A DNA stretch of 64,000 nt from an uncultured delta proteobacterium (GCA_963841435.1 CAWJCS010000005.1:928001-992000), one strand, 5' to 3'. Positions 1 to 64,000 are shown, numbered from the stretch's first letter. Program-made: numbers and translations. The notes: a model not told the origin generated them from the letters alone.

Positions 1-269
1 CCGCCCGCCCCTCCGCCCGCGGGCGCGACACCGGCCGCTCCGCCCACCGCAACGCCCGCCGCTCCGGCGAGCGAGCCCTCTTCGGCGCCTGCCGAGCCCC
101 CACCCCGTCCGCTGCTCGCGCCACCCCCCGTCCCGGCTCCGCTCACGTCTGTGCCGGCTGTGCCAGAGGCCATGTCAGCCCGATCAGCCACCGACTGCCC
201 GCCGCAAGCTGTGCTCGCCAGCAATAACAGCCAGGTATGCGCGTCGAGGGCACGCCGCGTCGCCGCCAT
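1..269 (-). CDS. Gly-rich lipoprotein, 5' part only (runs off the window edge)
   Basis: Manual translation from ATG at 269: MAATRRALDAHTWLLLLASTACGGQSV... then a Gly/Ala/Ser-rich linker; lipobox-like STAC. Not in the ORF track because it has no stop in the window. Confidence 0.75.
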   Translation of the reverse strand, partial: MAATRRALDAHTWLLLLASTACGGQSVADRADMASGTAGTDVSGAGTGGGASSGRGGGSAGAEEGSLAGAAGVAVGGAAGVAPAGGGAG

Positions 270-280
270 GGTCCGGGAGG

Positions 281-296
281 AGCAACTCTCGTGCCG
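281..296 (-). promoter_or_regulatory. sigma54-type -24/-12 promoter
   Basis: Minus strand CGGCACGAGAGTTGCT fits GGCACG-N4-TTGCW, about 12 nt upstream of the ATG at 269. Confidence 0.65.
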
Positions 297-376
297 GCCC
301 GAACCCGCCGCCCGATGCCATCGTGCAGCGGCCCCTACGAAGCGGCTGCCCAGCCGCCTGAAGATTCGCGGCCTGC

Positions 377-949
377 GTGCTGCTCGACTACATCATGGAG
401 GTCGACCATCAGGCGCAGCGCATCGAGCGGCTGGAGGGAGCCATCGACCGCGCCATCGCGGAAGCGCCTGCCGAGCTCCGCGCGATCGTCGACGCCCTCC
501 AGGCGTTGCGCGGCGTGGCCAAGGTCACCGCCGTCACGCTCGCCACCGAGCTCGGGTGCTTCAGCCGCTTCGAGCGGGCAGCCCAGGTCATGAGCTACAC
601 GGGCGTGGTCCCGTCGGAGCACTCGAGTGGACCGCGGACGCGCCGCAGCGGCATCACGAAGACCGGCAACTCACACCTGCGCCGAGTGCTGGTCGAGGCG
701 GCTTGGCATTACCGCCACCGACCGAGGATCTGCCAGCGGCAGCACGAGCTGCAAAAGGCGCTCGATCCGAAAGTCGCAGCCAGTGCCTGGCGGGCGCAGG
801 AGCGCCTGCATCGCCGCTACTGGGCGCTCGCACAGAAGAGCAAGCCGACCGGCAAGATCGTCACCGCCATCGCTCGCGAGCTCGTCGGCTTCGTCTGGGC
901 GATCGGCGTCGAGACCGAGCAACGCACGAAGCGCTCGAAGGCAGCATGA
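377..949 (+). pseudogene. IS110-family transposase, C-terminal half only (N-terminal DEDD/RuvC-like domain missing)
   Basis: LRGVAKVTAVTLATELG, YTGVVPSEHSSG (catalytic Ser motif), GITKTGNSHLRRVLVEAAW, TAIAREL; only 190 aa. Confidence 0.9.
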
Positions 950-1022
950 AACGCAAGGTGAAGTGAACGAGCCAGGGGTCGAGCCGGCAACGGTAGGAGG
1001 ATCCTCGAATACGTTGTGTGGC
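377..1022 (+). mobile_element. Truncated IS110 element: transposase fragment plus ~70 bp of downstream non-coding sequence
   Basis: The transposase fragment is followed by non-coding sequence that runs directly into an attC half-site at ~1018-1022. Ends are approximate. Confidence 0.7.
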
Positions 1023-1059
1023 AAGCGAGGGCCACGTCAGCTGCAACGCGGAGTTAGGC
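1018..1059 (-). other. Integron attC recombination site, half (R''-L'' arm only)
   Basis: Minus strand GCCTAAC-TCCGC-GTTGCAGC-TGACG. The stop codon of the upstream gene lies inside GCCTAAC. 15 bp (CGTCAGCTGCAACGC) are identical to the site at 1909-1923. The other arm is absent. Confidence 0.75.
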
Positions 1060-1527
1060 GGCCGTTCGCGGCTTGACAACGAGATCAACGACGCAGTCGA
1101 GAACCTGCAGAAGGCTGACAAGCTGGCTCAGGCTCTTGCGCGTGTTGGTAGGGTCCAGCAACCGATAAAGCTGCGGCACCGAAGTCTGAAGGCGTCGAGC
1201 AAGCTCGCGACGACTCAGCCCGGAGCTCGCCACTCGCTTGGCAGCTTCAACCGTTAGCTTGTGAGCAAGCAGTTCGGCCAGGTACTTCGGCTCCTGGTTG
1301 TACTCGAGCGCGTGGTCGATATGAACGGAACCTTCGGCGCCGGAAGCAAGTGCATACGTGACAGCTTCGTTTCCGAGTTCCTCGTCCACGTACACCTTGA
1401 CGATCCTGTCCTTGGAGGACGGGCGAGGCCTGAGCTTCGCAAACGGGAATGGGTAGGACTTGCCTGAACGCGTAACGAGCTCAAGCTGAGCCTTTCGCTG
1501 ATTCACAAAAGCGCGGTGGATCTTCAT
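1054..1527 (-). CDS. Putative antitoxin with C-terminal XRE-type HTH (cassette 2, gene 2)
   Basis: MKIHRAFVNQRK... with C-terminal GLSRRELARRLQTSVPQLYRLLD HTH; ATGA overlap with the upstream small gene. Confidence 0.75.
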   Translation of the reverse strand: MKIHRAFVNQRKAQLELVTRSGKSYPFPFAKLRPRPSSKDRIVKVYVDEELGNEAVTYALASGAEGSVHIDHALEYNQEPKYLAELLAHKLTVEAAKRVASSGLSRRELARRLQTSVPQLYRLLDPTNTRKSLSQLVSLLQVLDCVVDLVVKPRTAA

Positions 1528-1718
1528 AGCAGGCCATCCTTCCTGAGAGAGGCGATGAGCCGGATCAACTTGCCCGTCGGCTGTCCCTTCATCGGGACAG
1601 AGGCGTCGAGGTTCCACTTGAGGACGAGCTTGCCATCTCGGTACACGTGCACGTGGCGGGGGCTGTGGTCGCCGATCCAGGTGAGGAAGACGTAGTTGTC
1701 TCGCCGGATCTTGCCCAC
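1524..1718 (-). CDS. DUF4160-like small putative toxin (cassette 2, gene 1)
   Basis: 64 aa basic protein with DHSPRHVHV motif; translationally coupled to the HTH gene. Confidence 0.7.
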   Translation of the reverse strand: MGKIRRDNYVFLTWIGDHSPRHVHVYRDGKLVLKWNLDASVPMKGQPTGKLIRLIASLRKDGLL

Positions 1719-1724
1719 CCGCAG

Positions 1725-1752
1725 ATGTTACCACACGCGGTAACACTTGCAA
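1725..1752 (-). promoter_or_regulatory. sigma70-type promoter with overlapping palindromic operator
   Basis: TTGCAA-16 nt-TAACAT, 6 nt before GTG 1718; perfect inverted repeat TGTTACC-N6-GGTAACA at 1726-1745. Confidence 0.7.
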
Positions 1753-1834
1753 GGCCGGCCGCCTTCCAGGCTCCTCGGAACGCCGTGCGGATGCACTGCG
1801 CGCCCCGGGCCAGTGGCTCACCCCTGTCCGCCTA

Positions 1835-1933
1835 CTGTAACGTAGTGGCGTTCAGCTGCGGGCGCCAGAGGGAGCGGGTGAGCGAAGCGAACCAGCGACC
1901 GACCAGCCCGTCAGCTGCAACGCCTTGTTGGCC
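1835..1933 (-). other. Integron attC site (99 bp)
   Basis: Minus strand GGCCAAC-AAGGC-GTTGCAGCTGACGGGC ... GCCCGCAGCTGAACGC-CACTAC-GTT. The arms pair with two unpaired bases on one arm. It starts 5 nt after the stop codon at 1939. Confidence 0.85.
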
Positions 1934-1938
1934 AGCCG

Positions 1939-2169
1939 TCACGCAGTGCGCTTGAGGTCGCGAACCGCGATGAGATCAGCATCGCCGACTGCACGAACAT
2001 CGGTCGAAAGAAGAGTCACGAGCGCCTGGGTCCTTCCGGAAGCAAGCACGAACTCAACGTCGAGGCCGTCGGGCGCGTGAACGTCAACGATCGCGCCCAG
2101 GTCGCCGCGGCGAAGGCCGTGCTCGGGCAAGTCACGATCGAGAACGACAGTGTCGAGGAGCTTGAACAT
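1939..2169 (-). CDS. DUF4926-like protein (cassette 1, gene 2)
   Basis: MFKLLDTVVLDRDLPEHGLRRGDLGAIVDVH...VEFV...GRT; 76 aa. Confidence 0.8.
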   Translation of the reverse strand: MFKLLDTVVLDRDLPEHGLRRGDLGAIVDVHAPDGLDVEFVLASGRTQALVTLLSTDVRAVGDADLIAVRDLKRTA

Positions 2170-2171
2170 GG

Positions 2172-2504
2172 CTAGCCGGGGAAGGCGGTGACGAAGTGCG
2201 CGAAATCCTGGCGGTTGGAGACCATCCACACCGTCAGGATGGAGGCCTCACGTCCAGCAGGCCCACGCAAAGTACCACGGATCTCGAACTTCTGCCCGTG
2301 CGGGCTCGGCTGTCCGGGCAGAGCATCGCCGGAACGCGCGAGTTCGAGCAGGGCGTCGCGCAACGCTGTCCAGTGGTCCAGGGAGAAGCCAAGCCCGAGG
2401 AAGAAGACCGACTTGAACCGGCCTACCGGATGCGAGGACGACAACAGGTAGTCGCGGACCTTAGCGTCGTCGACGATCGCGCGAGAACTGTTCGGGAGAT
2501 GCAC
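2172..2504 (-). CDS. DUF6883-like protein (cassette 1, gene 1)
   Basis: LPNSSRAIVDDAKVRDYLLSSSHPVGRFKSVFF..LGF...GQKFEIRG...TVW...FVTAFP; GTG start at 2504 chosen by eye. Confidence 0.75.
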   Translation of the reverse strand: MHLPNSSRAIVDDAKVRDYLLSSSHPVGRFKSVFFLGLGFSLDHWTALRDALLELARSGDALPGQPSPHGQKFEIRGTLRGPAGREASILTVWMVSNRQDFAHFVTAFPG

Positions 2505-2563
2505 AGGTTCTGCTACTGCCGAGGGTACTGGAAAGCCGAAGCCAAACGCACCATGCCAGGTCC

Positions 2564-2660
2564 GCCCAACTTGTACTTCGCTTGGTCTGCCTAAGCCAGC
2601 CGCGGCAAGTCTTGATAAGCCGCTACCGCGACAGGAACCAGGTGAATTCGCGTTATCAAG
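2564..2660 (-). other. Candidate attI / first-cassette junction
   Basis: GTTGGGC (GTTRRRY) at 2570-2564, nearly complementary to the GGCCAAC that closes cassette 1; upstream TTAGGC and an 8-bp inverted repeat CTTGATAA/TTATCAAG. Confidence 0.4.
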
Positions 2661-2693
2661 CGGCGCTAGCTGGACCTTGCAAGAAGCCACGCC

Positions 2694-3098
2694 TCAGCAC
2701 CCGCGGGACCTCCGCCGGATCTCCTCTGCCAGCCAGGCAACCACGCCGCCAACATCCCCCATGACCTCCCGCGCCTCCACCCGCAGCACCCGATACCCCA
2801 ACCGCCCAAGCTCCCTGTCCTTCCGCGCATCCGCCCCGCGCCGCCCGACGTGCGACGCCCCATCAACCTCCACGACGAGCCGCACCGACGGTGCCGCGAA
2901 ATCCACGATGCGCCCGCCGATGACGTACTGCCGCCGGAAGGCAACCCCGAGCTTGCTGCTCACCAGCCGCGACCAGAGCAGCCGCTCGGATGCCGTGCCA
3001 GACGCGCGCATCCCGGCAGCACGCGCCTGAAGCAGCTCGCGCCTCCGCTGAAGCAAGCGTTCGTGGGAGGCGGAAGTTGGGTGAAGGCGATGCGGCAT
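2694..3098 (-). CDS. DUF559 / Vsr-like endonuclease
   Basis: TASERLLWSRL...FRRQYVIGGRIVDFAAPSVRLVVEVDGASH...DARKDREL...GYRVLR. Confidence 0.9.
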   Translation of the reverse strand: MPHRLHPTSASHERLLQRRRELLQARAAGMRASGTASERLLWSRLVSSKLGVAFRRQYVIGGRIVDFAAPSVRLVVEVDGASHVGRRGADARKDRELGRLGYRVLRVEAREVMGDVGGVVAWLAEEIRRRSRGC

Positions 3099-3107
3099 GG
3101 TGGTCTC

Positions 3108-3249
3108 CTCGCGCCCGGGGTGGGGCCGGGCGCAGCCCCCCTGGCGCAAGCGCCGTGACGCGCGCAAGGCGTCGCGTTTGCCGCACAGCACGGAGCGCGG
3201 CGCGGCGGTTGCGCCTCCCCGCGAAGCCCGGCCCCAGCCCGGGCGCGAG
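3108..3249. repeat. 24-bp inverted repeat (1 mismatch) bracketing a 142-bp element
   Basis: CTCGCGCCCGGGGTGGGGCCGGGC (3108-3131) versus GCCCGGCCCCAGCCCGGGCGCGAG (3226-3249). Confidence 0.8.
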
Positions 3250-3348
3250 CGTCACCACGCCGCCCATCGCCCGCACACGACGTGCGACCCTGCCAACGTC
3301 CCGCGACGCCCGTCACCGACACCCTGCGCCACCCCGTGCACCAGCGTG

Positions 3349-3405
3349 CGTCTCCTCCGCGGCCGCCCGCAGCCCGAAGGGCGAGGACGGACGCTTGGAG
3401 GAGAC
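3349..3405. repeat. Dispersed palindromic repeat, copy 1
   Basis: GTCTCCTCC...GCCCGAAGGGC...GGAGGAGAC hairpin; similar copy at 7882-7934. Confidence 0.7.
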
Positions 3406-3491
3406 CGCAGGCGCGCAGGCGGCCACGCCGCCCGTCACCGTTCAGTCACCGCACGCAGAAGCCGCCGAGCACCTGCGAGTGGAGGCAGCAG

Positions 3492-3562
3492 TTCCGGCGC
3501 ATGGATTCGAACCACGATTCAGGGATTCAAAGTCCCTTGTCCTGCCCTTAGACGACGCCGGA
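3492..3562 (-). tRNA. tRNA-Gln(TTG), CCA not encoded
   Basis: Acceptor stem TCCGGCG/CGCCGGA, anticodon arm AGGGA-CTTTGAA-TCCCT, T arm CGTGG-TTCGAAT-CCATG. Confidence 0.95.
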
Positions 3563-3675
3563 ATGAGGGGGGTCGCGGGAACTTGTCGGGAGATGGGGCG
3601 GGCGTCAACCGCCAGGCGTTGGGCGGTGGCACGCCAGGCGGTGCAGGCCTGCTCGAAGCGCGGTATCCTTGCCCG

Positions 3676-3897
3676 ATGCGCGCGCTCGTGAAGAACGGTC
3701 GCCTTACCCTCGACGAGCCCACCGATTTGCCCGACGGCACCCTCGTCCCACTCGAAGTAGCCGGTGACTGGGACGACCTGGACGATCAAGAACGCGCCGC
3801 TCTGCACGACGCGTTGCGCGAAGGCTTCGAGGAAGCGAAAGCAGGGCACACCATCGACGCCGAGCAGTGGGCCGCCGAGCTGCGCTCGCGCCTGTGA
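3676..3897 (+). CDS. Small acidic antitoxin-like protein (no adjacent toxin)
   Basis: MRALVKNGRLTLDEPTDLPDGT...ALREGFEEAKAGHTIDAE; TATCCT -10-like box 6 nt before the ATG. Confidence 0.6.
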   Translation: MRALVKNGRLTLDEPTDLPDGTLVPLEVAGDWDDLDDQERAALHDALREGFEEAKAGHTIDAEQWAAELRSRL

Positions 3898-4025
3898 ACA
3901 CGGACCCAAGCTGTAGCGCTCGGCACGCAAGCAGGCGGCCCACGCCGCCCGGTATCGTTCACTCACGGCGCTAGGACCAAACGGTCGAACGCACGAGCGA
4001 GCGCCGGCTCAGCCCCTGACGGGTT

Positions 4026-5408
4026 TCAGGGCAGCGCCTGCTTCTGGAACATGTCCCAGGCCGTATCGACGATCTTGGAGAGTCCGTAGCTGCCGCAGTG
4101 GTTGGAGCTCGCTGCGGTGCACAGGGAAACCTGCGTGCCGCCATCGCAGGACGTGTAGTCCTGGCAGATGGAGTTGCCGGGGTCCTTTGTCGGCGACCCC
4201 GTGCATTTGTCGAAGTTGGCCCAGGTCTGGAAGTTGACCTCTGCGCTCGGGAAGTTTAACGCCGCGCAGCTACCTCCCGGCGGGCAGTTCGCGGCGACGA
4301 GCGTCTTGCCGCCGTTGTAGGGCACGATGGACATGTCCTGGCCCTCGTCGAATGCCATCACCGAGATCGGTCGCGGCAACTGGCAGGTGCAGGCGGTGTT
4401 GTTCGTGGGGGTCAGCGACGCGGCATTCGCCGGTTCCTCACCGGTGATGCAGCGGAAGTCTACGGGCGCCACCGCCGCGATCACGTCCGCGGCATTGCAC
4501 GCGAGTATGTAGGCCATGCCGCCGCCGTTGGAGCAGCCGCTCGCGTAGACGCGTTTGGGGTCGATGCACGTGTTGCCTGCGAGCCACTGGATCATGTCCC
4601 GCGTGAACTTCACGTCATCCACCATCTGCTGCTGGGAGTTGCTGCAGCAGTAGCCGACGTTCCAGGAATTGTCGCTCGGCCCCGAGTCGGGAAACACCGC
4701 GATGCAGCCGACGCTGTCGCACTTCTTGTCCCAGCCCGACGCCTGCTTCTGGCTCTGGCCCGTCCCGCCGAGCGGGTGAAAATCGAAAATCACGGGCAGC
4801 GGGGAGTCCCCGGCGTAGCCAGTCGGAAGGTGGACTATGAATTTGCGGGGCATGCCGTCTGAGGTGATGGTCTGGTTCGAGTCGCCTGCCTTCAACGTGC
4901 CGGGACAGGTCGCGCCGCTCTCGCCTGAAGAGCCGCCCGTGCCAGCAGATCCGCTGCCACCGCCCTGGCCGGCCCCGGCGCCGGCCGTGCCACCGGCGCC
5001 CGCGAGACCGGCACCGCCAGCCGTCATGCCGGCCGTTCCACCGCCCATGGTGGTGCCGCCGAGTCCGCCGCTTACGACCGTGCCACCTTGACCGCCGCCG
5101 CCCGGACCCTGCCCCGCTGTCGCTCCCTGTCCACCGACCGCCGCACTCGAGCCGCCCACGTCGCCGCTGCCAGCTGCTGCGGTACCGCCGCTGGCCGCGC
5201 CACCACCGACGCCGGCGTTTCCCGGCAACGTGCCCGAGCTTCCCGCGGCGAAGGTTCCCGCCGACGGCTGCCCCGTGCCGCCGGTCGTTCCACCGGATCC
5301 GGAGCGCGAGCCGCCCGCACCACCGCCCGGGGTCGGGCTCGTTCCGCAGGCCCCCGCGGCGGCGACTGCCAAAAAGACGTTGATCGAACGAACGCTGCGA
5401 AGGGTCAT
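4026..5408 (-). CDS. Lipoprotein esterase (LpqC / PHB depolymerase / CE1-like) with Gly-rich linker
   Basis: Lipobox AGAC, long Gly linker, PVIFDFHPLGG, IDPKRVYASGCSNGGGMA nucleophile motif. Confidence 0.85.
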   Translation of the reverse strand: MTLRSVRSINVFLAVAAAGACGTSPTPGGGAGGSRSGSGGTTGGTGQPSAGTFAAGSSGTLPGNAGVGGGAASGGTAAAGSGDVGGSSAAVGGQGATAGQGPGGGGQGGTVVSGGLGGTTMGGGTAGMTAGGAGLAGAGGTAGAGAGQGGGSGSAGTGGSSGESGATCPGTLKAGDSNQTITSDGMPRKFIVHLPTGYAGDSPLPVIFDFHPLGGTGQSQKQASGWDKKCDSVGCIAVFPDSGPSDNSWNVGYCCSNSQQQMVDDVKFTRDMIQWLAGNTCIDPKRVYASGCSNGGGMAYILACNAADVIAAVAPVDFRCITGEEPANAASLTPTNNTACTCQLPRPISVMAFDEGQDMSIVPYNGGKTLVAANCPPGGSCAALNFPSAEVNFQTWANFDKCTGSPTKDPGNSICQDYTSCDGGTQVSLCTAASSNHCGSYGLSKIVDTAWDMFQKQALP

Positions 5409-5614
5409 CGAGAACTCCGTAGGGCGCACGGCGACGGTAGGAGCGAAGATGGCGAGCGCCCAGAGGACGAAATCGCCCTCCCCGGGGCGGGGACACGGCT
5501 GCGCCGCGGCCCGTGCGCGTTCGGTCGGCGACTCGAACGCAGGGGACATTCGTGTCCCCCCCCGTTGACCTTCCGGACGGGTATCCTTCCTGCTTCGCCT
5601 TGCCCGAACGCGAG

Positions 5615-6604
5615 ATGACGGTCGAGCTACTCATTCACGCCGTCGTGCGCCAGACGACTATCCTGATTGCGCAGCTGGCAACGGCGGGCGGATTGCGCGC
5701 GCCGCTCGCGCAGATTGCCAATCGGGTGTTCTTGGATCTCGTTCGGGAGCTGGAGCGGCAGGGCGTCAGCCGCAAGGTGAGTGCCGACATGTTCGGTCTG
5801 GGCCTTCGCACCTATCGTCGCAAGATCCAGCGCCTGAGCGAGAGCACGACCGAGCGAGGCCGGTCGCTCTGGGAGGTCGTGCTCGAGCACGTGCGCAAGC
5901 AGGGGCTCGTGGCTCGCGCCGACGTGCTTGCACGCTTTTCGCGCGACGACGAGGCGCAGGTGCGAGCGGTGCTGCACGATCTATGCGACAGCCAGCTCGT
6001 TTTCGCCGCGGGGACCGGCGCCCACTCCACGTATCGTGCGGCCACCGACGAGGAGATCGACACGCTGAGGCGCCGCCCGGGGCCGGACGGCTCCGACGAG
6101 CTCTTGCTTTCGTTGATGTACCGGGAGGGTCCGCTCACGGCGCCCGGAATCGCAGCGCTCGCGCAGCAAGATCCGTCCAGCATAGAAGCCACGCTGGCTC
6201 GCCTGCTCGAAAGCGGACGCATCGAGCGCTTCGAGATGAACGGGACGGCCCATTACCGGGCGGGGGCGCTGGTGATCCCGCTCGGCGCGGCCGCCGGCTG
6301 GGAAGCAGCAGTGTTCGACCACTTCAAGGCGCTGGTCACGACGATCGTCGGTCGCCTCGGCCGGGATCGCACGGCGCTCGCGGATCGGGTAGGCGGCAGC
6401 ACTTACACCATCGACGTGTGGGACGGCCACCCGCTCGCCGAGGAAGTCTACGGGACGCTCGGACGCCTACGCCAGTCACTGAGCGAGCTGCGCGAGCGCG
6501 TCGAGCGCGTGAGCGAGACCGTCGAGCGCCCGGCTTCGCACACGCGCGTCGTGATCTACGCCGGGCAGGCGTCGATCGAAGAGGAACATGAGCCGGACGA
6601 CTGA
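5615..6604 (+). CDS. Hypothetical protein with probable multiple HTH/winged-helix domains
   Basis: GVSRKVSADMFGLGLRTYRRK HTH-like segment plus wHTH-like segments (GPLTAPGIAAL...LARLLESGRIER); GG-N10-GC motif at 5580-5593. Confidence 0.6.
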   Translation: MTVELLIHAVVRQTTILIAQLATAGGLRAPLAQIANRVFLDLVRELERQGVSRKVSADMFGLGLRTYRRKIQRLSESTTERGRSLWEVVLEHVRKQGLVARADVLARFSRDDEAQVRAVLHDLCDSQLVFAAGTGAHSTYRAATDEEIDTLRRRPGPDGSDELLLSLMYREGPLTAPGIAALAQQDPSSIEATLARLLESGRIERFEMNGTAHYRAGALVIPLGAAAGWEAAVFDHFKALVTTIVGRLGRDRTALADRVGGSTYTIDVWDGHPLAEEVYGTLGRLRQSLSELRERVERVSETVERPASHTRVVIYAGQASIEEEHEPDD

Positions 6605-7730
6605 CCGCCGCTCGGCTGCCGGCGCTCGCCCCGCGGGACGAGCGAGGCCTCGACACCTGCGCCGCGGCGTTTCGCTCGTGTTCGCATGCCTTTCGCCGAT
6701 CGTGGTGTGGGCGGGTGGTTGCTCGACCGAGGAGCGGGTGCCGACCGGTGGCGAGACGCATTTTCTCGTGCGCTGCAGCGCGACGGCCGAATGCGGCAGC
6801 GCTCTGAGCTGCCTGTGCGGCGTGTGCACGCTCGCGTGCAACGCGTCGAGCGAATGCGTGGGCCTGTCGGTCGCAAAATGCTCGACCATCCCGCCGAGCA
6901 GCGCATGCGGCGACGCGGCCGCGCTGCTCGTGTGCGACGTCCGCTGTGCCACCGACGCCGATTGCGCCGCGCTCTCGACGGGCCATCGCTGCAGCAACGG
7001 GGTATGTCGCCGGGGAGACGCTCCGGATGCCGGCACCGGCGGAAGCGGGGGCAGCGCGGACAGCGGCACGGACGCGGCGACCGGCGGCGGTGCCGGCGCC
7101 TCCAGCTGTGCGTCGGGCGACCTGGGCGGCAACGAGGTGCTGGTCATCGGAGACAGCTTCCTGGGCGCCACGCACCAGGTCACGGCGTACCTCGAAGACC
7201 GGGCACGCAACAGCGGAGCGCTGAGCATGGGCGAGCGCTACCGCGACAACTCGGGCGTCACGGCGAACGCTCTTTCGCTCGGCGGGCACGGCATCGCGGC
7301 TCAGTACGCTTCGGCCGCCGCCGAGTCACCCGTCAAGGTCGTGATCATGGACGGCGGCGGCACCGACCTCCTGGTCGGAGCCTGCGACACGCCGAGCGCG
7401 GACTGTCAGGTGCTGCACGATGCGAGCGCCGCCGCCGCCGACCTCTTCGGCCAGATGGGGCGGGACGGAGTGCAGAACGTCGTCTACGTGTTCTATCCCG
7501 ACTATGAGGACGCGGCGATCCACGACAAGATGGATTCGCTGCGACCGCTGATTCAGGCCGCTTGCGCCGCGAGCCCGGTGCCTTGCCTATTCGTGGATCT
7601 CCGCCCCACCTTCGCGGGTCACCTGGCAGAATACACCGACGCGAGCAACATCCTTCCGAGCGCGCTCGGCGCCGAGGCCGCCGCGGACGCGATCTGGTCC
7701 ACGATGCAGGACGCGTGCGTCGCGCAGTGA
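6588..7730 (+). CDS. Cys-rich lipoprotein with SGNH/GDSL hydrolase domain
   Basis: AGGC lipobox, Cys-rich N-domain, VLVIGDSF block I, MDGGGTD block; the block V His position reads ILPS. Confidence 0.75.
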   Translation: MSRTTDRRSAAGARPAGRARPRHLRRGVSLVFACLSPIVVWAGGCSTEERVPTGGETHFLVRCSATAECGSALSCLCGVCTLACNASSECVGLSVAKCSTIPPSSACGDAAALLVCDVRCATDADCAALSTGHRCSNGVCRRGDAPDAGTGGSGGSADSGTDAATGGGAGASSCASGDLGGNEVLVIGDSFLGATHQVTAYLEDRARNSGALSMGERYRDNSGVTANALSLGGHGIAAQYASAAAESPVKVVIMDGGGTDLLVGACDTPSADCQVLHDASAAAADLFGQMGRDGVQNVVYVFYPDYEDAAIHDKMDSLRPLIQAACAASPVPCLFVDLRPTFAGHLAEYTDASNILPSALGAEAAADAIWSTMQDACVAQ

Positions 7731-7881
7731 GCGGGTCCGACGCCCGGCGCCGCACCCCAAGGTTCGCGGCCGCCCCTCCCCCAACCCGAGCGCACGGAAG
7801 CTCGTGCCGGCGGCGCGCCAGACGCGGGTACCAGGCGATCGGGACGGACAGGGTCCGGCCGTCAACCGCGTCAGCCCGCGC

Positions 7882-7934
7882 CGTCTCCCCCGCGGCCGCC
7901 CGCAGCCCCGCGAGGACGGACGCGTGGAGGCAGC
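7882..7934. repeat. Dispersed palindromic repeat, copy 2 (degenerate)
   Basis: CGTCTCCCCCGCGGCCGCCCGCAGCCC..GCGAGGACGGACGCGTGGAGG matches 3349-3405. Confidence 0.7.
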
Positions 7935-8372
7935 CTAGCCCGAGCGACGGCGACGAGCCTTGAGCGAGCCGCGCTTGTAGCCCGAGGGCAGCTCGTCTCC
8001 GGGGAGTGGACGCGCATTGGGTACCGTTGCGAGCGCAGCCTGAAACTTCACGCGCGAGGACCGCTTGGCGCGCGTCGTGAGGTATTCCTCGGTGGTCAGC
8101 GCGGCGAGCTTTTCGGCGGCCGCCGTCGCGATGAGCTGGTTGATGGAGATCCCCTCGCTCTTGGCGAGCGCCGCGAGCTGCTTGTGCAGCGATTCGGGAA
8201 GGCGGTAGAGCGCGTCGAGCGCCGAGGCCCGCGCCGAGGGCGCGTCGGGCAGAGCCGAAAGGGCCTGCTCCAGCCCGTCGCTCTCTTCCTGTCCGTTAGA
8301 GCTCGCGCAGGCGCTCGTCATCGCGAGCGCGGCCGCACCCAGAAACATTGCCATCACATGACGCTTCGACAT
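7935..8372 (-). CDS. Chimeric ORF: lipoprotein N-terminus fused to a HicB-like ribbon-helix-helix antitoxin
   Basis: RBS GGAGGA, signal peptide with TSAC, then RLPESLHKQLAALAKSEGISINQLIATAAAEKLAALTTEEYL. Confidence 0.65.
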   Translation of the reverse strand: MSKRHVMAMFLGAAALAMTSACASSNGQEESDGLEQALSALPDAPSARASALDALYRLPESLHKQLAALAKSEGISINQLIATAAAEKLAALTTEEYLTTRAKRSSRVKFQAALATVPNARPLPGDELPSGYKRGSLKARRRRSG

Positions 8373-8944
8373 GATTCCTCCTGCAAGTCGCACCCTGAGT
8401 GCCGGCGCGGAAGATTGTGCCGGCGAGCGGGAAATCCAACGTGCGGCTGTCCCAGAGGCACACGCCGTCGCCGACGGTGTGCGACCCGAAGCCGCCCATC
8501 TGCGTTCCGGTCTTCTGGTACGGGAACGGCAGGCCGTCCGGCATCGAGAAGCGCAGCGTGAAGGCGGCGGGGTCGGAGCAGGTTTTCGTCGCCGAGCAAC
8601 CCGCCGCGCAGAGCGAGCTCGAGCCCGTGTGGGAGACCGTGATCGAGAGGTTGCCGCCGCTCGTCGAGCGCGTGACCGCGTTGCCCGACGACGAACACAG
8701 GTCGGCGCCCGTGCCGAGCCGAACGCACGCCGTGCCGGACGGAAGATCCCCGCTCATTTCAATGCAATATGACGAGCACTGCGGCGACCCGGCGGGGCGC
8801 CATCGCGCCCGGGCGTGAAGCGAAGCGACGAGCGTATCTGGCCGAAGGGCAGCGGCACGGCGTGCCTTTTCTCACGCCGAACGGCGTGCCTTCTCACGCT
8901 CTGACCACGAGCCGCGCCGGTTGAGCTACTCTGCGCGTCACCAA

Positions 8945-9610
8945 ATGCACGCATGGATTGTCGGGGCCACGGGGCTGGTTGGGCGAGCCCTGCTCGAAGA
9001 TCTCCTGGCGGAGCCGCGCGTCGAGCACGTGACGGCCATCGTGCGGCGGCCGCTCGAGCAAAAGGCTCCGAAGCTCGAGACGCTCGTGGTCGATTTCGAG
9101 CGGCTCGAAAAGGAGCTCGCCGGGCGCACGGCGAGCGTGGGGTTTTGCTGTCTCGGCACCACCATCAAGAAGGCCGAAAGCCAGCCGGCGTTTTATCGCG
9201 TCGATCACGACTACCCGCTCGCGTTCGGGCGCGCTTGCAAGGCGGCCGGCGCGCGAAAGCTCGTGGTCGTCACGGCCGTGGGCGCCGATGCGAGCTCGCG
9301 CGTTTTTTACAATCGCGTAAAGGGCGAGGTGGAGGAGCGACTCGCCGAGCTCGGGTTGCCGGAGCTGCACGTGTTGAGGCCTTCGCTGTTGCTCGGTAAG
9401 CGCCCCGATCGGCGGCCGGCCGAAGCCGTGGTGATGGCGCTGGCGAAGCCGCTCGCCCCGCTGATGGTCGGTCCGCTCGCCCGCTACAAGGCTATCCCCG
9501 GCGCGAACGTCGCGCACGCGATGCTCGCCCTCGCGCTCGATGCCTCGCCTCACCCGCGCGTCACCGCTCACGAGTCGGAAACGATCGGGCGGCTCGCGAG
9601 CAAGCGGTAG
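8945..9610 (+). CDS. NAD(P)-binding oxidoreductase (YraR/TIP30-like)
   Basis: IVGATGLVG, FCCLGTTIKKA, FYNRVKGEVE, LRPSLLLG. Confidence 0.9.
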   Translation: MHAWIVGATGLVGRALLEDLLAEPRVEHVTAIVRRPLEQKAPKLETLVVDFERLEKELAGRTASVGFCCLGTTIKKAESQPAFYRVDHDYPLAFGRACKAAGARKLVVVTAVGADASSRVFYNRVKGEVEERLAELGLPELHVLRPSLLLGKRPDRRPAEAVVMALAKPLAPLMVGPLARYKAIPGANVAHAMLALALDASPHPRVTAHESETIGRLASKR

Positions 9611-9658
9611 CGGCGCGGCGCCCCACTCGCCCCGGGGCCGTGCGAAGCTCGGCGGGCC

Positions 9659-12016
9659 GTGTACCTCGAAAAGCTCCCCCACCCCGCGAACTTCCGCTTT
9701 GCACAGCGCTTTCGCCCGGGTCGCTTCGTCATCAACGGGGAGCCGTTCGGGCTGAAAGTCGAACGCTTCGCGGGCGACGTGTATCGCCTGGAGGTGACGC
9801 ATCGGCGCTGGGCGCCGCGTGAGTCGCAGGCCGTGCTGACGCCACCGGAACGACTTTCCGAGGGCGCGGGGCGCAAGGCGAAGAACGGCGGAGCGGCGCT
9901 GCGTTTCGGGTCGGGGCTCGCGGTCCTCGGTCCGGAGGCGCGCCCGCTGCTCGCGGGTGCTTCCGGGGGGAGCTTCGGCGTGCGCGATGCGGCGTGGGTG
10001 CTCCGCTTCGAGCCGGACCCCGAGCTTCGCTTCTACGGCCTCGGAGAAAAGTGGGGCCCGCTCGAGAAGAGCGGCCTTCATACGACGTTCTGGAACACGG
10101 ACGTGTGGGGCGATTTTCCGATGTCGGCGGCGCTCGAGGCCAAGGTTGACCCGGTGTACGCGAGCATTCCGTACGTCGTCGTGCGGCGGGGCGAAGCGTA
10201 CGTGGGGCTGCTCGTCGACAATCCGTACGCGTCGTTCATGGCGCTCAATGCGACGTTCGACATTCACGACCCGAAGGGGCCGCATGCCGAGCGGTTTTTG
10301 TATTTGGGGGCAGAAGCGGGCAGGCCCATCGTCTACGTGATCGTCGGGCCGTCGCTCGCCGAGCTGACCCAGAAGCTGCAGTGCCTCGTGGGGACGACGC
10401 CGCGCCCGCCGCTCTGGGCGCTCGGGCATCACCAGTCGCGCTGGGGGTACCGCGGCACGGCGGATCTCGAGCGGCTCGATCGAGCGTTCGAAAAGCACGC
10501 GATCCCCTGTGACGGGCTGTGGCTCGACATCGACTACATGCAGCGCTTCAAGGTGTTCACGCTGGACCGGCAGGCGCTTTCGCGACCGAAGGCGACGCTC
10601 GCGAAGCTTGCGAAGCGGGGGCGGCGCGTCGTGCCGATTCTCGATCCCGGCGTGAAGCGCGAGAGGGGCTATCCCGTGTACGAGCAGGGGCTCGCCGGAC
10701 GATTTTTCTGCGAAGCGGAGCCGGGGCAACCGTTCACGGGGTACGTGTGGCCAGGCGCGACGTGCTTCCCCGATTTCTCGCGGCCGGACGCGCGCGCCTT
10801 CTGGGCAAGCTGGGTCGCCCGCTTCACCGAGCACGGCTTCGCCGGGTACTGGATTGACATGAACGACCCCGCGGTCGGCGCCGTCGACGCTTCCGCCATG
10901 CGCTTCGACCACGGGCGAAGGCGCCATTCGAGCTACCACAACCAGTACGCGCTCGGCATGGCGATGGCGACACGCGAGGGGCTCTTGCAAGCGGCTCCCG
11001 AACGCCGGCCGTTCTTGCTCACGCGCAGCGCTTGCACCGGCATCGCGCGCTACGCCGCGATGTGGACGGGCGACAACTTCTCGAACCTCGACCACCTGCG
11101 CGGCGCGATCCCGACGACCTTGAATCTTGCGCTGAGCGGCGTCCCCCTGAACGGCCCGGACGTGCCCGGTTTCGGCGGCCACGCCGACGACGACCTCATG
11201 GTGCGCTGGTACAAAGCGGGGTTCCTCTTTCCGTTCCTGCGCAACCACACGGTCCGTGACTCTCGCGACCAGGAGCCGTGGTCTTTCAGCCGCCGCACGC
11301 TCGCCATCGTGCGCCGCTACGTGCGCCTGCGTTACAAGCTGCTTCCCTATCTCTACAACCTGTTCATCGATCAGGAGGAGCGGGGCGCCGCGGTGGTGCG
11401 GCCCCTCATCTACGATTTTGCGAGCACGCGACGCTTGCCGCTCGACACCATCTCCGACCAGCTCATGGTCGGGCCGAGCTTGATGCACGCGCCCTGTCTC
11501 GAACCTGGCGCCGGGGGTCGTTCCGTCGCGTTGCCGCGCGGTGGCTGGCTCGACCTGCAGAGCGGGCGCTGGGTGCGTGGAGGGGGCCACGTGCGCGTTG
11601 CCGATGCTGCGGACGAGACGCCGCTCTTCGCTCGCGAGGGCAGCATCGTCCCGGCCCAGCCGGGCGAGCGGCGCGACAACCGGAACGACCTCTTCGACAT
11701 CGAGCTGCACGTCTTTTTGCGGCGCGGTCGGGCCGCGCTCACCTATCGCGCCGACGACGGTGAGACGTTCGCGTACCGGCAGGGTAAAATCACGTGTTTC
11801 ACGGTTCACGTTGCCGCGGACGCCCGGCAGGTGCGCGTCCGCTTCTCGGACGTCGTAAAAGGCGCGGGGCCCTGCCGCGTGCGCTTCGTGCTGTACGGCG
11901 GGCAGCGTCGGCTCTCGCTCGACGGCGCGAGCGTCCCGCTCGCGACCCGCCGCGTGCGGTGGACGGGCGCGGCGTTCGGCGCGCCAACGACGCGGCCACT
12001 GCGAGTGCCCGCTTAG
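9659..12016 (+). CDS. Glycoside hydrolase family 31 (alpha-glucosidase-like)
   Basis: PPLWALGHHQSRWGY, WLDIDYM, WIDMNDP, WTGDN, GPDVPGF, FPFLRNH. Confidence 0.95.
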   Translation: MYLEKLPHPANFRFAQRFRPGRFVINGEPFGLKVERFAGDVYRLEVTHRRWAPRESQAVLTPPERLSEGAGRKAKNGGAALRFGSGLAVLGPEARPLLAGASGGSFGVRDAAWVLRFEPDPELRFYGLGEKWGPLEKSGLHTTFWNTDVWGDFPMSAALEAKVDPVYASIPYVVVRRGEAYVGLLVDNPYASFMALNATFDIHDPKGPHAERFLYLGAEAGRPIVYVIVGPSLAELTQKLQCLVGTTPRPPLWALGHHQSRWGYRGTADLERLDRAFEKHAIPCDGLWLDIDYMQRFKVFTLDRQALSRPKATLAKLAKRGRRVVPILDPGVKRERGYPVYEQGLAGRFFCEAEPGQPFTGYVWPGATCFPDFSRPDARAFWASWVARFTEHGFAGYWIDMNDPAVGAVDASAMRFDHGRRRHSSYHNQYALGMAMATREGLLQAAPERRPFLLTRSACTGIARYAAMWTGDNFSNLDHLRGAIPTTLNLALSGVPLNGPDVPGFGGHADDDLMVRWYKAGFLFPFLRNHTVRDSRDQEPWSFSRRTLAIVRRYVRLRYKLLPYLYNLFIDQEERGAAVVRPLIYDFASTRRLPLDTISDQLMVGPSLMHAPCLEPGAGGRSVALPRGGWLDLQSGRWVRGGGHVRVADAADETPLFAREGSIVPAQPGERRDNRNDLFDIELHVFLRRGRAALTYRADDGETFAYRQGKITCFTVHVAADARQVRVRFSDVVKGAGPCRVRFVLYGGQRRLSLDGASVPLATRRVRWTGAAFGAPTTRPLRVPA

Positions 12017-12105
12017 TCGAGCGGCGGCTCGTTCAGCGCCGATCGAACGGCCCGAGCGCCCGTCGCGAACCCGAGCCCCCGCGAGTCTTGTAGGATGGTC
12101 GAACC

Positions 12106-13818
12106 GTGACCGCGCCGAACCGGACACCGAGCAAGATCGCCCTCGTCTTGCTTCCGGCCGCGCTCTTGGGCGTCCTCGCGTTCAGCCTCAAGGACGCGGG
12201 CACGACCCAGCAGTTCTTCGTCAACACGACGTACTACCTGCTGATGGTCACGGTGCTGTGCTGGGCCGGCACGTACCTCCACCGCGCCCGTGAGTGTCGC
12301 CGCGAGACCGCCTTCGCCTGGGTGAAGGACAATTGGCCGGGCCTCATGATTGCGCTCTTGGTGACGGTGGTCGCGGCCCTCGCCGTGGAGCCTGCGCTGC
12401 GGGTCCTCTCCGACGAAGCGAACCTGGTCGGAACCTCCAAGAACTTCTTTGCCTCGAAGACGGCCACCTTCACCGTCTCCGGCAAGAGCTACTACGGAAG
12501 CTACTGGGACGTCGACGTCGCCATCGACCGCCGGCCGACGCTGTTCCCGTTTTTGGTCAGCTTGGTTCATGTCGTCTCAGGCTATTCGTATCGCAACGTC
12601 TTCCTGTTCAATTTGCTGGTTCTGCCCGCCTTCTTGCTGGTGTCGTACCGGCTCGCGAAGTCCCTGGGCGGAGAGACGTTCGGCATCGTCGCCGCGTTGC
12701 TCGTCGCGGCCCACCCGATCACGCTGATCTCGGTCCGTTCGGGCGGGTTCGACTTCCTCGCCACGTTCTTCGCGCTCCTCGTCATCAAGAGCCTTTTCGA
12801 CCTCGGCCGCGACGAGTCACCCGCGAATCTGGCGATCGTGTGGATGAATCTCTGCCTGTTCGCGGAGATCCGCTACGAGACGGCGCTGTTCATTTTGCCC
12901 GTCGTGGCCCTGCTCGTGCTTTTCAAGATGGCCACGTGGCGCACGCTGCGCCCGTACGCCTTCGTGTACGCGCTCACGCCGGTGTATCTCGCGCCTCGCC
13001 TTTGGCAGTCGATCCTGCGCGGCAACATCCCCGAGCAGGAGCCCGGCACCGTCACGTTCAGCTTGGAGCATTTTGTCGACCACGCGCGCGAGTACTTCGC
13101 GCCGATCCTATCGCCCGCCGAAGCCTATCCGGCCCACTCCGCCCTTTTGATTGGCCTCGGTGTCGTCGGCTGCCTGCTTGGGCTCCGTTTTCTCTTCGGC
13201 CGCGTCCGCGCCAAAGACTGGAAAGCGCCGCGGCTTCGCTTTGCCGCTTTCGTCGTTGTCTGGGTGCTTCTCCAGGCCATCATCGTCTTTACCTACGCGT
13301 GGGGGCGCGCCCAGTACCCCTCGGCCGCACGCCTCGTCATGGTGCTCGACACCTTCTTCGCCTTTGCCGCGGCATGGGTGCTGACAGTCGCTCTGAAACG
13401 GTGGAGGCCCTTCATTCCCGTGTTGCTCGCGGCGGCCGTCCTGGCGAGTCAGGTGCCGGTGGCCTCTCAGCACCGGATGCTCAACCGGCTCACCCAGACC
13501 CGCGAGAGCGCCGCCACCTGGGATTTTTTCGAGCGGCTGGGCGAAAAGCGCATCCTCATCGTCACCGACCGCCCGAACCACTTCACCATCATGGACTACG
13601 GCGCCATGAGCTTCGAGGCCGCGCGGCGTGACCCCTACCTGTTCACGGCCCTGGCCCGCCACCTCTTCCAGGCCGTCTACGTGATCCAGCAGATCGAGCT
13701 TTCGACGCATCGGCCCCTGCCCGGCTACGACATCTGGCCGGATCGGAAGCTCGAGACGGTGCTCGAATTCCAGAACGACGCGGACGTGCTCGTGCGCGTC
13801 TCGCGCGTCGAGCCCTGA
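12106..13818 (+). CDS. Polytopic membrane protein, probable GT-C-type glycosyltransferase
   Basis: Many hydrophobic segments; SDE motif in the first loop, RPTLFP, IRYE. Confidence 0.65.
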   Translation: MTAPNRTPSKIALVLLPAALLGVLAFSLKDAGTTQQFFVNTTYYLLMVTVLCWAGTYLHRARECRRETAFAWVKDNWPGLMIALLVTVVAALAVEPALRVLSDEANLVGTSKNFFASKTATFTVSGKSYYGSYWDVDVAIDRRPTLFPFLVSLVHVVSGYSYRNVFLFNLLVLPAFLLVSYRLAKSLGGETFGIVAALLVAAHPITLISVRSGGFDFLATFFALLVIKSLFDLGRDESPANLAIVWMNLCLFAEIRYETALFILPVVALLVLFKMATWRTLRPYAFVYALTPVYLAPRLWQSILRGNIPEQEPGTVTFSLEHFVDHAREYFAPILSPAEAYPAHSALLIGLGVVGCLLGLRFLFGRVRAKDWKAPRLRFAAFVVVWVLLQAIIVFTYAWGRAQYPSAARLVMVLDTFFAFAAAWVLTVALKRWRPFIPVLLAAAVLASQVPVASQHRMLNRLTQTRESAATWDFFERLGEKRILIVTDRPNHFTIMDYGAMSFEAARRDPYLFTALARHLFQAVYVIQQIELSTHRPLPGYDIWPDRKLETVLEFQNDADVLVRVSRVEP

Positions 13819-13899
13819 GCACGCGACGCTCGGCGCTCGGCGCCGCAACCACGCCGCGCTCCTCGGTCGCGGGGCGATCGCACCGCGACGCGGCTCCCG

Positions 13900-15930
13900 T
13901 CAGAACTCGTAGAGCGCGAAGGGTCCCGTCTGTAAAACGGGATGATTCGCGATCTCCGGCGGCCAATCCACTCGGTCGCCGCGTTCGAGGACGAACCAGC
14001 GAAAGCCGAGCGCGTGCGCCGTGGGACCGACCAGCTTGGGCGTTCGAATGCCCATGAAGTGGTCGATCGCCGAGGTTCGCGTGTCGACCATTTCGCCGCG
14101 ATAGGGCATCCGCGTCAGCGTGTGGGCGACGAACGTTCTTCGCTCCGAAAGAGCTGCAAAGACGTAGGTTCGGTCGAACTGGGAATCCTGGAAGACGTCT
14201 TTGGGGCCGCCGTGGGTGCGGAGGTAGTCCGCAACTTGGAGGTACGCGCGCGGAAGCCGGACGGGAGAGATCGCGGGCATCGCCCACATCACCTGGACTC
14301 CGCGACCGAAGTGCGCCGGGACGGCCATGAGCACGGCGGCGAGGACGATGATGATCGGTCGAGCCATCCCACCCAGGCGCCGCGATTCCACGAGCATCAG
14401 GCCCAACGCGCCGCCAATCCAGGTCAGCACGAAGAAGTAGACGATCATGATCGGGCGATGCGAGAGCTCGTCGGGCGTGCTGCTATCGAAATCGAGAGCC
14501 AGACCGAAGAACATCACCACGAAATTGGCAGCGAGCAGCAGCGGAAAGAGCACGTGAACCAGTGGCGTGCGGCGGCGCAGCCACAGGGCCAGCATGGCGA
14601 AGAGCAGCGGAAAGATGCCGAGAGCCGCAAACAAGACGTACGGGACGCCGAACAGAAGATTCGACGTGAAGGGAAACTCCGCCCCCATGTGCCCGACGAC
14701 GTAGTCGCGAAGAGCGCCCGGCTTGGCGAACGAAAGGACCAGGCGCAGGATCTCCCCGTTGCTCGAGCCATCGAAGCGAACGCGGGGCACGCCGGGCACC
14801 TTCTGGCCGAGCACGAGCGCCATCACGTAGGCGAGGCTCGCGGCTGCTACCCACAGCGCGCGCTTCCTCGGGCCAATGCTCCCACGGAAGAACAAGGCCG
14901 GGACGAGCAAGAGCAAGAGCGCGCTCGCGACGACGTAGTGCAGCTTGTAGAAAACGACGACGCCCGCGACGAGCCAGCCCGCGAACAGCTGCAACCGGGA
15001 GCCCTGTGTGCACCCGCGGATGACGAACAGCCACGCAACGGCGAGGAGCGCCAAGCCGTAGGTCGCGCTGGGCGAGATTTGCGTGAGAAAGTGATAGGAC
15101 ATGAAGGTGTTGCGCATGCCCTGCTGCGCGCCGTCCGGCAAGAGGAGCAGCGCCCCCGCTGCCGCCACGCCGGGCCACGCTCCCCACAGGGACCCGAAGA
15201 ACGAGTAGGCCGCGAGCCCGGTGAAGAAGACCCCAACGGGAGCCAGAATCCCGGCGAACGCCGTGTACGAGTGGATGGCCGCCGCTTCTTTGACGAACCC
15301 GGGCAGCAGGTACACGCCGTAGTGGTAGGGACGCGCGGGCACACCCGCCATGCGAAAGTCCTCGATGGACGACGCGCCGTGCCCCGCGCCGAAGATTCGA
15401 ATGTGCACGGCGTGGTAGAAGCCATCGACCCACGGCTTGAAGAGGACCACGTTGCCGTGATCCTCCGTCGGTCGGATCGAGTCCTGGCACCACAGCGTGG
15501 TGGCAACCAGGCAGAGACCGATGGCCCAGAGGCTCGCCGCGTGACCCGGAACGCGCTTCCGCTCGCGAGCCGTGACGAACGCCCACGTCGCCAGCGCGAG
15601 CAGGAGGCAAAAGTTCGCGATGATGCCGAACGGCGAGAGCCAGGCGAGCACGAAGAGCGCCGTGTTGACGACGCCGTAGCCGACGAGCAGGCGGAGCGGG
15701 AGCTCGAACAGAACCCCCGCCGAAAGGGATTCAAAGGCCGCGAGGAGCGAGCCGACCAGGTAGAAGGCAACGAACAGCGCCTCGCAGGCCAAAAGCGCGC
15801 GAATGGAAAAGGACTGTCCCGCGACGGCCGTCCAAACGGCGACCACGGCCGCGATGACCGAAACGGCCGCGACGTCCGACTTGCTGTAGGTGACGGTCAC
15901 GTTGCGAAAGGCGCGGAGGGAACGCGTCAT
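13900..15930 (-). CDS. Large polytopic membrane protein (possible GT-C transferase)
   Basis: Many TM segments, loop DGFYH..., PYHYG, C-terminal soluble domain with FAALSERR. Confidence 0.6.
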   Translation of the reverse strand: MTRSLRAFRNVTVTYSKSDVAAVSVIAAVVAVWTAVAGQSFSIRALLACEALFVAFYLVGSLLAAFESLSAGVLFELPLRLLVGYGVVNTALFVLAWLSPFGIIANFCLLLALATWAFVTARERKRVPGHAASLWAIGLCLVATTLWCQDSIRPTEDHGNVVLFKPWVDGFYHAVHIRIFGAGHGASSIEDFRMAGVPARPYHYGVYLLPGFVKEAAAIHSYTAFAGILAPVGVFFTGLAAYSFFGSLWGAWPGVAAAGALLLLPDGAQQGMRNTFMSYHFLTQISPSATYGLALLAVAWLFVIRGCTQGSRLQLFAGWLVAGVVVFYKLHYVVASALLLLLVPALFFRGSIGPRKRALWVAAASLAYVMALVLGQKVPGVPRVRFDGSSNGEILRLVLSFAKPGALRDYVVGHMGAEFPFTSNLLFGVPYVLFAALGIFPLLFAMLALWLRRRTPLVHVLFPLLLAANFVVMFFGLALDFDSSTPDELSHRPIMIVYFFVLTWIGGALGLMLVESRRLGGMARPIIIVLAAVLMAVPAHFGRGVQVMWAMPAISPVRLPRAYLQVADYLRTHGGPKDVFQDSQFDRTYVFAALSERRTFVAHTLTRMPYRGEMVDTRTSAIDHFMGIRTPKLVGPTAHALGFRWFVLERGDRVDWPPEIANHPVLQTGPFALYEF

Positions 15931-15975
15931 CGGGGCCGCTTCGTCGATCCTTGGCTGTCACGCACCGCCGCCGGC

Positions 15976-16767
15976 TCAGCGGCGTCCGCGACGAGCCTTC
16001 CCTTGTAGCGTCTTTTGCCCGCGGAGCAGGCCGGGCACGAGAGAGCGACCCACCCACATGCCGAGATATAGAGGGACCGCCCGCCGCGGATAGAACAACT
16101 TCCTCCTGCCGGTCCGTGCGAACCGAGCGATCGCTCGCGCGGCACCCTCGGGGGTTCCGGAAGAGGCGTCTTTGATCCGGCCCATCCAGGCGGGAAACCG
16201 CTGGGCCATGGTGTAGATGCCGGTCGGAACGGGACCCAGCATGACCTGCTGAAAGACGAGGTCCGTGCCCGTGTACATTTTCGACCAGACCTCGAAGCAA
16301 GCGGTCAACGCCTTCTTGCTCGTGGTGTAGCCGAGGCCGTAGGGATTCCCGACGTAGTTTGCCATCGAGCTCACGGCGACCAAGTGACGCGGGCCGTCGC
16401 CTGCGGGTAGCGCCGTGAGGGGCTGGACGAAATTCAGGGCTCCGTAGAGGTTCGTATCGAGGACCTCCTTGTAGCTCGCGAGCTCGAACGTGTCGTCGTT
16501 GTCGACTCGGTTGATGCCGGCATTCAGGATGAAAACCTCCGGCAGCTCCAGAGCCTCGGCGAGACTGGCGACGAGCCTCGCGACTTCTAGCGTGGAGCGC
16601 ACGTTGACGCATTCGAAGCGAACGGACGGATGGCGCGCCTCGAGCTCCGGGACGCGGCGGCGGTTCACGGCAACGACTTTCGCGCCGCTCCCGACGTAGT
16701 GCTCGAGCAGGGCCCGACCGATCCCCGAGGTCGTGCCCGTGATGAGGACGCGCTCAACCTTCATCAC
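15976..16767 (-). CDS. Short-chain dehydrogenase/reductase
   Basis: ITGTTSGIG, NAG, YTTSK. Confidence 0.9.
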   Translation of the reverse strand: MMKVERVLITGTTSGIGRALLEHYVGSGAKVVAVNRRRVPELEARHPSVRFECVNVRSTLEVARLVASLAEALELPEVFILNAGINRVDNDDTFELASYKEVLDTNLYGALNFVQPLTALPAGDGPRHLVAVSSMANYVGNPYGLGYTTSKKALTACFEVWSKMYTGTDLVFQQVMLGPVPTGIYTMAQRFPAWMGRIKDASSGTPEGAARAIARFARTGRRKLFYPRRAVPLYLGMWVGRSLVPGLLRGQKTLQGKARRGRR

Positions 16768-17794
16768 CGTCCAACGCCGACGCGTTCGGTACCCGCGGCG
16801 ATGCCGTGGCGCGCGAGCGCCCCCGTACGAAGCCGTCGATGGCTGCCGCCGTGCTCAGCCGCTCGCCACCGTGGCGAATCGCCTTCCGGATGAACTTCGG
16901 TCGCCGCTTGGCCTCTTCGAAGATCTTGATGAGGTACTCCCCGATGAGAGCGATGGCGAGCAGCTGGAGGCTGCCGAAAAACACGATGAGCACGATGACG
17001 GTCGGGATGCCGTGTGGCACGCCGGGGCGGCGCAGCACGTTGACGACTTGATAGACGAGCGCGAAAAAGGACAGCGTCGCCATCACGGCCGCCGCGTAGC
17101 CGAGCAGCTCGATGGGCACGAACGTGAACGAAAAGATGCCCTTCTTGGCCCACCACAGGTTCTTCAGCCGACCGTGGGTCGAACGCCCGAAAGCTCGGGC
17201 CGGGCGCACGTAGTCGACGCCCGTCTGGGTGAATCCCACCCAGGCCCGGAGCCCGCGCAAGAATTGGTCGGTTTCCGGAAGGGCGAGCAGCTCGTTGACG
17301 ACCTTCCGGTCCATCAGCGCGAAGTCGCCCGCGTCGAGCGGTATGGGCACGTCGGCAAGGCCGCGGAAGACCGCGTAGAAAGCCCGCGCGAAGAACGCCA
17401 AGAGCAGGGAGCCTTCGCGCTTCACGCGACGCCCGTAGACGACGTCGTTGCCCTGCCGCCATTTTGCGTAGAATTCGGCGATCAACTCGGGCGGATCCTG
17501 AAGGTCGCCGTCGAGCAGAACGACGGCATCGCCCGTGGCAAGCTGCATGCCGCTCAGGAAAGCGTTCTGCGAGCCGAAATTCCTCGAATGCTCGACGGCG
17601 AGCACGTGGTGGTCCTTTTCGGTCAGCGCCTCGAGCACGGAATCCGCGTCGTCGGGGCTGGCGTCGTTGACGAAGATGATTTCGTAGCGGACGCCCAGCG
17701 AAACGAACGTGTCGGTCAGCCGCGCGTGCATCGACGGGATCGCCTGCGCATCCTTGTAACAGGTGATCACGGCGGACAGCGTCGGCTCAGGCAC
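16754..17794 (-). CDS. GT2 polyprenol-phosphate glycosyltransferase (GtrB-like)
   Basis: FVNDASPD, SRNFGSQ, LDGDLQDPP, GDFALMDR, two C-terminal TMs, IGEYL. Confidence 0.92.
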   Translation of the reverse strand: MPEPTLSAVITCYKDAQAIPSMHARLTDTFVSLGVRYEIIFVNDASPDDADSVLEALTEKDHHVLAVEHSRNFGSQNAFLSGMQLATGDAVVLLDGDLQDPPELIAEFYAKWRQGNDVVYGRRVKREGSLLLAFFARAFYAVFRGLADVPIPLDAGDFALMDRKVVNELLALPETDQFLRGLRAWVGFTQTGVDYVRPARAFGRSTHGRLKNLWWAKKGIFSFTFVPIELLGYAAAVMATLSFFALVYQVVNVLRRPGVPHGIPTVIVLIVFFGSLQLLAIALIGEYLIKIFEEAKRRPKFIRKAIRHGGERLSTAAAIDGFVRGRSRATASPRVPNASALDGDEG

Positions 17795-18695
17795 GGAGGA
17801 GCTTCTCCAGGCGCGCGACGAGCGGCGGACCGGCGAGCCCGCTTTCTTCCTGGTGAAAGCGCTGGCTGCCGTAGCGCCCGGAAGGGTAGCCAGCCGCGTG
17901 CAGTGAAGTCAGCGAGCCCGGGACCACGCCTGACGTGAGCAAGAGGTGGCTGAGGGCCTCGCCGAGGCCGCCGGCGCGATAGTGCTCCTCCATGGTGACG
18001 ACCCGTCGCTTGGCCTCGATGCTGGCCGAAAGCTCGGCGGGAAGGGGCTCGAGCGGGAACGTCCCCACACTCCATATCTCGAGCTCGTCCAAGAGCTCCG
18101 GGGCACCCATGGCGTACAAGCCTTGCAGCACGGGGCCCATGCCGATGACGACGGCGCTCGGACCGGGCTTGAGCCGGCGCCACGGCGCGAACGCCGGCAC
18201 CTCGCCTGGGATCGCGGCGGGAGCGTTCAACCTGAGATAGTTCGGCAGAGGGTCGTTTGCCATCGTGTTGACGACCGGGGCAACGTCAGCGGCCACGAGG
18301 GGCACGTAAACTCTCATGTTCGGCAACACGCGCATGGCACCGACGTCCTCGAGGGCGTGATGGGTGGCGCCCATGATGCCGTATCCGTAGCCGCCGCCGT
18401 TCCCGACGAGCTTGACGGGAAGCTCGTGCAGGCAAACGCCATGGCGGATCTGCTCGTAGGGGCGCAGCGTCGTGAAGACGGCCATGCTGTAGAGCCAGGG
18501 AAGCTGCCCTTCGTGTGCGAGGCCGGCCGCGAGCGAGACGGCATTCTGTTCGGCGACGCCGGCATTGACGAAGCGCTCGCCGTACACCGCGGCGAGCTCC
18601 TCGAGCGCCATGTAGCCGAGGTCACCCGTGATGAACACGAGGTTTTTTCGCTTCTCGAAGAGCGCGATCATCGCGTGCGCGAATTCAGTGCGCAT
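17787..18695 (-). CDS. Transketolase-like, C-terminal subunit
   Basis: ITGDLG, RFVNAGVAEQ, RPYEQIR, GATHHALED, EEH. Confidence 0.92.
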   Translation of the reverse strand: MRTEFAHAMIALFEKRKNLVFITGDLGYMALEELAAVYGERFVNAGVAEQNAVSLAAGLAHEGQLPWLYSMAVFTTLRPYEQIRHGVCLHELPVKLVGNGGGYGYGIMGATHHALEDVGAMRVLPNMRVYVPLVAADVAPVVNTMANDPLPNYLRLNAPAAIPGEVPAFAPWRRLKPGPSAVVIGMGPVLQGLYAMGAPELLDELEIWSVGTFPLEPLPAELSASIEAKRRVVTMEEHYRAGGLGEALSHLLLTSGVVPGSLTSLHAAGYPSGRYGSQRFHQEESGLAGPPLVARLEKLLRA

Positions 18696-19539
18696 TCGAA
18701 TAGCCGTTCACCAAGGCCTCGTGCGCCCGCGTCACCTCGTCGAGAGCCTGCTCGTATTGGGCGTCGCTCATCGGCAGGTAGTGGGAATCCACCGTGTCGT
18801 GCAGGTAGCTGATCCCGTTGCCTTTGACGGTGCTGGCGATGATGGCGACCGGTGCGTCACGAGTCTCGAGCACGCGGGTGCACTCGTCTCGCGCGGCGAG
18901 CAGCGACCGGAAGTCGTGCCCGTTGGCCTCCACGACGTGAAAGCCAAAGGCGCGGATTTTATCGGCGAGCGGCTCGAGCGCCATCACCTCTTCGGTACGG
19001 CCGATGGCCTGGATCCGGTTGCGATCGACGACCCAGACGACGCTCGTGAGCTTTCTGTGGGCGATGAAGAGGGCGGCTTCCCAGACGCTACCCTCGTCGA
19101 GCTCGCCGTCGGAAGTGACGCAGAAGAAGCGCCGGTCCTGCCGCTCGAGCCGCGCGCCGAGGGCCATGCCCGCACAGAGCGAGAGCCCGTGGCCGAGACT
19201 TCCCGTTGCAAACGGGATCTGTTCGATCGCGTTGAACGGAGGAAGGGCCGAAAGCAGCGTCCCCTCCTGGTAGAACGAGTCGAGCTCGGCTTGGCTGAGC
19301 TGATTGACCTCCCGAAGCAGGGAGTAGAGCGCTGCCACGGCGTGCCCCTTGGAAAGGACGAACCCGTCGTCGGCCCTCATCCAGCCGAGCTTCAGGAACA
19401 CCAGGATCTCGGCGCACGAAAGCGAGCTGCCGATGTGTCCCGCGTTGGCCTTCTTGTACATGGCGAGAAAGCGCTTCTTGACCGAGAAGACACGCTCTTC
19501 GAGCGCCACACACTCGGCCGCCGTGTCCTCGCGTCTCAT
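18685..19539 (-). CDS. Transketolase-like, N-terminal TPP-binding subunit
   Basis: GHIGSSLS, LSKGH, TGSLGHGL, SDGELDEGSVWEA...DRN, TVKGNG. Confidence 0.92.
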   Translation of the reverse strand: MRREDTAAECVALEERVFSVKKRFLAMYKKANAGHIGSSLSCAEILVFLKLGWMRADDGFVLSKGHAVAALYSLLREVNQLSQAELDSFYQEGTLLSALPPFNAIEQIPFATGSLGHGLSLCAGMALGARLERQDRRFFCVTSDGELDEGSVWEAALFIAHRKLTSVVWVVDRNRIQAIGRTEEVMALEPLADKIRAFGFHVVEANGHDFRSLLAARDECTRVLETRDAPVAIIASTVKGNGISYLHDTVDSHYLPMSDAQYEQALDEVTRAHEALVNGYSNAH

Positions 19540-19641
19540 CCGTCGCGCCTTCCGGGCTCCCAGGCTTTCACGACGGGCCCGAGCTCGGCAATGGCCCGCG
19601 CGCAAATGGGGCCCGGGGCCCCGGAGCGCGCGCGAATCGGG

Positions 19642-21606
19642 CTACTTGCCGTAGCCCGTGCTCACGACGTTCGCCTGGATCGCGTCGTCGGTCGCGTCCG
19701 ATGGGTAGCCGGCGACAATCGCGCCTTCGTAGAAAGTGCCCTGGCTCGCGTTGTTGTTGCTGTAGCAGCAGTCGCCGCCGCTTCCGAGGACGATGGCCCC
19801 TTGCTTTTGCATCGGGTTCTTCCCCGGGGGGAGCGAGCCCTTGTAGTACGTCGTCAAGTTGCCGGTCGTCGCGTTGGCAGCCTTGAGCGCGAACTCCGTC
19901 GTCCCGTTGTTCTTCTCCACGGCCGTGACGTACGTGGACGTTTGGCTCATGAGGTTGTTGTTCTTGCCACTGCTGCCCTGGGAGAAGATCCCGCCTTCCA
20001 GATCCGCCATGACCCACGGACCGGAGCCGTTGCCCGACCCCCAGGTCGTCGAGTTGCCGAAGTACAAGGAATCCATGGTCGCGCCGGCCACGTAGGTTCG
20101 GCTGACTTCGGCGTTGCCGTAGTCGTAGCAGCACCCGCTGTTGAAGTGCGTGCCGCTCGTCACGATGTAGATCCCCTGGGGCGCGTTACCGAGCGGCATG
20201 CCCGTCTTGGAGCCGTCTCTCCAGTAGGCTTGGCTGGGCCTCGTGTAGAGCGAGTACACCTTGTGGCCGCCGACGTTCAGCGACTCTCCGGTGGCATTCG
20301 CCGCCGTTTGGCCCGAATGGCCCATCACGGAGCTATCCGGGGTCTCGGCTTCGATGAAGTTACCGTGCCCGGATTGGTCGTAAACCTTGGTGATGGTGCA
20401 GGTCGTTCCGGAACAGAACGTGTCTTGCTGGGCGGAGTCTGCAACGCCTCCGGGGCTCAGGGCGGGAATGTCCTTGGTCGTGCTGTCCGAGGCACGCTTG
20501 ACCTGGTAGAGAGCGCCGCCAAACGATCCGTAGAGGGCGCGAATCGTGCTGTGCGCCGCGACACACATGTGGCTGGCAGCTTCGTAGATGTCGCACGGCC
20601 CGGTGCTCATGCCGGCGCTACCCGAGGCACCGCTCGACCCTCCGGTCGCTCCCGCAGCGCCGCCGCCCGCACCGGCGCCCCCCGTGGCCCCGGAAGCTCC
20701 GGCCATGCCGCCCCCCGCGGCGCCGCTGACGCCGCCCGTGGCCGACACGCCGCCCATGCCGCCCATGCCGGACGCGCCGCCCGCTGCGCCGACTCCGCCG
20801 CTGCCCGCCACACCAGCCGTACCCGCCGCGCCACCTGCACCCGCGGTGCCGCCAGCACCTCCAGCGGAGGACTCCATCTGCAGCACGACCGTGCCCGTGA
20901 GGGCCGACATCTGCGGGGTGACGGTCAGCGTGCTGCCCGAGACGCAGTAAGAGTACGTCACGGGATCGATCGTCAGCGTGGTGGCCGAGGTCGTGTACGA
21001 GCCGTTCGGCTCCGTGTAGGGGGATACCGTTCCAAGCCCGGCGTGCTGCACGGCGCTGAGCGAGCAGTTGCACTGGCCGTTCGTATCGGTGCACGTGGAG
21101 GTGGTCCAACCCAGGGCGCTGAAGATGCTGCCCACCCGGCTGCACTCGACGTCAACCGACGAAATCGAGAGACACGAGGGCGCTAGCGGGAACGTGACGG
21201 TGCCCGTGGTCGTCGTGTTGTCGGTATAGGTACCGTTGCCATCGGCGACCAAGCTTCCGGTGGTTTGGAGGGAACCCGTTGCCGGCACCGTCGTGCAACC
21301 CAAGCTCGCCAAGGACACGTCCATCGGTCCCGACAATTGCAGACAGGAAGACGTGACGTTCCAAGTGCCGACCACGTTGCCGCCGCAGGGCGACACGTTG
21401 GTGCACGTCAGCGCGCCGCCCGAGCTGCCGCCACTGCCACCGCTCCCACCCGTCACCGAGCCACCCACCCCACCCGTTGCGCTCTGGCCACCGGTGCCGC
21501 CGCTCTGGCCACCGGTGCCCGTGGCCGGGCTGTCAGAACTGCAACCCGTGGCCGCCGCTGTCGCGGCGAGTAGCAGCGCACCGACGATTTCAAGCCGCTT
21601 TCGCAT
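19642..21606 (-). CDS. Lipoprotein alpha-L-arabinofuranosidase B (GH54) with Cys-containing N-domain and Gly linkers
   Basis: PCDIY...CVAAHSTIRALY, YDQSGHGN, GCCYDYGNAE, PWVMADLE, GTFYEG. Confidence 0.93.
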   Translation of the reverse strand: MRKRLEIVGALLLAATAAATGCSSDSPATGTGGQSGGTGGQSATGGVGGSVTGGSGGSGGSSGGALTCTNVSPCGGNVVGTWNVTSSCLQLSGPMDVSLASLGCTTVPATGSLQTTGSLVADGNGTYTDNTTTTGTVTFPLAPSCLSISSVDVECSRVGSIFSALGWTTSTCTDTNGQCNCSLSAVQHAGLGTVSPYTEPNGSYTTSATTLTIDPVTYSYCVSGSTLTVTPQMSALTGTVVLQMESSAGGAGGTAGAGGAAGTAGVAGSGGVGAAGGASGMGGMGGVSATGGVSGAAGGGMAGASGATGGAGAGGGAAGATGGSSGASGSAGMSTGPCDIYEAASHMCVAAHSTIRALYGSFGGALYQVKRASDSTTKDIPALSPGGVADSAQQDTFCSGTTCTITKVYDQSGHGNFIEAETPDSSVMGHSGQTAANATGESLNVGGHKVYSLYTRPSQAYWRDGSKTGMPLGNAPQGIYIVTSGTHFNSGCCYDYGNAEVSRTYVAGATMDSLYFGNSTTWGSGNGSGPWVMADLEGGIFSQGSSGKNNNLMSQTSTYVTAVEKNNGTTEFALKAANATTGNLTTYYKGSLPPGKNPMQKQGAIVLGSGGDCCYSNNNASQGTFYEGAIVAGYPSDATDDAIQANVVSTGYGK

Positions 21607-21990
21607 GAAGTACAGTCGCTCAGGTCGCCCGCTTGGCATCAGGAAAAAGGCCGCTCCATGAAAGCGCGATGCCGTGACGCGGGGTGGTCCATATCGATCA
21701 AATATTCTTCTCCGCGGGGAAACCTCCGAGGGATCTCGGGGGTGAAGCGCGCGGGCGGGCGGGGGTAGCAGGGCTCCTCGACCGGGGAGGGCTCGCCGGC
21801 TGCTCGTACCGCCGGCCCCGGAATTTCCGGCGCTCCGTGGAACGGCGCGCCCCGCTCTCAGTTTCGGCGACGGACCGGGGTCGCCTCAACCAGTCAAAAC
21901 GGCCCCTGCCGGAGCGAGCTCGACCCGACATTGGCGGAGGTTCCCCCGGAACGAGCTGTCAACGGCTTCGTTGGCTATATTCCCGGGAGT

Positions 21991-22677
21991 ATGGCTGAGG
22001 CGACCAAGCCGGCTCAGAAGTTCGATGCCTACGCGGGCAACTACGACCATTTGGTCAACCAGAGCATCGAGGCGAGCGGCGAATCGAAAGAGTACTTTCT
22101 CGACTACAAGCTCCGCTGCCTGCAGCGGCTCGGACTCGAGTGGCGGCACTCCGTGCTCGATTACGGCTGCGGAACGGGCAACATCGCGACGACGATCGCT
22201 TCTGCCTGCGGGCACGTCGAGGGTTACGACCCTTCGCCCGAAAGCCTCGCGCGCGCCCGCGAACGCTCCCCGCACATCACGTTTCACGATGACCCGGCCG
22301 CCATCGGTGCATCTCGCTTCGACTTCGCCGTCCTGTCCGGAGTCTTGCACCACGTGCCGAGCAGAGAGCAACGGCACGTGATGGAAACGGTGCTGAGCAA
22401 GTTGAAACCGGGCGGCCGAGTCGTCGTCTTCGAGCACAATCCGTGGAACCCGGTGACTCGTCGCGCCGTCGAGGCGTGCCCGTTCGACGACGACGCCGTG
22501 TTGCTCTGGCCCTGGCAGGTTCGGCGGCTGCTCAATGGCGCGGGATTTCACGACGTGCGCCTGGAGTACATCGTGTTTTTCCCACAGCCGTTTGCGTGGC
22601 TGCGCCCCCTCGAGCCGCGGCTCCGCTGGCTCGGCCTGGGCGCTCAGACCATGACCATCGGCGTCCGGCCGGCGTAA
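21991..22677 (+). CDS. Class I SAM-dependent methyltransferase
   Basis: VLDYGCGTG, VLHHVP, LKPGG, FEHNPWNP. Confidence 0.92.
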   Translation: MAEATKPAQKFDAYAGNYDHLVNQSIEASGESKEYFLDYKLRCLQRLGLEWRHSVLDYGCGTGNIATTIASACGHVEGYDPSPESLARARERSPHITFHDDPAAIGASRFDFAVLSGVLHHVPSREQRHVMETVLSKLKPGGRVVVFEHNPWNPVTRRAVEACPFDDDAVLLWPWQVRRLLNGAGFHDVRLEYIVFFPQPFAWLRPLEPRLRWLGLGAQTMTIGVRPA

Positions 22678-23030
22678 AAGCGGCCGAGCTCCTCCTCCCG
22701 AAGAAGCCTCCCTGCTCGGGCGCCAGCGCTCGTCGCAACTCACGTTGACGCTCACGTCGAACGTTCACGCGGAACCGCGTGACGCGCACCGCTTGCAGCA
22801 GGCGACGCGTGAGAACGATGAAGGTTGCGACACGCGCGTCGCGGCTCACTCGCACCCATCCGGAACCGGTCACACACTCGGCGTCGCCACGCGGTGCGAT
22901 GCGAGGGACCGGACCGCTGTCAACCAAAACGAACGCGGGGCGCGTGGCCCCCACGGTCTTTAGATTGGTGTCTCCGAAATGCGATCGGCAGATTGTGGGA
23001 ATTAGCCAAGCGTCCGCCGGAGAGTCCATC

Positions 23031-24125
23031 ATGAGCATTGCGAACGTTTGGCCCCGTAAGCAGAGCATCGCAGTGCTTGGAGTGATCATCGCTCCGGCTT
23101 GCGCCAGAGCGACCGACGACCCCATCGAAGGCCTGGAAACACCCCCAATCGGAGGCTTCGGCGGGGAGCTCGCCATGGCGGGCATGGGTGGCACCGACCC
23201 GATGCTGGGCGGCGGCGGTGGCGTTGCCGCAGGCACGGGTGGCGGGTCCAGCGGCGACGCAGGGACGGGCGGAGTTGCCGCCGGCGAGGGTGGCACGGGT
23301 GGAATCGCGACGGGTGGTGCCGGCATGGGCGGTACGGCGGGAACGAGCGCCGGCACGGGTGGCACGAGCAGCGGCATGGCTGGCGCCGCGGGTACGATGG
23401 GGGGAGCCGGGTCGAGCAACTCCGGTGGGGGCGCCGGAATGGGTGGACGCGCCGGCACGAGCTCGATGGGCGGCAAGGGCGGCACGAGTGCCGCCGGTGC
23501 GTCGGGTGCTGGCGGTGCTGCGGGTGCTGGCGGTCGCGCAGGCAAGGGCGGCGCGGGCGGCGCGGGCGGCGGCGCGACCACGATGAACGGCTGCGCGAAG
23601 CTCTCCGTCCCGATGAACGACGCCAACGACAAGGCGCACTTCACGCTATCGCTGAACAACACCGCGAACCTCGGCGCCGCGGGCACGACGATCAGCCTGC
23701 ACGTCTACGTGCAGGCGGGCACGGGCGGTAGGATCTTCGCGTATGCGCAGGATTCGAGCTTCAATTTCCTCGGCCCGGCGAACCGACCCCTGCTCGCCAA
23801 CCAGAATGGCTGGGTGACGCTCACCTGGAACGTCGCCTCCGAGCCTACCGTATCGCCGGCAATCACCAAGAGCGACGTGAAGCGCATCGGAATCGAGATC
23901 CAGGCCGCGCCTTCGACGACCTGGTCGAACCCGACGGTCGTTTACGTCGACTCGATCACCGTCAATACTCCCTCGCTGTCGTTTCCCTTCAGCACGAGCG
24001 GGACGGTGTCCACGGCGACGAACCAGAGCAGCGACGTGAGCGGACAGGTCCTGTGGCTCAACGCCAACTCGAGCGACACGACGGCCAGCGGAACCGCGTT
24101 GAGCTGGGTCGCGACTTGCCCCTGA
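23031..24125 (+). CDS. Gly-rich lipoprotein with beta-rich C-terminal domain (possibly carbohydrate-binding)
   Basis: APAC lipobox, long Gly linker, GWVTLTW...IGIEI...VYVDSI. Confidence 0.65.
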   Translation: MSIANVWPRKQSIAVLGVIIAPACARATDDPIEGLETPPIGGFGGELAMAGMGGTDPMLGGGGGVAAGTGGGSSGDAGTGGVAAGEGGTGGIATGGAGMGGTAGTSAGTGGTSSGMAGAAGTMGGAGSSNSGGGAGMGGRAGTSSMGGKGGTSAAGASGAGGAAGAGGRAGKGGAGGAGGGATTMNGCAKLSVPMNDANDKAHFTLSLNNTANLGAAGTTISLHVYVQAGTGGRIFAYAQDSSFNFLGPANRPLLANQNGWVTLTWNVASEPTVSPAITKSDVKRIGIEIQAAPSTTWSNPTVVYVDSITVNTPSLSFPFSTSGTVSTATNQSSDVSGQVLWLNANSSDTTASGTALSWVATCP

Positions 24126-24153
24126 CGGCGCCGCAGCGCTCGGAGTCGGTGAG

Positions 24154-25182
24154 CTAGCGCTGCGTGCGCTCGTGCACGTGGTCGGCGACGAAACGGACGG
24201 CGTCGACGGGCGTTTCGGGCAGGATGCCGTGGCCGAGGTTGAAGACGTGGCCGGGCGTCGCGCCCGCGCTCGCGAGCACGTCGTCGATGCGCTGTTCGAG
24301 GCGCTCGCGGGGGGCGAAAAGGAGGATGGGGTCGAGGTTTCCCTGCAGGGCCACGTCGCTACCCAGGCGGCGGCGGGCTTCGGCGAGCGGGGTGCGAAAG
24401 TCGATGCCGATGACGGTGCCGCCCGCTTTCTTCTGCAGCTCGAGCAGGCTGCCCGTGTCGGTGCCGAAGTGGATCACGGGGACGCCTTTTTCGGCGACGC
24501 TCGAGAGCACGTGATGGACGTGCGGGAGGACGAATTCTTCGTAGTCGCGCGGGCCGAGGCAGCCGACCCACGAGTCGAAGAGCTGCACCGCCTGTGCGCC
24601 GGCTTCGATCTGCGCGACGAGGTAGCGGCGCGTGACCTCGGCGAGCTTTTCCATGAGAAGCCCGAACGACGCGGGCTCCTCGTACATGAAGCGCTTGATG
24701 CGCGAAAACTGCGAGCTCTTGCCGCCTTCGACGAGGTAGCTCGCGAGCGTGAACGGCGCGCCCGCAAACCCGATGAGCGGCGTCTTGCCCTCGAGCTCGC
24801 GGCGCAGGAGCCGGATCGCTTCGAGCACGTGGGGTAAGCCCGCCTCGGGCTCGAACGGGCGCAGGCGCTCGATGCCGGCGCGATCGCGGATGGGCTCGTG
24901 GATGACGGGGCCCTCGCCAGCGGCAAACTCGAAGGAGGCGCCGATCGGCTCGAGCGGCAAGAGGATGTCGGCGAAGAGGATGGCGGCGTCAACGCCGAGC
25001 GCGCGCACGGGCTGGAGCGTGACCTCGACGGCGAGCTCGGGCGTGCGGCAGATGTCGAGCAGCGTGTGATCTTTGCGGATCGCGCGGTACTCCGGCATGT
25101 AGCGGCCCGCCTGACGCATGAACCAGACGGGCGTCGCGTCGACCGGCTCACGCCGGCACGCGCGCAAGAAGCGATCCCACAT
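24154..25182 (-). CDS. hemE: Uroporphyrinogen decarboxylase
   Basis: PVWFMRQAGRYMPEY, DAAILFADIL, GFAGAPFT, QGNLDP, FNLGHG. Confidence 0.97.
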   Translation of the reverse strand: MWDRFLRACRREPVDATPVWFMRQAGRYMPEYRAIRKDHTLLDICRTPELAVEVTLQPVRALGVDAAILFADILLPLEPIGASFEFAAGEGPVIHEPIRDRAGIERLRPFEPEAGLPHVLEAIRLLRRELEGKTPLIGFAGAPFTLASYLVEGGKSSQFSRIKRFMYEEPASFGLLMEKLAEVTRRYLVAQIEAGAQAVQLFDSWVGCLGPRDYEEFVLPHVHHVLSSVAEKGVPVIHFGTDTGSLLELQKKAGGTVIGIDFRTPLAEARRRLGSDVALQGNLDPILLFAPRERLEQRIDDVLASAGATPGHVFNLGHGILPETPVDAVRFVADHVHERTQR

Positions 25183-25187
25183 GGTTT

Positions 25188-25763
25188 TTACATGCAGGGC
25201 GCGGTCAGCGAGGGGTCAACGGTGGCGTGCGGCATCTTCTCCCCTTTCTGAGCGCGCTCGCGCATCTCGTACTTCGACGGGCACTTCGCCATGATGTTCG
25301 ACGCTTCGAGGTGGCCCGCCGGATCGAGCGTGCCCTCGGCCGTCACGGCGACGACCATGCCCGGCAGGTCCTGGAACGTGTCGGGAACGGTGCAGCGCGC
25401 GTAGCGGACCGGCAGCTCCTTGCCGGAGCTCTTCATGGTGAAGCGGTACTCACAAGGATCGTCGCGGCGGACCAGCGTGCAGCGCTTGAGGGTGCCCTCG
25501 ACGCGCACGGTGCGGCCCGCGAGCTTCTCTTTGTCGCGCAGGATCTCGTCGACCTTGCGGGAGTAGATGGCCGAGCCCTGAAAGCTCGTGAAGACGAGCG
25601 TGAGGATCGAGCCGCCCATCACGAGCAGGGCCACGAGGAGCCCGACGCTGCGCCGGGGCCTCGGGCCGCCGCCGGCGGGCATGGCCACGGGGGCCGGCTC
25701 GGCCTGTGCCGCCTGTTCCGAGGCCTCGATGGCTTCGGAGAGCTCGTCGTCCAGGTTCGCCAT
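25188..25763 (-). CDS. ccmE: Cytochrome c maturation heme chaperone (CxxxY type)
   Basis: One TM, VRVEG, VPDTF, MAKCPSKY. Confidence 0.88.
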   Translation of the reverse strand: MANLDDELSEAIEASEQAAQAEPAPVAMPAGGGPRPRRSVGLLVALLVMGGSILTLVFTSFQGSAIYSRKVDEILRDKEKLAGRTVRVEGTLKRCTLVRRDDPCEYRFTMKSSGKELPVRYARCTVPDTFQDLPGMVVAVTAEGTLDPAGHLEASNIMAKCPSKYEMRERAQKGEKMPHATVDPSLTAPCM

Positions 25764-25855
25764 GGGAGACAAAGCCTAATGCCCGCTCCGGAACGGGTCC
25801 AGCGGCCGGGCCGCCGGGCGCGCAACTCCGGGCGAGCCCTGGCCGAAGCGGGGCC

Positions 25856-26551
25856 ATGAGGACGGCATTTTGGACCCTTGGCGCTCTTTTCGTCCTCCGG
25901 TCAACGACTGGGTGGGCGGCGTCCTCCGCGCTGCCGCTTCCGCCGCTGCCGCCGACGCGGGACCCGGAACCGGCGCCGCTCCGCCGCTCGGCGGCGCTCG
26001 AGCGACGGCCCCTCGAGCTCTCGGGTGGCGCGCGCGCGTGGGCGCCGCTCGCGTGTGTGGGTGTCACGTCGGGCGCCTGCCGCGGGCTCGGCCCCGCTTT
26101 TGGTCCGCAGGTGAGCGCGCTCTATCGAACGAGCCCCTACTTTGCCTTCGGCGGCGAAGCGATGGTCCTGCGCGCGCCGGGCGTCCAGGCGGGGCCGGGG
26201 CCGGGCTCCGTGCTCGAGCTCGGTGCGACGGGTCGGGTCTATCTGCTCGAGGCCGGCCCGATCGATCCGTACCTCGAGCTCGGCTTTGGCTACGGGGTCG
26301 CGTGGACGAGGGCAAAGCCGGCGGCACCGGGCCGGCTCGCTTCCGGTCCCACGGCACGCGCCGGCGGCGGCGTGGACGCGGTGCTCGCGCCCGGCCTGCG
26401 GCTCGGCGCGTCGTTTGCCTATCGCGAGGCGCTGCTCGGCCGGGCGGAGCGCTGCGAAACCTACGCGTGCGCCGGCCCGGCGGGCGAGCCGGTGGAGGGC
26501 GGGCTCGTCTTCGGGCTGTCCGCCACGGCGTCGTTCGGCGATCCGCTCTGA
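25856..26551 (+). CDS. Putative outer-membrane beta-barrel protein
   Basis: Signal peptide; alternating strands such as DPYLELGFGYG and GGGVD. Confidence 0.6.
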   Translation: MRTAFWTLGALFVLRSTTGWAASSALPLPPLPPTRDPEPAPLRRSAALERRPLELSGGARAWAPLACVGVTSGACRGLGPAFGPQVSALYRTSPYFAFGGEAMVLRAPGVQAGPGPGSVLELGATGRVYLLEAGPIDPYLELGFGYGVAWTRAKPAAPGRLASGPTARAGGGVDAVLAPGLRLGASFAYREALLGRAERCETYACAGPAGEPVEGGLVFGLSATASFGDPL

Positions 26552-26575
26552 CGGACAACGGCATAGGCTCGACGC

Positions 26576-27892
26576 ATGCTCGCCGACCCGTTCGGCATCG
26601 ATCAACGTCTGCGCGACGACGCGCGAAAGCTCGTCGCGTTCCGGCGCGCGCTCCGGCGCGGCGTGCCCGAGGACCACGTCTTCGAGGCGGTGGACCGTGC
26701 GACGACGCGCGAGCTCGTGCTCGAGCTTCGGGAAGCCGGCGAGACGGACCCGACGGCGCCGGCGCTCTTGCGCTGGGCCTACCGCATCCACCTCGAGCGG
26801 AGTCTCGTGAAAAGCTCGCTCGCGATCGCCAGAGCCCTGCGACAAGAGCCGCACCCGCTCGAGCGCCCCGAGCAGTGTCAACTGACCCTGCGAGCCATCC
26901 TCGAGCGCGTCATCGAAAGGGAGCGGGCGCCGCGCGCGCTCTTTGTGTCGGCGCTCTTCGAGCACGGCCAAAAGCTCGGTGCGCTGAGGCTCGTTCGCTG
27001 GGAAGAGCACGCCGAGGTCGTGTCCCGCCTCGGTTTCGAGGGCGGCGACGCGCTCGAGCTGCCGGGAAGCGCCGTGCTCGACGTGGCACGCCGCTTTCTG
27101 ACCGAGACGGACGCCGCGTTCGACGCGCTCGGGGCGCGCACCCTCGACGAGCTCGTCGCGCTCGCCGTTGGCGCGGACTCGCGCGCGGCCTGGCCCGCGC
27201 GACTCACGACCCGGTCGCTCGTGGAGCTCATCGGCGACCCTCGCTTTTTTTCGCACGTGACGCTCGACCTCGGCGAGCTCGGCGGGCGGCACGGCGCCTC
27301 CAGCTTTTTGCGCGGCTTCGCCGCGCTCGGCGGCGCGTGGCGCGCGGCGCTCGCGCCGGAAACGTTGCCGTTTTCGGTCGCGCGCGATGCCTTCGGGCTC
27401 GAGCGCGCCACGGCGGCGGGCCTGTTCGCATCGATGCCGTTCGCGGCGGCCTTCGCGCAGCGAGCGCTCGGTCTGTCGCGCGACGGTGTGCGCGACCATC
27501 AGCGCGTGCTCGCTCGGGTCGCGCTCGTCGGCCTGCGCGAGGCCGCCCTCCGCGTGCTCTTGCGCGCGCCGGCGCTCGCGGGGCCGACGGCCTATCGCGC
27601 GGCGTTCGTCGAGGAGACGGCGCGCGCGCTCGGGGTCGAGGTGCCGGATGCCGCGGCCGGCGTGCTGTTCACACCGGAGCTCGGCGACGCGCAGCGCTTC
27701 GCCGGCTGGCTGCTCGCTGCCGAGCGCGCCGAGCGGCTCCAGCGCGAGCACGACGAGGACTGGTACCGAAATCCGCGTGCCGTCGACGAGCTCGTGGAGC
27801 TTTCGCGACAGGCGGCGCCGACGACCGCCGAACAGGGCGCGCTCGAGGCCGGAGCGACCGCGCTCGTGGGGCGCCTCAACGCCGGTGCGTGA
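26576..27892 (+). CDS. Hypothetical helical protein
   Basis: 438-aa ORF with TAGGCT box 6 nt before the ATG; C-terminal DEDWYRNPRA. Confidence 0.7.
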   Translation: MLADPFGIDQRLRDDARKLVAFRRALRRGVPEDHVFEAVDRATTRELVLELREAGETDPTAPALLRWAYRIHLERSLVKSSLAIARALRQEPHPLERPEQCQLTLRAILERVIERERAPRALFVSALFEHGQKLGALRLVRWEEHAEVVSRLGFEGGDALELPGSAVLDVARRFLTETDAAFDALGARTLDELVALAVGADSRAAWPARLTTRSLVELIGDPRFFSHVTLDLGELGGRHGASSFLRGFAALGGAWRAALAPETLPFSVARDAFGLERATAAGLFASMPFAAAFAQRALGLSRDGVRDHQRVLARVALVGLREAALRVLLRAPALAGPTAYRAAFVEETARALGVEVPDAAAGVLFTPELGDAQRFAGWLLAAERAERLQREHDEDWYRNPRAVDELVELSRQAAPTTAEQGALEAGATALVGRLNAGA

Positions 27893-29603
27893 GCATGTAA
27901 CCCATGAGCGAGCGCAGCGTGTCGGTATCGCGGTCGAAGTCCTGCCAGTCGAAGTCGGCGGCCCAGAAGCGCCCGCGCCCGACGTTGCGATAGCCGAGGC
28001 CCGCGTGGTTCGCGTCCCAGCCCGCGAGGGGCGTGATGAACGGATACCCGCTCACGGAGAAGCCACAACCGCTTTCGGACTGGGTGATCGCCACGAATGG
28101 GTTGTCGATCCAAAACCGGTCCATCGGCGAGAACTGGACGACTGTCGGGACGTTGTCGAGACACCCGCCGAGCTCGATGGCGCTCGGTACGATGTCCGGA
28201 AACACCACGTTCCAGAGGGCCGCACTGACGCTGTACTCCGTGATCACGATGCCGCCGCCCTGCAGATAGCCGCGCAGGGTGCTCGACACCGCGCTTGCCC
28301 CGTAGCGGGTCACCATCAGCGCCTGGGTGTCGTTCGTCGGCGCGCACCCCGAAAGCAGCGCGAGATTCGCGCCCGCGGGAAAGAACGTCCTCACGTCGCG
28401 GTCGGACGTGCCGCACAGCATGACGTTCGGTCGGAGCGAGGCATCGATGGGCGCGCCCGTGCACGCGAGGTCGCCCGCGGCGGTGCAGGAGCTGTCGAGG
28501 CCGTAGTCCTGCGGGCCCTCGACCTGTGCGCACACCGACAGGACCTGTTCGGCGCCCCCCGGGTAGAAGAGCGCCTGCCGCAGGCCGCTCGTGAGCAAGG
28601 TGAACGACCGAGCACCCTCGTAGCCGCCGAGCTGGCACCACCAATCGGGGAATTCGTCCGTGTTGCTCGAGCAGTCCCCACCCGCGAACGCGTCGGGAAC
28701 GTCTTTGCCGCACACGGTCGAGAGCAGGCAGCTCCCGTCGAGCTGCGGCTCGTCGTTGCCTCGGCACTGACAGTACGGAAGCGACCAGCCTGCGGGACAG
28801 CTGCAGGTCGGCACGTCGGAGACCAGCGAGCAGGTGCCACCGTTGAGACACGGGTTCGGGTCACCGCAGTCGCCGACCGCCGTTTCGCAGAGCGCGCCCG
28901 TGTAGCCGGCCGGGCAGGCACAGCTGAAGTTCTGTCCGGAGCCGCTGCAAATGCCGCTGTTCTTGCAGGGGTTCGGGCTACACGGATCGTCGACGTTCTG
29001 GCAATCGTGTCCGGAGAAACCGGACGGGCACAGGCAGTCGTACCCGTCAACGCGGTCGACGCACGCGCCGCCGTTCTTGCACGGCATGGAGGCGCAATCG
29101 TCGATGTCCCTTTCGCAGTACGTGCCCGCGTAGCCCGGGTCGCACACGCACTCGAACCGAGCGACCTGGTCCACGCACTTGCCGTTCCTGCACGGGTTGC
29201 CGGCGCACTCGTCGATGTCAACGCTGCAGTCGAACCCCTCGTAACCGGCGGGGCAGCTGCAATAATACCCTCCGGGATAGCTCACGCAGACGCCGGAATT
29301 CGCGCAGGGGCTCGGGTCGCAGAAGATCGCGCCGCCCGTGCCGGCGGGGCCGCCGCCGGCTCCCGCCTGGATGGAGCCGCCCGCGCCGCCGCTGTTGCCA
29401 CCGCTGCCACCACCACCCTTGCCGCCGATCCCGCCGGTGCCCGCGCCAGCCGTGCCCGCGCTCTCCTCCTCGAGCTGGAGCAGCGTCGTGCGTCCGCCGA
29501 GGCAGCCCGAATAAAAGAGCAGCGACAGCGCGCCGATCCGCACCAAACCGGACCACGCCGAGTCCGAACCAAGGTCCCTTCGGGACCGAAACGAGCCTCC
29601 CAC
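27876..29603 (-). CDS. Exported protein with tandem EGF-like (including calcium-binding-type) repeats
   Basis: About five EGF modules, e.g. DIDECAGNPCRNGKCVDQVARFECVCDPGYAGTYCE; start uncertain. Confidence 0.85.
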   Translation of the reverse strand: MGGSFRSRRDLGSDSAWSGLVRIGALSLLFYSGCLGGRTTLLQLEEESAGTAGAGTGGIGGKGGGGSGGNSGGAGGSIQAGAGGGPAGTGGAIFCDPSPCANSGVCVSYPGGYYCSCPAGYEGFDCSVDIDECAGNPCRNGKCVDQVARFECVCDPGYAGTYCERDIDDCASMPCKNGGACVDRVDGYDCLCPSGFSGHDCQNVDDPCSPNPCKNSGICSGSGQNFSCACPAGYTGALCETAVGDCGDPNPCLNGGTCSLVSDVPTCSCPAGWSLPYCQCRGNDEPQLDGSCLLSTVCGKDVPDAFAGGDCSSNTDEFPDWWCQLGGYEGARSFTLLTSGLRQALFYPGGAEQVLSVCAQVEGPQDYGLDSSCTAAGDLACTGAPIDASLRPNVMLCGTSDRDVRTFFPAGANLALLSGCAPTNDTQALMVTRYGASAVSSTLRGYLQGGGIVITEYSVSAALWNVVFPDIVPSAIELGGCLDNVPTVVQFSPMDRFWIDNPFVAITQSESGCGFSVSGYPFITPLAGWDANHAGLGYRNVGRGRFWAADFDWQDFDRDTDTLRSLMGYMLTHRR

Positions 29604-29668
29604 AGCCCGTTTAGCCTCCTCGTGCCCCAGCGCCCTGTCAAGGGCCGACCTCGCCCGCCCGGTGTTCG

Positions 29669-30796
29669 TCAGAAGGTGTCGCTGGGCGCCGGGGCGAGAC
29701 CCGTGGCTTCGAGGTGGTAGGTGAAGCCGAAGACGAGCGTCGTCGCGACGTCGCCTGCGACGATGCGGCGAAGCGCCACGTTGACGTCGAAGGCGCGGTC
29801 GATGTACCCGAGGCCCCCGGACAGCGCGTGGGTCTTCTGGCCCGCGTCGTAGCGATACCCGAGCCGCGCGGCGACGTGATCGGCGAACAGCCCCTCGAGA
29901 CCGAGCATCGGGCGCACCGTCGTTCGGTCCCAGGTCGTGAAATCGCCGACGATGTCCGCCTCGGCGCTGTAGTCACCGAACAGGAGACCGATGCCGCCGC
30001 TCACGCTCGTGGGCTGGAAGCCCGTGTCGGGGTTGTTGAGATTGTTTCCCACGACGGAAAGCGCCACGTGCTTGCCGGCTTGAACCGTCGCGCCGGCGTC
30101 GAGCGCGAAGCCCTTGACAATGCGCGTATCGGGGAGCCCGCTCGACGCCGCGCTCGCGCCGAGGGGTCCGGCGCCGTTCTCGTTGAGCCACATGTAGCGA
30201 CCGCCGATGCCCATGAAGAACTCATCGGCGACGGGATACGCGAGCGCGAAGCGCAGATCGGTCCAGCGCCGATCGATGCCGTCGGTGTCCTGGAAGTTGT
30301 AGGTGGCGCCGACACCGCCCGCGACGCGCGCGCTGGAAACCAGTGAATCGACCGCAGCGGCGCCGTAGCTCTGGCGGCTCGCTTCGGGTCCGATGTTGGC
30401 GAACGCGCCCACGTGATAGACACGTGCCGCCGTGAGGTTCGCCGGGTTCACGAACAGCGCGTGCACCGAGCTGCTGAGCGCGCGCACGGCACCCCCCGTC
30501 CCGGCGATGCGCGGCGTCTCGACCTCGTCGTAGTTGTACCCGACCTCGGGCGGCAGGTCGCTCGGTGCGGCGAACGAAAGCGAGGTTTCGCAGACGACGG
30601 CCGCGAGCCCGAGCCCGATCGTGACGAGCCGTCGCGCCGGACGCGCGAAGCCGCGAGCGCACGACGCTCGTTTCGATCCTGGGATCACCCGGCGAGCGGT
30701 AGCGCCATCGGCGGGCCTTGGGCAAGAAAACGGACGATGGCGCGTAACGGCCGTTCGGCCTGTGAAGGATTCTCGGAACACCCCTTGACGCCGCAA
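29669..30796 (-). CDS. Putative outer-membrane beta-barrel protein (true start probably downstream of 30796)
   Basis: ALFVNPANL motif, alternating strands, RLGYRYD, SGGLGY. Confidence 0.65.
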   Translation of the reverse strand: MRRQGVFRESFTGRTAVTRHRPFSCPRPADGATARRVIPGSKRASCARGFARPARRLVTIGLGLAAVVCETSLSFAAPSDLPPEVGYNYDEVETPRIAGTGGAVRALSSSVHALFVNPANLTAARVYHVGAFANIGPEASRQSYGAAAVDSLVSSARVAGGVGATYNFQDTDGIDRRWTDLRFALAYPVADEFFMGIGGRYMWLNENGAGPLGASAASSGLPDTRIVKGFALDAGATVQAGKHVALSVVGNNLNNPDTGFQPTSVSGGIGLLFGDYSAEADIVGDFTTWDRTTVRPMLGLEGLFADHVAARLGYRYDAGQKTHALSGGLGYIDRAFDVNVALRRIVAGDVATTLVFGFTYHLEATGLAPAPSDTF

Positions 30797-31110
30797 ACAG
30801 CGGTTCTTGATGCCGCGCGCGTGTGGCAGCGCTGGGGCGCGAACGAATTGGTGACGGAGTCTGGGAGGTTACTGATCGCGCTCGGCATGCACCGTTTGCA
30901 AACCGTGGTGGTAGGCGATCGTGCTGCTCAGGATCCGGCGTCAATGTCGCGGCGTCGTCAGCGTGTGCATTGACCCATTGAACTTCCAACGAGGTCGGTG
31001 GTAGGCGCGCCTATGGTTGACGTTCGGACCGTGCGCGAGGCGAAGGCCGGAAGCTTCCAACCGAGTCCTAACGTCTGGTGGACTTGTCTTGAAAGCGTGC
31101 GAAACTTTTG

Positions 31111-31132
31111 CTCTCCACAGCCCTGTGGACAA
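31111..31132. promoter_or_regulatory. Pair of oppositely oriented DnaA boxes upstream of dnaA
   Basis: CTCTCCACA (31111-31119) and TGTGGACAA (31124-31132, reverse complement TTGTCCACA). Confidence 0.7.
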
Positions 31133-31144
31133 GATGGGGACTCG

Positions 31145-32597
31145 ATGAGCGTGACGCCCGAACGACCTCTCGTGCCCATGGACGCCGCACGCCAGGTTCA
31201 AAAAGCCTTCGCCGCGGCCGCGGAACAGACCCGTCGTCGCTCACCCGCGTCGTTCGATCAGTGGTTCTCGGGCGTTCAGCTCGACGGCGTCGATGGCAAG
31301 GTCCTCTTGCTCAGCGCGCGCGACGAGTTCGTGAGGGACTGGGTCCGCGACCACTTCCTCCCGGACCTGCTCGAGACCCTGCGCGCCCTGCTCGGGGAAG
31401 ACGGCGGCGCCCTCGACGTGCGCTGGCGCATCGCGCCCGATTCTCACGAGCCCGGTGAGCGCCGGGCGCCGGGCGACCCCGCCGCCGAGCGAGCTCAGGC
31501 GCTCGTCGCGTCCCCCCGAGCCCATCGGCCGGCCCCGCTCGGTGGCACCGGCGCGCGGCAACCTCGCCGAGGCGCTCAATCCCAAGCACACCTTCACGAA
31601 CTTCGTCGTCGGGCCCTCGAACGAGCTCGCCTACGCGGCCGCCCTCGCGTCCGCGGCCGGCGGGCGGCCCCGCTACAATCCGCTGTTCATCGCCGGCGGC
31701 ACCGGCCTCGGCAAGACGCACCTGATGCACGCCATCGCGCACCAGGTGCTGTCCGACCGACCCGAGACCCGCGTCGTGTACCTCTCGGCCGAGCACTTCA
31801 CGAACGCGTTCATCGAGGCGCTCCAGCACCACAAGATGGATGAGTTCCGGGCACGCTACCGCGCCCAGTGCGACCTCTTGCTCGTCGACGACATCCAGTT
31901 TCTCGCCGGGCGCGAGCAGACGCAGGAAGAGTTCTTCCACACCTTCAACGCCCTGCATGACGCCGATCGCCTCATCGTCGTGACGAGCGACAAGTATCCC
32001 CAGCAGCTCCAGCGCATGCCGGAGCGTCTGGTTTCGCGCTTCGGCTCCGGGCTCGTGGCCGACATCCAGGTGCCGCAGCTCGAGACCCGCGTCGCCATCG
32101 TGCGCAAGAAGGCGGCCCTCGAGGACATCGTGCTTTCCGACGAGGTCGCCGTGCTGCTCGCCCAGGGCGTCGCAAGCAACGTTCGGGAGCTCGAGGGCGC
32201 GCTCATCCGCCTCGCGGCCAAGGCGTCGCTCACGGGGCGCCCCATCGACGAGGATTTCGTGCGCGCCGAGATGGCGCTCGTGTTGCCGCGCCGTCCCGAG
32301 ATGATGAGCGTCGAGGACATCCAGCGCGCGGTGTGCAGCCACTTTCGCCTCTCGAACTCGGAATTGTTGAGCAAGGATCGCCACAAGAGCGTCGCCTTCG
32401 CGCGCCAGGTCGCGATGTACGTCTGCCGTCAGCGCCTGAAGTCGAGCTTCCCCGAGCTCGGCCGCGCCTTCGGCAACCGCGACCACACCACGGTGATGAG
32501 CGCCGTGCGCCGCGTCGAAACCCTGCGCCAGCGCGACCCGCAGGTGAACGCGCACCTCGAAGCGATCGAGCAGAAACTCGCGTCCTCCGAGGAGTGA
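31145..32597 (+). CDS. dnaA: Chromosomal replication initiator DnaA (frameshift in the domain II linker, ~31440-31560)
   Basis: Domain I (SFDQWF...RDEFVRDWV) in one frame; LNPKHTFTNFVVG, GGTGLGKTHL, DDIQFL, RDHTTV in the 31455..32597 frame. Confidence 0.93.
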
Positions 32598-32639
32598 AGC
32601 GAGCCCGCGCGGCGCGGGGCCCGCCGCCCCGGGGCGCCC

Positions 32640-34469
32640 TCAGCCGCCCGTGCCGTACATGGATTCGGCGAGCTCGAACGTCGCGGACTCGAGCCGGCTG
32701 TAGGCCTCGCGCAGGGCATCGAGCGGCGCGCTGCTCTTCAAGAGCTCCTTGAGCGCCGCGGCTTCCTGGCGCACGCCGTCGAGCTTGTCGGCGTCGATCA
32801 GATCGGCGTAGCCGTCGAGCGCCTGCTCCGTCGTGTAGACGAGCGTCTCGGCCTGGTTGCGCATTTCGGCGAGGTCGCGGCGGAGTTGATCCGACTCCTT
32901 GTAGCGCTCGCCCTCGTGGATGAGCGCGTCGATCTCGTCGGGCGCGAGCCCGCTCGTGGCCTTGACGCTCACCGATTGCGTCCGGCCCGTGCCGAGGTCC
33001 TTCGCCTCGACGGCTAGGATGCCGTTGGCGTCGACGCGGAAGGTGACCTGGATCTTCGGGACGCCGCGCGGCGCGGGCGGGATGCCCGTGAGCTCGAACT
33101 GCGCGAGGCTGCGGTTGTCGCCCGCCATCTCGCGCTCGCCCTGCAGCACGTGCACGGGAACGAACGACTGGTTGTCGAGGCTCGTCGTGAAGATCTCGCT
33201 GCGCTCGGTGGGGACGGTGGTGTTGCGCGGGATGAGCCGCGTGAAGACGCCGCCGCCCGTTTCGACGCCGATCGAGAGCGGTGTCACGTCGAGCAGGAGA
33301 ACCTCCTCGATTTGCCCGCCGAGCGCGGCGCCCTGGAGCGCCGCGCCGACCGCAACGACCTCGTCGGGGTTCACGCCCTTGTGCGGCTCGCGCTCGAAGA
33401 ATTCCTTCACGGCGCGCTGCACGGCGGGCATGCGCGTCATCCCACCGACGAGCACGACCTGCCCCACTTCCTTGACGGTGAGCTTCGCGTCGGCGAGCAC
33501 GCTCTGGCACGCCTGAATCGTGCGCGCGACGAGCGACGCCGTGATGATCTCGAGCTCGCTGCGCTTGAGCGTCCGCTCGAGATGGAGCGGCCCCGAAGGT
33601 CCCGTCGCGACGAAGGGAATATTGATGCTCGTCTCGAGCGACGACGAAAGCTCGTGCTTGGCCTTCTCGGCAGCTTCCTTGAGACGCTGCAGCGCGACGC
33701 GATCCTTGCGCAGATCGGGGCCGTGTGCCGCCGCGAACTCCTCGCAGAGCTTGTTCATCACGTGCTGGTCGAAGTCCTCGCCGCCGAGGTGCGTATCGCC
33801 GCCCGTCGCCTTCACGCTGAAGACGCCGCCCGCGAGCTGGAGGATCGAGATATCGAAGGTGCCTCCGCCGAGATCGTACACGGCGATCACCTCGTGCTGC
33901 TGCTTGTCGAGGCCGTAGGCGAGCGCCGCCGCCGTGGGCTCGTTGAGGATGCGCTTCACGTCGAGCCCGGCGATGCGACCCGCATCTTTCGTGGCCTGGC
34001 GCTGAGCGTCGTCGAAATACGCGGGGACGGTGACGACCGCTTCGCTGACGGGCTCGCCGAGGTACGTCTCGGCGATCTGGCGCATGGTCGTGAGCACGTA
34101 GCTCGACACTTCGGGTGGAGAGAGCTTCTTGCCCTGGACCTCCACCCACGCGTCACCGTTGTCGTGCGCGACGACGGTATACGGCACGGACGACGCCTGG
34201 TGCTGCGCCGCCGGCGACTCGAACCGCTGGCCCATGAGGCGCTTCACCGCATAGACCGTGTTGGTCGGATTGGTCGTCGCCTGCCGGCGCGCCACCTGCC
34301 CAACGAGCCGCTCGCCGCTCGCCGTGAAGCCGATCACGGACGCGGTCGTACGCGCGCCCTCGGCGTTGGGGATGACCTTAACCTCGGGCAGCCCGCTGGC
34401 GCTCACGCCTTCGACGACCGCCACGCAGGAGTTCGTCGTTCCTAGATCGATTCCGACAATCTTCCCCAT
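32640..34469 (-). CDS. dnaK: Hsp70 chaperone DnaK
   Basis: GIDLGTTNS, TVPAYF, NEPTAAA, DLGGGTFD, LLDVTPLS. Confidence 0.97.
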   Translation of the reverse strand: MGKIVGIDLGTTNSCVAVVEGVSASGLPEVKVIPNAEGARTTASVIGFTASGERLVGQVARRQATTNPTNTVYAVKRLMGQRFESPAAQHQASSVPYTVVAHDNGDAWVEVQGKKLSPPEVSSYVLTTMRQIAETYLGEPVSEAVVTVPAYFDDAQRQATKDAGRIAGLDVKRILNEPTAAALAYGLDKQQHEVIAVYDLGGGTFDISILQLAGGVFSVKATGGDTHLGGEDFDQHVMNKLCEEFAAAHGPDLRKDRVALQRLKEAAEKAKHELSSSLETSINIPFVATGPSGPLHLERTLKRSELEIITASLVARTIQACQSVLADAKLTVKEVGQVVLVGGMTRMPAVQRAVKEFFEREPHKGVNPDEVVAVGAALQGAALGGQIEEVLLLDVTPLSIGVETGGGVFTRLIPRNTTVPTERSEIFTTSLDNQSFVPVHVLQGEREMAGDNRSLAQFELTGIPPAPRGVPKIQVTFRVDANGILAVEAKDLGTGRTQSVSVKATSGLAPDEIDALIHEGERYKESDQLRRDLAEMRNQAETLVYTTEQALDGYADLIDADKLDGVRQEAAALKELLKSSAPLDALREAYSRLESATFELAESMYGTGG

Positions 34470-34548
34470 GTGCGCTTCTGGCGGGCCGGCCCACCGAGGG
34501 GGACCGTCCCGCTAGCCTAGGCTGAATCCTCCGTGGGTGCGAGCCTCG

Positions 34549-35094
34549 TCAGCTCGCTTGGGCCTTGGCGACCACCACCATGGCAGGTCTGAGTACGCGG
34601 TCGCTCGTGCGGTAGCCCGCTTGAAGCTCCATGGCGACCGACCCGGGCGGATAGTCCGACGTCTCCATGTGCTGCACGGCCTCGTGCACGGCGGGGTCGA
34701 ACGGGAGTCCGAGCGCCGGGATGCGCTCGATGCCGATCTTCGAGAGCGTGTCGAGAAACTGGCGGGTCACCATGGAGATCCCGTCGGCGAGCGCTTTCGC
34801 GTCGGTGGTCGTTTCGGCGTGGGCGGTCGCACGCTCCAGATTGTCGAAGACCGGCAGGAGCTCGCGCAGCACGTCCTCTCGCGCGAGCTTGGCGGTATCG
34901 CCGATCTCGCGTCGCGACCGCTTCTTGAAGTTGTCGAAGTCCGCCGCAAGCCTGAGGAGCTGGTCCTTGAGGCGCGCCGCTTCGGCTTGCGCCAACTCGG
35001 CGGGATCGAGCGGCGGCGTGTCGGGCGCCGGGTCGTCGAGGGTTTCGTCTGAGCCGTTCGGCACGGCTTCTCGGGGTGCGGTATCGTCGCCCAT
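34549..35094 (-). CDS. grpE: Nucleotide exchange factor GrpE
   Basis: LRLAADFDNFKKR, LLPVFDNLERA, FDPAVHEA, RVLRPAMVVVAK. Confidence 0.96.
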   Translation of the reverse strand: MGDDTAPREAVPNGSDETLDDPAPDTPPLDPAELAQAEAARLKDQLLRLAADFDNFKKRSRREIGDTAKLAREDVLRELLPVFDNLERATAHAETTTDAKALADGISMVTRQFLDTLSKIGIERIPALGLPFDPAVHEAVQHMETSDYPPGSVAMELQAGYRTSDRVLRPAMVVVAKAQAS

Positions 35095-35173
35095 GGGATT
35101 TCGGCAGTATAATCACCCGTTTCGGCTTGCCAACGGGCCATGCTGCGTGGGATTTTCGGGCCGAGTTCGTTCC

Positions 35174-35771
35174 GTGCAATACCGTGACGTTACGCTGCCC
35201 GGGCAGCTCCGACGCGCCCGAAAACTCTGGGTTTCGCTGGCGGGGCTGCTCTTCGTCGTGCTCGCGCACGGCCGTGCCTCCGCGCTCGAGACGCCGTTCA
35301 CCTCGGGCCGCACCCAAATCGTCGGCGGCCTGCGCTTCGGGTCCGACAACCTGAACTTCGGCATCGGCGCACGCGGCGGCTACACCCTGCCCCAGAACGT
35401 CTACATCGGGGGCATGTTCGATTACTTCTTCGGCGAGAGCAACGAGTTGAACAATCGCGGGCGTCCGTTCGGAATGGTCGTACAGCGCTTGGGTGCTCGC
35501 TGCCGAAGGTGGCTACGATTTCGCGATCACGAAAGAGCTCATGGTGCGGCCGTTCGGCGGCCTCGGCGTCGTGAGCTACGACACGGATTCGTGCACGAGG
35601 GGCCCGAACATCAACGTCTGCAGCGACGGCGGCGCCTCGGACGTGGCCCTTTTGCTCGGCGGCCTCATGAACTTCACCGCGGGACCGCTCATCATGGGGC
35701 CGGAGCTGCGCCTCCTCGTGTTCAACGACACGGCGTTCGTGCTCGGCGCGCACATCGGCGGCATCTTCTGA
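35174..35771 (+). CDS. Small outer-membrane beta-barrel protein (frameshift ~35450-35470)
   Basis: Signal peptide plus FGIGARGGYTL in one frame; AEGGYDF...AHIGGIF (terminal Phe) in the next. Confidence 0.7.
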
Positions 35772-35797
35772 CGGAGCGCCACGAGTGCGCCCCCGGG

Positions 35798-37042
35798 TCA
35801 GGGGCTGTCGAGATTCGTCATCGTCGGCGTGAAGGGCCGCACGTCAACGGTGGGTGCGCTGTCGGGAATCATCCAGATGCCGGGCACGAGACCGCCGAGG
35901 CCGATGGGCAGCGTGATGAGGCCCGCGACGCACATGTTGCTCGAGCCGCCGCTTCGACACCCGGCCGCCGTGAGCGCGGTGCCGGTCGCGACGGCGATGC
36001 CCGCGAAGGTCGTGATGAGGATGCCACCCACGAACTCGCCCGTGTTCCGCGGCTGGGCGCGGACCGCGAGGTGGTCGCTCTCGGTGTGCTCGCGTAGATC
36101 CGGTACCTCGATGTAGCTATTGCGCTGGAAAATGCCGGGGTCGTTCTTGAACGCGAACGGCATGGCCGGGTCAACCCACTTTTCGCACGGTGGGCGGCAC
36201 AGCGTGCGATCGCCCACGCTCACCTCCCACGGCACGTTGGGCTCGACCGGCAGGAAGCGCACCTTGACCATGCCGGGCGGCCCGCGGTCGGCGACCGTCG
36301 CCGGCAGCGGCTGCAAGAACACCTGGACCGGGGACGAGCACTCCGGGTGCGCCGCCGCATCGGTGCTTTCCTCGCAGTGCGCGGGAACGCCGGCCTCACG
36401 CAGGAGCGACTCTTCGCTCTCGTGCGAGCCGGAGGCGCTACCCATCGCGTTCACCTTGGCGTTGCCGCTCGCCGAGAAGGTACCACCCGAACGCAACTTG
36501 AAGGCGCCCACCGACAGCGCACCCACGACGTGCGTTGCGCCCCGACAGCTCGCGTCGGTGCCAACGTAGCGAGGCTCGAAATCCACGAGCTGCATCTGAC
36601 CGGACACCGTGGTCTGCACGGCGAGCCGCCCGGTGCGCTCGAGCTCGCCCTCGAGGGACACCGCGCCGAGCGGGAGCTTCGCGTAGAGATCGTCGGCATT
36701 GCGGATCTCGACGACGTCGGTCAACGTCGTCGTGCGGCGCCATTGATAGTTACCGCGCGCGCGGCACTGAGGAAGCAGGTGCATCTCGCAACCCGAGTAC
36801 GACACGACCACCGTGCCCGTCCTCAGCTGCACCTCGAGATTCGCCTTTTCGGAAGCCGGCCACTCCGTGACGAGCGGGCTTTCGTGGCTCGCTGCGACCC
36901 TGCATTTGGCTTGTCCCGTCGCGAGCTCCGGCATGCTCGCCGTGCTCGTTCCGGTGCGCGCCGGCATCAGATCGAGTGGGGAGCAGCCGAGCTTTAGGCT
37001 GGCGAGAAGGCACGTGAAGATCGATAGTCGCCCCGAACGCAC
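35798..37042 (-). CDS. Hypothetical lipoprotein with C-terminal TM helices
   Basis: KLGC lipobox, PLVTEW, VVVSYSGC, two C-terminal hydrophobic segments. Confidence 0.7.
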   Translation of the reverse strand: MRSGRLSIFTCLLASLKLGCSPLDLMPARTGTSTASMPELATGQAKCRVAASHESPLVTEWPASEKANLEVQLRTGTVVVSYSGCEMHLLPQCRARGNYQWRRTTTLTDVVEIRNADDLYAKLPLGAVSLEGELERTGRLAVQTTVSGQMQLVDFEPRYVGTDASCRGATHVVGALSVGAFKLRSGGTFSASGNAKVNAMGSASGSHESEESLLREAGVPAHCEESTDAAAHPECSSPVQVFLQPLPATVADRGPPGMVKVRFLPVEPNVPWEVSVGDRTLCRPPCEKWVDPAMPFAFKNDPGIFQRNSYIEVPDLREHTESDHLAVRAQPRNTGEFVGGILITTFAGIAVATGTALTAAGCRSGGSSNMCVAGLITLPIGLGGLVPGIWMIPDSAPTVDVRPFTPTMTNLDSP

Positions 37043-37050
37043 GATACCCC

Positions 37051-37614
37051 ATGCTAACCGGAACCCGCGCTTTCGCGATCACTCGATCGACACTGGCGGC
37101 GCTCTTCGCGCTCGGGTGTGGCGGAGGCGTGGCGGCGACGCCGCCCGCGAGCGCAGAGAGCCCCCTACTTGGTCGTACAGTTCCCGACCTTCGTCGCGTG
37201 GCGCTGGATGGCTCGCCCGTCGATCTCGTCGCACTGCGCGGGCGCGTCGTCGTCATCGAGTTCTTCGCGGAGCACTGCGTGCCCTGCGCCGTGGCGCTGC
37301 CCGCCGCGGAAGGCGCACATCGAGAGAGGCCGGAGGCATTTTTCCTCGGGGTCTCCGAAGACGACGACGCGAGCGGCGCCGCGCGGATGGTCGCGCGCCA
37401 CGGCGTTTCGTTTCCGGTGGTTCACGACGCGGGCAACGCCGTCGCGGGTCGGCTGCGAGTCAGCGAGCTGCCGGCGACGATCGTGGTCGACCGCGAGGGA
37501 AACGTGCGCTGGGTGAGCGGCAACGCCGCGAGGCAGAGCGAGCTCGTGACGGTGATCGATACCGCGGCGGCGGGAAGGCTCAATTCTCACACGGCCCCTG
37601 GCGCAGGACCGTGA
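37051..37614 (+). CDS. TlpA-family thioredoxin-like lipoprotein
   Basis: LRGRVVVIEFFAEHCVPC, LPATIVVDREG. Confidence 0.88.
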   Translation: MLTGTRAFAITRSTLAALFALGCGGGVAATPPASAESPLLGRTVPDLRRVALDGSPVDLVALRGRVVVIEFFAEHCVPCAVALPAAEGAHRERPEAFFLGVSEDDDASGAARMVARHGVSFPVVHDAGNAVAGRLRVSELPATIVVDREGNVRWVSGNAARQSELVTVIDTAAAGRLNSHTAPGAGP

Positions 37615-38591
37615 CGGCGCCGCCCGTGAGCCGCGCTTCGGATTTGGTGGCCTCGGGCGCCGGGAGGAACCAGCCGCCGAGGTTTTGCGGCAGCGCCCAG
37701 AAGTAGGGGGGCCCCTCGAGCGGCTCGCGCGCGACCTCGGTCACGGCGTCACGCCCGTACTCGCGGGTTTCGAGCCAGAAGCAGTGCCCGGCGCTCGCGG
37801 GCGCGAACAGGTGCGGCCGGCCCGCGCGCACCTCGACGCGTTCGCGCTCGATTTCTCGCCCCTCGGGATCCCGCGCCACGAGCGTATGCAGGCCCGCCGG
37901 CACGCTGAGCTCGCCGCCCGCCGCCGGGCTCTCGACGCTCGTCGGCTCGACCAAGAGCACGCGCTCACCGTCGAGCTCGATGCCGAGCGTCTCGCCCGTG
38001 ACGTTGACGACGCGCACGAGCGGCGCGACCTCGCCCTGAACGAGGAGCGGCAGGAGCGGACACACGAGAAGCCCGGGCAGGAGCGCGAGCGACAGGCGGC
38101 GTTCGCGGAACGTCACGCGTCGTTTCTCGACGCCGTTCAGCTTGGCAAGCTCGGCGGCGTAGCAATCGTTCGCGCACGAGAGCTCCCTCTCGCTCAGAAA
38201 CCGCACGGCGGGGCCGACGGCCGTGTGGCCGCGCGCGGGCACGCGGGGCAACAGCGCGACGACGAGCACCGGCAGGAGCGCCGCGAGCGCCGCTGAGCCG
38301 GCGGCGAGCGCAAAGGGCGGCGGCGGGGCGGCGAGCGGCAGCGAGAGTCCGACGGCGGCGCCGAAAAGCAGCGACGCCACGGTCCCGGCAATCCGCCGCG
38401 TGCGCTCGACGCCGAGGTGGCTCGCGCAATCGTCGCAATAGCCGACGACGAGCTCCGCGCCGCCCGGCCCCCGCGTCAGAATCGGAGAGCGTGGCGGGCT
38501 CCCCGCAGCAAGCGCAGCTCGAGGGGACGAGCGGCGCCGCTTTCGGCAGGCGCACCACGGCCCCAGCTCGTCGCGCGCGGGAGGACATCAC
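37580..38591 (-). CDS. Zn-ribbon membrane protein (frameshift ~38485)
   Basis: CACCGEPA in the 38591 frame; VGYCDDC plus TM helices in the 37580 frame. Confidence 0.6.
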
Positions 38592-38682
38592 GGAGCCCGA
38601 TACTAACCCGCGCGGCGGCGCCGCGGCGGCACGCTCGCCGATGGTTGCGCGGTTCGCGCGGGCGGCGTACTAGCGGCTGCTC

Positions 38683-40893
38683 GTGCCGGAGCTGAACGAG
38701 CCGCAACAACGGGCCGTGGTCCACGGTGAGGGACCGCTCCTGGTCTTCGCCGGAGCCGGCAGCGGGAAGACGCGAGCGATCACCTACCGCATCGCCAACC
38801 TGCTCGCGACGCACGGCGTGCCGCCGTTTCGCATCCTGGGCGTGACCTTCACGAACAAGGCGGCCGGCGAGATGCGCGAGCGCCTCACGGGGCTCGCGGG
38901 CGCCGAGGTCGTGCGCGACCTCTGGCTCGGCACCTTCCATTCGGTGTGCGCTCGCCTGCTGCGCCGCTACCACGAGAGCGCAGGGCTCGGGCGCGACTTC
39001 GTGATTTACGACGACTCGGATCAGAAGGCCGTGATGACGCGCGTGCTCCGCGATCTCGGCTACGACGACGACGCGCTGCCGCCCAAGCTCGTGCTGTCGC
39101 TCGTGAGCCGCGAGAAGCGCGAGGGGCGCGGGCCGGACCACCGCGAGAGCCAGGTCACCGATTCGGTGCGCCAGGCGTTCCGCGGCTACCAGCTGGCGCT
39201 TTCGCGGTCGAACGCCGTCGATTTCGACGATCTGTTGCTGTTCGTGCTGCGCGTGGCGGAAGACGAAACGAGCGTCGCCGGCGAGGAGCTCCGCGGCCGC
39301 TTCTCCTACGTGCTCGTCGACGAGTTCCAGGACACGAACCTCGTGCAGTATCGCATCGTGCGAGCGCTTTCCTCGCGCACGCGGAATCTCTGCGTCGTCG
39401 GCGACGACGATCAGTCGATTTACCGCTGGCGCGGCGCCGACGTGCGACTCATCCGGAGCTTCCAGCAGGACTTCCCCGACGCGACGGTCGTCAAGCTCGA
39501 GCAGAACTACCGCTCGAGCGCCAACATCGTGCGTGCCGCGCTCGGCGTGATCGAAAAGGCCGCCCAGCGCGTCCCCAAGAAGCTGTGGACGGCGGCGGAC
39601 GCGGGCAACCTCGTCGTCGTGCGCGCGGTTCGCGACGAGCGCGAGGAAGCTCAGGCCGTCGTGAGCGGCATCAAGAAGCTCACGGCGAACGGCGTGTCGG
39701 CCGACCAGGTCGCCGTCTTCTACCGTGTCCACGCGCAATCGCGCGCGCTGGAAGAGGCCTTGCGCGCCCACAATCTGCCCTACCAGATCATCGGAGGCCT
39801 GCGCTTCTTCGAGCGGGCCGAGGTGAAAAACCTCATCGCTTACCTCAGGCTCGTCACGAACCCGAGGAGCGACGCCGACCTCGAGCGCATCATCAACGTG
39901 CCGGCGCGTGGCCTCGGCGACAAGACCGTCGAGCGGCTCAAGGACCTCGCGGCCGAGCGCACCCTCAGTCTCTACGAGGCCGTGGCCATGGCCCTTCGCG
40001 GCTCGGATCTGCCGACGGCGGCGAAGAAGAAGCTCGACGCGTTCCGCTCGCTCATGGAGGACCTGAGGCGGCAAGCAGCCGACCTTTCGCCGAGCGAGCT
40101 CGCCGAGCTCGTGCTCGAACGTTCGGGTTACAAGAAGATGCTCGTCGATGCCGACGACGCCGAAAGCGACGCGCGTCTCGGCAACCTCGAGGAGGTCGTG
40201 GGCGCCATCGCCGACTACGAGGAGGACGCTGCAGAGCAGGGGGAGGAGCCGTCGCTCGTCGGCTGGCTCGAGCGCATCACGCTCGCCGCGGCGGCCGACG
40301 CCCTCGAGGACGCGCCCAAGGTTTCATTGATGACGGTGCACACCGCCAAGGGGCTCGAGTTCCGCGGCGTGTTCATCACGGGGATGGAGGAGGAGATCTT
40401 TCCCTACCGGGGCGTGAGCGGTCGGGAGCCCGAGGAGCTCGACGAGGAGCGGCGGCTCGCGTACGTCGCCATCACGCGCGCGCGGGAGCACCTCACGATC
40501 ACGCACGCGGGCATGCGCTCGCTGTTCGGCACGACGCGCTACCTCGAGCCGAGCCGCTTCCTCGCCGACATGCCACCGGACGTCGTGCGGCTCGAGGGCA
40601 GCGTCGCCGAGCTCCGGAGCTCGGGGCCTTCGGGGTACGGCTCGTACCGGGCGCCCACCCTGGCGCCCGGTACGCGCATCGTCGAGCGGGACGAGGCGCC
40701 GCCGGACGACGACGACGAGGGCTTGCGGCCGGGCGATCGCGTGCGGCACCAGCGCTACGGAACCGGGGTCGTCGAGCGGGTCGAGCAGGGTTCGGCGCCC
40801 ACGGTGGTCGCCCGGTTCGGCATCCACGGGTCGCGGCGGATCCTGGCCTCGTATCTCACGCTGGATCGCCGCGCCCGTCGCGACGTATGGTGA
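38683..40893 (+). CDS. uvrD: UvrD/PcrA superfamily 1 helicase
   Basis: AGAGSGKT, TFTNKAA, VDEFQDTN, VGDDDQSIY, LEQNYRS, HTAKGLEF, EERRLAYVAITRA. Confidence 0.95.
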   Translation: MPELNEPQQRAVVHGEGPLLVFAGAGSGKTRAITYRIANLLATHGVPPFRILGVTFTNKAAGEMRERLTGLAGAEVVRDLWLGTFHSVCARLLRRYHESAGLGRDFVIYDDSDQKAVMTRVLRDLGYDDDALPPKLVLSLVSREKREGRGPDHRESQVTDSVRQAFRGYQLALSRSNAVDFDDLLLFVLRVAEDETSVAGEELRGRFSYVLVDEFQDTNLVQYRIVRALSSRTRNLCVVGDDDQSIYRWRGADVRLIRSFQQDFPDATVVKLEQNYRSSANIVRAALGVIEKAAQRVPKKLWTAADAGNLVVVRAVRDEREEAQAVVSGIKKLTANGVSADQVAVFYRVHAQSRALEEALRAHNLPYQIIGGLRFFERAEVKNLIAYLRLVTNPRSDADLERIINVPARGLGDKTVERLKDLAAERTLSLYEAVAMALRGSDLPTAAKKKLDAFRSLMEDLRRQAADLSPSELAELVLERSGYKKMLVDADDAESDARLGNLEEVVGAIADYEEDAAEQGEEPSLVGWLERITLAAAADALEDAPKVSLMTVHTAKGLEFRGVFITGMEEEIFPYRGVSGREPEELDEERRLAYVAITRAREHLTITHAGMRSLFGTTRYLEPSRFLADMPPDVVRLEGSVAELRSSGPSGYGSYRAPTLAPGTRIVERDEAPPDDDDEGLRPGDRVRHQRYGTGVVERVEQGSAPTVVARFGIHGSRRILASYLTLDRRARRDVW

Positions 40894-40897
40894 GGTC

Positions 40898-41209
40898 GTG
40901 AACAAACGCCTCGCCTTCCTCGAGCAGGCCACGAGCTCGGGCAGCGCGGACTCGTTCGCGTGGTACGCGCTCGCCCTCGAGTACCGGAGGGAGGGGCGTG
41001 TCGATGACGCGCTCGGGGCCTTCCGGTCGCTCCGGGAACGCGACCCGGCGTACCTTGCGCAGTACCTGATGGCGGGCCAGATGCTCGTCGAAGCGGGACG
41101 CGGCGGCGAGGCGCGCGAATGGCTCGAGGCCGGCATGGTGCATGCCCGAGCGCGCAGCGACACAAAGACGCTGGGGGAGCTCGAAGCCGCCTTGTCCGAA
41201 GCAGAATGA
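40898..41209 (+). CDS. Small TPR protein
   Basis: FAWYALALEY...DPAYLAQYLMAGQ. Confidence 0.8.
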   Translation: MNKRLAFLEQATSSGSADSFAWYALALEYRREGRVDDALGAFRSLRERDPAYLAQYLMAGQMLVEAGRGGEAREWLEAGMVHARARSDTKTLGELEAALSEAE

Positions 41210-42258
41210 CGCTCATGGTCCGCCGGAAGAGCCCGATGAACGTGGAGCTCCGGCGCATGCTCGTGGCGCTGACCGTGTTCGTGAGCACGATCACGGCCGG
41301 CGGCGGCGCGCTCTACGTGCTCGGCGAGGGCGACTACTCGTTCGGCGAGTCCGTGTACTTCGCGCTCATCACGGCCGCGAGCGTCGGCTTCGCCGAGCTG
41401 CCGGGCATGGCCCACCGCTCCGACCTGCGCATCGTCACGAGCCTCATGATCGTGACCGGTGTCGGCACCATTGCATTCTTCCAGTCCACCCTGACCGCGC
41501 TGCTGGTCGAGGGGGTGATTGGCGAAACGTTCCGGAGGCGCTGGATGACGAACAAGATCGACTCTCTACGGGGCCACCTGGTGGTGGCCGGCTGCGGCCG
41601 CACCGGGCGCTACATCGTCGAGGAGCTCGTGGCGATTCAGCGCGAATTCGTGCTGGTCGATCGCGACGAGGAAACGCTGCGGCGCATGAACGACGAGCTC
41701 GGCGGGGCGCTGCTCTACGTCGTCGGCGACGCCACCGACGACCACATCCTGATGCTCGCCGGCGTCAACCGGGCACTCGGCGTGATGGCCGCTCTCACCG
41801 AGGATCGCGACAATCTATTCATCGTCATGTCCGCGCGAGCGCTGAACCCGAAGGCGCGCATCGTGTCCAAGGTCATCGAAATCGAGAACGAATCGAAGAT
41901 CCGACGTGCCGGCGCCGACCAGACCATCAGCCTGCACCGGATGGGCGGCCAGCGCATGGTGAGCGAGCTCGTGCGCCCCAAGGTCACGAGTTTCTTGGAC
42001 AACATGCTGCGCGTCACGAAGAACCTGCGCTTCGAAGAGGTGGAGCTGCCCGAGGGGTCGCGCTACGTCGGAAAGACGTTGCGCGAAATCCCGATCCGGC
42101 AGGAAACTAGGCTGCTCGTCGTGGCTCTGCACGAAGAAGACGATCGCTACATCTACAATCCTTCCCCCGATCACGCCTTGCTCGCGGGCACGCGGCTCAT
42201 CGTGATGGGTGAGCTCGATGGCGTGGAAAAGCTGAGGAACCTCGTCAGTAGGCACTGA
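41206..42258 (+). CDS. Potassium channel protein with TrkA-N/TrkA-C (RCK) domains
   Basis: Two TMs with pore loop YFALITAASVGF, VAGCGRTG, GDAT, GKTLRE. Confidence 0.9.
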   Translation: MTLMVRRKSPMNVELRRMLVALTVFVSTITAGGGALYVLGEGDYSFGESVYFALITAASVGFAELPGMAHRSDLRIVTSLMIVTGVGTIAFFQSTLTALLVEGVIGETFRRRWMTNKIDSLRGHLVVAGCGRTGRYIVEELVAIQREFVLVDRDEETLRRMNDELGGALLYVVGDATDDHILMLAGVNRALGVMAALTEDRDNLFIVMSARALNPKARIVSKVIEIENESKIRRAGADQTISLHRMGGQRMVSELVRPKVTSFLDNMLRVTKNLRFEEVELPEGSRYVGKTLREIPIRQETRLLVVALHEEDDRYIYNPSPDHALLAGTRLIVMGELDGVEKLRNLVSRH

Positions 42259-42261
42259 GAC

Positions 42262-43275
42262 ATGGCGATCGTCACGACCTTCGGGGAGATCATGTTGCGT
42301 CTCAAGACGCCGGGTTACTCGCGTTTCGGCCAGGCGACGGAGCTCGAGGCGACTTTCGGCGGCGGCGAAGCCAACGTCGCCGTCAGCCTGGCGCAGCTCG
42401 GACACGTGGCGCGCTGGGTCTCGGTGGTGCCGAAGAACGCCATCGGCGACTGGGCGCTCGCGGAGCTGCGCAAGGTGGGGGTCGACGTGAGTCACGTCCT
42501 GCGGCAAGGCGAGCGGCTCGGCATCTACTTTTTGGAGGCGGGGGCGAGCCAGCGCGCGTCCCTCGTGGTCTACGACCGGGCGCGCTCGTCGATGAGCGCC
42601 GTCACGCCGGACGACCTCGATTTCGACCGCGCGCTCAAGGGCGCCAAGTGGTTCCACACCACGGGCATCACACCCGCACTCTCGCAGGGCTCGGCCGACG
42701 CCATGCTGAAGGCGTTGCTCGCCGCCAAGGGCGTCGGCTGCACCACCTCGGTGGACCTGAACTATCGAAAGAAGCTCTGGTCGTCGGCGCGCGCCGGCGA
42801 GGTCATGTCGAAGGTGATGGGGCATACCGACGTGCTCGTGGCGAGCGAAGAGGATTGCGAGCAGGTGTTCGGCATCCGCCCGAGCCCCGCGGCGGGCGCA
42901 GGCCGCGAGCGCTACCTCGATGTCGCGGCGCAGGTCCTCGCCCGTTTCCCGGGCATCTGGTGCGTCGCCTTCGCGCTCCGCGACAACCAGAACGCCAGCA
43001 AGACGGGCTGGAGCGCGCTGCTCGCGGATCGTCAGGGCCACGCCTTCAGCAAGAGCTACGACATCAACGTGGTCGATCGCGTCGGAGCGGGAGATTCGTT
43101 CGTGGCGGGGCTCGTGCACGCCCTGCTCGCCGGGCGCGACCAGCGGGCCGCCGTGGAGTTCGCCGCGGCGGCGTCGGCGCTCAAGCACTCGTTCCAGGGC
43201 GACGCGAACCTGGCGACGCTCGACGAGATCGAGCGCCTCGCATCGGGCGACGCTTCGGGCCGCGTGCAACGCTGA
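42262..43275 (+). CDS. kdgK: PfkB sugar kinase (2-keto-3-deoxygluconate kinase-like)
   Basis: FGEIMLRL, GGGEANVA, DLNYRKKLW, DRVGAGDSF. Confidence 0.85.
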   Translation: MAIVTTFGEIMLRLKTPGYSRFGQATELEATFGGGEANVAVSLAQLGHVARWVSVVPKNAIGDWALAELRKVGVDVSHVLRQGERLGIYFLEAGASQRASLVVYDRARSSMSAVTPDDLDFDRALKGAKWFHTTGITPALSQGSADAMLKALLAAKGVGCTTSVDLNYRKKLWSSARAGEVMSKVMGHTDVLVASEEDCEQVFGIRPSPAAGAGRERYLDVAAQVLARFPGIWCVAFALRDNQNASKTGWSALLADRQGHAFSKSYDINVVDRVGAGDSFVAGLVHALLAGRDQRAAVEFAAAASALKHSFQGDANLATLDEIERLASGDASGRVQR

Positions 43276-43276
43276 G

Positions 43277-43879
43277 CTACCCCTTGTCCACCCCTTCTGA
43301 CGACGATGCCCGCGGCTCGCGACGGCGGCGGCGGGCGCGAACGACGAGGTGCACGACGCCGGCCGTTACGCCGACGAAGAGGATGACGGCGAGCGCATGC
43401 TCCTCGAACTTCCGTGCGCGCTCCAAGGCGAGGGCAAACCCGCCACCGAACGCGTAGCCGGCGGCGGCGACGCTCGTCGCCCAGAGCGCGGCCCCGATGG
43501 CGTTGAGCGCGAGGAAACGCGGAATCGAGATGTGGCTCAGACCCGCCGCGAGCGGCACGGCGTTGCGGATGCCGTAGATGAAGCGAAAACCGATGAGGAG
43601 CGCGGTGCCACGTCGCTCGAGCAGCGCCGTCGCTCGAGCGACGCCCGCCGCGAGGCGCGGAAACCGGCCGATCAGCTTCAGACCATGCTCCCGACCGAGA
43701 AAGAAGGCGACCTGGTCGCCCGCGAGGCTGCCGCAGAACGCCGAGAGCATCACGACGGGCAGCGAGAGGTAACCCTGGTGCGCGGCGAAACCGCCCATCA
43801 CGAGGATGGTTTCCCCTTCGAAGAAGGTCCCCACGAGAATCGCGAGAAAGCCGTACTCGCGCAGTAGCTCGGCGAGCAT
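43277..43879 (-). CDS. DedA family membrane protein
   Basis: GTFFEGET, GDQVAFFLGR, RFIYGIR, FLALNAIGA. Confidence 0.92.
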   Translation of the reverse strand: MLAELLREYGFLAILVGTFFEGETILVMGGFAAHQGYLSLPVVMLSAFCGSLAGDQVAFFLGREHGLKLIGRFPRLAAGVARATALLERRGTALLIGFRFIYGIRNAVPLAAGLSHISIPRFLALNAIGAALWATSVAAAGYAFGGGFALALERARKFEEHALAVILFVGVTAGVVHLVVRARRRRREPRASSSEGVDKG

Positions 43880-43885
43880 GCCGCC

Positions 43886-46800
43886 TCAGGGACCAGGCTC
43901 GAGCGGGGGCGGCTCCGGCGGCGCGTGCGCGGAGATGAGGGGCTCCGAGGGCTCGAGCACGGCGCCGCTCGCCACGGCGAGCGCGTCGGCCGTGGCGTTC
44001 CCGAGAATGTCGCGCACGACGCGCCGACGCAAAAAGAGCCCCTTGAGCACCGGGTCGCGAATGAACGAGAGCAGCCGCCGCGCGTAGTCGGACGCACGCG
44101 CGCGCATCTCCTCGGCCTGCGGGGAGCCCGCCTTGCGCAACGCCTCGCAGCACAACGCGCGCGTGAACAGGCCGTACTCGGAGCCCTGCAGCGTCTCGAT
44201 GGCGCCCATGGCGGTCGTCGCGAGCAGGATTCCCGTGTGCTGCTCGCCCATTTCCACGCGCGCCGAGGCCTCGATCGCCATGGCGTAAAAGTGGAACGCC
44301 ACGTAGGCCTGTGCCTCGGCCGACTGGCGCGCGTCGAACGCGTGCATCACGGCCTTCGCAGGGTCGCCGGCGCGGCGCGCCAGCACGGCACGCAGGATTT
44401 TCTCGTGCACGGAATCGTAGGCGCTGCCGGTGACGGCGGTGAGCGCGCCGGCGTCGCCGACGAGCATCTCGGCGCCGTCGACGTCGTCGCACTCGAGCAC
44501 GATCTCCGCGAGCGAGAGCAGCGTGTCGGCGCGCGAGTCCTGCTCACCATAGCGCTCGTGGGCCTCGCGCGAGCGGCGCATGTACGCGAGCCCGCGCGCG
44601 TAGTCGCCCAGCGCGACGTAGCACTCGCCGATCGTGCTGAGCGTCTTCGCGATCTGAAAGCGCCCGCCGACCGCGAGATCGATGCTGATGGCGTCGAGCG
44701 CCAGCATGATGCCGTCCTCGAAGCGCCCGAGCACGAGCAGCGCGTAGGCGAGCGAGTTCTTGGCGCGGGCCTCGAGGCGGCGCGCGCCGACCTGGCGGAA
44801 CACGGCGACCGCCTCGGCCTGCGCTTCCATCGCCTCGTGCACGCGCCCCACGCGCCGGAGCAGCGTGCCGCGCAGCCTCAGCACCTCGGCGCGCTGGCGC
44901 GCTGGCACCTCGTTCGTGTCGGCGGTCGAGAGCGCGCGATCGACCGCGGCGAGCGCGCCCTGCATGTCGCCGAGATCATGCAGGGTCTCGGCGATCAGCG
45001 CGCGGGCCCGCACCTCGAGCCCTGCCGAGCCCGCCTGCGTGGCGACGAGCTCGCCGCGCTGCGCGCTCTCGAGACCCTTGGCGAGCCGCCCCGAGTCGAG
45101 CTCGAACTGCGCCGTCGCGAGCAACGCCGTCGCGACCCAGCGCGGGCTCTTCTTTTGGCGGGCCAGCTGCCTGAGCGAACGCAGGTGTGAGCGCCGCTCG
45201 CGCCAGCGACCCTGCATGCGAAAAAGCGCCTCGAGCGCTTCGTGGGCTTCGAGCGTCCCCGTGTCGCCGTCGGGCAGGAGCGCCACGGCGCGGCGGTAGT
45301 AGCGACGGGCAAGCGCGAGCTGATGGCTGTTGCGCGCGGTATGTCCGGCCTCGAGAAACAGCGCCCCCGCCTGCTCGCGTGCGCCGCCGCGCGCGAGATG
45401 CTTCGCGACGACGGCGGCGGTGAGGCCCTTGGCGAGCGGCGTCTCGAGCAACAGCATGCCGATGTCGTGGTGCATGCGGGAGCGGCGCCGGCGATCCAGC
45501 GTGCGGTAGGCAACGTCGCGCGTCAGCGGGTGGCGCACGTCGACGACCTCGCCGCGCTCGTCGCACAGCCCGCGCTCGCCGAGACGCGCCACGAGCTCGT
45601 CGGAGGTGGGGCCGGACAGCGACGTCGAGATCGCGACGCGAAAGCGGCCCGCCTGCCACCGCGAGCCACTCGACGAGCGCGCGCTCCTCGGGCGGCAGCT
45701 CGTTGAGGCGGTCGGCGATGAGCTGCTCGAGCGTCGAGGGAAGCGGCACGGCTGGCTGCCCGGGGCGCTCGACTTGCACGAGCTCCTGCCGGTGATCGGG
45801 GCGTTCGCGAATCTCGAGCTGCCCACGCTCGAGCAGTGTGTCGACCATCTCGAGCAGGAAGAACGGATTGCCGGCGGCACGCGGCACGAGATCGGCGCAA
45901 GCCTGGGCGACGCCCGCCGTGACGCCGAGGCGCGCCTGCAGGAGCCGGACCTGGTTCTCGCTGCTGAGGCCCTTGAGATCGACGCGCACCAGCCCGTGGA
46001 TGGAGCCCGCCGTGCGCTCGTCGGGGCGCGTCGTGAAGAGCGCGAGCACGGGCAGCGGGTCGCCCTGGCGCAGGAAATCCGTGAACGGCTCGAGGCTCTG
46101 ACGGTCGCACCACTGCACGCCGTCGAGCACGGTGACGAGCGGCCCCGACTGCGTCGCCACGGCGACGAGGCCGCGCAGCGCGAGAGCGATCATCTGTCGC
46201 ACGCGGGCGGCGTCGGCGTCGGCGTCGTCAGCGGCTTCACGCACGTACCCCGTGCAGAGCTCGGCGACGAACGTCGCGATTTCGAGCGCCTCGTCGTCCT
46301 CGGGATCGCCAAGCGCGCTCATGACGAGGGCGATGGCTTCGTCGAGCGCTTGATCGACATGGGTGTCGGTGAGCTCGCGGAACCAGTCGCTCACGGTGGC
46401 GTGCGGCACCTCGCTGAGCGCCGGCGTGCACTCGATGCAGACGAGACGCGCGTCGGGTGGCAAGTCCGAAAGGAACGCCGAGACGAGCGCCGTCTTGCCG
46501 ATGCCCATCTCACCGTGCACGACGCGCGCGGCGACCCTGGGTGGCGACTGCTCGGAGCCGACCGCCCCGTAGTAGGCCGAGTGCAAGTCCGCGAGCTCGG
46601 CGTCGCGGCCCACGAGGTCGCTCGGCAGGGACTGCAGTGTCTGGAGCCGCTCCTCGCGCGTGTGGGGCCTGAGCAGCGAGTAAATGCGGAGGTTTGGGGG
46701 CAAGCCGAGCCGCTCGTACTCGGCAATCTTCACGGTGGGCGCGTCGCCCCACACGAAGTCTCGACGCACGAGGCGGTAGAGCCCGCCCGCGACCCAGCTC

Positions 46801-48386
46801 ACGCCGGGCGGCGCCTGCTCACCGAGCAGGTCCGACAGATGATTGGCGGACTCCTGAAGCTCGTGCTGGATGAGGTGCCCTGCCTTGTCGCGCTTGCCCG
46901 TGGCGATGCCGCGGACGATGCCGACGCTCGCCGACAGTCGCACGGGCAGATCCTCGGTGCTGCCGCGCACGACCTCGTGCACGTCGATGGCGAGCCAGAC
47001 CGCGTCGGCGGGCGCCCGCGAGGGGTTCGCCATGAGGCCCACGACGGCGCGCGCCGACGTGGACGCTCCCGTGGACGCGGTCTCCCACGCCCAGCGCGCA
47101 CCGCGGCGGAAGGCCGCTTCGCCGAGCGTCGCCTTGAGCTGGGCGAACACGCGCATCGCCTGCGACTCGCCCAGCGCTTCCGAGAGCTCCTTCAGCCCAT
47201 GGACCTTCACCGTCACGATGGCCACGTGGCGGACCTCGCGATTCGAGCGCTCGCGCCCCTCCTGGCCGGGTCCGCCCGGGCCCGTCCGCTCGTCGGCGCG
47301 CGCGTCGGTCGACGCGGTGCCCTTCGTCTGCAAGACGGAAAGCCCGACGTTGGCCTCGCTGCCGAGCTGGCTCTCGTGCAGCTTCTCGTTGCCCTTCGGC
47401 TCGACGGGGGCCATCTGCTCGTGGCCCACGAAGTCGGCAATCACCGTCTCGAGCACGTGGGCGTCCACGAGCTGCTGGCGCTGGAACAGGGCCCGGCTGA
47501 TGCTGCTCGCCAGGTCGCGCGCCGTTTCGAAGCGATCTTCGGGAATTTTCGCGAGCGCGCGCATCGCGATTTCCTCGAGCTCGCTCGGCAGCTCGCGCAC
47601 GAACGTGCTCGGCGGCTCGACGACGCCCGCCCTCACGAGGTCGAGCAGCTCCGGCCCCTCGGCGGCACCGTGCAGCGAACGACCCGTGAGCAGCTCGTGG
47701 AAGACCACGCCGAGGGAATAGATGTCGGTGCGACGCGACACCTTCTCGCCACGGGCCTGCTCGGGCGACATGTACGCGGTCTTGCCCTTGAGCACGCCGG
47801 GCTCCTCGCGAAACAGATTCGCGGTGGCGATGCCGAAATCGGCTATTTTGACGGCCCCATCGAGCGACAAGAGGATGTTCTGCGGGGAGACGTCGCGGTG
47901 CACGATGTCGAGCGGTCGGCCGGCTTCGTCCTTGCGCTCGTGGGCGTAATGCAGGCCCTTGGCGACCTCGGCCACGACGTACGCCGCGACGAACGGCGGG
48001 ATGCGGCGATTCTGTCCCTGCGCGAGCCGCACCAGCCGCTTGAGGTCGGGACCCTCGACGAACTCCATGCTGAGGAGCTGCCCCTCGTCGCCGTAGTCCT
48101 GAAAGTCGTAGACCTGGACGATGTTCGGGTGGTTGAGGCGCGTGGCAAGCTGCGCCTCCTCGGCGAACATGCTCCGAAAGCGGCGTGACTCGCCGAACGC
48201 CGGCAGGATGCGCTTGAGGACGAGCAGCTTGAAGGTGCCCTCCGCGCCACGTTTCTTGGCGAGAAACACCTCGGCCATGCCGCCCGCGCCCAGACGTCGG
48301 ACGATCTCGAAGTCCGCAAGCCGCTTCGGAGGGGGCTTCGGCGACGGCTTGGACGCAGGTTTGGGCGGCGGGGAGGAGTCGCTCAT
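43886..48386 (-). CDS. Ser/Thr kinase + degenerate cyclase-like domain + AAA/STAND ATPase + TPR (frameshift ~45620)
   Basis: LGAGGMAEV, HRDVSPQN, DFG, GEMGIGKT, GNPFFL in the 44976 ORF frame; HPLTRDVAY and TPRs in the 43886 frame. Confidence 0.88.
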
Positions 48387-48460
48387 CGGGCGCACGGGCT
48401 GGGTGGCGCGAGCGGTGAACCTTACCGCGACCCAAAGAGCCGGTGTAGACTCGCTGCCGC

Positions 48461-50704
48461 ATGCCCCATGATCGACCGCTGGCGCGCGGCCGCGCACGCC
48501 GTTTGGGGTCCCTGGCCGCCCTCGGCCTTTCGGTCTCGCTCGCCGCGTGCAGCGGCGGCCGGGCCGCGACCCACGACCCGGCTTCCGCCCACTCCATCGG
48601 CACCGTCAAGCCCACGCCCGTCGACGACGGAGCCTTCGCGGAGAGCGCCTACCGGGTCCTGATCGGCGCCGACAGCGGGCGCGAGCGGGCAAGCCTGGTC
48701 TCCGGCGTCGTCGGACGCCAGCTGGAGCGGGCGCTCCGGCGCTTCAACGCCGAAGAACCGGAGGCGGGGCTCTCGGCGGTCGAGGGAGCGTTCCTCTTGA
48801 TGCAGCGCGGCGAGTTCCGCGAGGAGGGGCTCGTGGGTAACGACCGGGCGTTGTCGGCCGCCGCCGAAGAAGCCGCGCGCACGGGCGAGGAAGGGTACGC
48901 GCTCGCGCTCTACTCGCTGCTCGACGACCTCTTACCGGCGGGCCCGATGCGCGACGACGTGCGAACGCACCTCGAGGCCATGGCGGCGTTCAGCGCCCCG
49001 ACCGACGCCGTGGGGCCGCTCGTCGCGAGCGGGACGAGCGCGCGCGTGGCAACGCAGCGAGCGCTCATCGACAGTGGCGACGAACGCTTCGCCGAGGCGT
49101 CGAAGGGTCTGCTCGCCTGGGTGGCCAAGGCGCAGCAGAAAGGGCTCCCCGACGCGCCCGTGCGCACGAACGCCGAGCGCGACGAGGCGCTCGAAGCCTA
49201 CCGGGCCCTCAGGGGCGGCGGCTACACGCTGGTCGCGCTCTACTTGCGCCACGGTGACCCGCTGGGCGCGCCGGCCGCCGCCGATCAGGGTGCCCTCGAC
49301 CGCATGATTTCGCCGGAGCTGCGCGCTCGGCTCGAGGCCGCAGCCGACGACGACGCGGACGCCTGGTTCGATCTTTACCGCTTCTACGACTCACGCGAGG
49401 CCCAGTCGGAGCTGTCGATCGACGCCGAGCTCTTCCGGGGCGCGGCGTTCGGCGTGGCCGTGTCGCTGTTCCGCGCGGAGCCCGGCAGCTTTCGCGGTGC
49501 GCTGCCGCTCGCCACGCGTCTCGTGGCAGAGGGCATGGCGGAGGTCGCGCCCCTGGTCTTGAACAGCGGCCTCGCACGCGGCGCGAACCCCGACCAGCTC
49601 GCCGCGGCGCTCGCGCTCGTGTTGAACGCCATGGTCTCGGAGAACCAGCTCGGCCAGCACGACGCCGCCCGCCGAACGTTTGCCGGTGCCGAGCCGCTGC
49701 TCGCGCTCGCGAGCAGCAAGGCATTTGCGGGCCGCGTGAGCCCGAGCCCCGCGCGGCTGCGCTACGTGATGGGAGCGCTCGAAGCCGACTACGGCGACGT
49801 CGAGCGGGCCGCGGCGCTCGTGCGCGAGTCACTCGAGCAGGAGCCGTCGCTCGACGCGCTCAAGGTCCTCGCCGCCATCCTACGGCACAAGGGCGATCAG
49901 AAGGGGGCCCTCGACGTGCTCGAGCGAGCGCGCAAGCTCGCAGAGCGGACCAACGACGCGCTCGAGGAAGCCGAGAGCTGGCGCGCGACCTTCGAAGTGC
50001 TGCGCGACGCGGGCGACCACGCGGGCGCCGGGCAAGCGCTCGACATGGCGCTCGCTCGCGCGCTCGATGCGACGCGGCAAAGCCGCCCGGGCCCGGCGCA
50101 GGCCCGCGCCGAGCGCGTGCTGGCTCACGTGCTCGAGCACTTCGGCGAGCGCGCGGCGACCCGCCGGGCGACCCAGCGCGCCTACGATGCATCGGCGTCC
50201 GACGCGAACCAGCTGAGCGCCACCGTGATCGACGCCGCACGCCGGGCTCTCACGCGCAAGGACCTGCCGGGCGCGCGGGCCGCTGCGGCGCAGGCGCTCG
50301 AGGCGGGCCTTGCCGCGGACGACATGGTGTACGTCGCGCTCTGGCTCCAGCTTCTGGAGATGGAGCTCGGTGTGCCGAGCGACGGCAGCGTGGAAAATGC
50401 GTTCTCCGCGATGGACGACGCGAAGGGCTGGAGCAGCAAGCTCCGAGCGTGGGGTCGCGGCAAGCTTTCGGACGCCGAGCTCGTCCGAGGAGCGAGCAAC
50501 GCCGCCGAACGCACCGAAGCCACGTTCTACACGGCCATGGCGCGTCGGGTGCGCGGCGATCGGAGCACCGATGGCGAGCTGGAGAAGGTCACCCGCAGCG
50601 AAGCCGTGAACCTCGTCGAGGTCGGCATCGCCCGTGATCTGCTCGCTCAGCACGCGGGCGCCGAGCACGGCTTCGCCCTGCCCGCGGGCGTCGCGTTGCC
50701 CTGA
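48461..50704 (+). CDS. Helical/TPR-like lipoprotein
   Basis: LAAC lipobox, Ala-rich helical repeats. Confidence 0.7.
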   Translation: MPHDRPLARGRARRLGSLAALGLSVSLAACSGGRAATHDPASAHSIGTVKPTPVDDGAFAESAYRVLIGADSGRERASLVSGVVGRQLERALRRFNAEEPEAGLSAVEGAFLLMQRGEFREEGLVGNDRALSAAAEEAARTGEEGYALALYSLLDDLLPAGPMRDDVRTHLEAMAAFSAPTDAVGPLVASGTSARVATQRALIDSGDERFAEASKGLLAWVAKAQQKGLPDAPVRTNAERDEALEAYRALRGGGYTLVALYLRHGDPLGAPAAADQGALDRMISPELRARLEAAADDDADAWFDLYRFYDSREAQSELSIDAELFRGAAFGVAVSLFRAEPGSFRGALPLATRLVAEGMAEVAPLVLNSGLARGANPDQLAAALALVLNAMVSENQLGQHDAARRTFAGAEPLLALASSKAFAGRVSPSPARLRYVMGALEADYGDVERAAALVRESLEQEPSLDALKVLAAILRHKGDQKGALDVLERARKLAERTNDALEEAESWRATFEVLRDAGDHAGAGQALDMALARALDATRQSRPGPAQARAERVLAHVLEHFGERAATRRATQRAYDASASDANQLSATVIDAARRALTRKDLPGARAAAAQALEAGLAADDMVYVALWLQLLEMELGVPSDGSVENAFSAMDDAKGWSSKLRAWGRGKLSDAELVRGASNAAERTEATFYTAMARRVRGDRSTDGELEKVTRSEAVNLVEVGIARDLLAQHAGAEHGFALPAGVALP

Positions 50705-50711
50705 GCGCGGC

Positions 50712-52290
50712 TCAGGCGGTCGTGGAAGGCAAGCGCTCGCGCGGCGCGAGCGGCGAAAGCTCGAACCAGTCGAAGTCGGCGGGAGGCGCCGGGTCCTTTT
50801 CGCTCGCCGCGAAAAGCCCGACGCACGCGCCCGTGAAGCCGCCGGCCGCCTCGCTCGAAAGCGGCACCGTGGGAGCGCTCCCCAGGCAGAGCGCCGTGCC
50901 CGTACGCGGAGCGACGAAGAACTCGTAGCGGTCGGGGTACGCCTCGATCGAGAGCGTCCACGGGCCCGGGCCCACCGGCACCTCGCCGACGACGCTCGAG
51001 ACGCCTTGCACCCGCGTGCAGAGCCGTGCGCGAGGACCGTCGCTCGCGGGCACCACGACTAGGTCGTAGTGATTGTCCTCGTTGGCGCGCACGACGAGGC
51101 CCGCCTGGTCGCCCGCATGCTCGGGCAGGAAATCGAGTCGCGTCGCGGCGCGGCAGCGAAAGTGGCACTGGCGTCGCGCCACGAACGCGGGCGACGCCAC
51201 GTCGTCGAGCGTCGTCCGGGTGCCGTGGAGCCTCAGCCAGCCGGGACGCTCGCCGAGCGAGAAGCGAGCCGCGTCGACGTTGCGCAGCGTGATCCAGCCG
51301 ATGGCGAGCTCGTCGGCGTCGAAGTCGTCGCGCGGCGCCGTCTCGGCAACGGGCACGGGACGAGGCAACCCCTCGGCTTCCATCTCGAGCCCGATGGGTG
51401 CGCCGCCGTTGACGAGCGGCCAGCCATCGTCGGCCATCGACAAGGGGCAGAGGAAGGTCTCGCGCCCGAGGTGGTGGTGCGCACCGTCGGTCGGGCGAAT
51501 GCCGAGCAGCACGAGAAACAGCGCTCCGCTTTCGGTTTCGACGAGGTCGGCGTGCCCCGTTGCCTGGATGGGCTCGGCGGGACGATCGCGGTGCGTGAGC
51601 AGCGGGTTTCGTGGGCACGGCTCGAAGGGGCCCCACGGCGAGCTCGAGCGAGCGAGCGTGAGCGAATGCTCGTAGCTCGTGCCCCCCTCGGAGATCATCA
51701 GGTAATAGCGCCCTGCGAGCTTGTAGAGGTGCGGTCCTTCCGGCCAGCGACCGCCCGTGCCGCTCCAGACGAGTCGCGGCTCGTCGAGCAGCTTTCCGCG
51801 CTCTACGTCGAGCTCGGCCTGGTAGATGCCGCCGTGCTCGCCACCACCGTGGCGCGTGTAGTAAACGCGCCCGTCGTCGTCGAAGAAGAGCGACGGGTCC
51901 ATGCCCCAGTCGTCCTCGTGCAACCACACGGGCTCGGACCACGGCCCCGCGGGGTCGCTCGCCGTCACGTAAAAGTTGCCGCCGCCCGACATGTTCGTCG
52001 TGACGAGATAGAAGGTGCCGGCGTGGTAGCGAAGCGTCGGCGCGAAGATGCCCTTCGAGCTCTTCGCCCCCTCGAGCTCGAGCTGGCTGCGGCGCGTGAG
52101 CGCGTGCCCGATGGCACGGAAGTGGACGAGATCAGCGCTTTCGAACAGCGGAACGCCCGGAAAGTACTCGAAAGAGCTCGTCGCCATGTAGTAACGGCCA
52201 CGAGCGCGGCACACCGAGGGGTCCGGGTGAAAGCCCGGGAGGATGGGATTCGAGTAGTGGGCGATGGCAGGCTCACCGCGAAAATTTCAC
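50712..52290 (-). CDS. GH43 beta-xylosidase/arabinofuranosidase (frameshift near the start, ~52281-52284)
   Basis: NPILPGFHPDPS, TSSFEYFPGVP, DPSLFFDDDG, PEGPHL, TGHADLV; AGGAGG RBS plus GTG at 52290 is one base out of frame. Confidence 0.92.
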
Positions 52291-52360
52291 GTGGCCCGCC
52301 TCCTACCGCGCTCCGTTGGCGAACTCCACCCGATCGCGTAAAGTCGGGCGCCCATCGACG

Positions 52361-53386
52361 ATGCTGCCCCTCAACGACCCGCGCGAGGCCCGCGCCCCAG
52401 CCTTGCTCGCGCCCCTGGCGCGCACGCTCAACGACCCGCGTGACGTCTACGTGCTGTGGCAAATGGTGAAGTGCCTGGGCCTGATGGCCGTGGGCATCGC
52501 GCTCTTCTTCGTGCCCGTTTCGTACCTCTGGTACGCGGCGCCGCTCTACTACGCGCTCCTGTTCGGCGCGTTCATGGATCGCTTCACGCTGATGCTTCAT
52601 TTCACGTCGCATCGGCCGCTGTTCGCGAGCGATTACAAGGGCTTCAATCGCGTCATCCCCTGGGTGATCGGGCCGTTTTTCGGACAAACGCCCAATTCCT
52701 ACTTCGTGCATCACATGGGCATGCACCATCGCGAGGAGAACCTCGCGGCCGATCTCAGCTCTACCATGCGCTTTCAGCGCAATCGGCTCGACCACTGGGT
52801 GCGCTACTGGCTTCGCTTCCTGTTCTTCGGGCTGCCCGAGCTCAGCCTCTACATGCTTAAAAAGAAGCGCTACAAGCTGCTCGCCCGCTTGTTCGTCGGC
52901 GAGGGAACGTACCTCGCCGTCGTGGCCCTCGGCCTCGTTTATCGACCCGCGCCGACGCTCGTCGTGCTCGTCGCGCCGATGCTCGCGATTCGCACGCTCA
53001 TGATGATGGGCAATTGGGCGCAGCACGCGTTCATTTGCCCGGAAAACCCGGCTGACCCCTACCGCGCCAGCATCACCTCCGTGAACACGCGCTACAACCG
53101 GCGCTGCTTCAACGACGGCTATCACATCCTGCACCACGTCAATCCGCGCTGCCACTGGACGGAGCATCCGTCGGAGTTCGAAAAGGCCCTGCCCGAATGT
53201 GCCGCGCACGACGCGCTGGTGTTCGACGGGCTCGACTACTTCCAGATCTGGCTGAGGCTCATGCTGGGGCGCTGGGGGGCGCTCGCCGATCGTGTGGTGC
53301 AGCTCGACGGGGCGCCGCGCCGCACGCGCGACGAAGTGATCGCGCTGCTCAAGACCCGCGTGGCACGGTTTCCCCGCGCGGCCTGA
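52361..53386 (+). CDS. Fatty acid desaturase family protein
   Basis: His boxes HFTSH, HHMGMHH, HILHH; TM segments. Confidence 0.9.
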   Translation: MLPLNDPREARAPALLAPLARTLNDPRDVYVLWQMVKCLGLMAVGIALFFVPVSYLWYAAPLYYALLFGAFMDRFTLMLHFTSHRPLFASDYKGFNRVIPWVIGPFFGQTPNSYFVHHMGMHHREENLAADLSSTMRFQRNRLDHWVRYWLRFLFFGLPELSLYMLKKKRYKLLARLFVGEGTYLAVVALGLVYRPAPTLVVLVAPMLAIRTLMMMGNWAQHAFICPENPADPYRASITSVNTRYNRRCFNDGYHILHHVNPRCHWTEHPSEFEKALPECAAHDALVFDGLDYFQIWLRLMLGRWGALADRVVQLDGAPRRTRDEVIALLKTRVARFPRAA

Positions 53387-53397
53387 GCCCGCCTCCG

Positions 53398-53796
53398 CTA
53401 CTCATGCGGCTTTCGCCCGAGCAGCTTGCTCGTGAGATGGTCGCCGAGCTGCTGGGTCATCAAGCGCTCGACGGCGGACTCCTTCTCGCGCCGCTCGTGA
53501 GCGTCGTACTGAAACTCGATGCCCATGCCCGCGGGATTGCCGCGCGTGGCCTCGCTGGCAGGTGTCACCCAAATCACCTTGCCGCGTAGGCGCAACGGCT
53601 CCGGCATACCGGGCACGCCGAGCGCGAACACGAACTCCGTTCCGACCGGCAACGGCTTCTCGGTGGCGATGAAGGAGCCGCCCCGCGAAATGTTCTTCGT
53701 GTAATCGGCGAAGAACGTGTTGAGCCGCTTGTATTCGACCTTGAGCTCGATGGGTGCTCGGGACCCCCGACGCCGCTCGTCGTCCTGATCGCTCAT
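53398..53796 (-). CDS. PilZ-like TIGR02266-type protein
   Basis: [30 protein letters not shown]. Confidence 0.88.
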
Positions 53797-53844
53797 TCGA
53801 CGGCCGACGTTATCACGCTCGCTCGCCCGTGCTATCAAAAGCCG

Positions 53845-54921
53845 GTGCGCGATCCCTACGAGATTCTGGGCGTCGGGCGCGGCGCCACGGAGATCGAGAT
53901 CAAGACCGCTTTTCGGCGGCTTGCCGTGCAGCACCACCCCGACCGAAACCCGGATGATCCCGCGGCACCCGACCGCTTCAAGGAGATCAACGCCGCACAC
54001 CAGATCTTGAGCGACCCCGACAAGCGCGCCGCCTACGATCGCTTCGGGGAAGCGGCGTTCCGGCCAGGCGGCGCTGCACACGTGGATTTCGGGGGCATCG
54101 ACGGGCTTTTCGAGGACATCCTCGGCGCGTTCGGCTTGCGCGGCGCCGACCGCGGCACCGTGAAGAAGATGCTCGAGATCTCCTTCGAGGAGTCGGCGCG
54201 CGGCGCCAAGAAGGAAATCCGCTTCGAACGGCTCGAGACATGCGACGAATGCCGCGGGCGCGGTGCCGCGAAGGGCGCCCGCGTCGAGACGTGCTCGGCG
54301 TGCGGCGGGCGCGGTCGCGTTCGCTATCAGCAGGCGTTCTTGCCCATCGGTGTCGAACGGCCGTGCTCGCGCTGCCACGGCATCGGCTCGATTCCGAGCG
54401 AGCGCTGTCCGCGCTGCGACGGCGCGGGCGTCACGCGCAAGGAGCACGTCGTCACCGTCGAGATACCGGCGGGCGTCGAGCCCGGCTCGAGCAAGGTGCT
54501 CTCCGGCGAGGGTAACCGGCTGCGGCCCGACAAGACCCCGGGCGATCTCGAGCTCGTGATCGACGTCTCGCCGCATCCTTTCTTCCGCCGCTCCGGTGAC
54601 GACGTCGTTTCCACGGTGCCCATCACGTTCACGCAGGCCGCGCTCGGCGGTGAGCTCGAGGTGCCCACGCTCGACGGCAAGCTCAAGCTCCGGGTGCCGC
54701 CGGCGTCGCAGCCCGGCACCGTCTTGCGCGTTCGCGGCCGCGGCTTCCCGCGGCGCTTGCGACCCGGCAGCGGCGACCAGCTCGTCGAGGTCGTGGTCGA
54801 GGTTCCCGAGCGCTTGTCCGAACGAGCCAAAAGCCTGCTCGAAGAGCTCGGTCACGAGCTCGGCGAGGACGTTCAGCCCCAGCAGCGAAGCTTCCTGGAG
54901 AAGCTCCGCGACCTATTTTGA
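53845..54921 (+). CDS. dnaJ: Chaperone DnaJ
   Basis: J domain with HPD, four CxxCxGxG repeats, C-terminal domain. Confidence 0.95.
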
Positions 54922-54966
54922 TGGTCGGGCTGCGCGCCCGATCGTAAGAATTCGGGCATACCCACC

Positions 54967-55800
54967 ATGAAAGATCGTCGAATCGGCTTTTTGGGGGCCG
55001 GCAACATGGCGGGCGCGCTCGTGCGTGGCCTCCTCGCGTCGGGTCTCGTTTCCGCCGACGCCGTGCGCGCGAGCGACGTGAACGCCGAGCGGCTCGCGGC
55101 GTTTGCGAAGGAGCACGGCGTGCACACCGAGCGCGACAACCAGGCGCTCGCACGCTGGGCCAATCTGATCGTCGTCGCCGTGAAACCCGAGGTCGTCGAG
55201 GCCGCGCTCGGGGACATCGCGCCGGCAGTCGCGCCCGGAACGCTCGTCATCGCGATCGCGGCCGGGGTACCGCTTGCCGAGGTGGAAGGCCGGCTGCCCG
55301 CCACGGTGCGCGTCGTGCGTGCCATGCCGAACACGCCCGCCATCGCGCGCGCCGGGGCGACGGCGGTCGCGGGGGGCACTCGCTCGACTGCCGACGATCT
55401 GGCGACGGCGCGGCTGCTGTTCGAGGCCGTGGGCCGCGTCGTCTCCGTCAACGAGTCCCTGATGAACGCAGTCACGGGACTCTCGGGCTCGGGACCCGCC
55501 TACGTGCTGCTCGTCATCGAGGCGCTCGCCGACGGCGGGGTCAAAGTGGGGCTCTCGCGAGACGCCGCCCTCTTGCTCGCGACCCAGACCGTGCTGGGCA
55601 CTGCAGAGCTCCTGCTCGAGACTGGCGAGCACCCGGCCCGACTCAGGGACATGGTCACGAGCCCCGGCGGGACCACCATCGCGGGGCTTCACGCCCTCGA
55701 GGCGGGCGGCGTCCGCGCCGCGTTCATCGAGGCCGTCGAGCGCGCGACGGCCCGTGCCCACGAGCTCGGTGCGCGCCTCACCCGGCCGCCCAAGGCCTGA
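54967..55800 (+). CDS. proC: Pyrroline-5-carboxylate reductase
   Basis: GFLGAGNM, AVKP, RAMPNTP, SGSGPAY, VTSPGGTT. Confidence 0.96.
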   Translation: MKDRRIGFLGAGNMAGALVRGLLASGLVSADAVRASDVNAERLAAFAKEHGVHTERDNQALARWANLIVVAVKPEVVEAALGDIAPAVAPGTLVIAIAAGVPLAEVEGRLPATVRVVRAMPNTPAIARAGATAVAGGTRSTADDLATARLLFEAVGRVVSVNESLMNAVTGLSGSGPAYVLLVIEALADGGVKVGLSRDAALLLATQTVLGTAELLLETGEHPARLRDMVTSPGGTTIAGLHALEAGGVRAAFIEAVERATARAHELGARLTRPPKA

Positions 55801-55812
55801 CCCCGGACCCAC

Positions 55813-55864
55813 AAAAAGCGTCCGCGCGGAGGGGCCGGGGGGGGGGACAGCCTCGCTCCGCGCG
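55813..55864 (-). terminator. Intrinsic terminator-like hairpin with C-rich loop
   Basis: 9-bp stem CGCGCGGAG/CTCCGCGCG followed on the minus strand by TTTTT. Confidence 0.55.
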
Positions 55865-56217
55865 AACAATGAGAAGTTAGCAGCGGCGTACTCCAATTGC
55901 AATCACCTTCGAAGGCGGGGCTTCGGCTCGTCGCATCTGATCCCACCTCGTCACCCGTTCACCCCTACTTCCTTTCTACATCACACTCCTTTTCGGTCTT
56001 GGTCGTCCTCGGCCTGCGCCGAAAAACGAGATGTCATGGCATCGGCAACTGGGGAGTGATGCTCCGAACACCGGGCGGCGAGTCCCTCGCGAAGACTCCA
56101 ACCGTTCTACTCCGCAAAAGTGGTCCCTTTCTGGGACCAACCCCGTCGTCGCCGCAAGGCTCCGTGACCACGCGCTCGCCCGTCGCTGTCGCCCGTCGCT
56201 GTCGTCCGTCGCTGCGG

Positions 56218-59151
56218 TCAGTCGCTGCAGCGATAGCCCCAGCGGCTGCCGTCCGGCAGGTCGAGGACGAGCGGCACCGTCGCCTGGGGCTCCGACCCCT
56301 CGCCTGATCCTTTCGCAGCGGATTCATCCGAATCTTCGACGCCGTTGCCTTGCCCCTTCGCGCCGGCGCGTCGCCCGCTCGAGGACGAATCGAGCTCCCG
56401 CGGGGGACCGATCGGAGCCGCAATGGCATCCGTACACACTCGACCTCGGGAGACGACGAGCCTGACCTCGGAGCCGTTGCCGACCCGGGTGCGCTCCCCC
56501 GAGAGGTCGAAGCTCGGCTCGAGCGTGAGCGCGTCACCGACGACGTAGCCGTCCTCGCCGGATGAGCACCCTTCCGGCATGCGCGACAGCGTGTCGGCGC
56601 CGACGACGATGGGCTCATCGACGAGGCCCGTGCTCGCGTCGAGCGGATAGAGGTAGTGGTGCCCAGCGTGCACCCAGAGCCCGAGCGCTTCGCCATGCAG
56701 GGACGGCGCCAAGATCGGGGCCTGCGCCCGGGCCGTCACGTCCGGCAGCTCGCGGATGAGCGCAAGACCGCCGGCTTCGACGCGATAGACGCGGAATGCG
56801 TGGTTTTCCGCGAGGGCGCCCAGGTAAACGCGACTTTTCGCGGTGGCAAAACCGGTGATCACGCCGAGAGCACCGCTCGTCGCGAGCCGGACGATGCTTC
56901 GGCCCTCCTCGAGCAGGAAGAGGTCCATGGAGCCGCGGAGCGTGACGATGAGCAGGGCCACGTGCCGCACGGGGTCGGTCAGCATGCGGAACGTCGAGGG
57001 TGGCCCCGTGGGGGAGCGACCAAAAACGTCTGCTGCTTGCTCGGGCCGCGCCCAGGGCACGGGGGACGGCGCCGTTGACCAGACGCCTCCCTCGATGCGG
57101 TACGGGTCGCGCACGCTCACCGCGAAACGCGCCTGACGCGCCCAGCCGTCGCCCGGCGCGCCCCAGACGTAAGCACGGTAGAGGTGAAGCTCCGCTTCGC
57201 TCCCGACGTCGAAACCGAGATCGGCCCCCGCACGAGCGGGCGCTGCCACCTCGGCGAGCGGGTTCCAGGGGCTCGTCGTGCGCTCCTCGTTTTCGGGCCG
57301 GACCCGTAGCGCCCGTGGGCTCTGCCGCCCGTCGGCGCGACACTCGAGCGACCAGCGTCCGCCCCCGGGCGAAGTAAAGCGGGTCGGCTCGGGCGCTGCG
57401 ACCGTCGGCAGGCGCTCGGCGTCGCCCCAACCCACGCGAAGCCAGCCGGCGAACGCGCACCCGATGCTGGTGCAACCACTCGAAGTGCCGAACGTGCGCT
57501 CGAGCTTGAGGTCCGGCTCCGACGGCAGCTCGGCGTCGCTCCACTCGAAGCCACCGTCGACGGTTTCACGAGCGCCACCGCCGCGCCCGATCGCGAAGGC
57601 GTAGCGACCCGAAAAGAAGGCTCGGCCGAGCGCCTGTTCCGGCTCCCCGAGCTCGACTTTCCCGTCGAGGCTCACGCGCACACCGACGAAGCTCGCCGCA
57701 CCCGCAATGAAACCGATGAGCTTGCCGTCGGGTCCCTGTTGAAAGGCATCCAGCCAGAAGCCGTGGCTCGCGAGCGCCCGCACGGCCTGCTCGCGGGGCT
57801 TTACCGGCGCGAGCCCCACGGCCGGCGAGCGAGAGCCGGGGCCGACGAACGTGAGCGTGCCCGCGAACCCGGGACGCGACGGCTCGAGCACGGCGAGCCG
57901 CCCGTCGGCGAGCGCGACGACGCGTTCCGTCGCCGAGCCGCGCGCGACCTCGAAAGCGTCACCCTGCGCGGGCAGCACGCAGTAGGCCGGGGCGGCGCGC
58001 GTGTCGCCCTCGCAGCCGCCGCTCACGACGAGCCCACCCCGACCGTTCGGGGCCACGCGCCGCGGCCCGGCGAAGGAAGCGACCGCTCGCAATGCGAGCG
58101 GCGGCTCGAGGGCGAGCACGCGCGTGGTCGAGCCCGGCTCGCCGCACACGAACCCGACCCCCCGACCGAGCGGCACGGCGTCGCAAGCGCTCACACCGGC
58201 GTAGGCGTCGCGCGTTTCGGCGAGGACCTTGCCGTCGGCGAGCCGAACGCGAAAAAGGCTTCCCGAAGCGGCGACGAGCGCCGTCCCGCCGGGCTCGGGC
58301 ATGCCGTGGAGCACTGCCGTTTCGAGCGGGTGCGGCCCCAGCGCCCGGCCGAGGCCCGCGGGCGGGAGGCGCTTGTTCCTGTCGCTGCCGGCGCGGTCGT
58401 CGTTGGCGGGCGGCGGCAAGCCTTCGAGCTCGCCGCTCGGGCCGAGCAGCGCGCGAAAGCCGCCGAGCTCGAGCAGCACGGCACCGTCGACGGGAGACAG
58501 CGTCGCGTGGTCGATGCCGAGTGGGTGCCAGGTCGCCCCCGCGTCGAAGGTCGCCACCACGCCGACGAACGGCAGCTCGACCGCCGCGAGCCATTCGTCG
58601 GCGAACGCCATCGCGCCGTAGCCCGCAGCGGGCGGCAGGCTACCGAGGTCGAGCTCACGACCCGTCTTCGGATCGATGGCGGCCCACGTGGCCGAGCGCC
58701 CGCGCAGCACGTAGATGCGATCGAACCCCGCGACGAGCCGCTCTGCGTCGCCGTCGAAACGTGAAACGGGCCGAAGGGTCGAGGTCCAGGTCGTTGCCGT
58801 GTAGAGCAGCGCCGAGCCGCTCGTGTTGACCACGAAGACGAAGCCCCCCCCGAGCCGGTCGGGGATGCGCGCAGCCGTGATGCCGCGGGTGGCGGGGAGG
58901 TACTCGGTGGCTGCTTCGAGCGACCCGTCGGGACGTTCGACCATCCTGAGCCCCTGCGAGACGAAACGGCGGCTGCCGTCCGAGTCGTAGGAAAGGGCGA
59001 GCAGGTCCGAGCGTTCCGTGGGCGGCAGGACGCGAGCCGGTGACACGAGGGGCGAGTCGACCGACGCGCGTCGGGGAGTTTTCTCGGCAGGCACCGCCGG
59101 CGCGATGGGAGCGGAAGCGGTTTTGCCGCCACCGCAAGCCACGACCATCAC
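56218..59151 (-). CDS. Large hypothetical lipoprotein (start probably slightly upstream)
   Basis: VVAC lipobox, BNR-like TFDAGATW and TVDGGFEW motifs; 977 aa. Confidence 0.7.
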   Translation of the reverse strand: MMVVACGGGKTASAPIAPAVPAEKTPRRASVDSPLVSPARVLPPTERSDLLALSYDSDGSRRFVSQGLRMVERPDGSLEAATEYLPATRGITAARIPDRLGGGFVFVVNTSGSALLYTATTWTSTLRPVSRFDGDAERLVAGFDRIYVLRGRSATWAAIDPKTGRELDLGSLPPAAGYGAMAFADEWLAAVELPFVGVVATFDAGATWHPLGIDHATLSPVDGAVLLELGGFRALLGPSGELEGLPPPANDDRAGSDRNKRLPPAGLGRALGPHPLETAVLHGMPEPGGTALVAASGSLFRVRLADGKVLAETRDAYAGVSACDAVPLGRGVGFVCGEPGSTTRVLALEPPLALRAVASFAGPRRVAPNGRGGLVVSGGCEGDTRAAPAYCVLPAQGDAFEVARGSATERVVALADGRLAVLEPSRPGFAGTLTFVGPGSRSPAVGLAPVKPREQAVRALASHGFWLDAFQQGPDGKLIGFIAGAASFVGVRVSLDGKVELGEPEQALGRAFFSGRYAFAIGRGGGARETVDGGFEWSDAELPSEPDLKLERTFGTSSGCTSIGCAFAGWLRVGWGDAERLPTVAAPEPTRFTSPGGGRWSLECRADGRQSPRALRVRPENEERTTSPWNPLAEVAAPARAGADLGFDVGSEAELHLYRAYVWGAPGDGWARQARFAVSVRDPYRIEGGVWSTAPSPVPWARPEQAADVFGRSPTGPPSTFRMLTDPVRHVALLIVTLRGSMDLFLLEEGRSIVRLATSGALGVITGFATAKSRVYLGALAENHAFRVYRVEAGGLALIRELPDVTARAQAPILAPSLHGEALGLWVHAGHHYLYPLDASTGLVDEPIVVGADTLSRMPEGCSSGEDGYVVGDALTLEPSFDLSGERTRVGNGSEVRLVVSRGRVCTDAIAAPIGPPRELDSSSSGRRAGAKGQGNGVEDSDESAAKGSGEGSEPQATVPLVLDLPDGSRWGYRCSD

Positions 59152-59366
59152 GGCGAAGAGCGCGACGAAGGCGCGGGCCGCCGGGGGATCGAACGAAACG
59201 CCGGCGCCACGGGTCCGTGCGCCATGGCGGAAAGCCTAGCAGGGCGCCGAAGGGCAGGGCGACGCTCGAGCGACTGGCGCTCCAAAAAAATGGCGATAGA
59301 TTCCGCCCCCCTTCGCCGCCCGGCCGGATCCGGGTAACGCTGATTGATCCAAGGAGAATTCGTACA

Positions 59367-60365
59367 ATGACCGTCGTTGCCGTCGTGGGAGCCACTGGAG
59401 CCGTGGGCCGCGAGATGCTCCGGACGCTCGAGCGTCGGAGCTTTCCCGCCGAGCGCGTCCTCGCACTCGCGTCGGAGCGCTCGCGCGGCAAGAAGCTACC
59501 GTTTTACGGCAAGGAGCTGACGGTCGAAATGCTCGAGCCGAGCTCGTTTCGCGGCGTCGACATCGCCCTCTTCAGCGCGGGGGCGGGCACGTCGCGAGAG
59601 TTTGCGCCCATCGCGGCCGAGGCCGGCTGCGTCGTCATCGACAATTCGAGCGCCTGGCGCATGGATCCCGACGTGCCGCTCGTGGTTCCGGAGGTCAACC
59701 CCGGCGCGATCGCCGAGCGCAAGAAGGGCATCATCGCGAACCCCAACTGCAGCACCATTCAGATGGTCGTCGCGCTCAAGCCCCTGCATGACGTCGCGCG
59801 CATCAAGCACATCGTGGTCTCGACGTACCAGGCGACGAGCGGCAAGGGGCACGCAGCCGCCGAGGAGCTTCGCGCGCAGATCCGCGACGTGGCGAGCGGC
59901 AAGCTGCCCACCCCGCAGGTCTTCCCCGCGCCCATCGCGCTCAACGTGATCTCCGACTGGAAGGCGGGCAAGGACGGCTACTCCGAGGAGGAGCTCAAAA
60001 TGGTCAACGAGACCCGCAAGATCATGGGCGACGCCAGCATCGGCGTCTCGCCGACCTGCGTGCGCGTCCCGGTGATCACGGGCCATTCCGAGTCCGTGCA
60101 CGTCCAGTTCCACGAGCCGCTCTCCGCGGCGCGCGCCAGGGAGCTGCTCCGGGTCGCTCCGGGCGTGGAGCTCGTCGACGGGGACTACCGCCCGGGCGGA
60201 GAGCCCCAGCCGCTTCGCGCCGCCGACACCGACCCGGTCTACGTCGGACGGGTGCGCGACGACCTCGCCGTGCCCGGCAGCCTCAACCTTTGGATCGTGG
60301 CCGACAACCTGCGCAAGGGTGCTGCCCTGAACGCGGTACAGATCGCCGAGCTTCTGCTCGGCTGA
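59367..60365 (+). CDS. asd: Aspartate-semialdehyde dehydrogenase
   Basis: VVGATGAVG, DNSSAWRM, IANPNCSTIQ, DNLRKGAALN. Confidence 0.97.
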   Translation: MTVVAVVGATGAVGREMLRTLERRSFPAERVLALASERSRGKKLPFYGKELTVEMLEPSSFRGVDIALFSAGAGTSREFAPIAAEAGCVVIDNSSAWRMDPDVPLVVPEVNPGAIAERKKGIIANPNCSTIQMVVALKPLHDVARIKHIVVSTYQATSGKGHAAAEELRAQIRDVASGKLPTPQVFPAPIALNVISDWKAGKDGYSEEELKMVNETRKIMGDASIGVSPTCVRVPVITGHSESVHVQFHEPLSAARARELLRVAPGVELVDGDYRPGGEPQPLRAADTDPVYVGRVRDDLAVPGSLNLWIVADNLRKGAALNAVQIAELLLG

Positions 60366-60411
60366 CGCGCACGCGGGACGCCGGGCGAAAAAGACGGTAG
60401 CTTCCCTTACC

Positions 60412-61404
60412 GTGAGCTCGCGCCGTCCCACCTCGCCCGGAGCCGAGGAGCTGCTCGGTCGTTACTTTCCCGTGCTCGACCACGGCTTCGTGGCGCTCGT
60501 CGATTACATGGGAACCGACGAGTGCATCGAGCGGGCGGCGCGCGTGAGCTACGGCTACGGCACGCGCAAGACCAGCCAGACGCGCGGGCTCATCCGCTAC
60601 CTCAGGCGCCATTTGCACACGACGCCGAGCGAGATGGTGGAGCTGAAGTTCCACGCCTGCATGCCCATGTTCGTCGCGCGGCAGTGGATCCGTCACCGCG
60701 CCGCGAGCGTCAACGAGTACAGCGGGCGCTACTCGCTGATGCCCATGCTGTTTTACACGCCGAGCCCCGAGCAGCTCCAGACGCAGAGTCGCTCGAACAA
60801 TCAGGGTCGCAGCGGTACGCACGTGTCGGACGCAACCTACGCGGAGACGCTGAGACGCTGGCAGGCGATCCGCAACGAGAGCCGCTCGGCCTACGAATGG
60901 CTCACCGGTGAGGACGTCGCGCGGGAGCTTGCGCGCATCGATCTCCCGCTGTCGACGTACACGCAGTGGTACTGGAAGATCGATCTTCACAACCTCTTGC
61001 ACTTTCTCAAGCTGCGCGTCGATGAGCACGCGCAGTGGGAGATCCAGGAGTACGGGCGCGTGATGGCCGGCATGCTCAAGCGCGTGGCGCCGCTCAGCTA
61101 CGAGGCCTGGATCGACTACGACGTGTGCGGAGCACGGCTCTCGCGCATGGAGCTCGATGTGCTCCGGCGGCTCGTCGCCGTGGAGCGCGAGCGCCTGCGC
61201 GCGAAGGACGGCACCTCGGTCGAAGGCGAGGACTTCGAGGCGCTGGGGCTCGCCAAGCGCGAGGCGCGCGAGCTCATCGAGAAGCTCGGTGCGATCGCAC
61301 GGCCCGACTTCGAGCTCGACCTCTCGAGCGCCCGCTCGCCCGAGGAGTTCGCCGCCCGCTTCGCGCAAGCGGTACCGAAGGTCAACAAGCCGCCCCCCGA
61401 GTAG
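60412..61404 (+). CDS. thyX: Flavin-dependent thymidylate synthase
   Basis: [42 protein letters not shown]. Confidence 0.96.
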
Positions 61405-61436
61405 CGGGCGGCGGGCCGAGCACTATACTCCTCGGC

Positions 61437-62414
61437 GTGACGAACCCCCTTTTGGTGCTCGGCTCGAACGGGAGCAGGGAGAACGCTCTCGCGGCGCTCG
61501 ATCTCGACGAGGAAATCCGGCGCTTCAAGCGGGAAAAGAACGCGATCCTGCTCGCCCACTACTATCAAGAGAGCGAGATTCAGGATCTCGCCGACGTGAT
61601 CGGCGACTCGCTGGAGCTTTCGCGCGCCGCCGCGCGCACGAAGGCCGACGTGATCCTGTTCGCGGGGGTCGAGTTCATGGCCGAGACCGCCAAGATCCTG
61701 AACCCCGACCGCATCGTGCTCGTCCCCGACAAGAAGGCGGGTTGCTCGCTCGCCGACGGTTGCCCGGTCGAGCCGTTCGTCGCCTGGAAGCAGGCGCACC
61801 CCGGCGCCGTGACGGTGAGCTACATCAATTGCTCCGCCGCCGTGAAGGCGGAGAGCGACTGGATCTGCACGTCGAGCAACGCCGAGAAGGTCGTGCGCGC
61901 CATCCCGGAGGACAAGACCATCCTCTTTGCCCCCGACAAGAATCTCGGCCGCTACCTGATTAAGAAGACGGGGCGGGACATGCTGCTCTGGCCGGGAAGC
62001 TGCATCGTGCACGAAACGTTCAGCCTGAAGAAGCTCCACCTCTTACAGCGCGAGCACCCCGACGCGGAAGTCATCGCGCACCCCGAGTGCGAGGAGGAGC
62101 TGCTCGATCGCGCGTCGTTCGTGGGCTCGACGTCGGCGCTCTTGCGTCACGTCGAGAGCGGCACGGCGAGCGCGTACATCGTGCTCACCGAAGCCGGTAT
62201 CTTGCATCAGATGCAGAAGCGAGCGCCCGGCAAACGCCTGATTCCGGGCCCGCCCATCGCGAGCTGTGCCTGCAACGAGTGCCCGTTCATGCGCCTCAAC
62301 ACGCCCGAGAAGGTGTACCTGGCCCTGCGCGACCTCGAGCCGCGCGTCGAGCTCGACGAAGCGCTCAGGCTGCGCGCCCGCATCCCGATCGACCGCATGC
62401 TATCGCTCGCGTGA
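61437..62414 (+). CDS. nadA: Quinolinate synthase
   Basis: [42 protein letters not shown]. Confidence 0.96.
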
Positions 62415-62531
62415 CGCCATGGCGGACCCCGAAAGCTCGCACGTCGATCACTTTCGCGCGCTCGCGCCGGTTCCCCGTTTGGCGCTGCAATTTGCCGACG
62501 AGCCCTGTCGGCGGACGGGTCTGCTCGGGTA

Positions 62532-63488
62532 CTAGGCCGCCGCGTCGCGGCGCCCGGCGCGCTTCACCGCCGACGGGGCCACGCCGAGGACCCGCACGAA
62601 GGAGCTTCTCAGGCGGGCGCTCGAGCCGAAGCCCGTCGCGAGTGCAACGTCGTTTATCGACGCGGCCCCACTCTCGAGCGCGGCTTGCGCCGCCTCGACG
62701 CGGAGCTTCTCGACGGCGTGGGCGGGCGTGACGCCGAGGTCGGCCGTGAACGTGCGAGCGAAGTGCCGCGGGCTCATGCCCACCTCGGCCGCGAGATCCT
62801 CCACGTGCCACGGCGCCGCGAGCTCGGCGCGCACGGCGTCGAGCAGCGCCAGAAAGCGCCCCCCGCCGCCCGCGAGCTCGAGCAGCGCCGAGTATTGCGA
62901 CTGCCCGCCCGGACGCCGATGGTAAACGACGAGCTCGCGCGCCGTGCGGCGTGCGAGATCCTCGCCGAAATCCGCCTCGATGAGCGCGAGCGCCAGATCG
63001 ATGCCGGCGCTGATGCCCGCCAACGTCCAGATCTTCCCTGAGCGCACGTAGATGCGGTCGGCGTCGAGGTGGACGCGCGGGAAGCGCCGCTCGAACTCCT
63101 GAGTGCGGCTCCAGTGCGTCGTGGCGCGACGGCCGTCGAGCAGGCCCGCCGCGGCGAGCACGAAGCTGCCGGAGCACACGCTGGTCAGGCGCCGCGCGCG
63201 CCGCGCGCAAAGACGCACGAAGCGCTCTGTCACCTGGCAGAGCGCCGCGCCGCGCGTGCCGAGGCCGCCCGCGACGACCAGCGTGTTGACTCTCGCGGGC
63301 GGTGGCAGGCGCGCGGCCGCGAGCCGCACGCCCGAAGAGCTGGCGACGAGACCGGGGTCGCGAGCGACAACGTCGAGCGCGTAGGATCCGGGGCGGAACC
63401 GCTCGGCGATCTCGAACGCCGCGATGGGACCCGCGGCGTCGAGCAGCTGGAAGTCGGGGAAGACCAGAAAGGCAACGCGGCGCCGCAT
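62532..63488 (-). CDS. GlxA-family AraC transcriptional regulator
   Basis: DJ-1-like N-domain (SVCSG, ATTHW) plus AraC HTH (MSPRHFARTF, GFGS). Confidence 0.93.
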   Translation of the reverse strand: MRRRVAFLVFPDFQLLDAAGPIAAFEIAERFRPGSYALDVVARDPGLVASSSGVRLAAARLPPPARVNTLVVAGGLGTRGAALCQVTERFVRLCARRARRLTSVCSGSFVLAAAGLLDGRRATTHWSRTQEFERRFPRVHLDADRIYVRSGKIWTLAGISAGIDLALALIEADFGEDLARRTARELVVYHRRPGGQSQYSALLELAGGGGRFLALLDAVRAELAAPWHVEDLAAEVGMSPRHFARTFTADLGVTPAHAVEKLRVEAAQAALESGAASINDVALATGFGSSARLRSSFVRVLGVAPSAVKRAGRRDAAA

Positions 63489-63561
63489 GGCAGTAATTCT
63501 ATGATTAATGTCATTTAGGACAAGGCCGCGAGGTGACAGGCTCCGTTCCACGGAGGTTTTC

Positions 63562-64000
63562 ATGCCGGTTCACCCCATCGTGTTCCCACTGTTCGAAGGT
63601 CTGACGCAGCTCGACGCCATGGCGCCGCTCGAGGTGCTCTCCCGCGTGCCCGGCGCACGCCCGGTGCTCGCCTCGACCCGCGGGGGCGTGCTCGACGCGG
63701 GTCATGGCCTCAACTTCGCCGGCCTTGCCCGTCTTTCCGACGTGAAAGAATGCGAGGTGCTGTGCGTGCCGGGAGGCTACGGCACCGTCAGGATGCTGGA
63801 GGACGAAGAGTACCTTGGCGAGCTCCGGCGGCTCGCGGCGGGGGCGCGCTACGTCACCTCCGTGTGTACCGGGTCACTCTTGCTGGGCGCCGCGGGGCTC
63901 CTCCGCGGCAAGCGCGCGGCCTGCCACTGGGCATGGCGAGACCTGCTCGCCGAGCTCGGCGCAACGCCCGACCCGGCGCGCGTCGTGCGCGACGGCAACG
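63562..64000 (+). CDS. DJ-1/PfpI family protein (isonitrile hydratase-like), 3' truncated by the window
   Basis: Manual translation MPVHPIVFPLFEGLTQLD...VPGG...TSVCTGSLLLGAAGLL...ACHW...RVVRDGN; divergent from the GlxA regulator. Confidence 0.92.
   Translation, partial: MPVHPIVFPLFEGLTQLDAMAPLEVLSRVPGARPVLASTRGGVLDAGHGLNFAGLARLSDVKECEVLCVPGGYGTVRMLEDEEYLGELRRLAAGARYVTSVCTGSLLLGAAGLLRGKRAACHWAWRDLLAELGATPDPARVVRDGN

Follow-up and report, generated by a model that had tools for sequence, protein, structure and literature searches.

Two genuine integron gene cassettes very probably lie on the minus strand at positions 1023-2570 of the window (the whole 64-kb stretch of DNA that was analysed), outside the integron as a CALIN (a group of attC sites with no integrase), and each carries a two-gene module of the toxin-antitoxin (TA) type. 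The host is a Polyangiaceae MAG with a 7.78-Mb genome, and the window belongs to its contig C5. The preliminary description had read the locus as a CALIN of toxin/antitoxin-like pairs in a myxobacterium-like genome. This core reading is supported by the covariance model (CM) match of the attC site, its bulges, the concentration of its family next to intI and the attC-bounded homologues of the cassettes. The sequence features that it rested on were all found in their places when the minus strand of the window was read. CALINs have been well described before, as have TA cassettes and degraded integrases, and the current understanding stays as it was.

Layout of the cluster and its attC sites

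Table 1. Features of the cassette cluster and its surroundings, in window coordinates
Feature	Position	Strand	Remarks
IS110/IS1111-family internal fragment	340-1025	+	PF02371, E 2.6e-21; left limit ~340 approximate
Truncated attC of cassette 2	1023-1059	-	R'' GCCTAAC, spacer, L'', start of variable loop; 3' half absent
Cassette 2, gene 2: 157-aa protein, candidate antitoxin/repressor	1054-1527	-	N-terminal beta domain, C-terminal XRE-type HTH
Cassette 2, gene 1: 64-aa DUF4160-like protein, candidate toxin	1524-1718	-	PF13711, E 0.0037, 17.9 bits, cut-off 23
Promoter/operator-like stretch	1725-1752	-	TTGCAA, then inverted repeat GTTACC-N6-GGTAAC overlapping TAACAT
Intact attC of cassette 1, 99 nt	1835-1933	-	R'' GGCCAAC 1933-1927; R' GTTACAG 1841-1835; CM, fold, nhmmer
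Cassette 1, gene 2: 76-aa DUF4926 protein, candidate antitoxin/immunity	1939-2169	-	PF16277, E 5.5e-18
Cassette 1, gene 1: 110-aa DUF6883 protein, candidate toxin, BECR RNase fold	2172-2504	-	PF21814, E 8.6e-29
R'-type core box GTTGGGC	2564-2570	-	Probable 5' boundary of cassette 1, read from sequence
Possible 25-nt 'ghost cassette'	2571-2595	-	CTTAGGC (2595-2589) via GCAGACCAAG to ...GTACAAG
DUF559 gene, Vsr-like endonuclease fold	2694-3098	-	PF04480, E 7.8e-25; neighbour
Repeated ~200-nt module, directly 3' of tRNA-Gln	3285-3490	-	Holds 74-nt terminator/REP-like hairpin 3355-3428
tRNA-Gln (anticodon TTG)	3491-3562	-	ARAGORN; Rfam RF00005, 58.7 bits

Judged by its sequence and predicted fold, the site that closes cassette 1 qualifies as a true attC and a candidate substrate for recombination. 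The covariance model R1 was built from eight short attCs of the intI-linked array; sequence from the window and sites of the long type were kept out of it. Its alignment contains 25 pairs, 91% paired, of which 8 change on both sides, and its covariation score was reached by 0/500 shuffles. When the 64 kb were scanned, as the preliminary description had proposed, R1 matched the 1835-1933 site at 1837-1933 (32.4 bits, E 7e-7; 29.4 bits with filters off), the second-best match having an E of 0.6. Against the array attCs the site scored 123.7 bits in nhmmer. Over 32 CM matches, 15 of the 25 pairs vary at both partners, 89.7% of the cells are paired, and again none of 500 shuffles attained the covariation score. 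The genome-wide CM run that counted array sites scored 150 of 9391 candidates, and the window site is absent from its list. A search of Rfam 15 with window positions 1-5000, at E up to 10, returned no attC family; apart from the tRNA, its three matches were at chance level.

The geometry of attC, according to the available text of PMC5027507, places the extrahelical bases on the arm that faces AAC in the bottom strand, at positions 16 and 23/24 and a 6-bp stem apart. Compared with this, the bottom-strand fold of the window site has its extrahelical bases at the right places. It forms an L-box stem with single bulges at C1918 (position 16) and T1911 (position 23), counted from the R'' end, both on the arm that faces the AAC triplet. 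The bulges are spaced by 6 bp in the pattern T-N6-C in place of the usual T-N6-G, and position 16 is C, not G, in 28/28 attC sites of the lineage. Sites of the T-N6-C type are recombined by IntI1, IntI2*, IntI3 and SonIntIA, as described in the accessible portion of PMC3053210. The gain of the fold over shuffled sequences is modest on the plus strand (z -2.08, 5/200 shuffles equally good), and on the minus strand z is -1.33 with 27/200 shuffles equally good. The fit to the consensus is imperfect, as GGCCAAC agrees with RYYYAAC at 3/4 degenerate positions and GTTACAG with GTTRRRY at 2/4; AAC/GTT is intact, and the two boxes pair through it only.

A 14/15-nt motif is shared by the two attC sites of the window, and these copies (1035-1048 and 1909-1922) are the sole exact ones in the 7.78-Mb genome. 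With up to two mismatches, the motif has 6 matches in the window against 1.30 expected, a count reached by 1/100 shuffles.

Positions 1023-1059 appear, by likeness, to be the 5' half of a second attC. The R'' box fits RYYYAAC in full. A relative has an intact attC (L034:3976-3908; 40.6 bits with the CM) whose 5' half agrees with the window sequence at 32/37 nt. The half site itself gave no match to the CM in the window scan, also none with filters off. It had been placed at 1059-1018 in the preliminary description; the start stands, with GCCTAAC at 1059-1053, but the attC-derived part ends at about 1023-1026. The stop codon reported inside this box is there, since the TAA of the 157-aa ORF (1056-1054) falls within it.

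The half attC is abutted by sequence of an IS110/IS1111-family element, which starts at 1025 and runs leftwards. The fragment retains the C-terminal part of the transposase (ORF 377-949) and lacks both IS ends. Window positions 477-1025 are 99.6% identical to two IS copies inside the main array of the genome, where the true IS end is 212 nt further on and 2/2 copies lie within attC sites. PF02371/PF01548 pieces of the element are present, and ATGGAACGACC repeats stand at both ends of it in the array; the window copy retains a middle part of the transposase gene that is missing from the array copies. The relative orientation of IS and attCs is the same in the window and in the main array. No intact copy of this particular IS was found in the genome. 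As the IS piece is internal and without both ends, its junction with the half attC is a deletion scar, not a product of transposition or crossover. An IS insertion junction was for that reason ruled out at the half attC.

The likely start of cassette 1 is the GTTGGGC box, which has the extended form GTTRGSCRGAC found at cassette starts of the intI-linked array, and the crossover would fall between G2570 and T2569. A second R'-like box, CTTAGGC, is located 25 nt upstream and makes the first cassette boundary ambiguous. Ahead of cassette 1 there is no attC or attI that would define its upstream junction. The start of the possible ghost cassette between the two boxes is identical at 13/14 nt to the cassette start that follows attC C1:3866-3965 (GTTGGGCAGACCAAG), and it may be the leftover of an internal deletion. 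On the left the cluster extends beyond the window, with a cassette for a 176-aa membrane protein and a decayed attC (C5:926471-926527), 3.3 kb further on. The statement that the array is made only of TA pairs therefore holds within 1018-2570 but not for the cluster as a whole. The cluster comprises one intact attC, one 5' half and one decayed site, which by a strict count of intact sites would make it a SALIN.

The DUF559 gene is probably a neighbour and not a cassette. Its candidacy as the first cassette was ruled out, as there is no attC between it and cassette 1 and 0/4 homologous loci of relatives have an attC. The hairpin that follows DUF559 (~2604-2680) was likewise rejected as an attC, having no R/L layout and no CM match. 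The tRNA-Gln beside which the remnant array had been placed is present, but the association looks incidental because the DUF559 gene and ~900 nt intervene and the four DUF559 loci of relatives are free of attC.

Gene content of the two cassettes

Each of the four cassette genes is as long as is typical of its large family, and NCBIfam gave no match for any of the four proteins. Both gene pairs occur elsewhere as attC-bounded cassettes, in keeping with their movement as units.

The Pfam matches of DUF6883 and DUF4926 in cassette 1 are both above cut-off. Homologues number 588 for DUF6883, nearly all of 110 aa, and 2100 for DUF4926, nearly all of 76 aa. The AlphaFold model of the DUF6883 protein (pLDDT 92.8) has as its best solved match 6cp9_A (TM 0.72, E 2.7e-5), the CdiA-CT tRNase of K. 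pneumoniae 342. On the strength of this model, the protein is a putative look-alike of BECR-fold RNase toxins and a candidate toxin. DUF6883 has been assigned to BECR-Tox3, with DUF4926 as its conserved downstream partner (bioRxiv 10.64898/2026.08.28.747851), and the pairing was seen in 3 loci. A second DUF6883+DUF4926 pair in the main array has an attC on either side (L018:4918-4132). In a relative (L036), the pair has 75% nucleotide identity and is followed by a ~250-nt attC with a compensated L box. As a unit of ORFs and attC, the cassette 1 type is found in the main array and in G004:C131.

In cassette 2, the assignment of the 64-aa protein is helped by the ESM Atlas, in which DUF4160 makes up 25/30 of the nearest clusters (top score 0.96). 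The start of the 157-aa gene overlaps the stop of the 64-aa gene by 4 bp (ATGA). The 157-aa protein has 1983 homologues whose length hardly varies from 157 aa; its Pfam matches, HTH_37, HTH_26 and HTH_31, are all below cut-off, and there is no match to DUF2442. In its model (pLDDT 87.5) the C-terminal half resembles the HTHs of 2o38, HipB and HicB, and the N-terminal half resembles DUF971/GBBH N-domains (E 1e-3 to 5e-2), with NE0471 (2auw) at rank 41. When solved structures were searched with a profile of this family, the HTH part alone found a match (2o38, E 0.0052). A relationship of the N-terminal domain to DUF2442, suggested by an Atlas score of 0.85, is only a lead.

The promoter/operator-like arrangement upstream of the DUF4160+HTH pair is kept in 10/10 loci of other MAGs for which the upstream region is available, although two loci show variant letters. 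Cassette 2 at least would thus be self-expressed from a conserved stretch of its own. A consensus promoter/terminator scan of positions 900-3600 gave 0 promoter sites and no T-run terminator. In a Sandaracinaceae MAG (L043) the module is flanked by attCs, the upstream one with a CM match of 27.3 bits (E 1.9e-5), and in two other loci it is followed by a full (L049) or a truncated attC (L039). No attC-like sequence follows it in 5/11 other loci, so the module also travels outside cassettes.

The integron of the genome and the origin of the cluster

The main array of the genome, of ~30 kb with ~18 attC sites, is located beside intI and ~0.9 Mb from the window on the same contig. Sixteen forward CM matches occur directly downstream of intI, at C1:1113-7056 and C5:1830085-1845314, and two more were found separately. 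The integrase gene is co-oriented with its array. Members of the attC family follow unrelated genes here, encoding PIN, MarR, methyltransferase, membrane and PhyH proteins, and PIN, Unstab_antitox and the second DUF6883/DUF4926 pair are among the array's contents. The cassette genes of the array were found by scanning all ORFs; a GC3-based gene filter missed most of them and was dropped.

The absence of a visible tyrosine recombinase from the 64 kb is borne out, as 0/13 PF00589 matches of the genome are on contig C5. The term 'integrase-less' is accurate for the window and for contig C5 but not for the genome, in which a search for IntI found a gene at C1:7941-8717. It lies above the TIGR02249 cut-off (311.3 bits summed against 265), but not in an intact form: model positions 151-216 are missing and, in comparison with two intact IntIs of the genus, a 67-residue in-frame gap spans the GKG.KDR hairpin and the IntI-specific insert. 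The genome's sole intI is, to go by its sequence, probably a dead remnant. An IntI above the TIGR02249 cut-off is present in 18/41 sampled genomes of the genus, this one (G000) included.

The cassettes would once have been moved, through their folded bottom-strand attCs, by an integron integrase such as is common in this genus of Polyangiaceae, and would then have landed, or been left behind, at their present non-att place. The downstream attC has evidently lost its 3' half, and the remainder now runs straight into the interior of an attC-targeting IS1111-like element. The sole intI has evidently suffered the in-frame 67-residue deletion and would have lost its activity, so that the cassettes would now be frozen. 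The modules probably persist because loss of a TA pair is costly or through phage defence, and their addictive nature may be why they were kept. Insertion by the integrase at a non-att site takes up about half of the confidence in the origin, and the rest goes to a displaced piece of the main array.

The displacement of such a piece by IS-mediated or homologous rearrangement is possible, if distinctly short of probable. It would account for the near-identity of the IS fragment beside the truncated attC to the two array copies, for the equal IS/attC orientation in both places and for the 25-nt ghost of a further cassette upstream, and IS-mediated rearrangement has been proposed as one source of CALINs in the available text of 10.1101/2022.09.11.507474. 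Nevertheless, the IS piece of the window is internal and marks a deletion, and it keeps the middle transposase part that the array copies have lost. Single cassettes also occur elsewhere in the genome with no IS beside them (e.g. C5:848686), and the hairpin/cassette junction at C5:927121 is precise. Cassettes outside the integron are found in the same genome at C5:848686, C5:926471, C5:241774, C5:11498 and C3:1546395, as well as in a relative with an intact IntI (G051; intI at C1:2995212-2996141).

The ~200-nt module next to the tRNA-Gln has five copies or part-copies in the genome, all directly 3' of genes. One of them (C5:240956-241152) is 84% identical and is followed by a MazEF-like pair and a truncated attC (C5:240956-241816). 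At C5:927121-927194 the hairpin that terminates a lipoprotein gene breaks off within its 3' stem, and a cassette start follows precisely at the break (...GGAG / TTGGGCGGAC). The exact replacement of the 3' stem at this place, together with the module, MazEF-like pair and truncated attC at the other, suggests a wider reading that is doubtful at present: cassettes in this Polyangiaceae lineage would leave the integron and land in terminator/REP-like hairpins 3' of genes, as natural 'attG'-type events. If this were true, the landing events, the uniform C16-type attCs and the co-oriented intI would amount to a distinct integron clade, and genome sequences would show its off-site insertions directly.

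The same hairpin could be taken for attL/attR of a tRNA-Gln-associated genomic island, moved by another site-specific recombinase. The 74-nt direct repeat, 98.6% identical between window 3355-3428 and C5:927121-927194, does bracket ~4.2 kb that starts beside the tRNA-Gln, and synteny is not conserved in relatives, in which the flanking genes and the tRNA-Gln are on different contigs. This reading is nonetheless quite improbable, since the repeat contains no tRNA sequence, its hairpin stands just 3' of a gene at all five places in the genome and it recurs in 10/40 other genomes of the genus, the unpublished G045 among them. There is also no integrase on the contig, and the attC structure and the family near intI would be left unexplained.

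It is very improbable that the 'attC' is a terminator or regulatory hairpin of toxin-antitoxin modules unrelated to integrons. Such a role would suit its place just after a stop codon, the fold that is only weakly better than shuffles and the 5/11 loci in which the DUF4160+HTH module has no attC-like site, but sites of the family follow unrelated genes in the intI-adjacent array and have R and L boxes as well as bulges conserved at 16 and 23, their changes are compensatory, and no T-run was found. Least credible of all is a generic intergenic repeat (REP/MITE) sharing the 15-mer by chance: one-mismatch copies of the 14-mer are no commoner genome-wide than those of a reversed-pattern control (20 vs 16), so the loose count alone is at chance level, but the exact copies are confined to the locus, the extended homologues belong to an attC family concentrated beside intI and the structure covaries.

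Significance and comparison with known systems

The locus shows that soil myxobacteria of the Polyangiaceae have sedentary integrons, now in decay, with the usual company of TA cassettes, attC-seeking IS and stray cassettes. The poorly characterised DUF6883/DUF4926 and DUF4160/HTH pairs gain a clear mobile-cassette context and are candidates for a toxin-antitoxin or anti-phage role. The uniform T-N6-C bulges and the precise hairpin/cassette junction add a little, in a form that can be checked, to the knowledge of attC recognition and off-integron insertion.

The CALIN and SALIN classes were defined for IntegronFinder, as given in the available text of 10.1101/030866, 10.1101/2022.02.28.482270 and 10.1101/2022.09.11.507474, and CALINs with two cassettes form the most frequent class (1362/2961). 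The present locus resembles a CALIN in its attC-bounded cassettes far from intI, its small size and the presence of an integron in the same genome. Unlike a typical CALIN, it has one intact attC, so that at the default two-attC threshold it might be reported as a single site, and the intI of its genome is itself a deletion derivative.

The cassettes share with the TA cassettes of the Vibrio superintegron, in the part of PMC13108822 that was available, the two-gene addiction-type modules, an apparent promoter of their own and a position in, or derivation from, a large chromosomal array. They differ in their families, in their myxobacterial host and in lying outside the array. RelE, ParE, HigB and Doc are the classical families, whereas DUF6883/DUF4926 and DUF4160/HTH are found here.

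With canonical attCs such as aadA7 and VCR (available text of PMC5027507 and PMC3053210), the sites have in common the R''-L''...L'-R' layout, AAC/GTT core, unpaired spacer and variable terminal loop, the bulges at 16 and 23, a 6-bp stem apart on the arm that faces AAC in the bottom strand, and a length of 74-167 nt. Position 16 of the lineage, as C and not G, departs from this type. The L'' stem is also longer and the spacer of the '' arm shorter, with 6 paired and 2 unpaired or 5 and 3, against 3 paired and 5 unpaired in canonical attCs.

The IS element is a candidate member of the IS1111-attC group (ISKpn4, ISPst6; accessible portion of PMC11187229): it is an IS110/IS1111 element with sub-terminal inverted repeats, located at an attC end (GTTG^ATATGG...) and in a second array attC. 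Unlike ISKpn4 and ISPst6, the window keeps an internal fragment only, and its junction with the attC is the product of a deletion.

Cassette 2 is comparable to dhiTA of Dickeya dadantii 3937, a DUF4160/DUF2442 toxin-antitoxin pair with an overlap of -3 bp (available text of PMC8198452 and PMC12065111). In both, the gene for a small protein, of the DUF4160 type in dhiTA and probably so here, is followed by an overlapping partner gene, here with the 4-bp ATGA shared. Unlike that of dhiTA, the partner here is of 157 aa and has a C-terminal XRE HTH, its N-terminal domain being tentatively DUF2442-like.

The locus and its gene pairs

The locus at window 1018-2570 on the minus strand is best read as a small CALIN (attC cluster without an integron-integrase): it has two toxin-antitoxin-type cassettes, with one attC intact and the other truncated. 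The Polyangiaceae genome that carries it (G000) has an integron of its own, which is decaying. The preliminary description was accurate, and its interpretation was right in the main points. Upstream of the DUF559 gene there is a long, near-perfect inverted repeat (window 3086-3271; arms 3108-3131 and 3226-3249, 96% complementary), and similar stretches recur in relatives. Just past tRNA-Gln, a small ORF (window 3687-3897, plus strand) has many repeats in relatives (query positions 8687-8898) and may be another multi-copy small module.

Features of the locus in minus-strand reading order (window positions), followed by the hairpin copies of the genome
Feature	Position	Strand	Remarks
tRNA-Gln(TTG)	3562-3491	minus	
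Repeated ~200-nt module with 74-nt hairpin	3490-3285	minus	
DUF559 gene	3098-2694	minus	PF04480, E 7.8e-25
Short hairpin region	between DUF559 gene and CTTAGGC box	minus	
R'-type box CTTAGGC	2595-2589	minus	
R'-type box GTTGGGC	2570-2564	minus	
DUF6883 gene, 110 aa	2504-2172	minus	
DUF4926 gene, 76 aa	2169-1939	minus	
Imperfect palindrome, 99 nt (attC)	1933-1835	minus	
Promoter-like stretch, inverted repeat GTTACC-N6-GGTAAC	1752-1725	minus	
64-aa gene	1718-1524	minus	ATGA overlap with 157-aa gene
157-aa gene	1527-1054	minus	TAA stop inside GCCTAAC (1059-1053)
Left half of second palindrome, ~37 nt	1059-1023	minus	
IS110-family transposase fragment	ORF 377-949	plus	PF02371, E 2.6e-21
Hairpin copies	window 3355-3428; C5:925327-925426; C5:927121-927194; C5:935882-935930 (window 7882-7930); C5:240956-241152		

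The toxin/antitoxin likeness first noted for the gene pairs is supported by domain and fold comparisons. Both proteins of cassette 1, DUF6883 and DUF4926, are over the Pfam cut-offs. The predicted model of DUF6883 (pLDDT 92.8) is similar to 6cp9_A (TM 0.72, E 2.7e-5), which is the tRNase domain, of BECR fold, of the CdiA-CT of K. pneumoniae 342, a toxin with a tabulated topology of helices then four strands (PMC9086364). A 2026 preprint (bioRxiv 10.64898/2026.08.28.747851) places DUF6883 in ‘BECR-Tox3’ and gives DUF4926 as the partner conserved downstream of it. In cassette 2, the 64-aa protein matches DUF4160 below the Pfam threshold; of the 30 Atlas clusters nearest to it, 25 are DUF4160. 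The 157-aa protein has both a DUF971/GBBH-N-type beta domain and an XRE-type HTH similar to those of HipB/HicB-type antitoxins. PMC8198452 and PMC12065111 present DUF4160/DUF2442 as the dhiTA pair of Dickeya; identity of the 157-aa protein with DUF2442 is only a lead. Each of the four proteins is at the modal length of a large, highly conserved family, and searches with three of them recovered 1983 (157-aa), 588 (DUF6883) and 2100 (DUF4926) homologues. A toxin-antitoxin function is suggested for both pairs.

Identity of the two attC sites

A 14-mer common to the two sites has two exact copies in the 7.78-Mb genome, both at this locus. With one mismatch allowed, its count (20) does not exceed that of the control (16), and by itself so short a motif is little proof. 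The stop codon of the 157-aa gene does fall within GCCTAAC, as had been claimed. Rfam gave no match for the candidate attC. A covariance model, R1, was trained on 8 short attCs, 74-75 nt long, of the main array, the attC-rich array beside the intI of G000, with the window site and all long-type sites like it excluded. The training alignment shows pairing in 91% of its cells and two-sided changes in 8 of 25 pairs; its covariation score is attained by 0 of 500 shuffles, and pairing is 24-42% when the partner is slid by 1-3 columns. R1 matches window 1837-1933 on the minus strand (32.4 bits, E 7e-7; next best in the 64 kb, E 0.6), which supports the assignment of 1835-1933 as an attC. With filters off, this is again the sole significant match in window 900-3600 (29.4 bits). 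In the whole-genome search, with 150 of 9391 candidates scored, the site is not among the 20 matches listed. An alignment of 32 matches, drawn from G000, two relatives and a single Sandaracinaceae MAG, shows two-sided changes in 15 of 25 pairs and pairing in 89.7% of cells; it is fitted to the model and takes in 3 reverse-strand matches and 1 partial match.

[quoted passage not shown] Folded as DNA, it forms an L-box stem from which C1918 and T1911 each bulge out singly. Both bulges are on the 3' arm, at 16 and 23 nt from the R'' end and with a spacing of six pairs; the extrahelical bases looked for in this fold are present. Nivina et al. (PMC5027507) describe bulges on the bottom-strand arm opposite the AAC triplet: the base at position 16 is usually G, the one at 23/24 is a conserved T, and the 6-bp stem that separates them is required. 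The positions, spacing and arm of the window bulges are exactly those of this description. Position 16 is C, not the usual G, in all 28 forward full-length sites (G000, the relatives G006 and G004, and one Sandaracinaceae MAG), with G as the top-strand counterpart in 28/28 of the model alignment, which makes C16 a trait of the lineage and not a defect of the window site. It has been reported by Larouche and Roy (PMC3053210) that IntI1 excises T-N6-C sites as well as T-N6-G, and that T-N6-C is excised better than T-N6-G by IntI2*, IntI3 and SonIntIA. Over shuffles, the window fold has only a modest gain in stability (z -2.08; 5 of 200 as good), smaller than that of the short main-array attCs (z -4.4; 0/200). 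The R boxes of the window site pair through AAC/GTT only.

The second, half attC is recognisable as a 5' half by likeness, 32 of 37 nt (1059-1023) being identical to the corresponding half of an intact attC in a relative (L034:3976-3908, covariance-model score 40.6 bits), but it is not detected by R1 in the 64 kb or, with filters off, in 900-3600. At ~1025 it passes via a CTT microhomology into IS-internal sequence, 99.6% identical to an internal part of an IS1111-like element present twice in the main array. These two copies (C5:1837113-1837973 and 1838894-1839754) are in attC sites and extend 212 nt further, to an end carrying ATGGAACGACC, the repeats of which are sub-terminal. One copy has this end at the R' end of its attC (GTTG^ATATGG), the other inside an attC loop. 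The third copy, window 340-1025, is missing both IS ends, and all three are deleted derivatives. The half-site/IS junction is the scar of a deletion and does not mark a point of insertion. The insertion in attC sites resembles that of the attC-targeting IS1111 members in PMC11187229.

Cassette mobility and the hairpin family

The cassettes move as units. In the main array, two attCs enclose a paralogous DUF6883+DUF4926 pair (L018:4918-4132). The relative G004 contains a 75%-identical copy followed by a ~250-nt attC, the L box of which is changed on both sides (TGTTGAAG / CTTAACA) with the bulged G kept. A 135-nt relic (C5:11498-11632), 98% identical to window 1921-2055, spans the 3' half of the DUF4926 gene and the first attC bases and fronts an unrelated small gene. 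The DUF4160+157-aa module occurs at 12 MAG loci (Myxococcales, Polyangiales, Sandaracinaceae, Binatia and one Gammaproteobacteria), its promoter/operator arrangement being kept in 10/10 with upstream sequence. Among the 11 loci with downstream sequence, TAAC is directly at the stop in five and nothing attC-like lies downstream in five. By eye, a full attC-like site is present at two module loci (L043, L049) and a truncated one at a third (L039); R1 confirmed the L043 upstream attC only (27.3 bits, E 1.9e-5).

To the left of the window, a 328-aa lipoprotein gene is followed by a second copy of the 74-nt hairpin (C5:927121-927194), in which a cassette start takes the exact place of the 3' stem (...GGAG, then TTGGGCGGAC). 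Past this junction are the gene of a 176-aa membrane protein and a decayed attC (C5:926527-926471). The cassette cluster extends beyond the locus first noted, leftward out of the window. The terminator/REP-like hairpin has five copies in G000, each just 3' of a gene and four within 11 kb around the locus; behind the copy at C5:240956-241152 lie a MazEF-like pair and a truncated attC (C5:240956-241816). The family is also found in 10 of 40 other genus genomes (one, G045, unpublished). The hairpin/cassette junctions fit integrase-mediated insertion outside att sites, by analogy with IntI1, for which 10.1101/2022.09.11.507474 shows such insertion experimentally. No empty-site allele was found in relatives, as synteny is not kept there.

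The integron of the genome and genus

The locus had been described as integrase-less. This holds for contig C5, on which there is no tyrosine recombinase, but G000 does have an intI at C1:7941-8717. Its two partial matches to TIGR02249 add up to 311.3 bits, against a cut-off of 265, and no other tyrosine recombinase in G000 reaches this cut-off. Compared with two intact genus IntIs (53% and 65% identical), it contains an in-frame 67-residue gap, a deletion which takes out the GKG.KDR hairpin and the IntI-specific insert. Just downstream, related palindromes are dense and in one orientation across a contig break (C1:1113-7056 and C5:1830085-1845314; nhmmer and pattern scan). The intI is upstream of its array and co-oriented, as in the relative G051, where it is directly followed by four attCs on the same strand and small attC clusters occur elsewhere. 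IntI is over the cut-off in 18 of 41 sampled genus genomes, G000 counted.

The main array encodes PIN-domain proteins, an Unstab_antitox protein, MarR, a methyltransferase, PhyH and a reverse transcriptase, together with IS110, IS630 and IS4 elements. The 530-aa reverse-transcriptase gene (C1:4914-6506; RVT_1, E 6.2e-10) is on the strand opposite to the cassettes. A stray single cassette (184-aa membrane protein and attC C5:848686-848760) is adjoined by four CRISPR-like direct repeats (~36 nt, C5:849400-849700).

No paper describing the integrons of this genus was found in a non-exhaustive literature search, supplements aside. For cultured Myxococcaceae genomes, one paper reports an absence of cassettes (PMC13616975). 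A CALIN of this sort belongs to a kind already known, to which the locus adds one example.
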